The notes below the pieces were generated by a model. It was not told the DNA's origin, ran no database searches, and saw only the letters and a list, made by a program, of their open reading frames with translations. Of a DNA stretch of 64,000 nt, positions 1-64,000 are shown in pieces (position 1 is the first letter of the stretch; every line of letters starts with the position of its first letter). The translations under genes were made by a program, and so were the position numbers. The stretch is from Mytilus californianus (taxonomy: Eukaryota). The stretch lies in contig NW_026262701.1 in NCBI RefSeq assembly GCF_021869535.1, positions 118,110,001 to 118,174,000 of the forward strand. The letters run 5' to 3'.

Positions 1-125
1 TATAAATAATAATGATACACATATCATATATATCCTTCATTTTTTTGTCCTTGATCATATCATGCTTATGTGAATTCAAAATTAATCTAATAATAAATTA
101 ACAACAGCAGAAACTGTCTGTGTTC

Positions 126-207
126 AACTGTACAAGATTGTGAAGGGAATGTGCTGAAAAATAAAACTGTACAAGATTGTGAAGGGAATGTGCTGAAAAA
201 TAAAACT
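126..207. repeat. ~39-bp tandem duplication (2 copies)
   Basis: aactgtacaagattgtgaagggaatgtgctgaaaaataa occurs twice in tandem; ctgtac starts at 128 and 167. Confidence 0.9.
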
Positions 208-842
208 CACAACTATAGTCTGTATGCATAATTCCTGTCTACAACATATATACATGTACCTTTGTATGATTCAGAATGGTAAAAAATTCAATACTACATC
301 TTGTACATGCAAGAATATTTGGGGATACATGTACATTAGGCAATTCTAAAAATCACTTTTGAAAACACTATTAAAATTTGAGTCATTCTATAGACAAACG
401 ACCTACAGTTTTCATGAAAGTTTTATCACATCACTAAAAATCATAATAAGCCTGGATTTGTGTTAAATAAATTTTCTGGTCCACTACAAGATTTCCTTGA
501 AAATTTTGGACACTGGTCCCTGGTTTGTCACCATCAGACATGTAAAACAGTTAGTGATTTGTGAGGATCAATTTCTATATTATATAGAGATTTTAATTTA
601 TTTTTAAATGTTTTAATCAAATGCATATTAAATTTGACAGCAGTCATAAGAAAGATAACCCACATTGATTCTGGTAAACAGATTTAAATACATAGTATTG
701 ATCATGACTATTAGCAAAGTTGGCTAAAAACCAGTCAATACTAGCATTGACAAGGCAGGCAGTATTTACCGTCAAATACTGGCAAATACGTATATATACT
801 GGTTAATTGAAATTTTGATGGGCATTATGAAAAAACTTTATT

Positions 843-996
843 TAAGGAATGACTATAATATTTTTCTGTCTATAAAGAAATAACATTAAAAATATGGTGC
901 ACACTGAATAACCCGTGTAGCAGGTTATTTGAAAGTGTACACCACATGTTTTAGGTTATTTCGAATAGACAGAAAAAATATAACAGTCATTCCTTA
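843..996. mobile_element. Imperfect palindromic (foldback/MITE-like) element
   Basis: taaggaatgacta..ttttttctgtcta pairs with tagacagaaaaaa..cagtcattcctta. Inner arms ggtgcacactg / agtgtacacc surround a central aacccgtgtagcaggtt. Confidence 0.7.
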
Positions 997-3077
997 TAAT
1001 TTAATTCTAAATTCAATTTTGAAGGAGTAAATCATGAAAAAACGTTGATGACGTCACATGACAAAATTATGTCTATGAGCCATAAACAATCATTTAAAAA
1101 TTCATGTTATTGCAAAAAGTTTCAAAAAAATTATCTTGATTTTTTTGTTTCTTTTCATGTTGTTTGTATTGATGATGAGAAGACCTAAATCATGAATTAA
1201 GGAACTGATATTGATTCTCTACAGAACTTTGGACTAGCCCTGACCAAAAATGAGAGTCTTGGACATGTTTGAAAGGTCCCTGGACTTGTCGCAAAAATCT
1301 ATAGGTTGCACTTTGTAAATACAGCTGTTTCACAAACCACGCCTCTTTTGGGGAGATATATAATATTCATAGATATTTTGTTTTGATTATGTACTGGTTC
1401 CCAGATATGATCTCTATGTTGCATCTCATAGACATAACTTGGGAATGTTACCAGTATAAATACACATGGATAGCGGCTAAATTGAATTCTGAGGAAGACC
1501 CAAAGTGAAAGGAGGGGTAGTACAGAATCTTAGTATAAGTTTAAACTCTTGGAAGTTCTGGGCATATAAATGTTCAAAATATGCCGCACAGCCCTATGTT
1601 TTGACCTTTGAAAAAAATAGTTGTGCATATGAACTTTCCATTCTAGGATATAATTTTTTACGAAACTTCATAGTAAAAGTGGCACAGTTTTAGCCGTAAA
1701 AGGAGTTCCTATGGGAAATTGCATTGTCTATATTTAATGAAATGCAACCTACAGTGAGTCTCAGAACCCTGTGAGCACATATACATACCAGTACTTGTAG
1801 TGTACATGAACATATTGTAACTAATGTAACATATACATATCATGATTAAAAACAAAAATCTTATCATTACATGTATATTATGCTTACATTTTAAATGATT
1901 ATTAATTTTTGTGGCATTTCATTACAAATTAATTTCACAATTTGAAAATATCCGGTTATCAAATTCAGATAAGTTCATTATGTATACACACATGTATATA
2001 GATGATTTATGCACCTCATAATTAACTTATCATAATAACTTATGATTATAAGAAAAGAATGCAATTTCATTTTTGTGAATATCCAGAGATTATGTGAAGA
2101 CATGGTGCAATAATTATAACTCAGGATGTCCTAGGTTAAATAAATATATTATTATATATACATGTACAGTAACATACATGTATGTAGATGAACAAAAGCA
2201 TTTGTGAAGAAAGCAAATAAAATTTATTGAAAACTATATGTATTGAATGTGGTACAATGCAATATTCCCATAGGTGCTGCCATATTGGTATTTTCTTCAC
2301 TCCTATTCCTAAAATATATGTCATTACAGAGTTTAGACTTCTATGTAAATTAACATTGCTGCCTACATATATGCTGTACCAGCAGTGGTTCCCAAGGCTT
2401 TTAGAAATCATCTGGACATTTGGTCCAGTAAACCATTCTTTTTAACTGGACCAGACTCTTTTTATGCCCTTGCCGAAGGCGATGGGGACATTAAGTGTTA
2501 CCCTTGAGCGTCCGTCCCATTTTTGTTTCCGCACTCTAACTTAAGTTTGCCTCATACAAATCTTATGAACTGGGGGCATTCGTGTCCTCAGACACATTCT
2601 TCTTTTACTTTACAGGACTTTTACACATATAATTTGGACAAAATAAAAATATTTACTGGTCATTTGGTCCAGTAATGCATATCACTTAACTGGACCAAAC
2701 CAAGTTTTACTAGACTTTGCCCAATGTCCAGCGACCTTGAGAATGACTGTACCATTTGTTATCACTCTATACTTGGGCAAGTACCTGAACAATGTAGTGT
2801 TGAGCTAGAAAAATATGAATTGGAATGTATAGTTAGATGTAGATGCATGGATCTGGAAGTGGTAAGGCAGATCAAAACAAGTGAATCTGTGAGCTACTGC
2901 TCACTACTGATACCCCCGCCCACTAAAAGTATAAGGTTAACAGGAAGTTGTTGAGTGATGAATCTGAAAACCCATCACACGGTATATAATAGCTGACTCA
3001 TATAAACCCTGAAACCAAATTTCAGAAATCCTTGTAATGTAGTTCCTGAGAAAAATGCGACGAAAAACATTCATTGG

Positions 3078-3230
3078 ACGGACTGACAGACAGAGGTAAA
3101 ACAGTATACCTCCACTTTTTTAAAGCAGGGGTATAATGAAAAATATTCATGTGACTGATGGACGAACTGACGGACGGATAGACAGAGGTAAAACAGTATA
3201 CCCCACTTTTTTAAAGCAGGGGTATAATAA
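3078..3230 (+). repeat. Duplicated terminal module of a HINE/Helentron-like element
   Basis: Two copies (about 3078-3137 and 3170-3230) of gacggac..gacagaggtaaaacagtatacc..ttttttaaagcaggggtataat, each ending in a TATACC(C/T)C/GGGGTATA hairpin after a GACG/GACA microsatellite. Confidence 0.65.
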
Positions 3231-3264
3231 TTATCAACTTCTTGTTTTATAATTATTAATATAC

Positions 3265-3388
3265 CTTCTGTTATATTGAGTTGTACACTGTTAATAGGAA
3301 CTGCTCCATATGATCCATTATCTTGACTTTTTTCTCCTATTCTTGATTCTTCATCAGCCTTTGTAACTGTAAATCTTTGAGAAGCCAT
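3265..3388 (-). CDS. First coding exon of a probable SLC12 cation-chloride cotransporter (KCC-like); gene continues beyond position 1
   Basis: MASQRFTVTKADEESRIGEKSQDNGSYGAVPINSVQLNITE+G followed by a GAAG|GTATAT donor (phase 1). RFTV matches the RFxV SPAK/OSR1 docking motif, and RFxVTKADE resembles invertebrate KCC N-termini as I recall them. No further exon was recognised in 1-3264. Confidence 0.55.
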
Positions 3389-3757
3389 GATTTTACAGAC
3401 TTCAACAGAAAGAAGTTGTTTTGGAAGTCGTGAAGACGATGTTGCGAGATAAACGCACCGCTCCTTACACCTTCATTTTCAAAAGGCAAATTAATAACAC
3501 AGTTCCGTGTAAAGGATAACAATTATACTGAATAATTGATTGGTATTACCTCACAGCCGGCGATAAAAAGTCTGGAAGAAAAATCCCTACTTTTCAGTAC
3601 TTTTTATGTATTACATGAATATTTGCGCTTATTTTTATACTATGTGTCGTGTTAATGGGATACTTAGCCACAACTTTTCCATTCAACATTCCATATTAAT
3701 AATAAACATTTATTTATAGCTGGATGTTATCATGTTTCCATTTGCGTGTCATAAAAA

Positions 3758-3767
3758 CCGGAAGTAG
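3758..3767. promoter_or_regulatory. ETS-type CCGGAAGT motif upstream of the SLC12-like exon
   Basis: aaccggaagtagc about 370 bp 5' of the ATG, in a locally CpG-containing segment. Motif match only. Confidence 0.3.
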
Positions 3768-3899
3768 CAAAGTACTGAGACAAGGAAAAGACAACTAGAT
3801 TTCCCGCGGTAATTTTACAAACTATTTACCAAGATTTAGTTATCTTGTAAATGCCAAAGAAAAATATATAAATTTGTGGATGAATAATACAAAAAAACA

Positions 3900-4475
3900 A
3901 AAACAAGTAATTAAAAATAATAATATTTACAAAATTTAACATCTGGATTAAATCAGTTGACAAAGAACACTTTGTGTAAGTAGTGCTCTGAAGCTGTCAA
4001 CTGTGATTGACTGTACTATGGCTATTGTTAGCATGATCCATTGAATGATGGTATGTGAAAAAAATACCATTTATATGTTTCCTTTGTGGTTCGTATATGT
4101 CTATAAGTATTTGGGTGGTTTTGTCTTGTTCTACTGTCTGTTGGTAATAAAATTTCAGATGGTATGGAATTAAGGCCGTGAATAACTTTATAAAATATCA
4201 TTAGACGTGTTTTAAGGCAGCGTTCAGCTAATGTAGGTAGTTTTAAGTTGTTCGTCATATTTGTAACACTACTGGTGTTATGGTAGTTACTACAAATGTA
4301 CCTAGTTGCTCGTCTTTGAACCATTTCTATTTTTTTAGTAGCATCTTTTGTGTGAGGGTCCCATAAACTGCAGCTGTATTCTAATTTAGGTCTGACTACT
4401 GCTTGATATGCTCTGGATTTAATGTCTGTGTTTGATATTTTTAAATTTCTTTTAAGGAATCCTCAGTAAAGATTA
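3900..4475 (-). mobile_element. LINE (CR1/L2-group) ORF2 C-terminal fragment
   Basis: The minus frame reads FLKRNLKISNTDIKSRAYQAVVRPKLEYSCSLWDPHTKDATKKIEMVQRRATRYICSNYHNTSSVTNM..LKLPTLAERCLKTRLMIFYKVIHGL, the characteristic RPxLEY..WDP..EMVQRRA post-RT region. Confidence 0.9.
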
Positions 4476-5139
4476 GTTTCCATTTGAAATAATGTTGTCA
4501 TAATGTAGGTGGTTTTCTTGATATGAAATCTTATCCAAAACAACCATATTAGTTCAGAGGAGAAGATTACGAAGAGACAAACGCAGCAGATAGCATATCT
4601 TCACCACAGAGACAATATACATTAGACATTAGACATTAAACATTATTTTACCAATCATGTGTCCTTGTCAGGCAAGATACATAAACATCATAATACAATA
4701 ATTATTATAAAACATGCGAGTTCTTTTAGTGAAAATTCACAATACACAAAGAATTAAAGTAAAATATGAGCAATATAGGATATTATTACAGTAGAAAGAA
4801 AGTGTTTAGTGTTATGAGGTCGATTTGATAAATAAAATAACAGAACAAGACATATGGTTTCTTCTTTGGAGTAATTCTCCTCATGACCAGTGCACAGCAG
4901 TGAGGAACATTACATCACCACAATGCAAAGGTCATCAAGGGGCGGTCATTCAGAACCGGTTACAAATATTATAATGAGATTATCCCCAATAGTGGTTCTA
5001 TTCCGAAGACTAATGCATACGACAGCAATGGGTTGACATTGTTACTGTGCAAGATTCATCAAGGGACGGTGCTCTAAAACTCACTAAGAGACAATTATAA
5101 AGTTCAAGTGATAAGAAAAAGAGGGAGATTAATACCATC

Positions 5140-5375
5140 AAAACTTTTCATATTTCTTAATGAATATGCATAATTTTGATAACAATTGCTCATGTTCATT
5201 ATTCATTAACCATATCAGTTTTTTGGTAGGGTCTAATTTTTTTTAATTCTTGCAGCAATTATTTATCATTGTTATCATATCTTTTCGTTGGTCAGATAGA
5301 CCATCACAGTTAAAAGGAAAATGTGTTTCATCTTCGACCTCATTACTACAAAATCGGTTTTGACATACTCTTTTG
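5140..5375 (-). mobile_element. LINE ORF2 C-terminal CCHC fragment (RTE-X/CR1-group-like)
   Basis: The minus frame reads HRHKRVCQNRFCSNEVEDETHFPFNC...KKLIWLMNNE, a CxxxxC..EDExH....C knuckle, interrupted by a stop. Confidence 0.7.
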
Positions 5376-5694
5376 TGTCGATGAGTATATGAAGATGAAG
5401 ACCTGTTTAAGACAACTTAAATAGGTCAGACTCTCCTCAGAGCCAATAAGTATTCCTCGAGGGTACGGATTAGTTGCCATTTTATGGAAGAAAAACAAAT
5501 TCCCACATGGTAAAGCCAATAGACTTAGGATTAGGAAGAATACTGTGTGTAGGAATGAAGGACAGCTCTAACTCCAGCATACTCTTAAATCAGTATACCT
5601 TCCAGCAAAAGGAAGTAAAACCCGTCTCTCAAAATACCAAGAAGTAATTGACCAATGAATCAAAATACAATGAAACCCATCAAGTTATCAAAAG

Positions 5695-7072
5695 AAGGTG
5701 TTACAAACGAGGTAAAAAAACGGAAAACAAAACACAATCTATACCTGCGAGAGGAGTTACCAACGAGGCACAAACCGGCACAAAACACAATCTTTACCTG
5801 CGATAGGAGTAACTCTCGAGGCACTAACAGACACAAAACACAATCTATACTTGCGAGAGGAGTTAGCAACGAGGCACTAACAGACAAAAAACACAATCTA
5901 TACCTGCGAGAGGAGTCACCAACGAGGCACTAACAGACACAAAACACAACCTATACTTGTGATAGGAGTTACCAACGAGGCACTAAACGACTCAAAACAC
6001 AATCTATATCTGCGAGAGGAGTTACTAACGAGACACAAACAGACACAAAACACAATCTATACCTGCGAGAGGAGTCACCAACGGGGCACTAACAGACACA
6101 AAACACAATCTATACTTGTGAGAGGAGTTACCAACGAGGCACTAAAAGACACAAAACACAATCTATAGCTGCGACAGGAGTTACCAACGAGACTCAAACA
6201 GACACAAAACACAATCTAAACCTGCGAGAGGAGTTACCAACGAGGCACTAACAGACAATAAATACAATCTATACCTGCGAGAGGAGTTACCGACGAGACA
6301 CTAACAGATACAAAACACAATATATACTTGCTAGAGGAGTTACCAACAAGGCACTAATAGACACAAAACACAATCTATTCAAGCGAGAGGAGTTACCAAC
6401 GAGGCACAAACAGACACAAAACACAATCTAAACCTGCGAGAGGAGTTACCAACGAGGCACTAACAGATACAAAACACAATCTATACTTGTGAGAGGAGTT
6501 ACCAACGAGGCACTAACAGACACAAAACACAATCTAAACCTGCGAGAGGAGTTACCAACGAGGCACTAACAGATACAAAACACAATCTATACTTGTGAGA
6601 GGAGTTACCAACGAGGCACTAAAGACACAAAACACAATCTATACCTGCGAGAGGAGTCACCAACGAGGCACTAACAGACACAAAACACAATCTATACCTG
6701 CGAGAGGAGTTACCAACGAGGCACTAACAGACACAAAACACAATCTATACCTGCGAGAGGAGTTACCAACGAGGCACTAACAGGCATAAAACACAATCTA
6801 TACCTGCGAGAGCAGTTACTAACGAGACACAAACAGACACAAAACACAATCTATACCTGCGAGAGGAATCACCAACGAGGCACAAACAGACACAAAACAC
6901 AATCTAAACCTGCGAGAGGAGTTACCAACGAGGAACTAACAGACACAAAACACAATCTATTCCTGCGAGAGGAGTTACCAACAAGGTACAAACCGGCGTA
7001 AAACACAATCTATACCCGCGAGAGGAGTTATCAACGAGACACAAAACGGCACAAAACACAATCTTTACTTAC
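5695..7072. repeat. 53-bp minisatellite, about 26 copies
   Basis: Unit acagacacaaaacacaatctatacctgcgagaggagttaccaacgaggcacta; caacgag at 6661 and 6714 gives a period of 53. Edges are degenerate. Confidence 0.95.
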
Positions 7073-7184
7073 GACACTTTATAAACCAGTGCTTTTAAAG
7101 TTTGAACACAAGGCAAAAACAGTAGAAAAATCGATTATTTTTGGCATAACATACCGGATGAAGAATTTCATAGAAAACAAATTA

Positions 7185-7315
7185 TAGCTTGCTATATGGT
7201 ATGGGTTTTGGTCATTGTTGAAGGCCGTAAGCCTGACCTATAATTGCTAACTTTTTCGTCATAAGGTCTCTGATAGAGAGTTGTCTCATTGGCAGCCATA
7301 CAACATCTTCTTATT
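7185..7315 (+). mobile_element. High-copy dispersed repeat end (gttgaaggccgta...gagagttgtctcattggc...acatcttctt)
   Basis: The same motif recurs at about 26931-26985 (-), 31155-31220 (-), 32395-32495 (+), 46415-46465 (-) and 51470-51860 (-). Confidence 0.8.
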
Positions 7316-7387
7316 AAGTCTCCCAAACAAAGTTATAAGACTTATTGTTTTTGCTCAGTTCTTCTTTTCCTTATTATTATTATTCTG

Positions 7388-7965
7388 TCTAGTGGTGCTA
7401 GTGAGTTTTGTTTGTGCATTGGGGTCTATTAAGTGGTACCTATTTTTAATTTTAATGTCAAATAATTATAACTTGAGAACAGTTTAAGATATACACAAGG
7501 TCGTCAAAAATAGGTCACCCAACCCCTGTCATTTGATAATGTTCTAATTTCTTGTAAACCGTCGAGATCCCTATCCCTAAACCATATATTATCCTGTTTG
7601 TCATATCAAAAAGATTTGAATGAGAAATAGGATTAGTCCCAAGGGGTCATCCCCACTCCCTTTCATATGAAAATGTCAAGATATCTTGTTAGTGGTCAAG
7701 ATCCACTCCTTAACCATATATATTCTAGTTTGTCATGCCTAGATAATTTGAATGATATACAGTTAGTCCCCAGGGATCACATCCACACCTGTCCTTTGCA
7801 AATGTTCTTATATCTTGTAAGCGGTCGAGATCCCAGCCCTCGAAACCATAAATTATATTCCTGTTTGTCATGTCAAATTGATTTGAATGATATACATGAT
7901 TAGTCCCCAGAGGTTGTCCCCACCCCTTTCATTTGAGAATGTTCAAATAACTTGTTAGTTACCGT
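7388..7965. mobile_element. Non-autonomous element with internal 132-bp tandem array (about 3.5 units)
   Basis: accata at 7581, 7713 and 7845. The end ctagt..ttttgtttgtgcattggggtctatt is shared with the copy at 20941. Confidence 0.75.
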
Positions 7966-8910
7966 GACAAGTAAAATCGGGATCCGATTCCCATGGAGGA
8001 ATTATGTCCCGTGGGAATCGGATCCCTACGCGGATTTCAGATCTGGAAACCCGTTGTGTTGACTTTTTCGTCATTTGCCAAAAATAAGTTCTTTGTGCGA
8101 AATGTTATCAGGCAAGGTCAACTTTTTTCCCTTTGAACGGTGTCTCGCCTGCGTTCGCTGTTTTCAGCGGTATTAGCGTTTTATTGGAATGCATATCATT
8201 TGTAATTGTTCATATATTATTTTTTTGAGGAAATGTGTTAATGAGTAAGGATTGCATACAGTTAATGGGATCAAAGGTTATAAGATATTTCGCAAAACAA
8301 AGGTTTATATTGAATTTTCCAAAAAATTTCATGAAGGTTTGAAAAACTTATTGATGACCAATGAACTTTAACCTTAGACTCTATATCTAAATGCCAACTG
8401 CAAAAAGGTAAGTTTATTTTTCAGTAAAATTGTTTGGGGGAGGGGGTGTGGTTAACATTTTTCTCGGGGATGCTGTCTCTTGATCACGAAGAAACTTGTC
8501 CGGGTTTCTTTAAGTTCTGTGGAAGTTAGGAAAAGTTATTGATATATCAAAAAAATGAAACCACAGACTAATTCATATATGGACAAAGACAACGGTTTAG
8601 GAATGCAATATGTCTCATGGTCCCTTTTAAGACTTTCGTCGCGGACGAAACAATAAAAATTGTCCACAAGGAAACCATTTTTACATTGTCAGACGTTGTT
8701 TGATAATTGCTTGCTTAAAATTCAATTGTACGGGTATTTGTTTAAACGATCTGCAAGCATATATTGCCGTGAAGTAATTTAGAATAATTTTGATAAGTTT
8801 CAAACAAGAAAATTTAATTAGATAATTCGTTCGTTTTTTTTAAATCAAGTGTTTAGTCTAAAAATGTTACTTACGTAACCAACAGCTGTCATCATGTCAT
8901 ATCAAACATC

Positions 8911-8920
8911 ATGGCACAAG
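8911..8920 (+). CDS. Candidate first coding micro-exon (MAQ+G) of an unidentified gene
   Basis: aacatcATGGCACAAG|GTAAGT: strong Kozak context, consensus donor, phase 1, which matches the phase needed by the 17854 exon. Confidence 0.45.
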
Positions 8921-9433
8921 GTAAGTTTGTAATGGAATTTATCTGTTCAAGCAGTGTTCTCAGAACTTACTCCGTTTAGTATTGCCTATTGAATGTGATC
9001 AAAAGTTATACGACATTGAAGATGACGAATACATCTACTAGTCATCACAGCAATTACATTTTTTATTTGAATTTAATTAGTTTTCCCGTTATAATAAAGA
9101 CGAAAACCCCTGTAGTAAACGGATGTATGTATAAACTGTTTCTTTTAATTCATAGACGCTTTGGTGCAGGATTTTGATTTTGTATATATCATTGTGTGAT
9201 TACTGGATATTCAATTTTCTATTTGTTGTCCCACATACCTAATCTGTTCTAGTTTGGATGAACTTATCAACTCTTGATCACAATCGTTTAATAGATGAGG
9301 TATGATTGTCAATGCGTCAAGACCAAGACAACTATATAATTGTGTTTATATGATATATATTCTTATCATGATATTGTTTGCAATATTGCTGATCTCTTTT
9401 ATATGATTTCAACTGAAAAGAGTACATATTCAT

Positions 9434-9634
9434 GAGGGGCCTGATGGGTTATTTTCGTTCTTCGTGATCGGCGCATTTTCGCTATCGTGATCCGTTTTTC
9501 TACAGATTTTTTTTTATATTTTCGTTATCCGTGATCATGGAAATTTATTTTCTGTGAATCGTGATTGACAAAAAAATCAACTCGTGAATCGTGATGAGAC
9601 CCCCCCCCCCCCTCCCCCCCCCATCAGGCCCCTC
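9434..9634. mobile_element. MITE with 15-bp perfect TIRs
   Basis: GAGGGGCCTGATGGG (9434-9448) and CCCATCAGGCCCCTC (9620-9634), flanked by an ATTCAT direct repeat, with internal cgtgat/cgtgaatc repeats. Confidence 0.85.
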
Positions 9635-10059
9635 ATTCATGATTACACATTTGTCCTCCGATGACATAAGCCAGACCATTTAAAAAAAAAAAAATTTTAA
9701 TTCTTACTCTTTCCTAAAATATTTATATATTTATCTCGCTCTACACTATAACTTTTGCATTCAATTAAGAAGTGGAGCTCATTCTCTACATCTGTTTGAC
9801 ATATTTGATAAAATCAGGAAATTGAATATTCAGTTCAAACAATGAAAATATACAAAATCGAAATCCTGCATTCAAGTACCTGTGTTCTCAAATCTGAACA
9901 TGCTTATGCCACTGCAATACAAGAACAATTGGGGGAAAATCATAATTAAATTAGACAAGGTATATAAACAACAAACTCTCTGACATTTTTACTTAAGATA
10001 AACTATGGGCGAAATACTTTTGACATATATTTATGTTTCCGAAACATCCAAGGCCGAAA

Positions 10060-10184
10060 TGTTTTGCTCCGAATTTTATTTTGAATGTTTTACAATATGT
10101 GTTTTTGCTCCGAATTTTATTTTGAATGTTTTACAATATGTGTTTTTGCTCCGAATTTTATTTTGAATGTTTTACAATATGTGT
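10060..10184. repeat. 41-bp tandem repeat, 3 copies
   Basis: tgtttttgctccgaattttattttgaatgttttacaatatg repeated with a period of 41. Confidence 0.95.
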
Positions 10185-10452
10185 CATATATTAATTAAAC
10201 ATAACGATCCCCAAAAATGAGGTAAATGTCAGACGAATTATGCCAGACTGACATATACACATTACAGTCATTCCATACAGCAAATAAAGTTGACCTATTC
10301 CTTATAGTATATTAGAAACGAACCTTACCACGAAAACTAAAAACATTGACCAAATAAATCATGAAATTGAGATCAATGTCAGATGAAACTACCTGACGGA
10401 CACTATACATTTAGTTACATATGGCCCACATGAACCTTAAAAACCTTATGTA

Positions 10453-13400
10453 CACTGTAAATAAAAATGTTAAGAATCTGAACACTTTTTGAACGCACTT
10501 TTGTAACACTTCTGGAACGCGTAACAGTGTTCTAAATATTAACATTGGTGTTCCAGTTTTTAACATCATGTGTGCATATTTCGAACGCTATGTGTGTTAT
10601 TCTTGAACGGATAGTGTGTACTCCTTGAACGCCTAGTGTTTGAATCTGGAACGCGTAACAGTGTTTTAAATATTAACATTGGTGTTCCAGTTTTTAACAT
10701 CATGTGTGCATCTTTCGAACGCTATGTGTGTTCTTCTTGAACGGAGTGTGTACTCCGTGAACGCCTAGTGTTTGAATCTGGAACATTTCCTTGTGAGCAA
10801 AATTGTACGCCTTTACGCGTTCCAAGCCTTGTAACACTTCTGGAACACTCGGACTGTGTTCCAGAAATATGTGTTAATATCCAGAACACATAGTGTATAC
10901 TACTGGAACACAATTTTACATGTTCCAGAAAAAAAGTGTTCCATTCTCTGAAACATTATTGTGGTCTTGTAAAAATAATAATTTAATTGATTAAAAACAT
11001 CTTTAATTGATTAAAAGAGGCAAAATTAAAAAAAGTACAAAAATGTGAAATATTGAAGCAACTTTAAAATGGCCAGTTAGACAAGTTAGAAATATAACCT
11101 CTGACAACGAAAAATTACACTATAATTTAATTGGCAAAATGTGTCCAAATATTTAATCAGACAAAATTTTCGTCACATTCAAAATTATTATGTTACAACA
11201 AAGTCTAGTGGCTTATGAACACAGTTTAACTCATCGTTTGCAATTTCTTAAGTCAAGCACTGTCCTGAATTTCTTCATAAAAAACTGATGTCAATGGCTC
11301 GTTTATCACCAATATTTCCATAATCCACAGCCTGCATAGCTCTCAGATAGTCAATATCAAACATAAAATACCCTGTATATATGCTGCTAGTGGTCGAGTC
11401 GGTGTTCATGTAACACTGCTACCTTGTGTATTTTTAAACATGATTTGAGTAGTCTACAACTGTTTTTGAGCTTCTATTTTCAAGAGGATTCGTCTCCTTG
11501 GGTTATAACTACTCCTTAACCTTGTTATCCATCAACCGTAAGTTCTGAAATGTCAAATATAAAGTGTATGAGTAAACAAATTATTGATCATGTCGATATT
11601 CCTTAAGAATTAGAAACTCTTATTTCGTTTTTGCAATTCTATTATATTTGTCAGCATTACTAGTATTAGAATTTTTTGCAATATTTGATAAGATGCATGT
11701 GTTAAAGAGTGGTATACATGTATTTTCAAGTATAGGGGCTCTCGTGTTCTCTAGCTTTTTGAAAAAAGATGATAGGAAGTGTACAGCAAATGGTCATAGG
11801 TGTTTTAGGCAAAACTTTGTCTTTAGACGTGTCACTAAATTAACTGCTAACATTTCAAGAAACTAATGACTATTTGCCTGTTTTAAAAAAGATATGTAGG
11901 AATTTCACTTATGATCTGTATACGGATAATTCCAATTTAAATTGATGTAATTATATTGGATTTAACTAAATTAGTTTTCTGATTCATGTACAGAAGTGAA
12001 TGGTGCACATTTTATTGATAAATCTGCATTAACAAAACTTCAAAAATTGTAAGAAGTCAATGGGCAGTCCTAATATTCTTAAACTTACATAAAGTACTTT
12101 TATGGTGCAGGATAAGTCTTTATCTCTTCATTCTCGAGGTATGCACGAACAATTACCCCTAAGTACTGTAGTTGTGTTTGTACCCTATAAAAGTAACATA
12201 GGAATACATTACAATACATGTATGAAGTGCACAACGGTGGGCATTTGCTAAAATGAATTACTAAGAATTAAGTATTTCAGAATGAGAAAGCTATTAAAAT
12301 CAGATACATTAGAAATTTAAAATTAGTGTGTTGCAGTATGCCTTTTTACAGACCTCTGTCTTGACATTGCAATGGCATGACAGTTTTTGTATATGTGAAC
12401 AAATCCTTATGCATTGTTTTTATTTTATTAACAAATGTACATCCTCAAAAGTGTGTATAATCGCGTGATCTTCTTGTTACTTTATATACATAATGTTTGG
12501 AACACATGGCGTTCAGGGAAAACGATTAACTGGAACGCATCATGTTCGAGACCAGAACACATTTACAATAGCAACGATACCATTAGCATTTACGTATAAA
12601 TTTACATTGGTTAAAAATAAAAAAAACATGATCATTTAAATGTATTCTCTCAAAGAACCTCCTACTTTTTTTAATCGAATTATGGCATAACAGCACAGTT
12701 ATGTGTTCAAACAAAATTTTCTACTTCCATTTATACTTCAGTGTGTCCTGTCAAAGTAGAAATTACTTTGTTATAAATATAGATATACATACATATTAAA
12801 TCATGTTTTGTTGTTAATTTTCTTCAGTGAAGCTTCTTCAACACAGGCACTTGTTTCTATCCATGGCAAGATCTACTATCCCTTTATATTACGTAACATA
12901 CAGGGATAGTAGATCTTGCCATGGATAGAAAACAAGTGCCTGTGTTCTTCAATCGCGATCAAAAACCAAACTTCCGGTACATTAATACGTCACGCGCTGT
13001 TATGTACGCGGACATGTTTGGAACACATGGCGTTCGGGGAAAATGGTAAATTTGAACGCATCGTGTTCGACACCACAACGCTTTTACAGTAGCAACGCTT
13101 TCATGAGCATTTACATATTTACATTGGTTAAAAAATATACCCAAAGAACTTAAGTAGTTTAGAAAAAAGATGTATATTAAAAATCAATCATTTGCACGCT
13201 TATAAATACGCTCTTGTAACATGGTTTAATTCTTTTTTTACCAAACTGATAATTTGCTTATGTTGATACAGCTAAAATACATTTATCGTCAAATTATAAT
13301 ACGAATCACCCTTATTCATCGTCTGTTTGACTCTGAAGCGATGAAATGTTTTTTCACTCCCCATTACAATATTAGAACACTAAAGTGTTCAATTTAGAAC

Positions 13401-13556
13401 ACTGGTCTTGAACATATGCGTTAAAAGACTGAACACAATGTGTTATATTTTTTAACGCTGTCGTTCAATGTGGAACACTAATGTTAACAACCGAACATAT
13501 TGTGTTTAAAATTGGAACGCGTCCGGACGCGTCAGGCGTCCGCAATATTTACAGTG
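10453..13556. mobile_element. Non-autonomous EnSpm/CACTA-like DNA transposon (3.1 kb)
   Basis: TA|CACTGTAAATA ... TATTTACAGTG|TA. Dense GAACGC/GAACAC/GTGTTC subterminal repeats at both ends. Internal duplications at about 10510-10745 and at 12495-12620 versus 13015-13135. No transposase ORF. Confidence 0.8.
12842..12944. mobile_element. 103-bp hairpin MITE with 8-bp TSD, nested in the CACTA-like element
   Basis: About 42-bp arms cacaggcacttgtttctatccatggcaagatctactatccct and its reverse complement (one extra A), 18-nt spacer, and TTCTTCAA at 12834-12841 and 12945-12952. Confidence 0.85.
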
Positions 13557-15034
13557 TACACTTGTCCGTCCAGTCGTCGAATATTCTTCCTCTGTTAGGG
13601 ATCCAAAAAACATTTCCTTATGCCAGATTTGGTTGACCCATTACATGGGGTAGCCTAAAACGGACATAGGCACGAAAACTTGAAGTTGACCAATGCACAA
13701 TGAAAAAGTAATCAAAATCAATTGAAGCATGCCAAACGGACATGTGCACCTCTGACATCATAATTCCATATACCACATTTAGTAGTATCCTGCAATTAAG
13801 TCATCTAATGTGCAAATAACAGGTATAGAGATACATTTTTGGAAGTACACCACTGAATTCATGGCCCCATTGCTTTCTATGTTAAATTCCTCAATTTCAA
13901 GCAGGCACAGCTCTTTTGTTTGAAGTTCAAATAAAGTGACAATCATTGCATGTCAAAGCAACACTTCATGGTGCCCTGTACTGAAAAAATCAACATACCT
14001 TTAATGGCATATAAGAAATAACTAGTTCCCGGAACTTCGGAAGTACCAAAACAGGTACTCCAGATCTGACAAACAGGCAAAATTGCCCTCTTTTTTAAAT
14101 TTCATGCATTTTTTTTATTATTCAAAATTATAAGTCAAAAAGTAATCTACAATAATCACCAGTCATTCAGCTTTCATTTGATACCAAAATTACATAAATA
14201 TTCTACATATTTTGAAAGTTACACCCATGCGTAGGAACTATTTTGTGTTAAATATGTACTACTTTCTGTATGTGCTTTCTGGCCGGGCCCGAATTAGGGG
14301 TGTTACACCTTTTGCTTTATCGTACCACTTGTACAAATTAACTCTCCTGTTACCCCGCTTTCATGTTAAGCAAGCGGTAATGTGGATATTTCTTTTTGTG
14401 TAACGGTGTCCTCTTCGCGGTCCGTGTTTAAACTGTGTCTATTTCTTTGGAAAAGTAGATAGGGCAATGATTTGGATTTTTGACACTTAAAGCTTCAAGT
14501 GCCGGGTGTAAATTGCACGATAAAAATAAAATATGTACATAGTCGGTAATATAAAATGCACTCAAAACGAAACAGGCGAAAAGCTCGTACAAATTTATTT
14601 CATAATGTACCTGGGACTATTACATATATAGTCCCAGAATGTACTTATATATATATTGTATATTTACTTCCTGTTGTTATCCAGCTACAAAATATAGTAA
14701 CAAAGGGATATTTCGTGCAACGTCGATTGGTGTCACGTCAACCTGATTAAAATACAGATACTGTATCGGATATATGATCCGTTTTACTTTTTGTGTTAAC
14801 ATTTGCATAACTTTTTGTAGCTATTTTAGCTACAGAATAAGTTTTTTAGGTCGACGTCTGAAAAATATTATTTTTTTTTGTAATCGGCACGAAATCGTAC
14901 AAGGGCTCAGTTACCTCGCCCTTTCCCAGATTCGATCTAAGCCTCATACAAAAAAGTTGATATTTTTTTCTGACATTGACCTATTATATTGTATATGTAG
15001 TAGTATATTATGAACTTACTTCCTTCCTTATGTA

Positions 15035-15068
15035 ATGGCGTCAGAATCATACACAGGAATAGAGGAAG
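15035..15068 (+). CDS. Alternative candidate first coding exon (MASESYTGIEE+G) of the same unidentified gene
   Basis: gtaATGGCG...GAGGAAG|GTATGG: good Kozak context, phase 1 donor. Confidence 0.45.
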
Positions 15069-15113
15069 GTATGGTAATTTTTGCTGTTACATTTTCTCCA
15101 CGTTTACATATAG

Positions 15114-15236
15114 AATAATGGCATTTTTGTTTTTGATAATGACTTTACTCAACAAGAATTTCATGCGTGACCGTTAGGGCGAGCTGATCATATTCGAGCT
15201 GATGGAGTCAGTATCAAAAAATAAAATGCCATTATT
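15114..15236. mobile_element. Small imperfect palindromic element
   Basis: aataatggcattttt..tttttgata pairs with tatcaaaaaataaaatgccattatt. Confidence 0.6.
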
Positions 15237-15268
15237 CATTTTATCGGCAATTCGTCTTAACACAAATT

Positions 15269-15504
15269 CTCTTTGGTTGAGAATATGTTAGTAAAACTAC
15301 TTTTACGCGTACGAAAGGTTGTGATAGTTGTTCGATCGGTTGTGTATTAAAACTACTTTTACGCGTATATAAGGTTGTGCGGATAGTTGTTCGATCGGTT
15401 GTGTATAGTTGTTCGATCGGTTGTGTATTACAACCGATCGAACAACTATCACAACCTTTCGTACGCGTAAAAGTAGTTTTACTAACATATTCTCAACCAA
15501 AGAG
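15269..15504. mobile_element. Foldback element with perfect 75-bp arms
   Basis: 15269-15343 is the exact reverse complement of 15430-15504. The spacer consists of direct re-copies of arm sequence. Confidence 0.9.
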
Positions 15505-16042
15505 CAAATGTATGAATGGAGTCGCGTCACATTTTGGGCAGCAATAAGTTCTACATTTTTGTTATTATACACTTCTTGGCATATGCTACTACTTTTAATG
15601 ACAATTAGAATACGACTACCTTCTTTTTCGAACCCGTCATTCCTGAACACACCTTCAAAGCGCGTGGATGGAAAATCTCAGACGATCAGACATCTTTGTT
15701 CATCCACGTTTAGTTACCAATAATAATGTCTAGTTAAGACGATGTTAATTTCAATTTGAGGAACTTTATTTTTGAAATCAATCGGAGAACTCTCAATGGG
15801 TTTTGTCTATTTATGATTTTATTTCTGGTTTGCTGAGTCACTGATGGTTTTGGTGATGCTTTAACAACTGCATGGATCTCCTATGGTAACTAAAACCTAA
15901 TGAAAATGCTGGACTATCTGAAAGTATGAGTAGGAATTAGGATTCAAATTACCTGATGAAAGGTATGATCGAGTAATAGGATTTATCACATATCAGGCAT
16001 ATCCAAAGCGCTGAAGAATTTCCAAACTTTTCCTACAAGGAT

Positions 16043-16267
16043 GAGGGTCTGGATTTGGGAAGGGGGGGGGGGTGTCCTTCATTTCTGTATTCTTTATACT
16101 TTGTGCCCATTATTCTGTATTCTTTATATTTAAGCACCTCATTATTCGCTATTCTGTATATTTTTGGTCCATTTTTCTCTATTCTTTATATTGTTGGTCC
16201 ATCTATCTCTATTCTTTATACTAGTTGCCCATTTTTCTCTATTCTGTAAACCCCCATCCACACCTTC
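16043..16267. mobile_element. MITE with imperfect TIRs and internal ~31-bp repeats
   Basis: gagggtctggat ... atccacaccttc termini; internal attctctattctttata repeats; related to the element at 61214. Confidence 0.7.
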
Positions 16268-16734
16268 ATGGATGGATTTATATTTACACATCCAATACAG
16301 ACAATCGCATCACTCTCTTGAAAAGATTGAGCAAGTATAACTAGATTCATCCATGCAAATTTTGTGGGCCAGGGTTGGTTTAAACATGGTTGCTTAAAAG
16401 GATTCTAGTTGAAAGATGGGTGTGGCGATCTGATTTGCCAAACACAGTTCTATTTTTAATGTTAGACGCATGACGATGTAAGTGCCTGTAATATAACTGG
16501 GTTGATACCTCGATAGTTGTATCCCATTAAGGTTATATTGGCTATGTATCGAGATCTACCTTCAAAACCTGAATAGGAGATAAAACGTTGCGATAAGAAG
16601 GAAACATTTTTTCAAAACCAATTATGAAGGTATTCTTCCACTCCCCAACAAGAAAAGATCGGTTAATTGATTGGTTGTTGATTGCGTTAGGTCCAGAGAC
16701 ACATATTTGAAGCATTCCGACAGATAAAAAAAGA

Positions 16735-16918
16735 TTTTTATGTTTTGATAATTTGTTGTGATTTTTATGTTTGATAATTTGTTGTGATTTTTATGTTTTG
16801 ATAATTTGTTGTGTTTTTATGTTTTGATAATTTGTTGTGATTTTTATGTTTTGATAATTTGTTGTGTTTTTATGTTTTGATAATTTGTTGTGATTTTTAT
16901 GTTTTGATGGTTTGTTGT
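16735..16918. repeat. 26/27-bp alternating minisatellite, about 7 copies
   Basis: gata starts at 16747, 16773, 16800, 16826, 16853, 16879 and 16906. Confidence 0.95.
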
Positions 16919-17467
16919 GTATGCCTATTATATAAATTTAAAGGGAAAATGTATTGGCCATTTTATTACATTTTGTTTTATTCTTTCATTATTTTCTATT
17001 GTCAAAGAATGCTGAACAGCTTCTGAGATCGAAGTTAATGCACTGGTTTATTTCATAAGATGTATCATCAACAGTAAAATTACTCATTCTTCTCAACCAT
17101 AATTTCAACACTGAAACTATCTCTATAATCATGTTTATTTACTTTATTTGTGTGCGTGGATATATCTTCTTACTTTTATTTATTTTTATTAATTTTATAT
17201 TTTTTCAATATTTTTTGTTTAACTTCTCTGAACCTTTGTAATTGCATGGTTTTATGAGAACAAACTATCTTTAAGCTCCTGCCAGTCTATGCTTTTCAAA
17301 TTGGAAATGGTGCTCCAACTTAAAAATCTTTTCAGTTAATGCATTCTTAACAAAAATAACAGGAGTTATCTCATTCGAAGAGCAAAGACAAAACTGACCA
17401 TTCATGTTACAATTACTCTTATCTTGTTAATTATATTGATTAAGCATTCATTCTTATATATACATGT

Positions 17468-17812
17468 CTTATCAATAGGGATATCCAGTATTTTTGATAA
17501 AAATTATTCTTACCAATAGGGATATCCAATATTTTATATATTCTAATTAATTGGGGTATCCAATATTTAAGATATTGTCACCAAAAGGGATATCCAGTAT
17601 TTTCGACATTCTCATTATTTGGGAGTCAGGTATATTTAAGATATTCTTATAAATTGGCCGGATATCCAGTATTTAAGATATTCTTATAAATTGGAATATT
17701 CAGTGTTTAAGATATTCTTATCAATTGGGATATCCAGTGGTTAAGATATTCTAATCAATAGAGATTTCCAGAATTTTAGATATTCTTATCAATACTAATA
17801 TCAAGTATTTAA
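17468..17812. repeat. 34-bp degenerate minisatellite, about 10 copies
   Basis: Unit gatatccagtatttaagatattcttatcaattgg; starts at 17661, 17695, 17729 and 17763. Confidence 0.85.
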
Positions 17813-17853
17813 ACTACTATTATTCTTATAAGAATAGAGTGATTTTACTTCAG

Positions 17854-18593
17854 GGGCAAATGGACAGTCACTTGTTTCATTAAAAGAATTCCATGAACAG
17901 TTCGCCATTCCATTTAAGTATGGTGACAGAGAAAAACCTTGGCCACGTTCAACAATTCTACTTTATAAATACAGCTCAAAAGCAACATTAAAGTATGGGG
18001 ACATTCCTGAGAACACTTGGATAAGGATAGACAACGCAATAGGAAAACATGCCGAAATAATTATGATAAAAGATCTGAAGAAAATTCAGCACCACTTGGA
18101 AGAACAGGCAGATTATAATGTAGGAAGTTATAAAGGTATATTCAGCATAGAAGTCATTCTAAACTACTCACCAGATAGTGATTGTTCCAACAAATTGTGT
18201 ATTTGTAAGAAATATCTGGATGAAGAAATAGTCAAGCAACGGACAAACGGAAATGAAGGCCCTGCTGATAAGGTTAGGAAAATGTTCCTGACAACAGAAG
18301 TTGAAAAGGTAGAAAAAATTAATTTTAAAATCACCTTTTCAAACTTTTATAAACATATTGAGGAATTATATGGAACAGAAAACATGGAAGGATTAACAAA
18401 TCTTTTGAAAAGTGATATAAAACTTGATATATTGACAGATGAGAATTTGATATATTTTTTTAATGCTGCTGGGTTAGTAACTGAGAGACAAAGAAGAGAA
18501 AAGGATGACAAGAAAATTCTCCAATATCTTAAAGGATTAGCAGCTCTTGATCAGACCAATATAGACTACCTGAGAGAACATAACCTTGTGTAG
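17854..18593 (+). CDS. Terminal coding exon of an unidentified gene (about 246 codons; possible C-terminal DED-like death fold)
   Basis: ttttacttcag| acceptor, then an uninterrupted frame ANGQSLVSLKEFHEQFAIPFKYGDREKPWPRST...MIKDLKK...YLREHNLV*. A 740-nt stop-free stretch in DNA this AT-rich is unlikely by chance. The DED assignment is by-eye pattern only. Confidence 0.75.
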
Positions 18594-18984
18594 TAGTTAT
18601 CATAAACAATAACTTGGAAGTAGTTTTGGTGATTTATTTATTTAGGTTATTTAAATGACAACCGTGATAAAAACATAAAAGTAACATGAAAGGTAACCCA
18701 TGTTACTGCATATGCATGAGGGAGATATAGTCCTTAATTTAAAATTAAATTCATATCTTATAACAAGTTTTCTTTTATTATTAAACAATATTAGCACATT
18801 CATGCGATTCGAAAAGTTCTGGAAACGGGACTGGCGATACCTTTAGATCTCAAAGCCCAATAGCAGATGTACCATAAACAGCTAGTACTATAGAATATAC
18901 ACACTCGTACCAAATACTTGTTTAACTGTTATCTAATTAAAACACTTTATATGTTAAAAATATTATTGCAGTCCTAACAAAAGA

Positions 18985-20055
18985 TCATACGCTGACATGT
19001 CTGGCCTGCTTTACTGACCATTGATTTTATGTTGATAGTCCTTAATATAAAGCTTTACTACAAGTATCACAAGAAAATGAGGTTAAGGTCAGATAAAACC
19101 CAACCGGAAATACTTGTACACCTTACAATCATTCCATACACCAAATGTAGTTGACCTATTGCTTATAGTTTCTAAGAAACAAAATTAACCAGGAAAACTT
19201 AACATTGACCAATGAACCATGAAAATGAGGTCAAGGTCAGATGAACCATGCCAGACAGACATGTACACCTTACAATCAATCTATGCATCAAATATAGTTG
19301 ACCTATTGCTTATAGTTTCTAAGAAAAAAACTTAACCATGAAAACTTAACATTGCCCAATGAACCATGAAAATGAGGTCAAGGTCGGTTGATACCTGTAC
19401 AACTATTCCATACATCAAATATAGTTGACCTATTGCTTATAGTTTAAGAAAAACAGACCAAAACACAAAAACTTAACACTGAGCACTGAGCAATGAACCG
19501 TGTAAATGAGGTCAAGGTCAAATAAAACCTGCCAGACTGAAATGTACATCGTTAAATATTTCCATACACCAAATATTGTTGACCTATTGCACATAGTATT
19601 AGAAAATGACCAAAACAAAACTTAACCACTGAACCATGAAAATGAGGTCAAGGTCAGATGACACCTTCCTGTTGGCCACATACACCTTACAATCATTCCA
19701 TACACCAAATATAGTAGACCTACTGCTTATAGTATCTGATATATCGAATTGACCATGAAAACTTAACCTTCTTCACTGATCCATGAAATGAGTTCATGGT
19801 CAGAAGAAAACTGTCTGACAGGCATGAGGACCTTGCAAGATATGCACTTACTAAATATAGTTATCCTTTTACTCATAATAAGAGAGAAATTTATATTACA
19901 ACAAATCTTAACTTTTTTTTCCAAGTAGTCACTGAACCATGAAAATGAGGTCACGGACAATGAAATATGACAGACAGAAACTTCATAATACAAGGCATCT
20001 ATATACAAAGTTTGAAGGATCCAGGACTTCTACCTTCTGAAATATTAAGCATTTA
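18985..20055 (+). mobile_element. Dispersed element with internal ~120-170-bp tandem units (aaccatgaaaatgaggtcaaggtca family)
   Basis: About 6 diverged units. Fragments of the family also lie at about 10215-10410, 43455-43550 and 49010-49345 (-). Confidence 0.8.
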
Positions 20056-20940
20056 AATAGTTATGCAACAGAAGTCGCAGGCTTGACAAAAAACATCTTT
20101 CAGATGTTTTTGCCAGTTTCTTGCTTATGATATGGTGGTAAATGATTTACATTTCTCATATTTCAAGTAAAACTATTGAAGTTAATTAACTTCCGGAGGA
20201 AAAATCTGGTTATTATTTTGTGAAGTAAGGCTGTAATCAGTTTCCGAGCAAAAAATCATGAATCTTACTGATGACAAAATTAAGGTCAAGTTCGATATGG
20301 ATGATCTTCACTTTTACCGTTCAGGAGTTATGGTCTTGGAAATATGGGAAAATGGCAGTTCATGTCGTTTTTGTTCAATAATTATAGGAACCTTTCTACA
20401 AATGCTTTTCAACTTGTAATATGTTGTTACTGATGACAAAATCAAGGTCAAATTTGATATGGACGATTTTCACTTTTGTCGTCCAGGAGTAATAGGTTGT
20501 CACTGAAGAAAAAATGGTGATTTGTTTGCTTATTTGATTTTTAGGCAGTTAAGCTGCCTTATACGAGCACCCTAGATTTGTGCTCTACCCAATAAATGCT
20601 GAAATACGTGCCATTGTTATTATCTAGCTGGCTTTTATGTTATTTATAACTAATTGGACATTTTTTTAATACTTGTATTTCTGGAATAATAGAGGAAATA
20701 AAGTTATATAAGTGGGCGGTAATTTTTAATTTATCTTGCCAAATAAGGATGTTGTTATTTTATGAATGAAACGAGGTCATGAAACAGATGCGAAAATCGA
20801 CGTTGATGGGATGTTTTAAGTAATGTGGACAACTTGTCCCCGAGACAAGTCGGACCGAATCCACTCAAACCGTCTAAGAAGACAACTTTGACCGTTTGTC
20901 AGATTTACTTAGGGTTTCATAAAATATTAGTCTAACAGGT

Positions 20941-22050
20941 CTAGCGGAGCCATTAATCTTTTGTTTGTGCATTGGGGTCTATTTAGGGGTATTTGGAGGG
21001 GCCTGAAGAAGGCAGGGGTTAACTAAAGAACCCTATGGGATTTTATTTTTTAAAATTTTCTTATGACTATTTCTCGAAAACAGTAAGTGATAGACACATG
21101 CAGTCTTCAGTAATGAGAACTAGACAATAAAAAAATCAACCAAAATATAGGGCGAGTCCCTGGGGGTCATCCCAACCCCCTTCAATTTGAAAATGTACTT
21201 TTATCTTGTAAACCGTCGCGATCCCCACCCCTAAACAATATAAGTACTTGTATGGGACAATAAAAGAAAACAAATGAAAATAATTTGGGGGAGTCCCCGG
21301 TGTCGTCTAACCCCCTCCTGTTTGAGAACTTGGAAATGGTCGAGATCCTCACCCCTTAACCATATATATTCATGTATGGGACAATATAACAAATCAAATG
21401 AAATATAGGGGGAGTCCCTGGGGTCACCCCAACCCCTCCTGTTTGAGAACTTGGAAATGGTTGAGATCACCACCCCTAAACCATATATATTCATGTATGG
21501 GACAATAAAACAAATCAAATGAAATATAGGGGGAGTTCCTCGGGTCACCCCACCCCCTCCTGTTTGAGAACTTGGAAATGGTCGAGATCCCCACCCCCAA
21601 ACCATACATATTCATGTACCTTCTTCACTGATCCATGAAATGAGTTCATGGTCAGAAGAAAACTGTCTGACAGGCATGAGGACCTTGCAAGATATGCACT
21701 TACTAAATATAGTTATCCTTTTACTCATAATAAGAGAGAAATTTATATTACAACAAATCTTAACTTTTTTTTCCAAGTAGTCACTGAACCATGAAAATGA
21801 GGTCACGGACAATGAAATATGAGAACTTGGAAATGGTCGAGATCCCCACCACTAAACCATATGTATTCATGTATGGGACAATATAACAAATCAAATGAAA
21901 TATAGGGGGAGTCTCTGGGATCACCCCACCCCCTCCTGTTTGAGAACTTGTAAACGGTTGAGATACACACACCTAAACCATATTTATTCCTGTTCATCAT
22001 TTCAAAAAAGATTTGAATGACAAACAGGGTCAATCGCCTAGGTGTCACAT
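20941..22050. mobile_element. Non-autonomous element with 121-bp tandem array, interrupted by a 205-bp insertion
   Basis: gaacttggaaatgg at 21326, 21447 and 21568; same family as 7388-7965. Confidence 0.8.
21618..21822 (+). repeat. Exact 205-bp copy of 19766-19970
   Basis: Identical on manual comparison, including the T8 run. Confidence 0.95.
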
Positions 22051-22579
22051 ATGCATATCACTTTACTAGACCAAACCAATATGAACTGGACTTTGCCCAA
22101 TGTCAGGAGACCATGGCAATGACGAATTATGGGGGCTTTGTTTGGGAGACTTCGTAACGGCATCCTGTTACAATTATTTCTTGTTAATTATAAATTTTTA
22201 TTGATGCAAAAAATGAGCCTAGGTTAATTGAATTTACTTTAATTATTTATTAAATTATTTCTGGGCCTATAATAATTTTCATTTATGGCTCATTTTAAAG
22301 AAAACATATAAATCTTTCAAGCAGTGTAAAGCCCGAAAATGTTTGACCAACTGTTTTATAATCACCTGTCATTTTATTCCAAACTTAGTATGGAGTAACA
22401 TCATGCACTTGGGGGTGAAGATGGGGGTCATTTACATTGATATATGAGTTGCTTTTGAAAACCTTGATGAAATATTATTTAATTTGCTTTTATGATCAAT
22501 TCATTTAATGAACATAAACGTACAATATATGAATGTTTAATGTTTGTTCTTTCAAATCTTAAAAAAAAATTGAAGCAAT

Positions 22580-22965
22580 AAAATTGAGAATGGAAATGGG
22601 GAATGTGTCAAAGAGACAACAACCCGACCATAGAACAGACAACAGCAGAAGGTCACCAACAGGTCTTCAATGCAGCGAGAAATTCCCGCACCCGGAGGCG
22701 TCCTTCAGCTGGCCCCTAAACAAATATATATACTAGTTCAGTGATAATGAACGCCATACTAAACTCCAAATTGTACACAAGAAACTAAAATTAAAAATAA
22801 TACAAGACTAACAAAGGCTAGAGGCTCCTGACTTGGGACAGGCGCAAACATGCGGCGGGGTTAAACATGTTTATGAGATCTCAACCCTCCCCCTATACCT
22901 CTAGCCAATGTAGAAAAGTAAACGCATAACAATACGCACATTAAAATTCAGTTCAAGAGAAGTCC
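22580..22965 (+). mobile_element. High-copy dispersed repeat (aaaattgagaatggaaatggggaatgtgtcaaagagacaac family)
   Basis: A second copy lies at 47258-47585, with colinear similarity over more than 300 bp. Confidence 0.85.
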
Positions 22966-23101
22966 ACACACTGCCACAGTTTTCATAATTACGTTTGCCT
23001 TGGTTTTTGGTTAACTGCCTACAGCGCTTACAGTGCTTTGATTTGTTGTTTTCTCTCTGTTCATTATATAAGGTAATGCAAAAAAGTTATCTGTACAATT
23101 G

Positions 23102-23308
23102 CTGTAAATTCAAAAATCATTGCGTGCATTTATCATTGCGATTTTTAAAGAATGGACAAAAATGCAAGATCAATGATTGCGATTTCAGTAAAATCTGCAC
23201 ACACATATATGAAACAGATATCAAAATGCAAGTTCTTATTATTGTGATACTCACCCAATCGCATTATTCACATTAATAAAAACCTTGCAATAATTTCTGA
23301 ATTTACAG
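23102..23308. mobile_element. MITE with ~22-bp imperfect TIRs (pogo/Tc1-like)
   Basis: ctgtaaattcaaaaatcattgc ... gcaataatttctgaatttacag. The TA flanks are not intact. Confidence 0.6.
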
Positions 23309-24002
23309 TTTACAAGAGTCCCAATTGATGTACATTTAAGCAAATATAGTTCACTATAGTTTTCAATATAATTGCCGAAAAATATCGTTAATTCCTTTTT
23401 TTTAATAGGTCTTGTTTTTCTTATATTTTTTTGCTGTTTAATTTTTTTCTCTCAATCTTATATAAATTTAAAATAAATAGCAAAATGCATAGATAATTTA
23501 TTAAAGATAGTTATAAAAGTTTGAGTAAATAAGTAAACATTATGGGGAAATAACTCTATCAAAAGTCAATTGAAAATGTTGGTTATGGTTCATATCAAAG
23601 GGCAATTACTACTATAAGTTAACTGACATTTATGACATTGTGCTGCTATTAGTTTTTCTTTATCTACAATATATTTTTGACCAAAAATTCAAAAATTGGT
23701 AAAAATTGTCGTTTAGGGGCAATAATTCCTATAAGGGGTCAACTAAAAATTTTGACTTCGAGACAAATTTGAAGATCTTGCCATATTGAACATTTTTCTA
23801 TTTAAACTTCTCTTTGAAATTGTCTATATCATTTTTCAAGACAATAAGCAAAAACACAAAAAATATTGATAAAAATCGTCATATCAGAACAATAATTCAT
23901 TTATACAGGAGTTGAGAAACAATTTCAGCCATGTTGACTTAATTGTAGATCTTGTCCCGCTGATCATTTTCCCTATTGAAAGTTTATTTCCATTGTCTTG
24001 CT

Positions 24003-25086
24003 ATGGGAATAGTACAAAGCAGTTTTCCAATGGAGAGAGAATAGCGACAGACATACTTGGATAATTACCAGAAACAAGGAATGGAAACAAATATATACTT
24101 GTTGTGTCTGACTTTTTCTCAAAATGGACAGTGAGTTTTCCGATGCCAAATATGGAGGCTGAAACGGTAGTAAAACTGATAGTAAAAGAAGTAATAACAA
24201 GGTTTGGAATGCCAGCATACATTCATTCCGATCAGGGACGACAGTACGAAAGCAACTTGTTCTATGAAATGTGCAGAGTTTCAAACATAAAGAAAACAAG
24301 AACAACGCCATATCACCCCCAATCCGACGGGATGGTGGAGAAATTCAATGGAACACTTGCGAAAATGCTGAGTGCATATGTGAACGACAATCATGATGAC
24401 TGGGACGAATATCTACCTTATGTCATGATGGCATATCGCAGTGCCGAACATGAGACAACAGGTTATACGCCGAACTACTTGATGTTTGGTAGAGAAGTAT
24501 CAACCCCACTTGATATTATGTACGAGATGCCACAGGCACAACAAGAAGTACCAACCAATAAATGGGCTTGGAAAATGAAAGAAAGGATGGAAAGTGCACA
24601 TTCAATAGTACGAAAGAATACCGAGACAGCAATGCGTCGACAAAAGAGATATCACGACTTAAAGCTGTCGTGGCAATAGTTTGAAAAGGATGACGAAGTG
24701 TATGTTTATTTTCCTGTGAGAAAAAGTGGACGATCACCAAAGTTTACTTCATTTTGGAGAGGTCCATAAAAGATAATAGATCGGTGTACAGAAGTTACAT
24801 ACAGAGTCAACTGTGCTTATAGAGGAAAAGAGCAGATTATTCATGTAGATACAATCCGCAAGAAGAATATACAAGGCTCCGAGACGAGGCGATAGAAAGT
24901 GAGAACGGTCAGGAACGAGAACCTGTTAACGATGTATGTAGTACGGAAGGTTGGAGGAATATGCAAAATGAAGAACAGATTGTGACAAGTGACTCAGGAA
25001 CAAAGTGTTTGGAAAAAAGTAGTCATGAGCCTGAAAAGAGAAGGCGTTGTAAACCTGTATGGATGAAGGATTACTGTGTTGAATAG
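24003..25086 (+). mobile_element. Ty3/Gypsy pol 3' remnant: integrase core, GPY/F module and C-terminal tail (disabled)
   Basis: PMER/IATDILG*LPETRNGNKYILVVSDFFSKW...IHSDQGRQYES...TTPYHPQSDGMVEKFNGTL...WRGP*KII...IHVD...RRRCKPVWMKDY. DDE residues are visible. There is a 2-nt GA slippage near 24035 and stops at 24062, 24677 and about 24766. The 5' part is truncated. Confidence 0.95.
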
Positions 25087-25227
25087 GCGTTCAGGTGTAT
25101 CTTACGTGTATATAAAAGTTTGTTTTTCATGATGTACATAAAATTGTATATATAGTTGGTGTTGTTTTTATAGTTTATTCTGAAGATTAATATTGTGTTC
25201 TTATTGCTGTATTTTCAGAAGGACATC

Positions 25228-26082
25228 ATGGCAAATACCAAGAAAACACCAAGGAAGGTTATTTTTACACAAGTCTTAGAGGAAAAAATTCAATGTCCAT
25301 TCTGTCCTCTTGAATTTGGAAATAAGGAAGACAGAAACCGCCATTTAATAGAGTGCACAGATTCAAGGCTCTTCTGTGAGTTATGTTCCTATAACACAAA
25401 TTAGAGAACCAATCTCACCAGGCACTTTAAGAAGGTCCATTGTAGTACGGATGATAAAGATGAATCTGAGGACACTGAGGCAGAAGTGGAGAGTGAGATT
25501 GATGATAAGACAAATAACAAGCAAAAACCAATACGAAAACCAATCTCTGGAGATAAAAGTATAGATGTATCTTCAGATGAACCGTTAGCTCAAAAAGTTG
25601 ACACAAACAAGACAAACGTAACCACAGAACCGGAAGAAGAAGTTTTAGAAGATACAGTAAAGTTGGACAATTCGAAGAGTCTGTTTACAGATTATGACAA
25701 TATCTCTAGTGATGATGATGATGATGATCTAGGATTTATTGATAAATCAAATAAACTTAGTGTTAGTCAGCCAAAGAAGCCTGTGCAAGAAATAGAAGAG
25801 AGTGTGAATATGTGAAGAATTTTCAGGAAGAAAACAGATCCCATACCTATAATTGCACCAAAGAAAAGGAAAACAACTACAGTACAGGATCTTAAAAAGA
25901 AACTTGTAAAGACAATGCCTGGTATAACCAGTATTAATACAGCGACTCTGGGATCGGGTAAAATGCCTCACAGATGTCAATGTAATTTGGATAATATGAA
26001 GACTGTATATGTGAAGACAATTACAAAGTATATGAAAGATGGCAAGCAAGTGAAGATTGTTGAAAAGAAGGTTCCTAAGTGA
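25228..26082 (+). pseudogene. Gypsy-associated third ORF (285 codons, two in-frame stops): H3-tail-like N-terminus, C2HC and C2H2 fingers, acidic tract, NLS
   Basis: tattttcag|aaggacatcATG. MANTKKTPRK; CPFC-x12-H-x3-C; CELCSYNTN*RTNLTRHFKKVH; D/E-rich middle; PKKRK. A single frame runs 25228-26082 with TAG at 25402 and TGA at 25813. Confidence 0.8.
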
Positions 26083-26240
26083 ATAACGAACAAGTTGTGA
26101 TTTCATGGACTAGTTAAATTTGTCTTTGTTTTAGTTATGTGATTGTGTTGCTACTTTGTGTTTATTTTTATTCAGTCAAAAGAGATAGATGACTGAAAAT
26201 AAATCATCATTCTGCCATGTTTTTTGTGTTTTTATCATTA

Positions 26241-26375
26241 TGTGTCCTTCGGATGGGGACGTTAAATCCGAGGTCCCATGTACAGGAAAATACCACGACC
26301 TGTGCATGTAAAAGACCCCTCCTGCAAAGTTCGTTAAGAGTAGGCCTTGTTGCCGCTGTAGAGGCTAAATTATTT
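26241..26375 (+). other. Deu/Nin-domain-like structured sequence
   Basis: gtccttcggatggggacgttaaatccgaggtcc..taaaagaccc..ttcgttaagagtagg..ggctaaatt matches the Deu/Nin SINE core motifs as I recall them. No tRNA or 5S head is seen upstream. Confidence 0.6.
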
Positions 26376-26460
26376 CAAACCTATTTTTGTGCAATATATT
26401 TCCCAGTGGTAATCACTGTATATATGTGCTAATGTGTTCATACGTTTTGTGTGATATTTA

Positions 26461-26590
26461 TCTGATGCATGTTGCATAGTAATCCGTTGGTGACATTGTG
26501 TAATAAAGTGTCTGATGCATGTTGCATAGTGATATATTGGTGACATTGTGAATAATCAGGCCTAATACATGTTGCATAGTGATTGCATAG
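26461..26590. repeat. 50-bp tandem repeat, about 2.6 copies
   Basis: tctgatgcatgttgcatagt at 26461 and 26511; a diverged copy at 26561. Confidence 0.8.
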
Positions 26591-27568
26591 TGATATTGTT
26601 TATATATATTCTGTTATAAGACATTGTGTTTATACATTGTGAATGAGGAACTTCACCTTGTAATTTAATTTATGTGCATTGTGTAGCGTATATATTTGAC
26701 ATTGTGAATTCATTTAAGGGTGTGTTAATTGTTTTAAATAGGACAACTTGTTGTGGTGCAAATTTGAGTTGAACACTTGAAATCCTGATTTATTCAGATA
26801 CGGATCCATTGATCGCCCGTTACACATTACACATATTCTTTTCCATGAAAAAAAACCCTTTTTAATCTTTAATCACTCATCTTCACTGAATAATTTTATC
26901 ATCATGTAAGAAATAAAGGAAATCAGAAACATAGATATAAGGAGATGTTGTATAAGTGCCAATGAGACAACTCTCCATCCAATGTATTTTTTACTTTCCA
27001 AACATGTCGTTATAGAACTTAAACTTCTGATTCAATTTTTATACATCTTTTCAAATGACTTCTTGAAGTTTGAATAGCAAACTAGATATTTTGATATTTA
27101 TTAACAGGATTTTGCCTATCATTTTTTAGTTGTAAGGTTTTGTAAATAGTTTTGTAAATGCGAGGACAAGTCATCGTCAAATAAAGGCGTGTCATGACTC
27201 TCTGTACAACTAAAATACATTTCAAACATTTGTTGAAAACAATAAAATAATCATAGAAGTATGAGAGACACAAACATCTGTTAAAAGAAGTGAAAAGTAG
27301 AATCCTGACTTTGCATAAAAAAACTTGTGTCCAACCAAGTTTTGGTCACTAAAATAAACTAACTGGTTTCCAGAAATTCTCTTTTATTTGCCCCCTTTGA
27401 TTAAACAATCAGATTTTATTTTGGGAACAACTTTTGGATATATAGTGGGGAAAGGGTAGAAATGGGATTCACTGGAAAATATTTTAGTCGCCAGCTGGGA
27501 CAGCAGGATGATATAAGAGGCTGTCTGAGTGACAGCAAACCAGATTTTTTAACATTTGTGTCCTGGGA

Positions 27569-28262
27569 TTTTATACGCCCGTTTAAGGGACGTATTATGG
27601 TATACCGTTGACCGTCTGTCCGTCCGTCCGTCGTCAACATGTCGGACAATAACTCAAAAACAATTTCACCAATTTGCATGAAACTTTTGTGAATTGTTCA
27701 TATCTATTGACCTGAGCTCCCTTTCGTTTTTTTATAAATTTAGGATTTACCGTTTCCGAGTTTTGGGGTTTTATTCATTAAAAAAGGGGGGATTTTACAG
27801 TTTTCGGACAATAACTCAAAAAATTTTCACCAATTTGCAAGAAACTTTTGTGAATTGTTCATATCTATTAATGTGAGCTCCCTTTCGTTTTTTTTAATAA
27901 ATTTCAGATTTACCGTTTCCAAGTTTTGGGGTTTTATTCATTAAAAAAGGGGGGATTTTCCAGTTTTCAGACAATAACTCAAAAAAACAATTTCAACAAT
28001 TTGCAAAAAACTTTGATGAATTGTTTATTTCTATGGACATGAGCTCCCTTTTGATTTTTATAAATTTCAGACTATACGTTTCCGATTTATGGGGTTTTAT
28101 TCATTACAAAAAGGGGGATTTTCCAGTTTTTGGACAATAACTCAAAAATTTCAGCATTTTTTATGAAACTTTGGTAAATTGTTTATATCTATTTTTGTAA
28201 GCTCCCTTTTGATTTTTATAAATTTTCTATTTTATGTTTCCGAGTTATAAGATTTTATTTGT
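27569..28262 (+). mobile_element. HINE/Helentron-like element with 162-163-bp internal array (about 4 units)
   Basis: 5' hairpin atacgcccgtttaagggacgtat, a GTCC microsatellite, and gacaataactcaaaaa at about 27645, 27807, 27970 and 28133. Confidence 0.8.
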
Positions 28263-28593
28263 TTAAAGTCTGATAACAGATTTACTATAGTAAGTATTAC
28301 GCAACAGCACAGTGTATTGCACAACAGCAAGAAATCTTTCATATAACCAATTTCAAGTTCTTTGACTACATTTATTCAGAAACCTATAATATATCAAATA
28401 TTTAATTACAATCCAAATTCAGACCTGTATCAAGCTTGAATATTGTGTCCATTTTTGCCCCAACTGTTGGACCTCTGCGGGCGTATCCAGCTGGGCTCAG
28501 CAAAGCAGTTTATTCAATATCACATGGACCACAACTCCTGAACGGTTAAAGTGACAATCATCAATATTGAATTTGACCTCCATTTTGTCACCA

Positions 28594-29055
28594 GGTGTAA
28601 TACCATCAAATCATAGTACGTCACATCCGGTTGCATACGAAAAAGGGTCGAAAAAAATATTCCTTTGAATTTGACAGTTGTAGGAAATTAATCCTACATT
28701 TCATTGCAGTAAAAAATCTGGGTCATAAACATATATCTTAGGTGTTTCAAAGCACCATTATTTTTTTATTTGGTGTTTCTATAGAATATTTTGGAAATTT
28801 GAGGTTACATGGTTACTAAAGCTTGTACACAGGTAAAATAGAGGCGAAAATTTAATAGGTTAAGTTTCAGTGATGGTTATTTTCTTGTATACAATGAAAT
28901 GTTGTGTAAAATTTTGTCTATAGTACTGGACAGGATAAAACTTTACTCATGACAAGTATTTCTTTATTTGAAACAAAGATAAATTCTGCACAATTTTTTG
29001 AAAAGTGCAAATTTAACAAAGACTAATAGGGGAAAATCAATGGTGGTATTACACC
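28594..29055. mobile_element. 462-bp TIR element inserted in an older repeat
   Basis: GGTGTAATACCA ... TGGTATTACACC with flanks ACCA/ATCA (4-bp TSD, one mismatch). The host sequence matches the uninterrupted copy at about 29205-29235. Confidence 0.75.
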
Positions 29056-29377
29056 ATCAGCAACAACATAATAAAATTTGAATAGCTTTGGTTGAATGAT
29101 CCATGAGTTAATGCACTGACACGACTGGAAACACCATTTTTCAATCTTTCAAGAACCATAACTCCTGAAAAGTGAAAGTGAAAATCGTCAATATCTAACT
29201 TGACCTCCATTTTGTCATCAGTAACAACATTTTAAAATTTTAAAAGCTTTGGCTGAATGATCCATGAGTTAATGCACTGACACAACTGGAAACACCATTT
29301 TTCAATCTTTCAAGAACCATAACTCCAAAACGATGCTCCTACTTGCCTTAGGAAAGAATTGGAATAACAGTATTTGA

Positions 29378-30345
29378 AACAAGATGCTCATGAGAGCCTG
29401 ATATCGCTCACCTAGCTGTAATTTCAGTTTCAGGCATTTGACTTATTTGTAGATCTTACTTTGCTGAACAATTTTGTCATTTACACTTTCTCTCTTTCTA
29501 TAATAATATTAAAGATAATACATAACCCAAAATTGTAAAATTTCCTTAAAATTAACTATATCTGGACAGTAACCCAACAATAAGTTGTCCTATTGGTCTG
29601 AAGATTACTTGACAGGTAGATCTAAACCGGTTTAACACTTTCACCTATGTCAGTTTTGCTCTTACTGCTTTAGTTTTTGAGATGAAAGCCAAAAACTTCA
29701 TTTGACTACTATGTTCTATTTTAAGAACCTGCCGCCATGTTTTTGAATGGACCAAATCCCCAAATACAATCTATAAACTAGATACCTTAAGGAACATTCA
29801 ATTAAAGTTTTAAGTATTTGGCAAAGTAGTTTCAGAGAAGAAGATTTTTGAAAAAGTAATTAAGACTTTCACAAAAAATGTAAAAAAAAAACGTTTTAAG
29901 GGCAATTACTCCTTAAGGGGTCAATTGACTAATGTGATCATGTTGACTTATTTGTAGATCTTACTTAGTTGAACATGTATTGCCATTTATACTTTCTCTC
30001 TATCTATTATAATATTAAAGAAAATAACCAAAAACAGTAAAATTTAATAAAAATAAACTATTTCCAACAGTAACCCAACAATGGGTTGCCAAACTTGTCT
30101 GAAAATTTCATAACAGATAGATCATGACCCATTTATCACTTTAACTCCTTTCACTTTTGCTCCAACTGCTGTAGTTTTTGAGATATAAGCCAAAAACGGC
30201 TTTTGTCCCCTATGTTCTATTTTTAGCCATGTTTGTTGATGGATCAAAACTTCAGATACAATTTATAAACTAGATACCCTAAGGTACATTCACTTAAAGT
30301 TTGAAGGTATTTGGCCCAGTATTTTCAGAGGAGAAGATTCTTTGG
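29378..30345 (-). mobile_element. HINE-like element with ~500-bp internal units (diverged, truncated)
   Basis: Terminal aacaagatgctcatgagagcctgatatcgctcacc; related to the copies at 30613 and 41623. Confidence 0.65.
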
Positions 30346-30612
30346 TGGCTGTTCGACCTCTCTTTTCTTATGTTAAGGACAAATAACTTATTAACAGTTG
30401 GCAGTAGATGATTAAAATGATGTATCAACTTTCTGCAAGCCATATAACACATCATTAGATTCATGATATGTATTCAAATGGGATTTCTGCAACATCTTGC
30501 GATAATATTGGTCCAGAATGACTAATCAACATTAACAAACACCAGACCAAAAGTCAAGTCAGCCCTGAATGTATAAGTAATATCCATGTTAATCTGATAT
30601 GAATATAAATAT

Positions 30613-31147
30613 AACTAGAGGCTCTCAAGAGCCTGTGTCGCTCACCTGTATTTACTGATGCTTTGGAAATCATGTAAAATAAGGTTAAAATCATAATTAA
30701 TAATATTAGATATTAGATATTATAATGATAACTAAGATAATAACAAAAAACTGCAAAATTTCTGTAAAATTACTAACTCAGGGGCAGCAACCCAACAACG
30801 GGTTGTCGGATTCGTCTGAAAATTTCAGGGCAGATAAATCTCAATCTGATAAACATTTTTTTCCACCTGTCAGATTTGCTCTAAATGCTTTAGTTTCAGA
30901 GATATAAACCAAAAACTGCATTTTACCCCTATGTTCTATTTTTAACCATGTCGGCCATGATGGTTGGAAGGCGGGGTCATCGGACAAATTTTTAAAACTA
31001 GATACCCTAATAATGATTATGGCCAAGTTTGGTTAAATTTAGCCCAGTGGTTCCAGAGGAGAAGATTTTTGTAAAAGCTAACGACGAGGAACGACGGACG
31101 CCAAGTGATGAGAAAAGCCCACTTGGCCCTTTGGGCCAGGTGAGCTA
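30613..31147 (-). mobile_element. HINE-like element, one-unit copy
   Basis: Termini aactagaggctctcaagagcctgtgtcgctcacc and gcccacttggccctttgggccaggtgagctaa, with GCTCACC/GGTGAGC sub-TIRs and hairpins. Confidence 0.85.
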
Positions 31148-31616
31148 AAAAAGAAGATATAGTATGATTGGCAATGAGACAACTCCCCACAAGAAACCAA
31201 ATGACACAGAAAGTAATCAAAGCACCAAAGGCGCTATAGGCAGTTAATTAAAAAAATCAAAGGTAAACTTGGCAGAAGTTAAGATGAATATAGCTGAAGA
31301 ATGGATGAAAATATTTTTCTCTAATTCTTCGTCAATTTATCCCTTTCTGCACCCATTGTATACAAAAAATTTAATCAACGTGTGGTTCGTTTGATCTCAG
31401 TTCTTCATTGGTTAAAATCCGATTATGACGTCGAATTTACTTGCTTTCCTCTGAATTTCCTATTGTGACGGCATGAAAAAAGGAGACCATGCCTGATGAC
31501 GTCACATAGAAAGAACACATCTTTTTACAGATCATTCGAAAAGACGGAATAAGTTTGCCTGCATATTGTTTGAAAATCATTAGAGAAACAGATTCCACCA
31601 CCAAATCTCGTATAAT

Positions 31617-31737
31617 ACGATATTTATCCACTCTCGACAGTTAAATTTTAAATATTTAAAACGCTCGGCGAGCCTCACGTTTTAAATTTGAAAATTTAAC
31701 TGTCATTTTGACTGTCTCGAGTGGATAAATATCGTAT
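31617..31737. mobile_element. Palindromic element
   Basis: tacgatatttatccactc..ttaaattt..aaaacg / cgttttaaattt..gagtggataaatatcgta with loop ctcggcgagcctca. Confidence 0.75.
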
Positions 31738-32524
31738 CACACTCGATGCAGTGGTAGAATCTATATTTCTCAGCTATTTCTCAAGTATCAAATAATGTTT
31801 GTACCGTAATGTTTCTGCTATCCAATCCTACCACTTTCAAAAGTTATTTCCAATTTATTTTTTAAAGATTCAATGTCTGAGATTATGCACATACACTGTC
31901 CCATGTTAGGGGAGAGTTTTGTGCCAGCTAACATGTTTAACCCGCCACATTCTGTATGTACCTGTCCATAGTGAGGACCCAGTAATTTGGTGATTGTTGA
32001 TTGTTGCTGTATATCATATTTATTTTTCATAATTGTTTTGTACATAAATCAGGCTGCTTTAGTTTTATTGTTTTACATTTGTCATTTCGTGGTCGTTTAT
32101 ATCTTACTATGCAGTATAGGTTTTGCTAATTGTTGCAGGCTGCATGGAGGAATATTCTTTTCAGAATAATAATTTCAATTATGGTGTCCAACAGTGGTGT
32201 ATGGTTTAATTCCACTATGTACTAGAGTTTGAATATGCCATATTAGCGCTTTTAGTTGGATCAGCTGGTGCCACTATGCACAATTATCAAATCATACCTG
32301 AAACTATCTGAAATGGTGTAATTTTCTTGTATACTAGTATTACAAGAAATGCTGATGTTGTTATAATGGCCTAGCAATGATGCAACATATATTTTTGAAG
32401 GCTGTACGGTTGCCTGTAATTGCTTACATCCACTTCATTTGAATTTTGGTGGATAGTTGTCTCATTGGCAATCATACCACATCTCCTTATTTTTATAATA
32501 ATTACACATGTCTAATCTATAATA

Positions 32525-33505
32525 AGCTATTAACACAACGTAATGTTTTGCCTATTTGTTATTTTGATAATGCAAATGTTACACTTAAAATAGTAATACT
32601 TTAACATGTAAGTGATATTCAAAGTCAATGAACCATGACTTAAGGTACAAGGCTAAACAATCTCTATGGAAATGAAAGGTGCCAATGCTTGTTCAACTGC
32701 AAACCAAATACCATTGACTTTTCATAAGTCGTTCCCTTTAAACAAACCTTAACACAAATTCAATTTCTAAGTCAATGAACCATAATGAGGGGGTGGGGTT
32801 ATATAATATCCATGGAAATGAAACTTTTGAATACCAATACGTTCGCATACCAAATAGCTTTGACTTAAGATTACTGGTAATTTTAAACTGACATAATCAT
32901 AATAATCACAAACTCATTCATGTAAACTAAGTAAAAGTTTCAAAGTCAATAGATCATGCATATGACTGAGGGGTGAGGACCAAATATCCTCTATGGAAAT
33001 GAGACGTACTAATGCTTCTACACCTACATGCCAATTATCATTGACCTACCACTATTGGTTTCCCTAATACTAACCTAATCGAAAACTAATAAATGAAATT
33101 TCAAAGTAACATAAGTTTCCAAGTAAAAAGAGCATGATTGAGGGGGCGGGGCCAAATAATCTCAATGGAAATTAGAAATGAAAAAGTTTATACAACTGCA
33201 CACCAAATATCATTGACCTACCACTAGTGGTTCCCCCTAAACTGACCTAATCACAAACATATACATGTAAACTATGCAAAGTTTCAAAGTCAATAGACCA
33301 TGACTAAGGGGGTGGGGCCAAATATTCTCTATGGTAATGAGATGTGCCTATGCTAACACAACTACTTACAAAATGTCATTGACCTACCAGAAACCAGACC
33401 TTATCACAAAATCACAAACTAATACATTGTTGATTCCGCCAAAACAGCATGCCTATATATATATATATATGTCTCACTTTTTGACTCTGTCAAGGCAAGA
33501 CAAAA
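32525..33505 (+). mobile_element. Dispersed element with ~170-bp internal tandem units (aaagtcaatgaaccatgact family)
   Basis: About 5 units. A second copy is split between 43975-44513 and 46018-46160. Confidence 0.75.
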
Positions 33506-35189
33506 ATTGCAAAAAATTTAATACAAATATTTTGTCCATCTTTTTTTAATATTCTTCATTTCTTAAATATATCAATGCTGCGTTCACACATAATTCGAAT
33601 TCGATTCACATTATTAACTGATTTGAATTAGTTTAAAACGCATTCGAAACGTTTAATGTCCAAAAGTAAATTCTACTTGGAATTGCAATACACGACAAAA
33701 TCGCTTTACTGTGAATGCAGGGGTTAAAATTAACATTTGGTACTGGACAGTCCAGGACCTTTGACACTCCAAACTGAAAGGTCCACAACCTAAATTCCAG
33801 GTCCTGCTTTTACTTGAAATAGTTCATAACTCAGTAAGATACTTTAATGTGCTTTTGGTGTTAAGTTAGCTTGTTTCATTGTCAGTGTCACTGTCGTTTA
33901 ACTTGTTTAATAATAAATGTGATTGTCTTGTATATTAATTTATGAATTCAAATAATCTTTTTTTTTGTATTAGGAAGGCTGAGGGAGGCTGAGGGTATCA
34001 CTGTGGGTGGGTGTGTTGTCTCAACAATTGATTATTTATTACTAATTATACCATTATATTAAACAGTTCAAATTCAAAACTGTTTAAGTGTATCATATCT
34101 AGTTGCACTATATATTATATTAGCTAGTTCCTCTGTGAAAATAAAGTAAGAAACTTCCAGATTTTTATAGGCCCTTCAAAATTGAGAAGAAATTACCTCA
34201 TGGAATTGTAGTAATATGTTTAAACAATAAAAACATCTACATGTAATATCAATATTTATTAATGATAAGGAAAATACTGTCACATTTTATTGGTTTTTGA
34301 CATGAAAATTTGTGAACTAAAAGTAATTTTGAGTTTCTGTATAAAATATTTCCTGCTTTTTCTTTCTTTTCAATATATCTTTGGTTTTCAATTCTAGAGT
34401 TTATATTTCATCATGATAGATGTATTTTGTCTCATGCCTGGAATTATAATATTTTTATTGTATTTTATCGGCAAACCCGGAATTACCCTTATCCGCCCCC
34501 GGAATTAGATCCGGTATTATAATTGTCTTCATTTCCGGTTTATGGCATCCATTGTTTTTCAATGTTGTTTTTGTCAGTCAGATACGATTTACTCGGATTT
34601 ACACATAACATGTTGGCGATTTTCGGTATAAAGCTAGCGGTTGAACAAAATGATTAATATCAGAAATCACCAAATTTAAAACGTCCTTGATTTACGTTTT
34701 GTCGACGAAGTTAAAATTACCGCCAACTGAGACTTCAACTCCGTGTCATATTAGTCACAGCCGTTATACAATATTCCTGCGCTTTGTGCCATTTGGCAAC
34801 TGTAAACGACTTGTAATTAGAGATTTTCGGCGATGAAATAATTCATGCAATTGTTCTTTGACATCTTGGCTAAAAGCACAGGGGATAATAAACTACATAA
34901 GGATTTCTATTGAGCACTACTTCCTATGTGCAACTTCAAAACTTTTGGGTGGTTCGACGATCATTTAAGGTTTTTCTGGTCATATTTTTTGTATTCCAGA
35001 ATTAAAAGTATGAAAAAAGTGTTCAATTAGTTATAAATAACATAATAGCCAGCCAGATAATAACAATGGCACATATTTCAGCATTTATTGGGTAGAACAC
35101 AAATCTAGGGTGCTCGCATAAAGCAGCTTAACTGCTTAAAAACTATAGGTCACTGTACCCTTCTTTATACTAGACTGACACCAAGAGCT

Positions 35190-35325
35190 AGAATTTGAAC
35201 TAACTAGTTCCAAAGCCAACCAGTCTTTGATCATTCTCTAAAATGCCACATTCTTAACAGAGAAGCAGTAATTACAAAGTCTTTTATATAACCTGGCTGG
35301 GGAGGGAACCAATGACCTATCCTTT
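35190..35325 (-). mobile_element. Meta-domain SINE fragment
   Basis: The minus strand reads ctgcttctctgttaagaatgtggcattttagagaatgatcaaagactggttggct, resembling the MetaSINE core as I recall it. Confidence 0.5.
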
Positions 35326-35391
35326 TTATAACCCCTTTAGTATCTTTCTACATTACAACAGAATGCTTCTTTAAACTAATCGGAGTAGTAT

Positions 35392-35397
35392 TTTATT
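35392..35397 (-). terminator. Candidate polyadenylation signal for GINS2
   Basis: AATAAA on the minus strand about 235 nt after the stop. Motif only. Confidence 0.4.
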
Positions 35398-35630
35398 ATG
35401 TAATAAACTTCATAAATTACTTATATTACATATCATGCTGCATCGATTTCTGGTATAAAAATTTCATCTTAACAGTACATGTATCACTGTACATGTATCA
35501 CAGTACATGTATCACTGTCATCTTCATTCATATTTTCTACTTTAAAATTCTTGGCATTTTTCCAAGAATCAGAAATCCTGCAACATAAGAGTCTAATGTT
35601 GATTAAATTGTCAATTTAACTAGAGCTTCT

Positions 35631-35750
35631 TCATTCTTGTGTTGACTGTATTCTCCCACTAAGGTTTGATCTCAACAGATGCATTTGATCCAAGGCTTTG
35701 GTAAGGAATGGTCTTGCAGTGTTCAACTCCATCAATGTCAAATAATTCAA
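35631..35750 (-). CDS. GINS2: GINS2 exon 5
   Basis: ttatttcag| LNYLTLMEL...QE*. Confidence 0.95.
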   Translation of the reverse strand: MNYLTLMELNTARPFLTKALDQMHLLRSNLSGRIQSTQE

Positions 35751-38700
35751 CTGAAATAATTATTACCAAGCATTAACCAAAATAAAACTGTACTTAACCT
35801 ATCATTAAGTGGTAAATAAATAATAAATAAACAGAGAATATATCTAGAATCTCAATATTTTCAATTAAACACAATGTTCTGACTATTCTGAAACGAATAA
35901 GATTGATACACTGTATTTAAATGTCCCATTTATTTTTTACATTGTATTATTCTCAGGAGCAGACAGAGCAACAACAGTTACAAATATATCATCATCATCC
36001 TAGTTTATAGAGCCTAGTAGTCATTCCGTGTTGCCACTTAAATGAAATGTGGTAAATTTTAGAATTAAGGGACTGTTGTACAAATATTTGTATAACACCA
36101 CATTTTCATGTGAAGTTTTTCAATGAGTTGTGTTCAAATTGTCACACAATTTAATGGCATTAGGAAAGTTACAAAAGATCTCAAGTTGTCATTATGGTTA
36201 AAATACCGTAGGACAAAAATTGTCAAAGTCCTAAAATATAGTCAAATCAGAGAAACTGTATAAAGAGGTCAACTACACACGAGGAAAACAAATTTCAGTA
36301 AGTATGAAGGATTCAGACATAATTGTCTGGGAGGTATTAATGTTAACAAGGTGTTCTTTTATTACAGAACATAAATGGTTATAGCCTCACATTTCATGAA
36401 AACTTATCAATATGGCTGTACAGTATGTTCAACTTCCTTAAGGATGTTCGCTACTCTGTTTCAAAATAACAAGCTTTTTGAAAGACTGTCATAAATAGAT
36501 AGTATATAAATAAAGGAGCTAAAAAAGCAGAAAAAAATGAAGGGTCCGGTGCTTGTTTTCGAGATATAAGCCATTGAAAATTTGGCGGGAAATGATTCTC
36601 TCTAGATTTTTCATACATTTAACATTGGCACCTTTTTTCTTTCAAAAACATTGAAAAAATAACAAGGATTTTATAAGATTTTCAAATATGGCTTTTTAAA
36701 CTATATGTAATAAAATTATGAAAAGAAAAGGAGGGGTTAGTGGACAAAATTTCTTAAAGGAAAAACATTGATAAAACCAGAGGATTCTGAATATCTGACA
36801 AAAAATCAAAAACAAGAGGAGCGAACATCCTTAAATGATAAATAAGTGTGGAAGCTTTCAGACATAGAAGGAATCACAAGTTAGCTACAATATGCCTTTA
36901 AAAGTCACATATCACCATGGCCAGCAACAACTGTCAAATGAAAATGGTTGTATACATTTGTAATGACAAACAATCCTACAAGGTAATTTTGTTGGCAAAT
37001 GATGTCCAACTCTAAAGGTGTAGTAATCACAAGGCGTCAGAATGTAGAATATGGTCAAGCACATATGATGACAAACAATATTTCCAAGTGAGAAAGCTTC
37101 TGGCAAAGAAGTCCAAGATCAGTCGTTTGTTAGGGAGGGACAGTCAAAGACTATTACTCTGTCATTTGCAGCAGAGGACAAAATTAATAAAGTAATTTCA
37201 CTTGTATTTTGGTCATTTTTGGTTCTATCTTTTTATGTTCCATTATTCATAGAAATCTTATAAGTGTTCGATTACAACAGCAACTATGTAATGACAAAAG
37301 CTTATGCATCTAGAACTTTGTAGTACCTTGGCATGTGTAGCATCACTTTTTAAGAAAGTGTCAATACTGCTTCTCAACTTTGCAATTCTTAAATCCCATA
37401 TATCTTTTACAAGGGTTCTAATTTCATCAGCATGTGGAATATCGTCTGTGGCACTGAAAGTATAAAATAATGTTCTTATTCAATGATGATATAATATCCT
37501 CAATTTAAAAAAAAGACAACTGAATGCTGATCATTATCTAACAAATTCTAAATGATAAGGTCTCACTTAATAATTTCAACTAAGTTGAGTTTGTCAATAA
37601 AAAACTGTTTCTTTAATAAAACAAAAATTTTATCAAGGATCTCAAATCTGTCAAAATAGATAAGTTATAACAGTTATCTTATGTTCTTCAATAGAACAAC
37701 ACACACTTGAAAATGATTGACAAAATGTACATAGGTACAATGATTCTGAGTTTATCACTGTAAAGTCAACATAGTGTATCAAAGAACACATATTGTTTAA
37801 TACAAATGTAAACTTGCTTGATGATATGTATAAATTAATACAACATTAACAGCTGTATTATTTTTTTGAAGATGAGTATACAATAACTTACAGTTTCAGT
37901 AACAGCTGTGTTATTATTTTGCTGATGAGTATACAGTATCAAACTTACAATTTAAGTAACAGTTGTGTTATTTCTTTGATGAGTATACTGTGACATGTTT
38001 ACCATTTAAGTAACAGTTGTGTTATTTCTTTGTTGAGTGTACTGTAACTTACAATTTAAGTAACAGTTGTGTTATTTCTTTGTTGAGTATACAGTAACTT
38101 ACCATTTAAGTAATAGCTGTGTTATTTCTTTGTTGAGTATACAGTAACTTACCATTTAAGTAACAGCTGTGTTATTTCTTTGTTAATTATACAGTAACTT
38201 ACCATTTCAGTAACAGCTGTGTTATTTCTTTGTTGAGTATACAGTAACTTACCATTTAAGTAACAGCTGTGTTATTTCTTTGTTAATTATACAGTAACTT
38301 GCCATTTCAGTAACAGCTGTGTTATTTCTTTGTTGATTATACAGTAACTTACCATTTAAGTAACAACTGTGTTATTTCCATGAAATGAGGACTAGGCATC
38401 TCTGTAAAGAACTTGCTATCAGTTTCTTCTTGTTTCTTGTCTTGAAGCCTCTCTAAGAAATAAAACATCTACAGATTAATAAAACTAGGTCACAACTATT
38501 AAAAAATCCACCAACCTTAATATTTTGCCTCATAATATATATATATATATATATAAACAAGAATCTGTATCTATAGGACACCATGGAGTTCACATCATCA
38601 TATTTCTCTGTTCAGTAAGGGAGCGTCTTTTTACCACAGAATACCACAGAACACCAAAAATATACCACAGAACTTCGAAATATAAATACTTCAGACATTA

Positions 38701-41700
38701 TACTATTGTTATTGTTAATTCTTTTTATAATTTGACATTTATTATTCAAATAAATTTTATTTTTCCATTTAGGGTCGACTGACTATCGCTACGCCCCCAA
38801 CTGAATTAACCTATTATTGGGTCTATACCAAAAACACCTACCAGTATTAAAACCAAAATATACAAAAAATATTTAAAGTCACAAGTTAACAATTGTAATT
38901 CTGGGGTATATTTAATTTTGTGACATTTACTTTTTTTTACAGTCAGAGAAAGCTTTATCTGGTAAAGGTGGTAACAAACTTCGAACATATAATTTATTTA
39001 AGAACAGTTTTGAAACGGAAACTTATTGTACAATTCCAATGTCATTTTCACAAAGGAGTTCTTTTGTCAAATTTCAATGTGGTGTAACACCACTAAGAAT
39101 CGAAACAGGGATATTTGAACAAATTACATTTAGAGCAGCGAGTCTGTGATAGTTGTAAGGATATTTTAGAAGATGAAGCCCATGTTATTTTATCGTGTCC
39201 TTTATATGATGATTTTAGAAATCAATTATTTGATGAAGTAACACATTTTAATAGTGATTTTATGTCTTTTGATGATAAACAGAAATTAGTGTTTTTATTT
39301 ACAGATGTTAATATGATTCGCAGCTGTGCCAAACCCTTTTGTTAGAACTTTTTTATATTGCTACTATTAATATTTTCAAACTGCACATTGATGAATTATC
39401 TAATATTTGAACCACTCATTTAGTGTTATGTCACAGGTGTTTGTGAAACTTTTTAATATCATATTTGACAGTGGTATTATTCCTGATATTTGGCTTACTG
39501 GAAATATAATACCTTTATTTAAGAATAAAGGAGACAAACATGATCCTAGCAATTTCAGACCTATAACAGTTATAAGCTGCTTTGGAAAATTATTCACTTC
39601 TATTTTGAATTCACATGTTTATGTTATGTTGTAACTTTTGATGAACTTCTTTGTACCATTGTAACTATATGGTGTTTGAGAAATAAAGAATCTTGTAATG
39701 AAAACTAACTCGTTAGGTTTTATGGATATTTATCTGAAGTTAATAAGCATTATCCCCGGCTTAGTATATTTCTAGGATTCTGATTGGTTAACGCACGTTG
39801 TTACAAAACCCATAGCCCCTGGGTGTTGCTAACCCATATCCCCGGACGTTGCTACCCATTACATCGGGGAATTTCACGCGCGTTATCATTAGTTCCATGG
39901 TTGTTCCTTATGAAATATCGAATTCTGTAGATTTTCCATGATGTCTGTATAATTAAATATTTAATCCACTAACCATTTTATCTTATTATATCGATTATTT
40001 GCACTCATTTAAGTAAATGCATCACTATGCAGCCACATTGTCAATGAATGGTACTACTGACCTAGCTATGCAAATGACCCACGTTGACGTCACACCGTTT
40101 ATGATGTAACTCTCACAACATTGCACGCCAAATTCGACCCATTTCAGTTTCTCTGTCTCTAGTTTAAAAACGTCTTATATTTGTCTACCTGTAGGGTTCT
40201 ACCAAAGGTAGTACCCTACACCCCGTTAAAAAAATGTCAAATGCCCAAATTTCAATAAAAGATATTTAAAAAATGAAAAAAACGTTGCTTTCACGTTTAA
40301 CTTTGTGATCGAATTTCTCTAAAAATCGCCAGATTTAGACTAAGACCAGGGATAAATTCATTATCTACGTTCATATCCGTAGATATGGATATTTTAACAC
40401 CCTTCAGTACCCTGTACACCCTTCGGCTGCGCCTCAGGATGTACTTGGATACTTCAGGGTGTTAAAATATCCATATCTACGGATATGAACGTAGATAACT
40501 TATATTATGTTTCGACAATCTAATCTGATGAATCCCTTTTTATTCAACTATTCATACATGGATTTCTTACAAATGACATACAAGATTTTAGGAAGAATAA
40601 ACCATTTAATTGAATTATACCTTGCATAATCAGATGGCAATTAGAATTCAATCAATTGACAATTTTGTAAATAGTTGATTATTTTGAAATTTATTAACAG
40701 AATTGGGAGAACAAACTGAATCTTAATAGTGTAATTGGCACCGCTAAAATTCATCATGTCAATTTTTCTTTTTATAGAAGAAAGCATTTTTTTTTACAGA
40801 AATTTTTTTTTTTTTTATAGAAAAAGCATTTCTTTTATAGAAAAAAACAATTTTTTATACAAAAACATTCATTTATGGAAAATCATTTTTTTTTCTTATA
40901 GAAAAACTTTTTTTTTACAATAAATTGTTTTAAAAGATTTTTATAAAATATAAAAGTTTAGTATTTCAAAGGTCTCCAAATATAAAAAAAATCTACCAAA
41001 TAACAAAAAAGTTAAGATCATTAAAGAAATTTATATCTCATCCAGGTCAATCGTCCTATCTTTATTGTAGCCCGAATTATAAAAAATAATATATTTCTGA
41101 ATGATTAGTTTTGCATTTTGTAAAGTAATTCAATGTTCTGTGATATATTTTAGTAGTTTTATTGTATTTTGTGTAGTTCTGTGGTATATTTTGGGTGTTC
41201 TGTGGTGTTCTGTGGTATTCTGTGGTGTTCTGTGGTAAAAAGACGTTCCGGTTCAGTAAACCAAGAAATCTGGGTCAAAACCCTAATTTCTCACATACTT
41301 AAAAAAATTTAAATTTTAAAAAGCATAATGAACATGTGTATTTTAAAATGGGACTGACAAACAGACCCCCTGCTAGGACTACAAAATTGGATCAAAATAT
41401 TCCAAACACTTGAGAAAACGTTACAGTAACTTTCATGTATTGTATTGTAGGGAAATGTACAATTCATCATTCTGAATTTACTTATGAATTCCAAGACATA
41501 TACAGCAGATATTCACACATTTCTTATGGGCTTTAATTTCTTTCTTTTATAAAATGTCCTAAAAAGGTGATAGGATCAATATATATGCTGGACAAAAACT
41601 GCAAAATTATGAAATGTTCTTAAACTAGAGGCTCTCAAGAGCCTGTGTCCCTCACCTGTATTTACTGATGCTTTGGAAATAATGTAAAATAAGGTTAAAA

Positions 41701-44700
41701 TCATAATTAATAGTATTAGATATTAGATATTATAATGATATCTAAGATAATAACAAAAAAACTGCAAAATTTTTGTAAAATTACTAACTCAGGGGCAGCA
41801 ACCCAACAATGGGTTGTCTGATTCGTCTGAAAATTTCAGGGCAGATAAATCTAAATCTGATGAACATTTTTGCCACCTGTCAGATTTGCTCTAAATACTT
41901 TAGTTTCAGAGATATAAACCAAAAACTGCATTTTACCCCTATGTTCTATTTCTAACCAAGTCGGCCATGATGGTTGGAAGGCGGGGTCATTAGACAAATT
42001 TTTTAAACTAGATACCCTAATAATGATTATGGCCAAGTATGGTTAAATTTGTCTCAGTAATTTCAGAGAAGATTTTTGTAAAAGATTATAAAAATTTACA
42101 AAAAATTGTTAAAAATTGACTATTAAGGGCAATAACTCCTAAAGGGGGTCGACTGACAATTTTGGTCATGACAACTTATTTGTAGATCTTACTTTGCTGA
42201 ACATTATTGCTGTTTACAGTTTATCTCTATCTATAATAATATTCAAGATAATCACCAAAAACTGCAAAATTTCCTTAAAATTACCAATTCAGGGGCAGCA
42301 ACCCAACAACAGGTTGTCAGATTTGTCTGAAAATTTCAGGGCAGATAGATCTTGACCTGGTTATCAGTTTTACCCTTGTCAGATTTACTCTAAATGCTTC
42401 GGTTTCAGAAATATAAGCCAAAATCTACATTTTACCCCTATGTTCTATTTTTAGCCATGGCGGCCATCTTGGTTGGTTAGTGGGGTCATCGGACACATTT
42501 TTAAAACTAGATACCCTAATGATGATTGTGGCCAAGTTTGGTTAAATTTGGCCCAGTGGTTTCAGAGGAGAAGAATTTTGTAAAAAGCTAACGACGACGG
42601 ACGCCAAGTGATGAGAAAAGCTCACTTGGCCCTTTGGGCTAGGTGAGCTAATAATATAGGAATGGCCTTTAATTTAATATTATAACTGATGCAAAGTCAT
42701 GTTTATAAATATGTTTGTCCTATCATTGGCTAAATACCTGTATCCATCCAATCAGGGGGAATAATCCTACATTTCTGTCCTTGCTTCAGATTAATGGCCA
42801 TCCATAGTGGAACTTTGACAGGTAGCCCAGCATTAAATGGCCCTACATCTCCCTGTAAAATACATTTGAACATTTATTTCAATTTGAAGTTTCATAACAG
42901 TTAGTAATTGTATTCAACACATATTTAGGTCATGTTTCCGCCATTACAATTTTCAGCAAACAAGTTTTAAAATCCTTAGATTTCTTCTGTGATGTCATAA
43001 ACTGCCAATCTGCCAAAGAAAAAAATAATTAGAAAATACACTTGGTTACCAAAAACAGTTTACAATTCATCTTACCTGTTCAGAATACATTTCGACTTTA
43101 ATAGCTGCATGGCTAGATTAACTTTCAATAACATGCAAAGTTGATTATTTCATAAAGAATGGAATTTCCCAAGTCCATCTGAACTCCATAGATGCAAGTC
43201 ATGTCTAGTTGCATTGACACACTGAGATGCTGGCTTACAAATAAATGCCAGCATACAAAATGTGCCAAAAAACCAAACAAATCAGATTAGAACTACCTTT
43301 TCTAGATTTCTAAAATAAACCCACAAGAATTCTACACAAAAAAAGGTCATCAAAATGTGCCAAAGAACCAACATATGATTTTGATAACCAGTTTAAGACA
43401 AGTGCACACACTGAAATTTAAATTTATGTGATACTTGTGTCACATAAAATGTCAATGATCCATAAAAATGAGGTCATGGTCAGAATAACCAAGCCAGACA
43501 GACAGGTACACCTTACAATCATTGCATGCATCAAATATAGTTGACCTTAGATATTACTTCAATAAAAAAAAAAAAACTGGCTCATAATTTTTTTCAAGAC
43601 TAACTTCCAAATCTTATTCTAACTGTCCATTTTACTCAACCATTCTTCACACTATCCATCCTTTTAATCTTTTTCATATAACACATAATCCATTTCTTTC
43701 ACTGTTCCCCTTGGCAAATTTCTGAGCAACTATTGCTTATCTATGCTGTGACTCATAATATTTTGTTTACAATCATGACAATGACCAATGGTAAACAGAT
43801 GCTTTCATCTGAATAAATCATTTTTCTTTCAAAGCACGATAAGGATCCTGATAATTACCCAGGTTTTATCAATTGTTTTACCACCCCCTAGGGAGAATTG
43901 ATGCAAGATACATCAACATTTTTATTTTTGGACTGTTATCTGTTGGACACTACACAATGAGACAAATAAACTGTTAACACAGAGATATGTCTCACCTTTT
44001 TGTTATTTTGATAATGCAAATAATCAAAGTCAATGAACCATGACTGAAGGTACAGGGTTAAACAATCTCAATGGAAATGAGATGTGCCAATGCTAATACA
44101 ACAACCTACCAAATACAATTAATTTTTTATAAGACGTTCCCATTAAACAAACCTAAACACAAACATTTACTCGTAAACTATGTTAAAGTTTCAAAGTCAA
44201 TGAACCATGATGAGTCGGTAGGGCTATATAATCTCCATGGAAATGAGACTTGCAAATGCCAATACATATGCATACCAAATATCATCAACTTAAGTGGTTC
44301 ATCTTAAGCTGATCTAAAATATTTTCCATGGAGATGAGATGTGCTAATGCTTTTACAACTGCATACAAATTATTATAAACCTACCACTCATAGTTCCCCT
44401 TTAACTGACCTAATCACAAATTAATACATGTAAACTTAACAAAAGTTTCAAAGTCAATAGACCATGACTGAGGGGGCAGGGCCAAACAATCTCCATGGAA
44501 ATGAGACATGCCGGCAGGGTTTGAAATTAATGCAGGACCTATAGCCCGAGGCTAGAAGAATTGCGCTCGGTCTAGGCTAAATTGTTTCATCATAGACCAT
44601 GTGTCTCAGGGTTCGACATTAACTTTTATACCAACTTGTCCAGTTGGGCAAGTGCCCTATTACTTTTACTTGTCCGAAAGTGAAATCTACATGCCCAAAC

Positions 44701-47700
44701 TTTTACATACTTTGGTGAATCTTCAATACCATCAAACTTCTTTTTCCAAGACTCAATGAACACTCGTGGCTTCCTTTTTTGTTCATATTTAGCTTTTGAC
44801 TCGGACTGGGAGTCAGATTTCCTTTTTTGAGGAATTCCACTGAAAAAACTTGCCAGGGTTGATTGTTGTGCCATGATGGCAGCAACTAGACTTGACCACT
44901 GAGATACTATGAGGCATATATGAGCCGAGGAGGGAGGGAAAATATCGACGAATATACGGGAATAGGATCATTTACATAGAGATACTTATTTCATAATAAT
45001 TTATCTAAGAAATGCCATTTCAAAAAACGCTTCTTGATAAACTGACAACAACTGACAAATTTGTTAAAGTTTAATTTCATTTTCTCTTTCAAGCATTTAC
45101 GTTTTTCCATCTTAGGGAAATACACATTCGATGTCAAATTCTAAAGTTAGAACAACGAAAATAGACCTCCGCTTTCCATTGGTTGGTGGGAATAACATGT
45201 GCATCGGAAACGCCTGAGTGGTGTCCCCATTGATAACGATAATGACGAAGCAACGCCGCGTCCGCTTGATTGGCCAATATTTCAAACGTGATCTATTTTT
45301 GGTAAAATGGGGAATTCAGTGCGAACAAATGACGAAATATACGCATTGAAGGGAGGTTAAGACCACTTTACTCGACCGTGCAGTGTTATTACTGAGTAAT
45401 CTATGGACAAAACAACAGACAATATTTGTGAAATTTTAATCATATAACACTTTTTTTTTCACTTGCCCGATCAGACAACCAAGATGATGTTTTTACTTGT
45501 CTGAATACGGCATTAACTTGCCCGGGGCAATCGGACAATGGTAAGTGTCAGACCCTGCTGTATAGAATATTTTGTCTTAAAGTTGAAATGCAGAAACTAC
45601 TTGATTCATTGTTTCAAATATAAGTATGTCGAAGATTTCTGGTGAAGGGACTGCACCAATTGCCGTACCTTTTATTTGTTTATATATTTTCCCATCAATT
45701 CAAATTCATTGTTTTCTAAAATGAGTTTCAATAGATGTATTAAAACATTGACTGGCAGAAAATTGACTTCGAAATTTAATTTGTCAAAATTATCATCATG
45801 ATCATAGTCTCCTTCAACTGCACTTAATAGGGCAGCTTGAGGAACATTAGAAACTAAATAGTAACCTGGAACTTGATCATAGTCATTTACGCTCTTTAAT
45901 ATTCAGAAGAAAAGATAGTATTATTTAAAGCATTGATAAGACTGCGAATTTTTATTTAAAGAATGAAAACCGCACGGAATAGAATTTCCAGAAATTGATA
46001 ATCGTAAATTGTCTAGACTACCAAATATCATTAACCTACCACTAGTGGTTCACCATAAACTAGACCTAAACACAAACTAATACATTGTTGATGCCGTCGC
46101 CAGAAACAGCATACCTATGTCTAACTCTTACTTTTTGACTCCGCCAAGGCAAGACAAAAAATGGAAAAAGGATGTAAATCAAGAGTTTCTACTTCACCAT
46201 GGTGATTCTAATTTTAAATAAAATCTTTATTAATTCATTAAACAAACTTGATTTATCTGTATTAAAATTGAATTCATTATTATATTTGTTTATTATAATC
46301 TCATTGCATTTTACTTAAAAGTCATAATTGAAATAGATCCAATTAACAATCTGTAATTAATTGTAAATCTAATTATTTCAAACTTCAACAATATAGAGAT
46401 ACATATAAAAATAAGAAGATATGGTATGATTGCCAATGAGACAACTCTCCACCAAAGACAAATGACAGACATGTCTACACAAGAGGTCAAGCCCTAAATT
46501 GTCTTTATAGACAGTCCGAATTGTCTTTTTCATATACACTCATTTAATCTTTTATAAAGTCAAAACTTTCCTTTAATACTTTGTCTGAACTTATCATTAT
46601 AAACGGTCGAGTTGACTTAATAGGCGGTCTGAATTGACTTATTGACCGTCCGAGTTATCCACATAGACAGTCCAAGTTGTCTTTTCTGTAGACGGTCCTT
46701 GTTGTCTTCTGGTGGAGTTGTCTTGCGCCCCTTCATATACATGTATATAATATGTGCTTTGTTAAATAAAATATTTGAATTTGAATTTTAAATAAAGCCC
46801 TAAATACTTACATGTTCATACTTACTAAACCTTTTCAATTCTCTTAATAAAAATTTAATTGTTACAGATAGCTTAAATATTGTTGTTACTGAAAAGGTTA
46901 GAATTTTCAAAACTGATGATGATGATGGATTGGTATTATAACATCCGGTGACAAATAATATATATATGTATATTTAGGACAGGAACATATTGATGTGGAT
47001 ATGCTTTATTGGTTTAAACGAACTGCCTTTGCCTTTACTCCTCAATGCCACTTGATGAGCAGAGAAACAGAACATACCAATTTAAGCTCTTTTGATTAAT
47101 CTGGTTGGGATCAAACCCCACACCCTCCCTCACTGGAGGAAAGCATGCCAACACGAGACCACCAAGGTCATTTTCAAAATTAACAACATCTAGTACATGC
47201 ATGCAAATCTTGCCACGTCTGCAATTCCCCGTCTTAATCAAACAAATTTAAAATAAAATTGAGAATGGAAATGGGGAATGTGTCAAAGAGACAACAACCC
47301 GACCAAAGAGCAGAAAACAGCCGATGGCATCAATAGGTCTTCAACACAGCGAGAAAATTCAGCATCAGGAGACAAGACTTCAGCTGGCCCCTAAACAAAA
47401 ATGTGTACTAGTTCAGTGAAAATGGACGTCATACTAAACTCCAAAACATATACATGAACTAAAATTAAAAAACATACAAGACTAACAAAGGCCAGGGGCT
47501 CCTGATTTGGGACAGGCGCAAAAATGCGGCGGCGTTAAACGTGTTTTGAGAGATCTCAACCCTCCCCCTATACCTCTAGCCAATGTAACATTTGTGAAAT
47601 AAACATGAAAAATAATACACTTCAAATTATGCTATAAACAATTGTCATGCATCAGAAGCGAATTAAGTGCTCTTGTAATGTTACTACTAACACCTATCAG

Positions 47701-47781
47701 GTATATTTTATCCTGTGTAAAGTTAGGGACGACAGATATTTCCTCTTTTTCAGCAAGAAATTCTACTTCAGCAGGATCCAT
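35631..47781 (-). CDS. GINS2: GINS complex subunit 2 (Psf2), complete gene: complement(join(35631..35750,37327..37453,38353..38452,42738..42852,47692..47781)), 183 aa
   Basis: [30 protein letters not shown]|[38 protein letters not shown]|[33 protein letters not shown]|[43 protein letters not shown]|[39 protein letters not shown]. All introns are GT-AG and the phases add up to 552 nt. Confidence 0.97.
36442..36830. mobile_element. Kolobok-like MITE in GINS2 intron 4
   Basis: TTAA|GGATGTTCGCT ... AGCGAACATCC|TTAA. RR termini with a TTAA TSD are the Kolobok pattern. Confidence 0.85.
37327..37453 (-). CDS. GINS2: GINS2 exon 4 (127 nt)
   Basis: actttcag|T GCC ACA...GCC AAG|gtacta. Confidence 0.95.
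37845..38378. repeat. 50-bp minisatellite spanning the GINS2 exon 3 / intron 3 junction (about 10-11 copies)
   Basis: (a/g)ccattt(a/c)ag at 38101, 38151, 38201, 38251, 38301 and 38351; copies become degenerate toward 37845. Confidence 0.95.
38353..38452 (-). CDS. GINS2: GINS2 exon 3 (100 nt)
   Basis: tttcttag|AG AGG CTT...CTT AAA TG|gtaagt. Confidence 0.95.
38945..39345 (+). mobile_element. LINE ORF2 C-terminus (RTE-X-like) inside the MULE-like element
   Basis: [19 protein letters not shown]...[11 protein letters not shown]/..[27 protein letters not shown], with one frameshift. Confidence 0.85.
39407..39612 (+). mobile_element. LINE RT N-terminal fragment inside the MULE-like element
   Basis: [54 protein letters not shown]. 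Confidence 0.9.
40361..40498. mobile_element. Palindromic element with perfect 43-bp arms
   Basis: 40361-40403 is the reverse complement of 40456-40498; central cttcggctgcgcctc loop. Confidence 0.9.
41623..42651 (-). mobile_element. HINE-like element, two-unit copy
   Basis: Same termini as 30613-31147 with an extra ~500-bp unit. Confidence 0.85.
42738..42852 (-). CDS. GINS2: GINS2 exon 2 (115 nt)
   Basis: ttttacag|GGA GAT...GAT ACA G|gtattt. Confidence 0.95.
44607..45557 (-). mobile_element. hAT-like deletion derivative retaining a transposase-like N-terminal fragment
   Basis: CAGGGTTCGACATT ... AGTGTCAGACCCTG termini and ACTTGYCC subterminal repeats. The minus ORF 44626-44874 ([33 protein letters not shown]) resembles the lead-in of hAT/ZNF862-type transposases. 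No intact TSD. Confidence 0.65.
46910..47170 (-). mobile_element. Degenerate tRNA-headed Meta-domain SINE
   Basis: Minus strand: B-box-like ggtttgatccc, then aattggtatgttctgtttctctgctcatcaagtggcattgaggagtaaaggcaaag, and a (CAT)n tail. Confidence 0.6.
47258..47585 (+). mobile_element. High-copy dispersed repeat, second copy of 22580-22965
   Basis: Colinear similarity with 22580-22965. Confidence 0.85.
47692..47781 (-). CDS. GINS2: GINS2 exon 1 (90 coding nt)
   Basis: ATG GAT CCT GCT GAA GTA GAA TTT...ATA GGT|gttagt. Confidence 0.95.
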
Positions 47782-47904
47782 TCAAGATTTTCGCGGGAGT
47801 TAGGGTCAAGGTTACGTGAATCGATGTTGTTCGAATGATTTGCAGCAAGGAGAAAATGAAAATTTGTCAAACGCTTTTACGAGGCAGACTTGCAACCGGG
47901 CAGT
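47782..47904. promoter_or_regulatory. Compact bidirectional promoter region (GINS2 / TMEM143) with an E2F-like site
   Basis: 123 bp between divergent ATGs, CpG-rich, with TTTTCGCGGGA at 47788-47798. Confidence 0.7.
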
Positions 47905-47967
47905 ATGGCTGTCCTTCTGCTGTCTCGAAAAGCAGGACTTGTAAAACAAGTAGCAAAAGGAGCTAAG
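47905..47967 (+). CDS. TMEM143: TMEM143 probable exon 1
   Basis: agtATGG Kozak; MAVLLLSRKAGLVKQVAKGAK; AAG|GTCTCA phase 0. Alternative in-frame GT donors exist at 47941 and 47950. Confidence 0.55.
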
Positions 47968-50900
47968 GTCTCACCAATTTCTTTATTGCCCATGCTTTTA
48001 ACGATTTATGTCATTTTTTCTCTTGATTTCAAAAGTCAGACCTCTTACATTGGCTTGAACAATTAAGAAATTAACATCCTTGTGTATACCGTTTTCTAAC
48101 AGTAACAGTTTGGCATCTTTAAAGACTTTATGTTTGTTTCTTAATATGAGGCACAAGTTACATGTGGAAGCAGACGAGGTCTGTTTAAACAGTTATTCAA
48201 TATAGCATCACTTGAGGAGCTATATGGATAAAAGGGACCTTGCAATCTAAGTCCTCTAATGTGAGGCAGGTGTAACCTAATGAACTCCCAACCGCCCAAG
48301 GTTATTGGTTTCTAAGAGATGCATTTTTGTTTCCCTTGTCATCATGCTTTTTAGTAATCAGATATACTTATTTGGGGGAAATTGTATGCTTCTTTTTAGT
48401 AAATGAGATACAAACTTGTGGTATTAAAATACTTAAAAAGTATGGCCCCTTCATTAAAAATATCAAAAACTGGTAATATGTTGGCTGCAATGTCACATGG
48501 TTTTAAAAGCTATAGTATATAGACCCTGCTTCCATTTATGCCCTCTTTGGGAGCATTATGATTTAATATGAAGATGGTGCTACCTGGTGATTGCCCAAAG
48601 TTTACTGGTTTTTAACAAGTAGATTACATACATGTTTACTTGTCAGCCACAATAATGGAATATGATGTATTTCCTCAGGTACTTACTTCCAGCTTCAATC
48701 CAATTATAAGGGTTCCATAAATTATCTCAAAATAGCTACAGTGCAGTACCATAATCCATCTTCAGAATACATCCATTTATGTCAGTAAAGCTCAAAATTG
48801 TATGTCTGGTATAGACCAAATTTAACAAATTACTTTAAAAAGGTAAAGAAGAGGCAATTCCATTTTCATATGAATCCTTATTCGCAGTCATACTTAAAAG
48901 AAGGTGTTTTAGTAGTCCACAAAATGCCATCAGTATTCAGATGACCAGGACCGCAGCATATACAAAAAAGGCTGTCAAATATCAGAGCAATCATTTCCTA
49001 GTATTTTAGTTGTCCTTTATGGGTGATTGTCATGTTGTCATGGTTAAGTCAGTTTCTCAGATACTAGAAGCAAAAGGTTTACTACAATGTATATAAGGTG
49101 TATGGAATGATTTTAAGGTGTTCATGACTGTCGGTCAGAGTTCATCTGACCTTGACCATGAAGTCAAGGTTCGTTGTTCAATGTTAAGTTTTCATGGTAT
49201 GGTCTGTTTCTCAGGTACTTGAAGCATAAGGTCAACTATAGTTGGTGTATGTAATAATTGTATGGTGGCAGGGTTCATCTGACCTTGACCTTATTATCAT
49301 GGTTCATCGATCAACTTTAAGTTTTTTTGTGGTTAGATCCATTTCTGAAATACAATGTACTATAATCATTTATGGTCAATCTTTTGGGTTACATGAGCAA
49401 ACCTAAACATTCTTAAATGTCAAATTTTGTTACATTTTATTTGCAGTGTTTGCTGCATAATGAATTCACCATATGTTCTTTAAAAGCACCAAGACATTAC
49501 AAACTGAAGACATGTCAACACATTCAGTGGCGTACAATTTCAACAACTAGATGTGTAGGAAATGATAAACTAGCAGAGACTGATCCAAAGAATGCAGTTG
49601 TAACTGCACCTGTTCTAGAAGTAGAAGAGGAAGAAGATTTGTACAAGTAATATTTAAATATATGTTTGCTACAGATTTGTTTTTTTTTGTTTTAAGTTTT
49701 AATACTTGATTGTGTTGACACAAAGTAAAATGCAAGGTATATATATATATCTACAAAAAGAAATGCTAGATACTGTAGTACTTAAAATTTGTTAGTTACC
49801 AGGATCTTTCAAATCAATAGCTGGTCCAACATCTACCTCAGTACATATTTATTTTTCTGGTATTTAAAAATAGGATTGAAGAAACCACTAATGACATACA
49901 AAACAAAAATTATAGGCCAATATTTGATGAGGCAAGGAGGCTTTTTTATGCCCTGCCTACGAGAGAGGTATTATGTTTTCTGGTTTGTGTCTGTCTGGCA
50001 TCAGGTCAAAGTTTTGGTTAATGTAGTTTGTACATGAACACATGTTTATAATTATTAAGTGAACTGTTTGATATACATATACAATGTATTGGCAATCATA
50101 CATGTACAATGTACCATATCATATTATTTTTGTACATGTATGTGCCAAATTATGGTTTTGACACAGATTTCAGGATTAACTAGGCATGGAAATGTTATAA
50201 GCTTAGGGTAGTTCGTGGTCTCATAAATTTGAAACCTAGTACACATGTTTAATATGTATCTCAAGTAAGGGTTTTGACCTAGATTTCACAGTCTACTGAA
50301 CATGGTAATGTAATAATTACGTAGGGCATCATGTTCTATGGACACATACTCTAGTCTAATCTTGTATTAAAACTACATTGCATGAGACCATCTTTTTCAT
50401 TTGTTAAGTATACAAAAATGAAATCCTAACTCTGAAGGTGGCTACAAATTAAAACAATTAACTTCTTAGGCCAAACTTCAGAACTTTTGAAGAATCGGGG
50501 AATTTTTTTTTTTACGTAAATGTCATGTCCCTTACTAAGATACCATCCTTTTTGACATGAAAATGCTTAATCACATTGGAATCAAGTTTGAAGTACTTTC
50601 AGCTTTGGACAGAATTTGTTTCATTGACAGAGATAAAGATTTAATATGGAACTGTTACAAACTTTCTGGATTTATGAGATTTTGTTTAAATGGTTGACAC
50701 ATTTAGATTTCGGATTATACGGCTATACTATTTTATAATTTATTATTATTACCTACTTGCTACATAGTCCTTGCTTTGCCTCTTGGCACATAGTGCAAGG
50801 ATGAGTTGTCTCCAATAATCTCAATTTTGTTTCTTGTCCTTGTTTCCATAATGGTTTTGTTTTGTGAGACAAGTTAGTTGGTCTTGTACTATGATCAACC

Positions 50901-53900
50901 TTGAACTGGGAGGACCAATAGATTTTTTGTCAAAGTGCTCCTCTTTACATGTAGGTCAGTTGCCATCCCCAACTATGAGCCATGATCTACCCATGTTTCT
51001 ATTCAGAGCTGTCTCTCCTTAACAGACAGCCATCCCTATCTGTATGGTTATTTATCCATAACATGGCAAGGTTGATGAGTTTAAGACATATCCATGCACC
51101 AGTTGGGTTTACACACTGCATCCCTGTGACCCTTAAGCTTGGTGCTCTGAGTCCCCCAACACATTTGCCTGCATTTTCAGAAATCAGTTTCTATGTGTTA
51201 CTGCATGGTGGATACTGCTGGAGTCATGGCGATGTGAAAGCTATGTACTTGTACTTTCAGCTTTCTTTTCACAAAAATCAGCTAGCCAGTGACATAAAAA
51301 CATCCATCGAACAGTCCCATACACTAGACACCAGACAATTACCCTTTCGCTCAACCATCAACACATTATTTCATTATTGGGGCAATAGAAAGGACAAAAT
51401 GAATTGTATTTTAATGCACAGCAGAATTTATACAAGTCAGCCAGAGAAAAAAGATACAACAGATATAATAGATATAAGAAGATGTAGTATGAGTGCCAAT
51501 GAGACAACTCTCCATCCAAGTCAAAATTTATAAAAGTAAACCATTATAGGTCAAAGGACGGTCTTCAACACGGAGCCTTGGCTCACACCGAACAGCAAGC
51601 TATAAAGGGCCCCAAAAATTACTAGTGTAAAACCATTCAAACAGGAAAACCAACGGTCTGATCTATATAAAAAACGAGAAACACTTATGAACCACATCAA
51701 CAAACAACAACTACTGAACATCAGATTCCTGACTTAGGACAGGTGCAAACAATTGCAGCGGGTTTAAACGTTTTAATGGTACCAAACCTTCACCCTTATC
51801 TGAAACAATAGTGTAACATCACAACATAGAAAGACACACTATAAAATATCAATTGAAATGACTTAACTCAATCAAAAGACATATTAAAACCAGTGAACAT
51901 ACACTGAAAAAATAAATTTGATCTATGATACAAAGTAAATACAAAATAAATAAACTACATGAACTAAGGGAAGAATAATTAAAGTAACATGTTTTAAGTT
52001 TGATGCATGTTATTTACTAAAATTATCTTTGACTGTATCATGTGTATTCTGCACATATTTCTTGTTGTATTTTATCCTAATTCATGTCATAAAAAGAATT
52101 ATAGAACAGCATAATATTGACAATTGGTGAGAATTATAAACAACAGTGATTATGTTTCTATGATGCATTTCTCCCATGGCTAATTTTTCAGTTCTTATCA
52201 TTTGATTTTAGAGAACGGTACATTCCAATAACAAGACAGTCGTTGATTAGATTACTGGTTGAAGAAAAAGCTTTTCTAAGTGAAAGCGAGAAGAAAATTT
52301 ATACAGATTTTGCTCTTGGACTAGATTCAGCAATCGTAAACAAATACCATGGCATTCTTAATGAAATTAAGGTAAAGACATTTAGACATTATCGTTCTTG
52401 AAAAAACATCTGCATTTTCACATACTATATATCACACTTACCGTTGAAAGTGTATTTTTGATGTAAAGTAGACATGCATTATAGGGCTGCGTCTTATTTT
52501 GAAAATTATGTTTATACTTCAGAAGATGTACAAACCTTGATAGAAAAATATGAATGACATAAGTTGACTTGTGATGTCATCATTGTTTATGCTGACATTT
52601 TTTATTGTCCAAAAATTAACACAAATTCACATGTAGAGGATGAAAAATATTGTTTCCAAATGATTACAGAAATTTTTTTATCATCACCTTAAGAGAGAAT
52701 AAATATCTTTGTCACTTAAAAAAATGTAAAATTAAAAAATAATTCATGGAAGCCATAGATTTGTTGGAAATTTACACACGGCCCAGGCCATGTGTAAATT
52801 TACAACAAATCTATGGCTTCCATGAATTATTTCGATTCTAATAGGACAAATAAGGTCATTAAAAAACTGAAGCGAGGGTGGGTATGCCATGTGTGTGGCT
52901 GTTCTTTTTTACTCCCTGTTAGATAAAGCTCAAACATTCTAATAAATCTTTAGCTTGCATGGACTTTTTCGTGAATAACCGCTAGAAAAAAATATATTAA
53001 ATTCTTTTACTTCTCAAACCCAATATTTGCCATTTTTAATTTACATGTTTTTCTCGTAAGCTACCGTCAAATCCAAAGTTGACATTTCGTAACTAAGGAT
53101 CCGCCATGTTGACTTGCTGAAATCAGTAAATATGCGAAAAATGCAATAGAATAGAAAATAGAACAAAACCTACCTCAAAAATCCATTTTAATACAATATT
53201 ATACGAATGTCGATGGTTCACGTAACGGAAAACCTTCAACTCTAGTGTTTTCATTTGTATGACATCATGTTTTGAAATGACTTAAATGCGCCAAAAATAT
53301 TAATAGACTTTCACGGAATTTTATTTTATTTTGATTTTGTTGATTTCTCTGAGCTCTTGCGCATTAATTCTTTTTATTATGCATCCGAATAAGAATAAAA
53401 GTTCTTTTGTCTTTTTTTAATTGCAATTTTTAAAACAATAAAATCGGCAAAGCGTTTGCAAATAGGTTCCAATACATGTGGATTTACGTGGGAGGTATAT
53501 TGTAACATCCATTATTATGTATATCTCTGAGTCTGGGCTAAGTATAGATATATCGAGAATTTTATCACGATGTTGTTTACAAAGCGAAAGAAGCACGTCA
53601 TATTAGAATTAACAATAGACGACTTTCGAATTATTGCACTTTCCCATTAATTTCCTATGTCATAATTCTTATGTTATTAAGTCACAATAAGAACCGATTG
53701 TTCAATGACATGGTTTACGCCGATTGACCCTAGGTCAGCTGAGGCTAATAAAAAGAAAGGAAGTTTATCTTGCACAACATTGGAGTGCAACTTATCGTTT
53801 CCTTCAAAATATCAAACAACCAAGACCATTGTCAAGTGTTTATAGCATAAGCAAAATATTATTTACATAAAGTTGTTTAATTTTCAGGCACTGTTTGATC

Positions 53901-56900
53901 CTATTAATCCTGATAAAGATACAGTAAAAACCAGAAAGTACACCAGGCGTGAGAAACTTGACAATGAGTTTTGGTTATTACAAAGACTAGAAGACTTGGT
54001 AGAGAAGGCAAACTTTCATGAACTCTCAGAAAATACTCTCATTAGATCTATGAATGAACATGATGTGTCTGAAGGTGTTAGGGTTTGTAAATTAAATTTT
54101 TTTTTTATGCTTAAACAATGCAAGCTGTTATGGCTTGATCCTTTTCAAATTTAAATATTATAAAATGAAGGTCAGGATTGGTATAGACCATTTTTTATTT
54201 TACTCTCAAAAGTTATGGCTCCTGCTTGCTTTAAAAATGACACTAATAAATGTAAGAAAAACCTAGTTTTCTGTCATTTTGACATCTTTTAAATAAAAAG
54301 GCTTTTTGAAACCTCCATATCCCAGTAATATGGTCATTTTTGGAATAATGTAAAGAAAAGAGGACCAATAAGAAATAACATGGATTATACATACTGTAAA
54401 TTAAGCAAATTTCACATAAGTTTACTTTTTCACTTTTTTGAACTGTTATGAAAACAACAGGATGAATGTGTCAAGATCAAAATTGGAAAACCAAGATATG
54501 CAAACATCAAGAATAGGGATGTTTAAAATATCTCTCATTATACAATAAAATGCAATACTTCCTCTGTACATTTCTTTTCAAGTTCCAAAAACAGCAATAT
54601 CTTTTAAAGTGATAAATGTTTTGGTTACAAATTTTGACACAATGTAAATGACACCAAGGGCGTCTAATTATATTAAATTAGACAGTTTTCTAAAATTTTG
54701 TAGTCATCAAAAACACAACTGTAACCCAAAATTGTGAAATGTGTATTTTTGAGAAGAATTAAATCCACTCCATTTTCTTAAAAACTGCAAAATGTTTTTG
54801 CTTTGTTTTTTTCTGACATTTTTACAACACATTTTGACAAAAGAATTCTTTCAAATTTTTGGTGGAAGAAGACTTCAAGTCTTCTGAAAGCCTTTACTGC
54901 CGGATGTAAAATCATTGAACCGTCACCAGGACGTATGCCGTATCCCTTTCTGTGCTTTACAATTTCATAACAACTTCCGTGCCATATCTTGACACCGATG
55001 TTTACACATGATCTAAGCATCTGCATCATTTAATTTATTAGTTAGGCTTGAAAAATGATCACTATCGTTATAGTTTTATAATTTCTCATGTTTTAATGTA
55101 TTAATATCAACCCTTTTATTTATGTAAATTTAGATTTTATCTCATCTTACATGAACGTTATTTGTTTACTTGTAACCGGATGTCTTTAAAGTAGAGTTTG
55201 TAGTACGCATGCGTGAATTTGGTATCGGGTCGGTTGGCCCTGATTACATGTTCGCCCTTGGTCCGTTCGCCCTGAGTTCGTCCTCATATACTTTCACCCT
55301 GAGTTACTTCTTACTTTTATCGTGGAAGTATTATATTGACTGCTTTTATCAAAGACGTTTTATACGTCCTTGCAATTATTAAAAAATAATAATATTATGG
55401 GTATTAAAGTTTAATAAACTTATTCAGATATTTATATGGTATAAATTCTCGAAATTCATGAACACACATGAACAAAAATTAATTAAAAGTTGATGGCTTG
55501 TTTTGGAGCATTAATATGTCATGATAAGAATTCTCACTGATTGTTGTAATAATTGTCTTTGGTAGATTAATAATTGAAATTATCGGAATAAAACAACTGG
55601 TTTTATTTGGGTTAATTTAAACCATGTTGGTTACGTATCTGCGCATGTGCACAAATGGGAAATTTAATTGTGCATCAGAAAGTTTCACAATAATGATAAA
55701 CAGAATTGTCATATATTCATACAATCCATCTTGAGTTAAAGTCAAGTATATACGTGGAGAGTACGACTCCAAATCAATAATGCTTGAAAAAATACACGGA
55801 TTTAGTTGTTCCGTCAGCGTTCAGATCTTTAATGCAATCAATTGAGTCATATCCCAGTTATAGACAACATGTGTTTTTTAAAACAAAAGTTAGAATATCT
55901 AAGTATGTTATTGCGATAATAAAGAGTCAAGCGCACACGTGAATCTGCTGGTGTTTTACTCATCAAACGATGCACCGTCTGTTGACAGAAATATCAATGT
56001 ACAAACTAATGTCTGTTGACAGATTCCATTTCGAAAGTACGTAGTTTTCATGTCGGTCATTGTCGGAATGTCCCCAATGATTGCTTTTATTGCTTTAATA
56101 CGTTTCAAAGTTTTAGAAGTGATAAAAACGGGATTTAACAACTGAATAGTCCAGCTCTTTACCATTATTCATCATTAAGGTACAGTACAAATTTCGCGAA
56201 AGGCTTCCCAAACTCCGAACACCAAGTTTTTTCTTGGTGTGACACCAGGAAACTCCGACATCCCTCCCTAAATTCTCGGAGAAATTTGGGAGTATTCCCT
56301 CCGACTTCCGCGTAAATTCGCTACCTTTTGTTTATTGTATTAGCGACATCTCTCCCAGTCCGGTGTGACGCGGTGTCACACCAGGTAATTAATTGCCCTA
56401 ATCCTTCTGATCTATACCGGCACGCGACAGTCAAGGTATGTGAGATTACTTATGTAATTAAACAATTGTATTTCCTGTCTATTAATAATCAGGTTATATT
56501 TCTGAATAAAAGATTTAAAAGCAAAACGTTGTTGTTAATTCTTTCAATTACACTGTACATTTAAAAATAGTTTTATTAAAAAAAAACTATATTTGATTTT
56601 TACCTCGTTTTATTTCTGGTCAGTAAATTAATATTTAATTTACAAAAGAGATATACTTGTGTAAAAATAAACGGAGACTTACGCTGAATAAATGTGGGCA
56701 GTTTAAAGGAAAATTACATGTCTCAAAGTTTTGTATACAAGTAAAAAAGAAAATATTATTCACTATTCGTTATGCTAATAAGTCCACGTCATTTTCATTT
56801 TACGATTACATAATTGCTTGAAACAAATTAAAGATTTAAAAGCAGAATGTTGTTGTTAATTCTTTCAATTGCATTAAAGTTTTATAACAAAAACTATACT

Positions 56901-59900
56901 TGATTTTGACCTTAAGTTCATCGGTAAATTATTTTATTTACGAAAAGAGACATACTTGCGTGAAAATAAACGGAAACTAACGCTGAATATAAAAGTGAGC
57001 AGTTTAAAGAAAATTACGTGTCTTAAAATTTGTATATGCAAGTAAAAAAGAAAATACTATTCACCATTCGTTATGCTTAATAAGTCTACGGCATTTTCTC
57101 TTTACGATTTGTTGGCATTACTTTAGGATAAATAATTACATTTCGGCTACAACAGGAATACTTCTATAACTGCATCAACTCGTCGTTGCATAATATTCAT
57201 TTACGCACAATGAATGTAAACTTGTGTTTTGTTTAAAGGACATTGATTTTTAAATTTGTTAAAAGAAATTAATTGCCGTGGGAAGACGATACACATCTCA
57301 GTGATCAACAGTCCGTGGTTGAACTTTGAACTTGACTTCGATCACAATATTGAATGCTAAAAATAGTGACATCAATTTTGTCCACGAGATTTTTATTTGG
57401 CGGGAAATATTATCACGTAACAGTAAACTCAGGTGACCTTTCTGGATGACCGTGGGAAAATTCATTCGGGGTTTAAATTTGCTTTGGAATGATTGACATT
57501 TGTATGCCTTAAGATTGAGGCTCTAGAAGGTCCTTTTACAATTGATTAACCGGAATCTAAAATATAATCCTTTTCTGAATAAACGAACACCAGCCTTTTA
57601 ATTTTACGTTTCTCAGTCAACACAGGACATAAACCTGGACATTATTTATACGTCCATGGTCAACAATATACATAAATGGTAGATGAAAACAGGATGCATG
57701 TCGTTCAGTTCCTGTTGGGCGTTGGTAGAGATCCTCTGTGAAAATGTGTAGATCGTAAAAATCCTGCATACACAACGTTTTCCCTTCGTTCAACAGAGTT
57801 GTCACTTGACAGTTTCTTTTCTGAGTTCAAATATTTCAGGTCGGTAATCTACCGAGGTAGTGAAATATAATATTTTACATTGCAAAATAAATTGAAAGTA
57901 ACAGAGTTCACTTGTTGATCCGATAAATTAACTCTTGGGTTTAGATTGGACAAATTACCGTAAAAACATCATTTTGTTTTAAGCCAGTTGATATTTATAT
58001 ATTGAACAATTAATGAACCGGATATTGCTCACTGAGTAGGTCATAAAAGATTCTAATTGTAGTAAAATCGTCTTTGTTGAAAAAACAAAAATTATGACCT
58101 GACCGGACTATAATAAAAATACAAAAAAAGTGTTTTATTCGTATTTTTATACGTTTGTACGTTTTATTTCAAATGGCAATGACATGGGGCAAATACATAC
58201 AAGAATAATTATCTTATTTTGAATGAAAATGTCACATTTTTATCTGTCAAAGAAAGGAAATTTTAATACCGTGTTTTAAAGCACACAGGTGCAATCAAGA
58301 TCGATTAAATGTACAAAGGTAATAAATCTGGCTAATCCGATTATGTTGTCACGCGTCATTAATTTTCAGTACATCCGATGGGCAATAAACCAATTAACAG
58401 CCACGCGGTGTTGGGAGAGAATCTTTGGAGGAAATTGGGAGTATAATCCGTGATTCGCGGTGTGACACCGCTACACTCCGAAATCCGTGATTAGAGTTCG
58501 CGATTACAAACTCTCTGTGCGTACTGTACACACAAAAATGACACATTATCGAGACTCGAGTACGGAACCAGTAATTCGTTGCTGTCAATAGTTTTATTTT
58601 CATAAAAAATTTCAGAAAAGGGCTGTGTGACTCCTGACGGAAAATGCCTTTCCTACCCTCATACTTTTGTGTAAAAATATTAGATGAAAAACAAATATGA
58701 TATATGGGTCAAGCACTTTAAATGAACGGGTTTGAAATGCTAAAAGAGTCAAGCGCACACGTGATTCTGTCAACTGACAGTGCATCGTTTGATGTGTAAA
58801 ACACCAGCAGATTCACGTGTGCGCTTGACTCTAAATTATCGCAATAACATAGCAAGGTCATCACCTGACATGACCGGTCAATCCTTAGCCTAACACATAT
58901 CTGCATTGGATATATTTAGAATTTTTCAATATATGTTTTTTTATTTAAAACCCTAATTTTAGCAAACTTGACTAAAATCTTGGTGGCCAGTTTTTTTTTA
59001 AAGTTAACTATCTGCCTTTGACAGAAAACTTTCAAGTGAAACCAAATCGCTTGGCGATATTGCATTGCATCAAGTTGACCATGCTGAGACGAATGTATGG
59101 AATTTAGTTATAGAAAATGTAATTTGAATCAACAGTATTTGCAGATTTTTATGTTAAGTATAGTGAGTTTTGGTTGAGTTATGAGTATTATTATTTTTGG
59201 TAGAAAAAAATACGTCGAAAGCAATAATGGGACAAAGCAGGCTGGGTTGGTGTGGGCTGTTTTTATGGTATTTCAAGTTACCTTTTATGCATCTTCTTCC
59301 ACCTCAGAGCAATCAGCTCTTTGATTAAATTAGATGTTTCCAGTTAAGAAATCATGGCTCTTGCTACTGGGCGACTAGGGCTAAGAAGTTGCTTTCCTGT
59401 TCGTCATTTCTCTTTTTTCTCAATGGCCAAAGGCAATATCTAGTCACCCAGGTGTTCAAAACTGTTGCTTTTTTCATCGGTAATTTTCTGTTATTACTTA
59501 GTTCATGAAACAGCATTTTTTATTTGTAAGCAAAGAAATTAAAAAAATATAGATAATTTATTTTTTAAGAAACATTGTGAAAGCTTTGATTTTGTAGACT
59601 GGTTGTATGTTATTTCACTGTAACAACTTTTAATGCAAACAAATCGTATTTTCTTTCCCTCTCGGAACTAGTTACTTGAGCATAGATTAAAAGATTTTAA
59701 TTTTGGCAAAATAAATTTGAAACTTTATCAAAACAGGATTAAAAGTGCCTTTCGTTAATGTGTGATCCATTTATTGCATCAAAAAATGTCATATCCCTTT
59801 CCAAATCAATTATCAAAGATTGTCTCTTTTTGTAAATTTTTCTTTTCTGCCATTGAAATATATATATGAACCTTGGATCTGAGGCAGACTTACTATGAAC

Positions 59901-62366
59901 AAAATCCATATTTTTACAATGATAACTACAGACAAATGCATGGCTCAGTTGACAGGGGAATAATAAGCACAAAAGTGAAAAATATGCATTCAACCTGCAT
60001 TAATAAACATTTGGTTAAATCTCCTTAGTTACAAGTATATATTTGACTGTTAGTGCATTGTTTCAATTGATTTAAGTTGCTTAAATTTGTTGAGTTTATA
60101 CATTTTTTTTTGAGAAAAAATAAATGCCATAAACTGATAAACAGAATAGTTATTCTCATTGAACTTTAATTGATAATTGATAATTTATTTTCCTTACTTG
60201 ATATTTAGTTGGTAGTTCCTGACAAGTGAACAAATTTAATTGTGTAACTATAAATGATAATGTAAGACATACACTGTTACTGTAATGGCACAGTGTATTC
60301 TAAGGCATGAAATTAAATTAAATTTTAACAATACAAATAGGTATTAAATTTATAGGAAACAATTAATGAATCTTGGTAATTTTATAATATTTTTTTTTTT
60401 AGAGAAATAGCAAAGTAACTGAAGAAGCCTCAGTATCTGAACGTCTTAAAATGTTGTTATACTTCACTGAAGTAAACTATGTTTCCTTTTTGAATTTCTA
60501 CACAAGAATAAATTATGTGACTTATATTTACAGGTCAAAGTGGATAGGAACAATTTTGATATTCTTCGTATTTGGGCCTTAGGAAAAGAGAAACCAGAAA
60601 TTAGTATTCCATGGTATAAAAAATTACAGTTCTGGAAGACACCTGTCAAGCAGACAGATGGACCGGCCTTTTACAAACGTGTTGTGATAGCTTTAAGGTT
60701 GAAAAAAGATCAGAAACTTATGTTAAAAGTATATAAAGAAGTTCCAGTGAATGGTTTAGAAATGTTATTACCAGACGGAAGAATAGTAATCAAATCTAGA
60801 GACAAACAAATTATAGCAGGATCGGCTTTCCTTGCAATGTCATCTGTTTTGGGGAAATGTGTCACGATTTTAGCTCATCTGAATATTGATTGGTTTTTGG
60901 TTGTATTTATAACGGCTGGACTGTTAGGAGGTCGTACATATACTGTGTACAATAATCGTAGAAATAAATACCTTGCACGATTAAATAGACAATTATATTT
61001 TAAAAACGTAGCAAATAACCGTGGCTCCTTGGCTTTGTTGGTTGATCGAGCTGAAGATGAAAGTTTCAAAGAGGCACTTATGGCCTACACATTTCTGTTG
61101 ACAAATAGATCAGTATTAGCAATGAAGAAGGACATTCAGTTTGTACCAACAGAATTAGGTATGAACTAAATGAAATAAACTTCTTAGTATTGTAAATGGT
61201 TGGAACTGTATATGGGGGTCTTTGGAGGGGTTAACAGAATAAAGAATAATTGGCAAAAATATCAAGAAAGAATAGAGAACAATATGGTGCTAAAATATAA
61301 AGATAGAGAACAATGGCTTAAAAAATTATAGAGAAACATGGCGTTAAATGTTAAAGAAAAAAGAAGACTCCCAATCCAGACCCTCATATATAAGACTCCC
61401 CATCAGGACCCTCAAAAAAGACTCCCCATCTGGATCCTTATATATAAGACTCCCCATCTGGACACTCATATATTCACCATAAGGAGCTCTTTTATGAATG
61501 AAAGAAATGGATGAATAATAATGTATGATTGATTGGCAAATGTTTGACAATTATTATAGACAATTGCATGATCTTTTCAGTCTCTGTTGTTTGCAAAACA
61601 TATTTTTAAAATTTCATATAAATTAGTAATATTGATTATTTTGCAGTGACTGTTCAACAAATAGTTTTTTGAAGCCTGGTTTAAATATTACCTTAACTTG
61701 TAGCTATTATCAATGAAGACAACATCAATCATAAACAGACCCTTTATTATGACATCTTGACATTAAGTTTTTTGTGCAAAATAGTATTCATAAAATCTAA
61801 ATGAGTTCATCAATCAGTGAAAGAACATATATTTTATTAACCCATTTTTTTTATGCATTTTGAAATTGCTACACATAGTATGATATTTTCAATTATCCTC
61901 CTTTAGATAGCCTCAAGATTTAAGTATATCAGTTTCAATAACAATCTTAATGATTCTTAAATATTTTGCCATGGTTTGACATCTTATTTATATCTAAGTC
62001 TTAGCAGTAGCTGTATCCAGCAAGATAATTTCTGATTTAATTGTTATTTCAGGAAATATTACAGATTTGCATTTAGAGAGAAAATGTGAGGAATGGATCG
62101 AGAAGAAAACAGGTGCCAAAATTGAATTTGATTCATCAGAGGCCATCAAACACTTACAAGACTTTGGTATTCTAAGTATATCTAATGGTAAGCTAAATGT
62201 ATTACCACTTGATTCAGCCATGCGTAACCTCCCACAGCAACCGACACCAAAGGTAGAACGTATGGAGGAAGACTTATTAGAGGGTTACGACAGGGACTAT
62301 TTCTTAGAAATGGAGGAAAAATACACAGAAGAGGAAAACAAAGACAAGAAGTATGGATGGTTTTGA
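47905..62366 (+). CDS. TMEM143: Transmembrane protein 143 (DUF3754): join(47905..47967,49447..49646,52212..52371,53888..54082,60534..61158,62053..62366), about 518 aa
   Basis: ERYIPITRQSLIRLL, ALFDPINPDKDT, ANFHELSE, RIWALG, FYKRVVIALR, LKVYKEVPVNGLEMLLP, LYFKNVANN, RAEDESFKEALMAYTFL and CEEWIEKKTGAKIEFD match TMEM143 motifs. Introns are GT-AG with consistent phases (1557 nt). Exon 1 is the least certain. Confidence 0.92.
49447..49646 (+). CDS. TMEM143: TMEM143 exon 2
   Basis: tttgcag|TGT...TAC AA|gtaata; the phase joins exon 3 as K-ERYIP. Confidence 0.85.
50740..51400 (-). mobile_element. Highly degraded RTE-like LINE 3' fragment
   Basis: The minus strand ends WRQLILALCAKRQSKD followed by a (TAA)n-like tail. 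Confidence 0.4.
52212..52371 (+). CDS. TMEM143: TMEM143 exon 3
   Basis: gattttag|A GAA CGG...ATT AAG|gtaaag. Confidence 0.93.
52738..52831. mobile_element. Palindromic element with 41-bp arms (one mismatch)
   Basis: aataattcatggaagccatagatttgttg.aaatttacaca / loop cggcccaggcca / reverse complement. Confidence 0.9.
53888..54082 (+). CDS. TMEM143: TMEM143 exon 4
   Basis: ttttcag|GCA CTG TTT GAT CCT...GTT AGG|gtttgt. Confidence 0.93.
55906..58849. mobile_element. 2.9-kb non-autonomous TIR element in TMEM143 intron 4
   Basis: About 85-bp TIRs (55906-55990 and 58765-58849, about 5 mismatches) flanked by TA. Internal ~300-bp direct duplication (56508-56806 / 56829-57109). No transposase. Confidence 0.8.
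60534..61158 (+). CDS. TMEM143: TMEM143 exon 5
   Basis: atttacag|GTC AAA GTG...GAA TTA G|gtatga; contains two hydrophobic segments. Confidence 0.95.
61214..61467. mobile_element. MITE related to 16043-16267, with the right terminus repeated four times
   Basis: agactccc.atc..gaccctc units at 61365, 61393, 61419 and 61447. Confidence 0.7.
62053..62366 (+). CDS. TMEM143: TMEM143 exon 6 (terminal)
   Basis: ttatttcag|GA AAT ATT...TGG TTT TGA. Confidence 0.9.
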
Positions 62367-62607
62367 TTGATGATCTATGCATAGAAGGATTTTATATTTA
62401 ATTTTCGTAAGGTGTTTTTAAACATGATTTGTATTTATAAAGTTACAGTTTAAAGTAAATTTCATGGCTTTGTAACTAGAAGTAGTGACATGTATGTTTT
62501 CAGTTGATTTGTGGTGTGTCACCCCCTATAAATCATGAATTCAAGATTATTTAGAGGTTAAAGTAAATGAACTTGTCGATTTATTATTTAATGTCAGTAT
62601 TCATAAG

Positions 62608-62613
62608 AATAAA
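62608..62613 (+). terminator. Candidate polyadenylation signal for TMEM143
   Basis: AATAAA about 240 nt after the stop. Motif only. Confidence 0.4.
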
Positions 62614-64000
62614 GTGAACAAAAATGCATGATGTTATTCAAATATTTACTACTTAACATATCAAACACATTTGAAATTACTTCCAGCTTATATGAAACAA
62701 AAGGAGTCTCAGTGAGATAGCCAAGTTTGTTAATAAACAAACCAAAAATTGACATAGTTCAACAGTGAGTCATGTTATAAGAATGTAACAAAATGTCAAT
62801 ATGTTAATCTCATATTCACTCCAATTTTTGACAGCATGTTTCGTATTTGGAGGTAAATATCTTTTTGAGTTAAGTTATTTATGTATGTCAGTAGAAGAGA
62901 CTCCCGCTTTGTTCCTATGAATTCTAAACTTTCAATTGCAATTACAGAAAAATCAGATTCAGAATTACTTGTATTTTTTCATAGGATACATTTTTTTCTA
63001 ATGACTAAAGTGCTTAGTTACTGAAAATAACTAAAGTCTTGGGAGTGTTTCTGAATAAAAGGTAATCTGTTTTATAACTTTTCCCAACTTTAATGTCTTC
63101 CAATTTGATAATATACTGTTTTTGTCCTCTGTAACATCCAGTACTTTAAATAAGGCTAATGTCCTCGGCAAATCCTGAAATAAAGAGGATTTTATTTTAA
63201 CAAAAAGAGTCAAAACACTATTCAAAGCAAATAATATTATTTCTTAATTTCAAATTTTCAGTATACTGTGGATTTTAGTATTATTCATTGGATGTCAATT
63301 TTCTTGGATACAGGTGAGCAAAAAATTTAAATGTTCAACCAAGTATCAACAGTCCTCGAAATGAGTACAGGAATGACAGGACATGTCCTGTATAAATGTA
63401 TTCGGTCCTGTCGATTTTTATTAATTTTGTAATACATTCCTAAGAAAAATTTGAAGAATCATCAATTCGGTCTTGTAAATGCCAAACCCCAATTTCTATG
63501 ACTGTACCAATTTTCTATAGGCTTGTGTGCAGACTTTGGCAAACCACAAAATACAACATCCATGAAAATACAATTTTATCCTAGTTCAGGAAAATTGGTA
63601 CCCAGGAAAAGAAATTAATCTACAGCTATATAAAAATTTTAAGGGGAAAGAACATTAAGTTTTGCAATTCCTTCATCTGATATATAGGTTTGTAGGTTGT
63701 ATTAAAAATGAAGGGTCATTAAAAATGAAATTCTTATATGTAGGTTGGATATCACTGAGAGCATGATATAATCATAAATGTTTATTTATATAAATATAAT
63801 AAAAGACATTAAAAGTGCTTTGATCTTTTACTGTTTATATCTTATTTTTGGGTACTGTTATAATGGGGAATATTTTGCTCACTAAATACAACCACCTCCC
63901 CAATATACGTACAGTCAGATTAAGAGAGTCAAAAACTACTACCTAAAAAATCAACAAAACAATGCTGTTTTCAAAACCATGTGACTTTATATTATTGTTA

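Follow-up and report, generated by a model that had tools for sequence, protein, structure and literature searches.

A conserved accessory gene under selection, ORF2, is a real component of Gypsy retroelements in the mussel Mytilus californianus, and its design, a start resembling the tail of histone H3 followed by zinc fingers, is common to a second class of retroelement, the Penelope-like elements; its function we infer. With a probability of roughly one in two, the product is a nuclear protein with zinc fingers that imitates the H3K4 region at its N-terminus and in this way tethers an enzyme or reader of host chromatin to the DNA of the element, keeping the element expressed.

The window (the whole stretch of 64,000 nt analysed here) holds a dead copy of such an element, as the sequence-only reading had recognised. 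The element is truncated and deleted, and its ORF2 is broken. Comparison with complete copies delimits, at 24003–26832 (+), a member of family A, a Gypsy LTR retrotransposon of 9.0 kb; this copy is truncated at its 5′ end, has an internal deletion and shows 93.6% identity to the complete copies over 24003–26415 and 98.6% over 26417–26832 (+), the latter being the 3′ part of the 3′ LTR. The 5′ LTR, gag, PR, RT, RNase H and splice donor are absent, and the PPT has been lost by deletion along with ~730 nt at the 5′ end of the 3′ LTR. What is left of pol is an integrase remnant with stops and a frameshift (24003–25086 (+), 97% to the integrase of complete copies; pol frame end 25084–25086), followed by the pyrimidine tract and CAG of the ORF2 splice acceptor (25198–25218, +), the equivalent site of a complete copy being joined in one contig to a donor upstream of gag. 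Distances agree with the acceptor 9 nt before the ATG, about 140 nt past the pol stop, that had been claimed: the acceptor ends at 25218 and the ATG stands at 25228, 141 nt beyond the pol stop.

ORF2 itself (25228–26082, +), recognised from sequence and from the open 294-aa ORF of other copies, runs from the ATG at 25228 to a TGA at 26080–26082 as a single frame of 284 codons plus stop, interrupted, as described before, by just two point stops, at codon 59 (25402–25404) and codon 196 (25813–25815). Residues 2–10 (25231–25257, +), ANTKKTPRK, form the peptide in register with H3, identical to H3 1–9 at 6/9 positions; the same match had been proposed, and holds when H3 is read from this genome's own H3 gene, in addition to which the peptide is conserved across families. 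The two fingers, acidic tract and PKKRK listed from sequence are each present. A C2HC finger (residues 23–43; 25294–25356, +) matches Pfam zf-C2H2 below the curated cut-off and is folded in the AlphaFold model of an intact relative, and a C2H2 finger (residues 50–71; 25375–25440, +), holding the first stop, is seen in the sequence, by Pfam and in the model. An acidic tract (25450–25782, +; 30% D+E over residues 75–185), predicted to be disordered, includes a SLF..D.ISS motif conserved in the family alignment, which also reveals a conserved basic RKxTxP motif and then PKKRK (residue 211; 25825–25872, +), which we take to be a nuclear localisation signal (NLS). A conserved C-terminal beta-hairpin (25999–26079, +) is predicted with pLDDT about 85 at residues 271–290 in the model of the intact relative. 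Elsewhere in the window, an open frame of 251 aa at 17838–18593 (+) matches AID/APOBEC-like deaminase families (Pfam NAD1, E 6.5e-8), and there are tandem arrays at 5617–7187 (53-nt period) and 37949–38428 (50-nt period).

The window copy retains only IN among the pol domains, and both the Gypsy identity of the element and the evidence for splicing are drawn from complete copies elsewhere in the genome. A DNA search found about ten places related to the window element, and complete 9.0-kb elements were present in 3/10 regions examined, with 1145–1147-nt LTRs that were 99.7–100% identical, TG..CA LTR ends and, in 3/3 checked, 4-bp target-site duplications. Two of the three carry a single open 1673-aa gag-pol, and family A is assigned to Gypsy because Pfam places gag-PR-RT-RH-IN in that order on this ORF of a complete copy; a PBS and PPT accompany the domain order, LTR ends and target-site duplication expected of Ty3/Gypsy. 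ORF2 is open (294 aa) in all three and starts MPNTKKTARK or MPNTKKTPRK. Family A is thus a young Gypsy family. An identity as Ginger or Troyka was rejected, as complete copies carry RT, TG..CA LTRs and 4-bp target-site duplications. The linkage of ORF2 to Gypsy pol that had been claimed is borne out by the complete copies and by loci chosen on integrase (below), which carry ORF2 behind pol. Alongside one decayed family A copy lies an intron-free ORF (L043:3160–4044, −) that presumably resembles casein kinase 1. Another element family (L279, L286, L294–L296) bears an apparent PHD finger directly 3′ of an integrase-like C-terminus.

Four sequencing runs were mapped to a complete copy, one of them (X22) recorded as RNA, with the RNA status of X1 guessed; among the listed public runs containing element sequence, none is recorded as RNA. 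One X1 contig (depth 3.6, its shorter side 30 letters long, RNA status guessed) skips 5181 nt with GT..AG ends, joining an AG/GTGAGT donor, which precedes the start of gag by ~25 nt, to the acceptor that lies 9 nt ahead of ORF2, so that use of the predicted acceptor is supported by one contig in 1/4 runs, of guessed RNA status. X2, from the same study as X1, gave an ORF2 contig only; X3 covered the whole element, with the junction absent; X22 had 9 reads on the element and 0 on the junction. Expression looks low in the mapped runs. Family B has a canonical donor at the equivalent place upstream of gag, no donor was found directly before gag in families C and D, and in nine families ORF2 occupies the same post-pol position behind an acceptor.

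To keep the motif out of the selection, distribution was examined in 70 loci chosen by integrase similarity alone. Fifty of these formed one clade (SH-aLRT 99, quick tree), and a profile without the N-terminus found ORF2 in 33/50, with x-x-T-K-x-T kept in place in 28/33; the remaining five comprised family H (Ile at position 3) and decayed copies. Among the 20 loci outside the clade there was no real motif match (0/20; one match was broken by stops). Ten of these 20 (L228, L231, L232, L234, L237, L243–L247) possess post-pol zinc-finger ORFs without an H3-like start, several behind an AG acceptor, and accessory finger genes look general in the Gypsy elements of this genome, where such genes are common and are annotated as uncharacterised host genes. 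With the same profile ORF2 was not found in 17/50 in-clade loci, including a whole 11-locus subclade, and is therefore dispensable in cis. In that subclade (L160, L164, L165, L168, L170, L211, L212, L220, L223, L224 and L227) no open pol frame exceeds 348 aa and several loci are neighbouring copies, hence weak evidence.

Selection was gauged over the first 75 codons, whole-ORF dN/dS values of broken copies being set aside on account of stops and frameshifts. Four diverged Gypsy pairs gave 0.18, 0.09, 0.09 and 0.06 and a Penelope-like pair 0.07, and several young pairs with few changes gave 0.39–1.06; the range of 0.06–0.18 in diverged pairs indicates that the N-terminal region is under purifying selection. 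It is hardly credible, then, that ORF2 is a captured host gene fragment or a decaying passenger without selected function. Its loss from 17/50 in-clade loci and the broken window copy are what a passenger would show, but the diverged-pair values lie far below 1, ORF2 is open in young complete copies of several families, and it keeps its post-acceptor position in nine families and has homologues in four bivalve genera.

The likeness to H3 was assessed in 35 non-redundant families (27 Gypsy and 8 Penelope rows at <60% identity, drawn from 33 + 9), whose database rows were found with queries containing the N-terminus and were partly picked by motif; in 4 database rows the start was placed at the Met of the motif, and two rows seem to be one residue out of register. 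The start, M-[APV]-x-T-K-x-T-x-R-K, stands in register with H3 residues 1–9. T3 is kept by 32 families, K4 by 33, T6 by 31, R8 by 26 and K9 by 22; the first position holds A, P or V in 33/35 (A itself in 15/35), H3 A7 is matched in 2/35 and R2 and Q5 in 0/35, and conservation falls away after position 9. Of the A-x-T-K-x-T-x-R-K start whose conservation had been put forward for testing, T3, K4, T6 and R8 are widely kept, but the conserved form is [APV]-x-T-K-x-T; likewise the K4 equivalent stands and the K9 equivalent is weaker. On the family profile H3 1–9 scores 11.9 bits, a score reached by 18/2,000,000 random 9-mers and by 32/22,680 sequences made by permuting the H3 letters themselves; among 117 other zinc-finger N-termini the highest score is −8.9. 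The histone comparison was with the H3 tail, with the H2A, H2B, H4 and H1 tails and bivalve CENP-A outside the scoring. All four codons are used at T3 and at T6 (16 genome copies, 14 families), a synonymous variety which implies that the constraint acts on the protein. A genome pattern search for the DNA of the start returned 62 matches, against 1 for a reversed control, and 8/20 of the start-pattern loci examined had no finger ORF behind them. A common repeat matching the pattern without a finger ORF (L129, L135, L140, L142, L146, L307) means that pattern counts overstate gene numbers.

Could the start be some other short motif, its H3 likeness incidental? T-P-R-K is a CDK consensus, and a CDK site, an SPKK-like minor-groove T-P-R-K, an NLS or an N-terminal degron or methylation signal might each account for it, ORF2 then being an ordinary acidic transactivator of the LTR. 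In 22/35 families P occupies position 7, and the lack of any match at R2 or Q5 suits this reading, as do, for a transactivator, the aromatic motifs of the acidic tract and the separate NLS. We nevertheless regard it as unlikely: the most invariant residues are T3, K4 and T6 rather than P7, and the motif is tied to the very N-terminus, a placement not required of CDK sites, SPKK motifs or NLSs, and stays fixed there while the spacer to the first finger Cys ranges from 13 to 28 residues. Moreover Lys and Arg do not stand in for each other at positions 4 and 8 (K4 is never replaced by R, and R8 becomes K in only 3/35 families), so that side-chain recognition fits better than plain charge. Mimicry of the H3K4 region is what this conservation favours, and the pattern, with T3, K4 and T6 kept and R2 avoided, should point to the host factor by which these elements are restrained or permitted in bivalves. 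The K9/G9a part of the H3-mimic reading is weak. In the available part of PMC10611923 the H3K9-mimic motif of G9a/EHMT2 is [GCSAKLN]-R-K-[TGQSVMALNKER], which fits 5/35 families at positions 7–10 (counted by eye), because position 7 is mostly Pro; PRKV of the window copy does not fit.

The scope first proposed for the gene, a Gypsy family, holds for Gypsy but is too narrow, as the H3-like start also heads ORFs of Penelope-like elements. Among 20 start-pattern loci examined, one was Gypsy, 8 were those without a finger ORF and 11 had a different finger ORF, with two C2H2 fingers and KWxPPxEA, whose readable neighbours are an upstream gene for RT plus GIY-YIG and inverted or tandem repeats. Pfam finds RVT_1 and GIY-YIG at locus L138, and inverted and tandem repeats are present. 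Judged by a single ORF with RT and C-terminal GIY-YIG and by tandem or inverted pseudo-LTRs, the second carrier of the H3-like start is Penelope-like elements. The H3-start finger ORF lies directly 3′ of GIY-YIG at L128, L134, L138, L144, L309, L310 and L312; one Penelope-like family, in which its start overlaps the stop, forms a 3927-nt tandem array on C110. A query from which the N-terminus had been left out was used to collect 30 Penelope loci, of which 22 had the start in frame (11 of them near-identical copies), 4 had it behind a frameshift and in 4 it was decayed or deviant. All 12 Penelope-type proteins have a DLYLS-like motif, and 7/12 (P0208, P0212, P0214, P0216, P0219, P0223, P0225) have IDLT followed by acidic or Ser residues, which we take to be like a SUMO-interacting motif.

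Gypsy and Penelope proteins can be aligned only over the first ~75 residues. Compared without the N-terminus, Gypsy fingers score 54.7 against Penelope fingers and 90.0 and 92.9 against generic host fingers, although the deeper host profile inflates the latter scores. The fingers being no closer to each other than to those of the host, the comparison suggests that Gypsy and Penelope-like elements may have acquired the H3-like start independently. It is possible, with the odds leaning somewhat against it, that R2-less H3(1–9) mimics evolved independently in the two bivalve element classes and are aimed at the same host chromatin factor, which would constitute an animal anti-silencing system. 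The retention of a nine-residue peptide in two unrelated classes of retroelement renders the question experimentally tractable.

A conserved non-coding element of the 3′ untranslated region (26236–26365, +), with matches in 31/50 in-clade and 1/20 out-clade loci, raises the alternative that ORF2 acts post-transcriptionally, in the export of unspliced genomic RNA or, with integrase, in the choice of integration site. The retrotransposon must retain both unspliced and spliced RNA, the 3′ element belongs to the same clade as ORF2, and RNA export has precedents in Rev and in CERV, the latter described for Cer1 in the available part of PMC10309623. This role seems improbable, since the 3′ element persists in some copies that lack ORF2, and since Penelope-like elements share the N-terminus yet have no integrase and a C-terminal half different from that of Gypsy ORF2. 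An Rfam search of 24000–27000 of the window gave 0 matches. The 26236–26365 element has many short matches across the genome and is reminiscent of a conserved SINE core domain.

As to the protein, AlphaFold predicts for an intact relative that both fingers are folded and that a long middle part is disordered, besides a single helix and the C-terminal hairpin (mean pLDDT 55); a fold search with this model of mean pLDDT 55 gave generic C2H2 matches only, none at E≤0.001, and in both searches of the ESM Atlas all the clusters retrieved were either unnamed or generic zinc-finger ones. Pfam matches were to zinc fingers only. Maximum 19-residue hydropathy in ORF2 proteins is 0.44–0.54, and the highest value, 0.54, accords with the claimed lack of a membrane segment; ORF2 is not an env gene, and not errantivirus env because it has neither signal peptide nor transmembrane anchor. 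Mean identity in the finger region is only 29–38% across families. Database searches found homologues in four bivalve genera (Mytilus, Pinctada, Saccostrea, Crassostrea) and, among the species-named matches, which were a minority, none outside bivalves; one oyster gene model spans the integrase tail into ORF2. In P0040, probably an internal deletion derivative, gag-protease is fused in frame to ORF2. A TQT-like motif, presumably resembling LC8/dynein-light-chain binding sites, occurs in 14/24 Gypsy ORF2 proteins and an acidic-Trp-xx-QDP motif in 9/24, as raw counts without background.

The mechanism we favour, mimicry of the H3K4 region, would begin with removal of the initiator Met, which the A, P or V at residue 1 implies, leaving a free amine in place of that of H3 A1. 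A pocket of the host that binds H3 and can do without R2 would then recognise the individual side chains of T3, K4, T6 and R8, while the fingers would bind the LTR of the element and the acidic motifs might act as an activation or histone-handling surface: a SNAG-like architecture (H3-like N-terminus plus C2H2 fingers) in the service of a transposon. Many readers of H3, and SNAG as well, rely on R2; candidate partners for an R2-independent H3K4-region pocket are PHD, ADD and CW readers and LSD1-type enzymes. Modelling of residues 2–75 in complex with the PHD2 finger of this genome's CHD4/Mi-2-like protein and zinc scored 0.00 (without alignment, by a tool unproven on peptides), which counts neither for nor against binding, and the ATRX ADD domain in this genome is split over exons. 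The mimic might instead act untethered, as a decoy or inhibitor by which a reader or enzyme of silencing is titrated throughout the genome, its fingers serving general chromatin or protein contact rather than LTR targeting. Two fingers, one of them C2HC, would offer little DNA specificity; derivatives lacking ORF2 have spread, as a trans-acting product would permit; and viral NS1 works in this manner according to the available part of PMC12937675. Low apparent expression, however, suits local tethering better than titration, and the fingers are strongly constrained and resemble DNA-binding C2H2 pairs, making a free decoy distinctly unlikely.

Several known systems share part of this design. 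Errantivirus env is expressed from a spliced subgenomic message. It occupies a post-pol position (PMC13524379, available part), as does ORF2, but ORF2 lacks a signal peptide and membrane segment and has nuclear-type features. Non-env ORF3s of bdelloid LTR elements, shared with Penelope-like Athena elements, are, in the available part of PMC5408684, post-pol accessory ORFs expressed from spliced RNA and of types common to LTR and Penelope-like elements, but encode GDSL esterases, DEDDy nucleases and membrane or coiled-coil proteins. In the available text, the words ‘zinc’ and ‘histone’ have 0 occurrences in PMC5408684, and ‘histone’ has 0 in PMC8557442 and PMC13524379. Judged from listings of the full-text literature, there is no description of an H3-like N-terminus in a retroelement accessory ORF, and the gene appears undescribed there, as had been supposed; Repbase/Dfam entries and supplements may mention the ORF. 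Transposon counter-silencing is established in plants, hardly any chromatin-level example from animals being known to us, and we know of no H3-like start or C2H2 pair in VANC, the plant protein closest in proposed role. In the available parts of PMC5735166 and PMC10398659, VANC of Arabidopsis VANDAL transposons is an anti-silencing accessory protein that, like ORF2, counters the silencing of its own transposon family (shown for VANC, proposed for ORF2), but it belongs to plant DNA transposons.

Viral histone mimics such as NS1 and ORF8 resemble ORF2 as parasite proteins with an H3-tail-like motif, but theirs are four-residue motifs away from the N-terminus and strain-limited, whereas ORF2 keeps a nine-residue register at the true N-terminus in dozens of families and two retroelement classes. 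ORF8 is the histone mimic of SARS-CoV-2. For NS1 of influenza A H3N2, the H3-tail-like motif is proposed, in the available part of PMC12937675, to engage the H3K4 machinery. ORF2 does not follow the SNAG-family consensus, having R2 in 0/35 families and K at position 4. That consensus, P-R-S-F-L-V-[RK]-K, is found at the N-terminus of the zinc-finger factors Snail, Gfi1 and INSM1, which reportedly hook LSD1 (Lin et al. 2010). In both, a peptide resembling H3 forms the very N-terminus, in many cases beginning with Pro once Met is removed, and C2H2 fingers follow, but SNAG has R2 and no K4, whereas ORF2 has K4 and never R2, and SNAG factors are host repressors, whereas ORF2 is borne by transposons. 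ORF2 is not a member of the SNAG family, yet its construction is that of a SNAG factor in transposon form.
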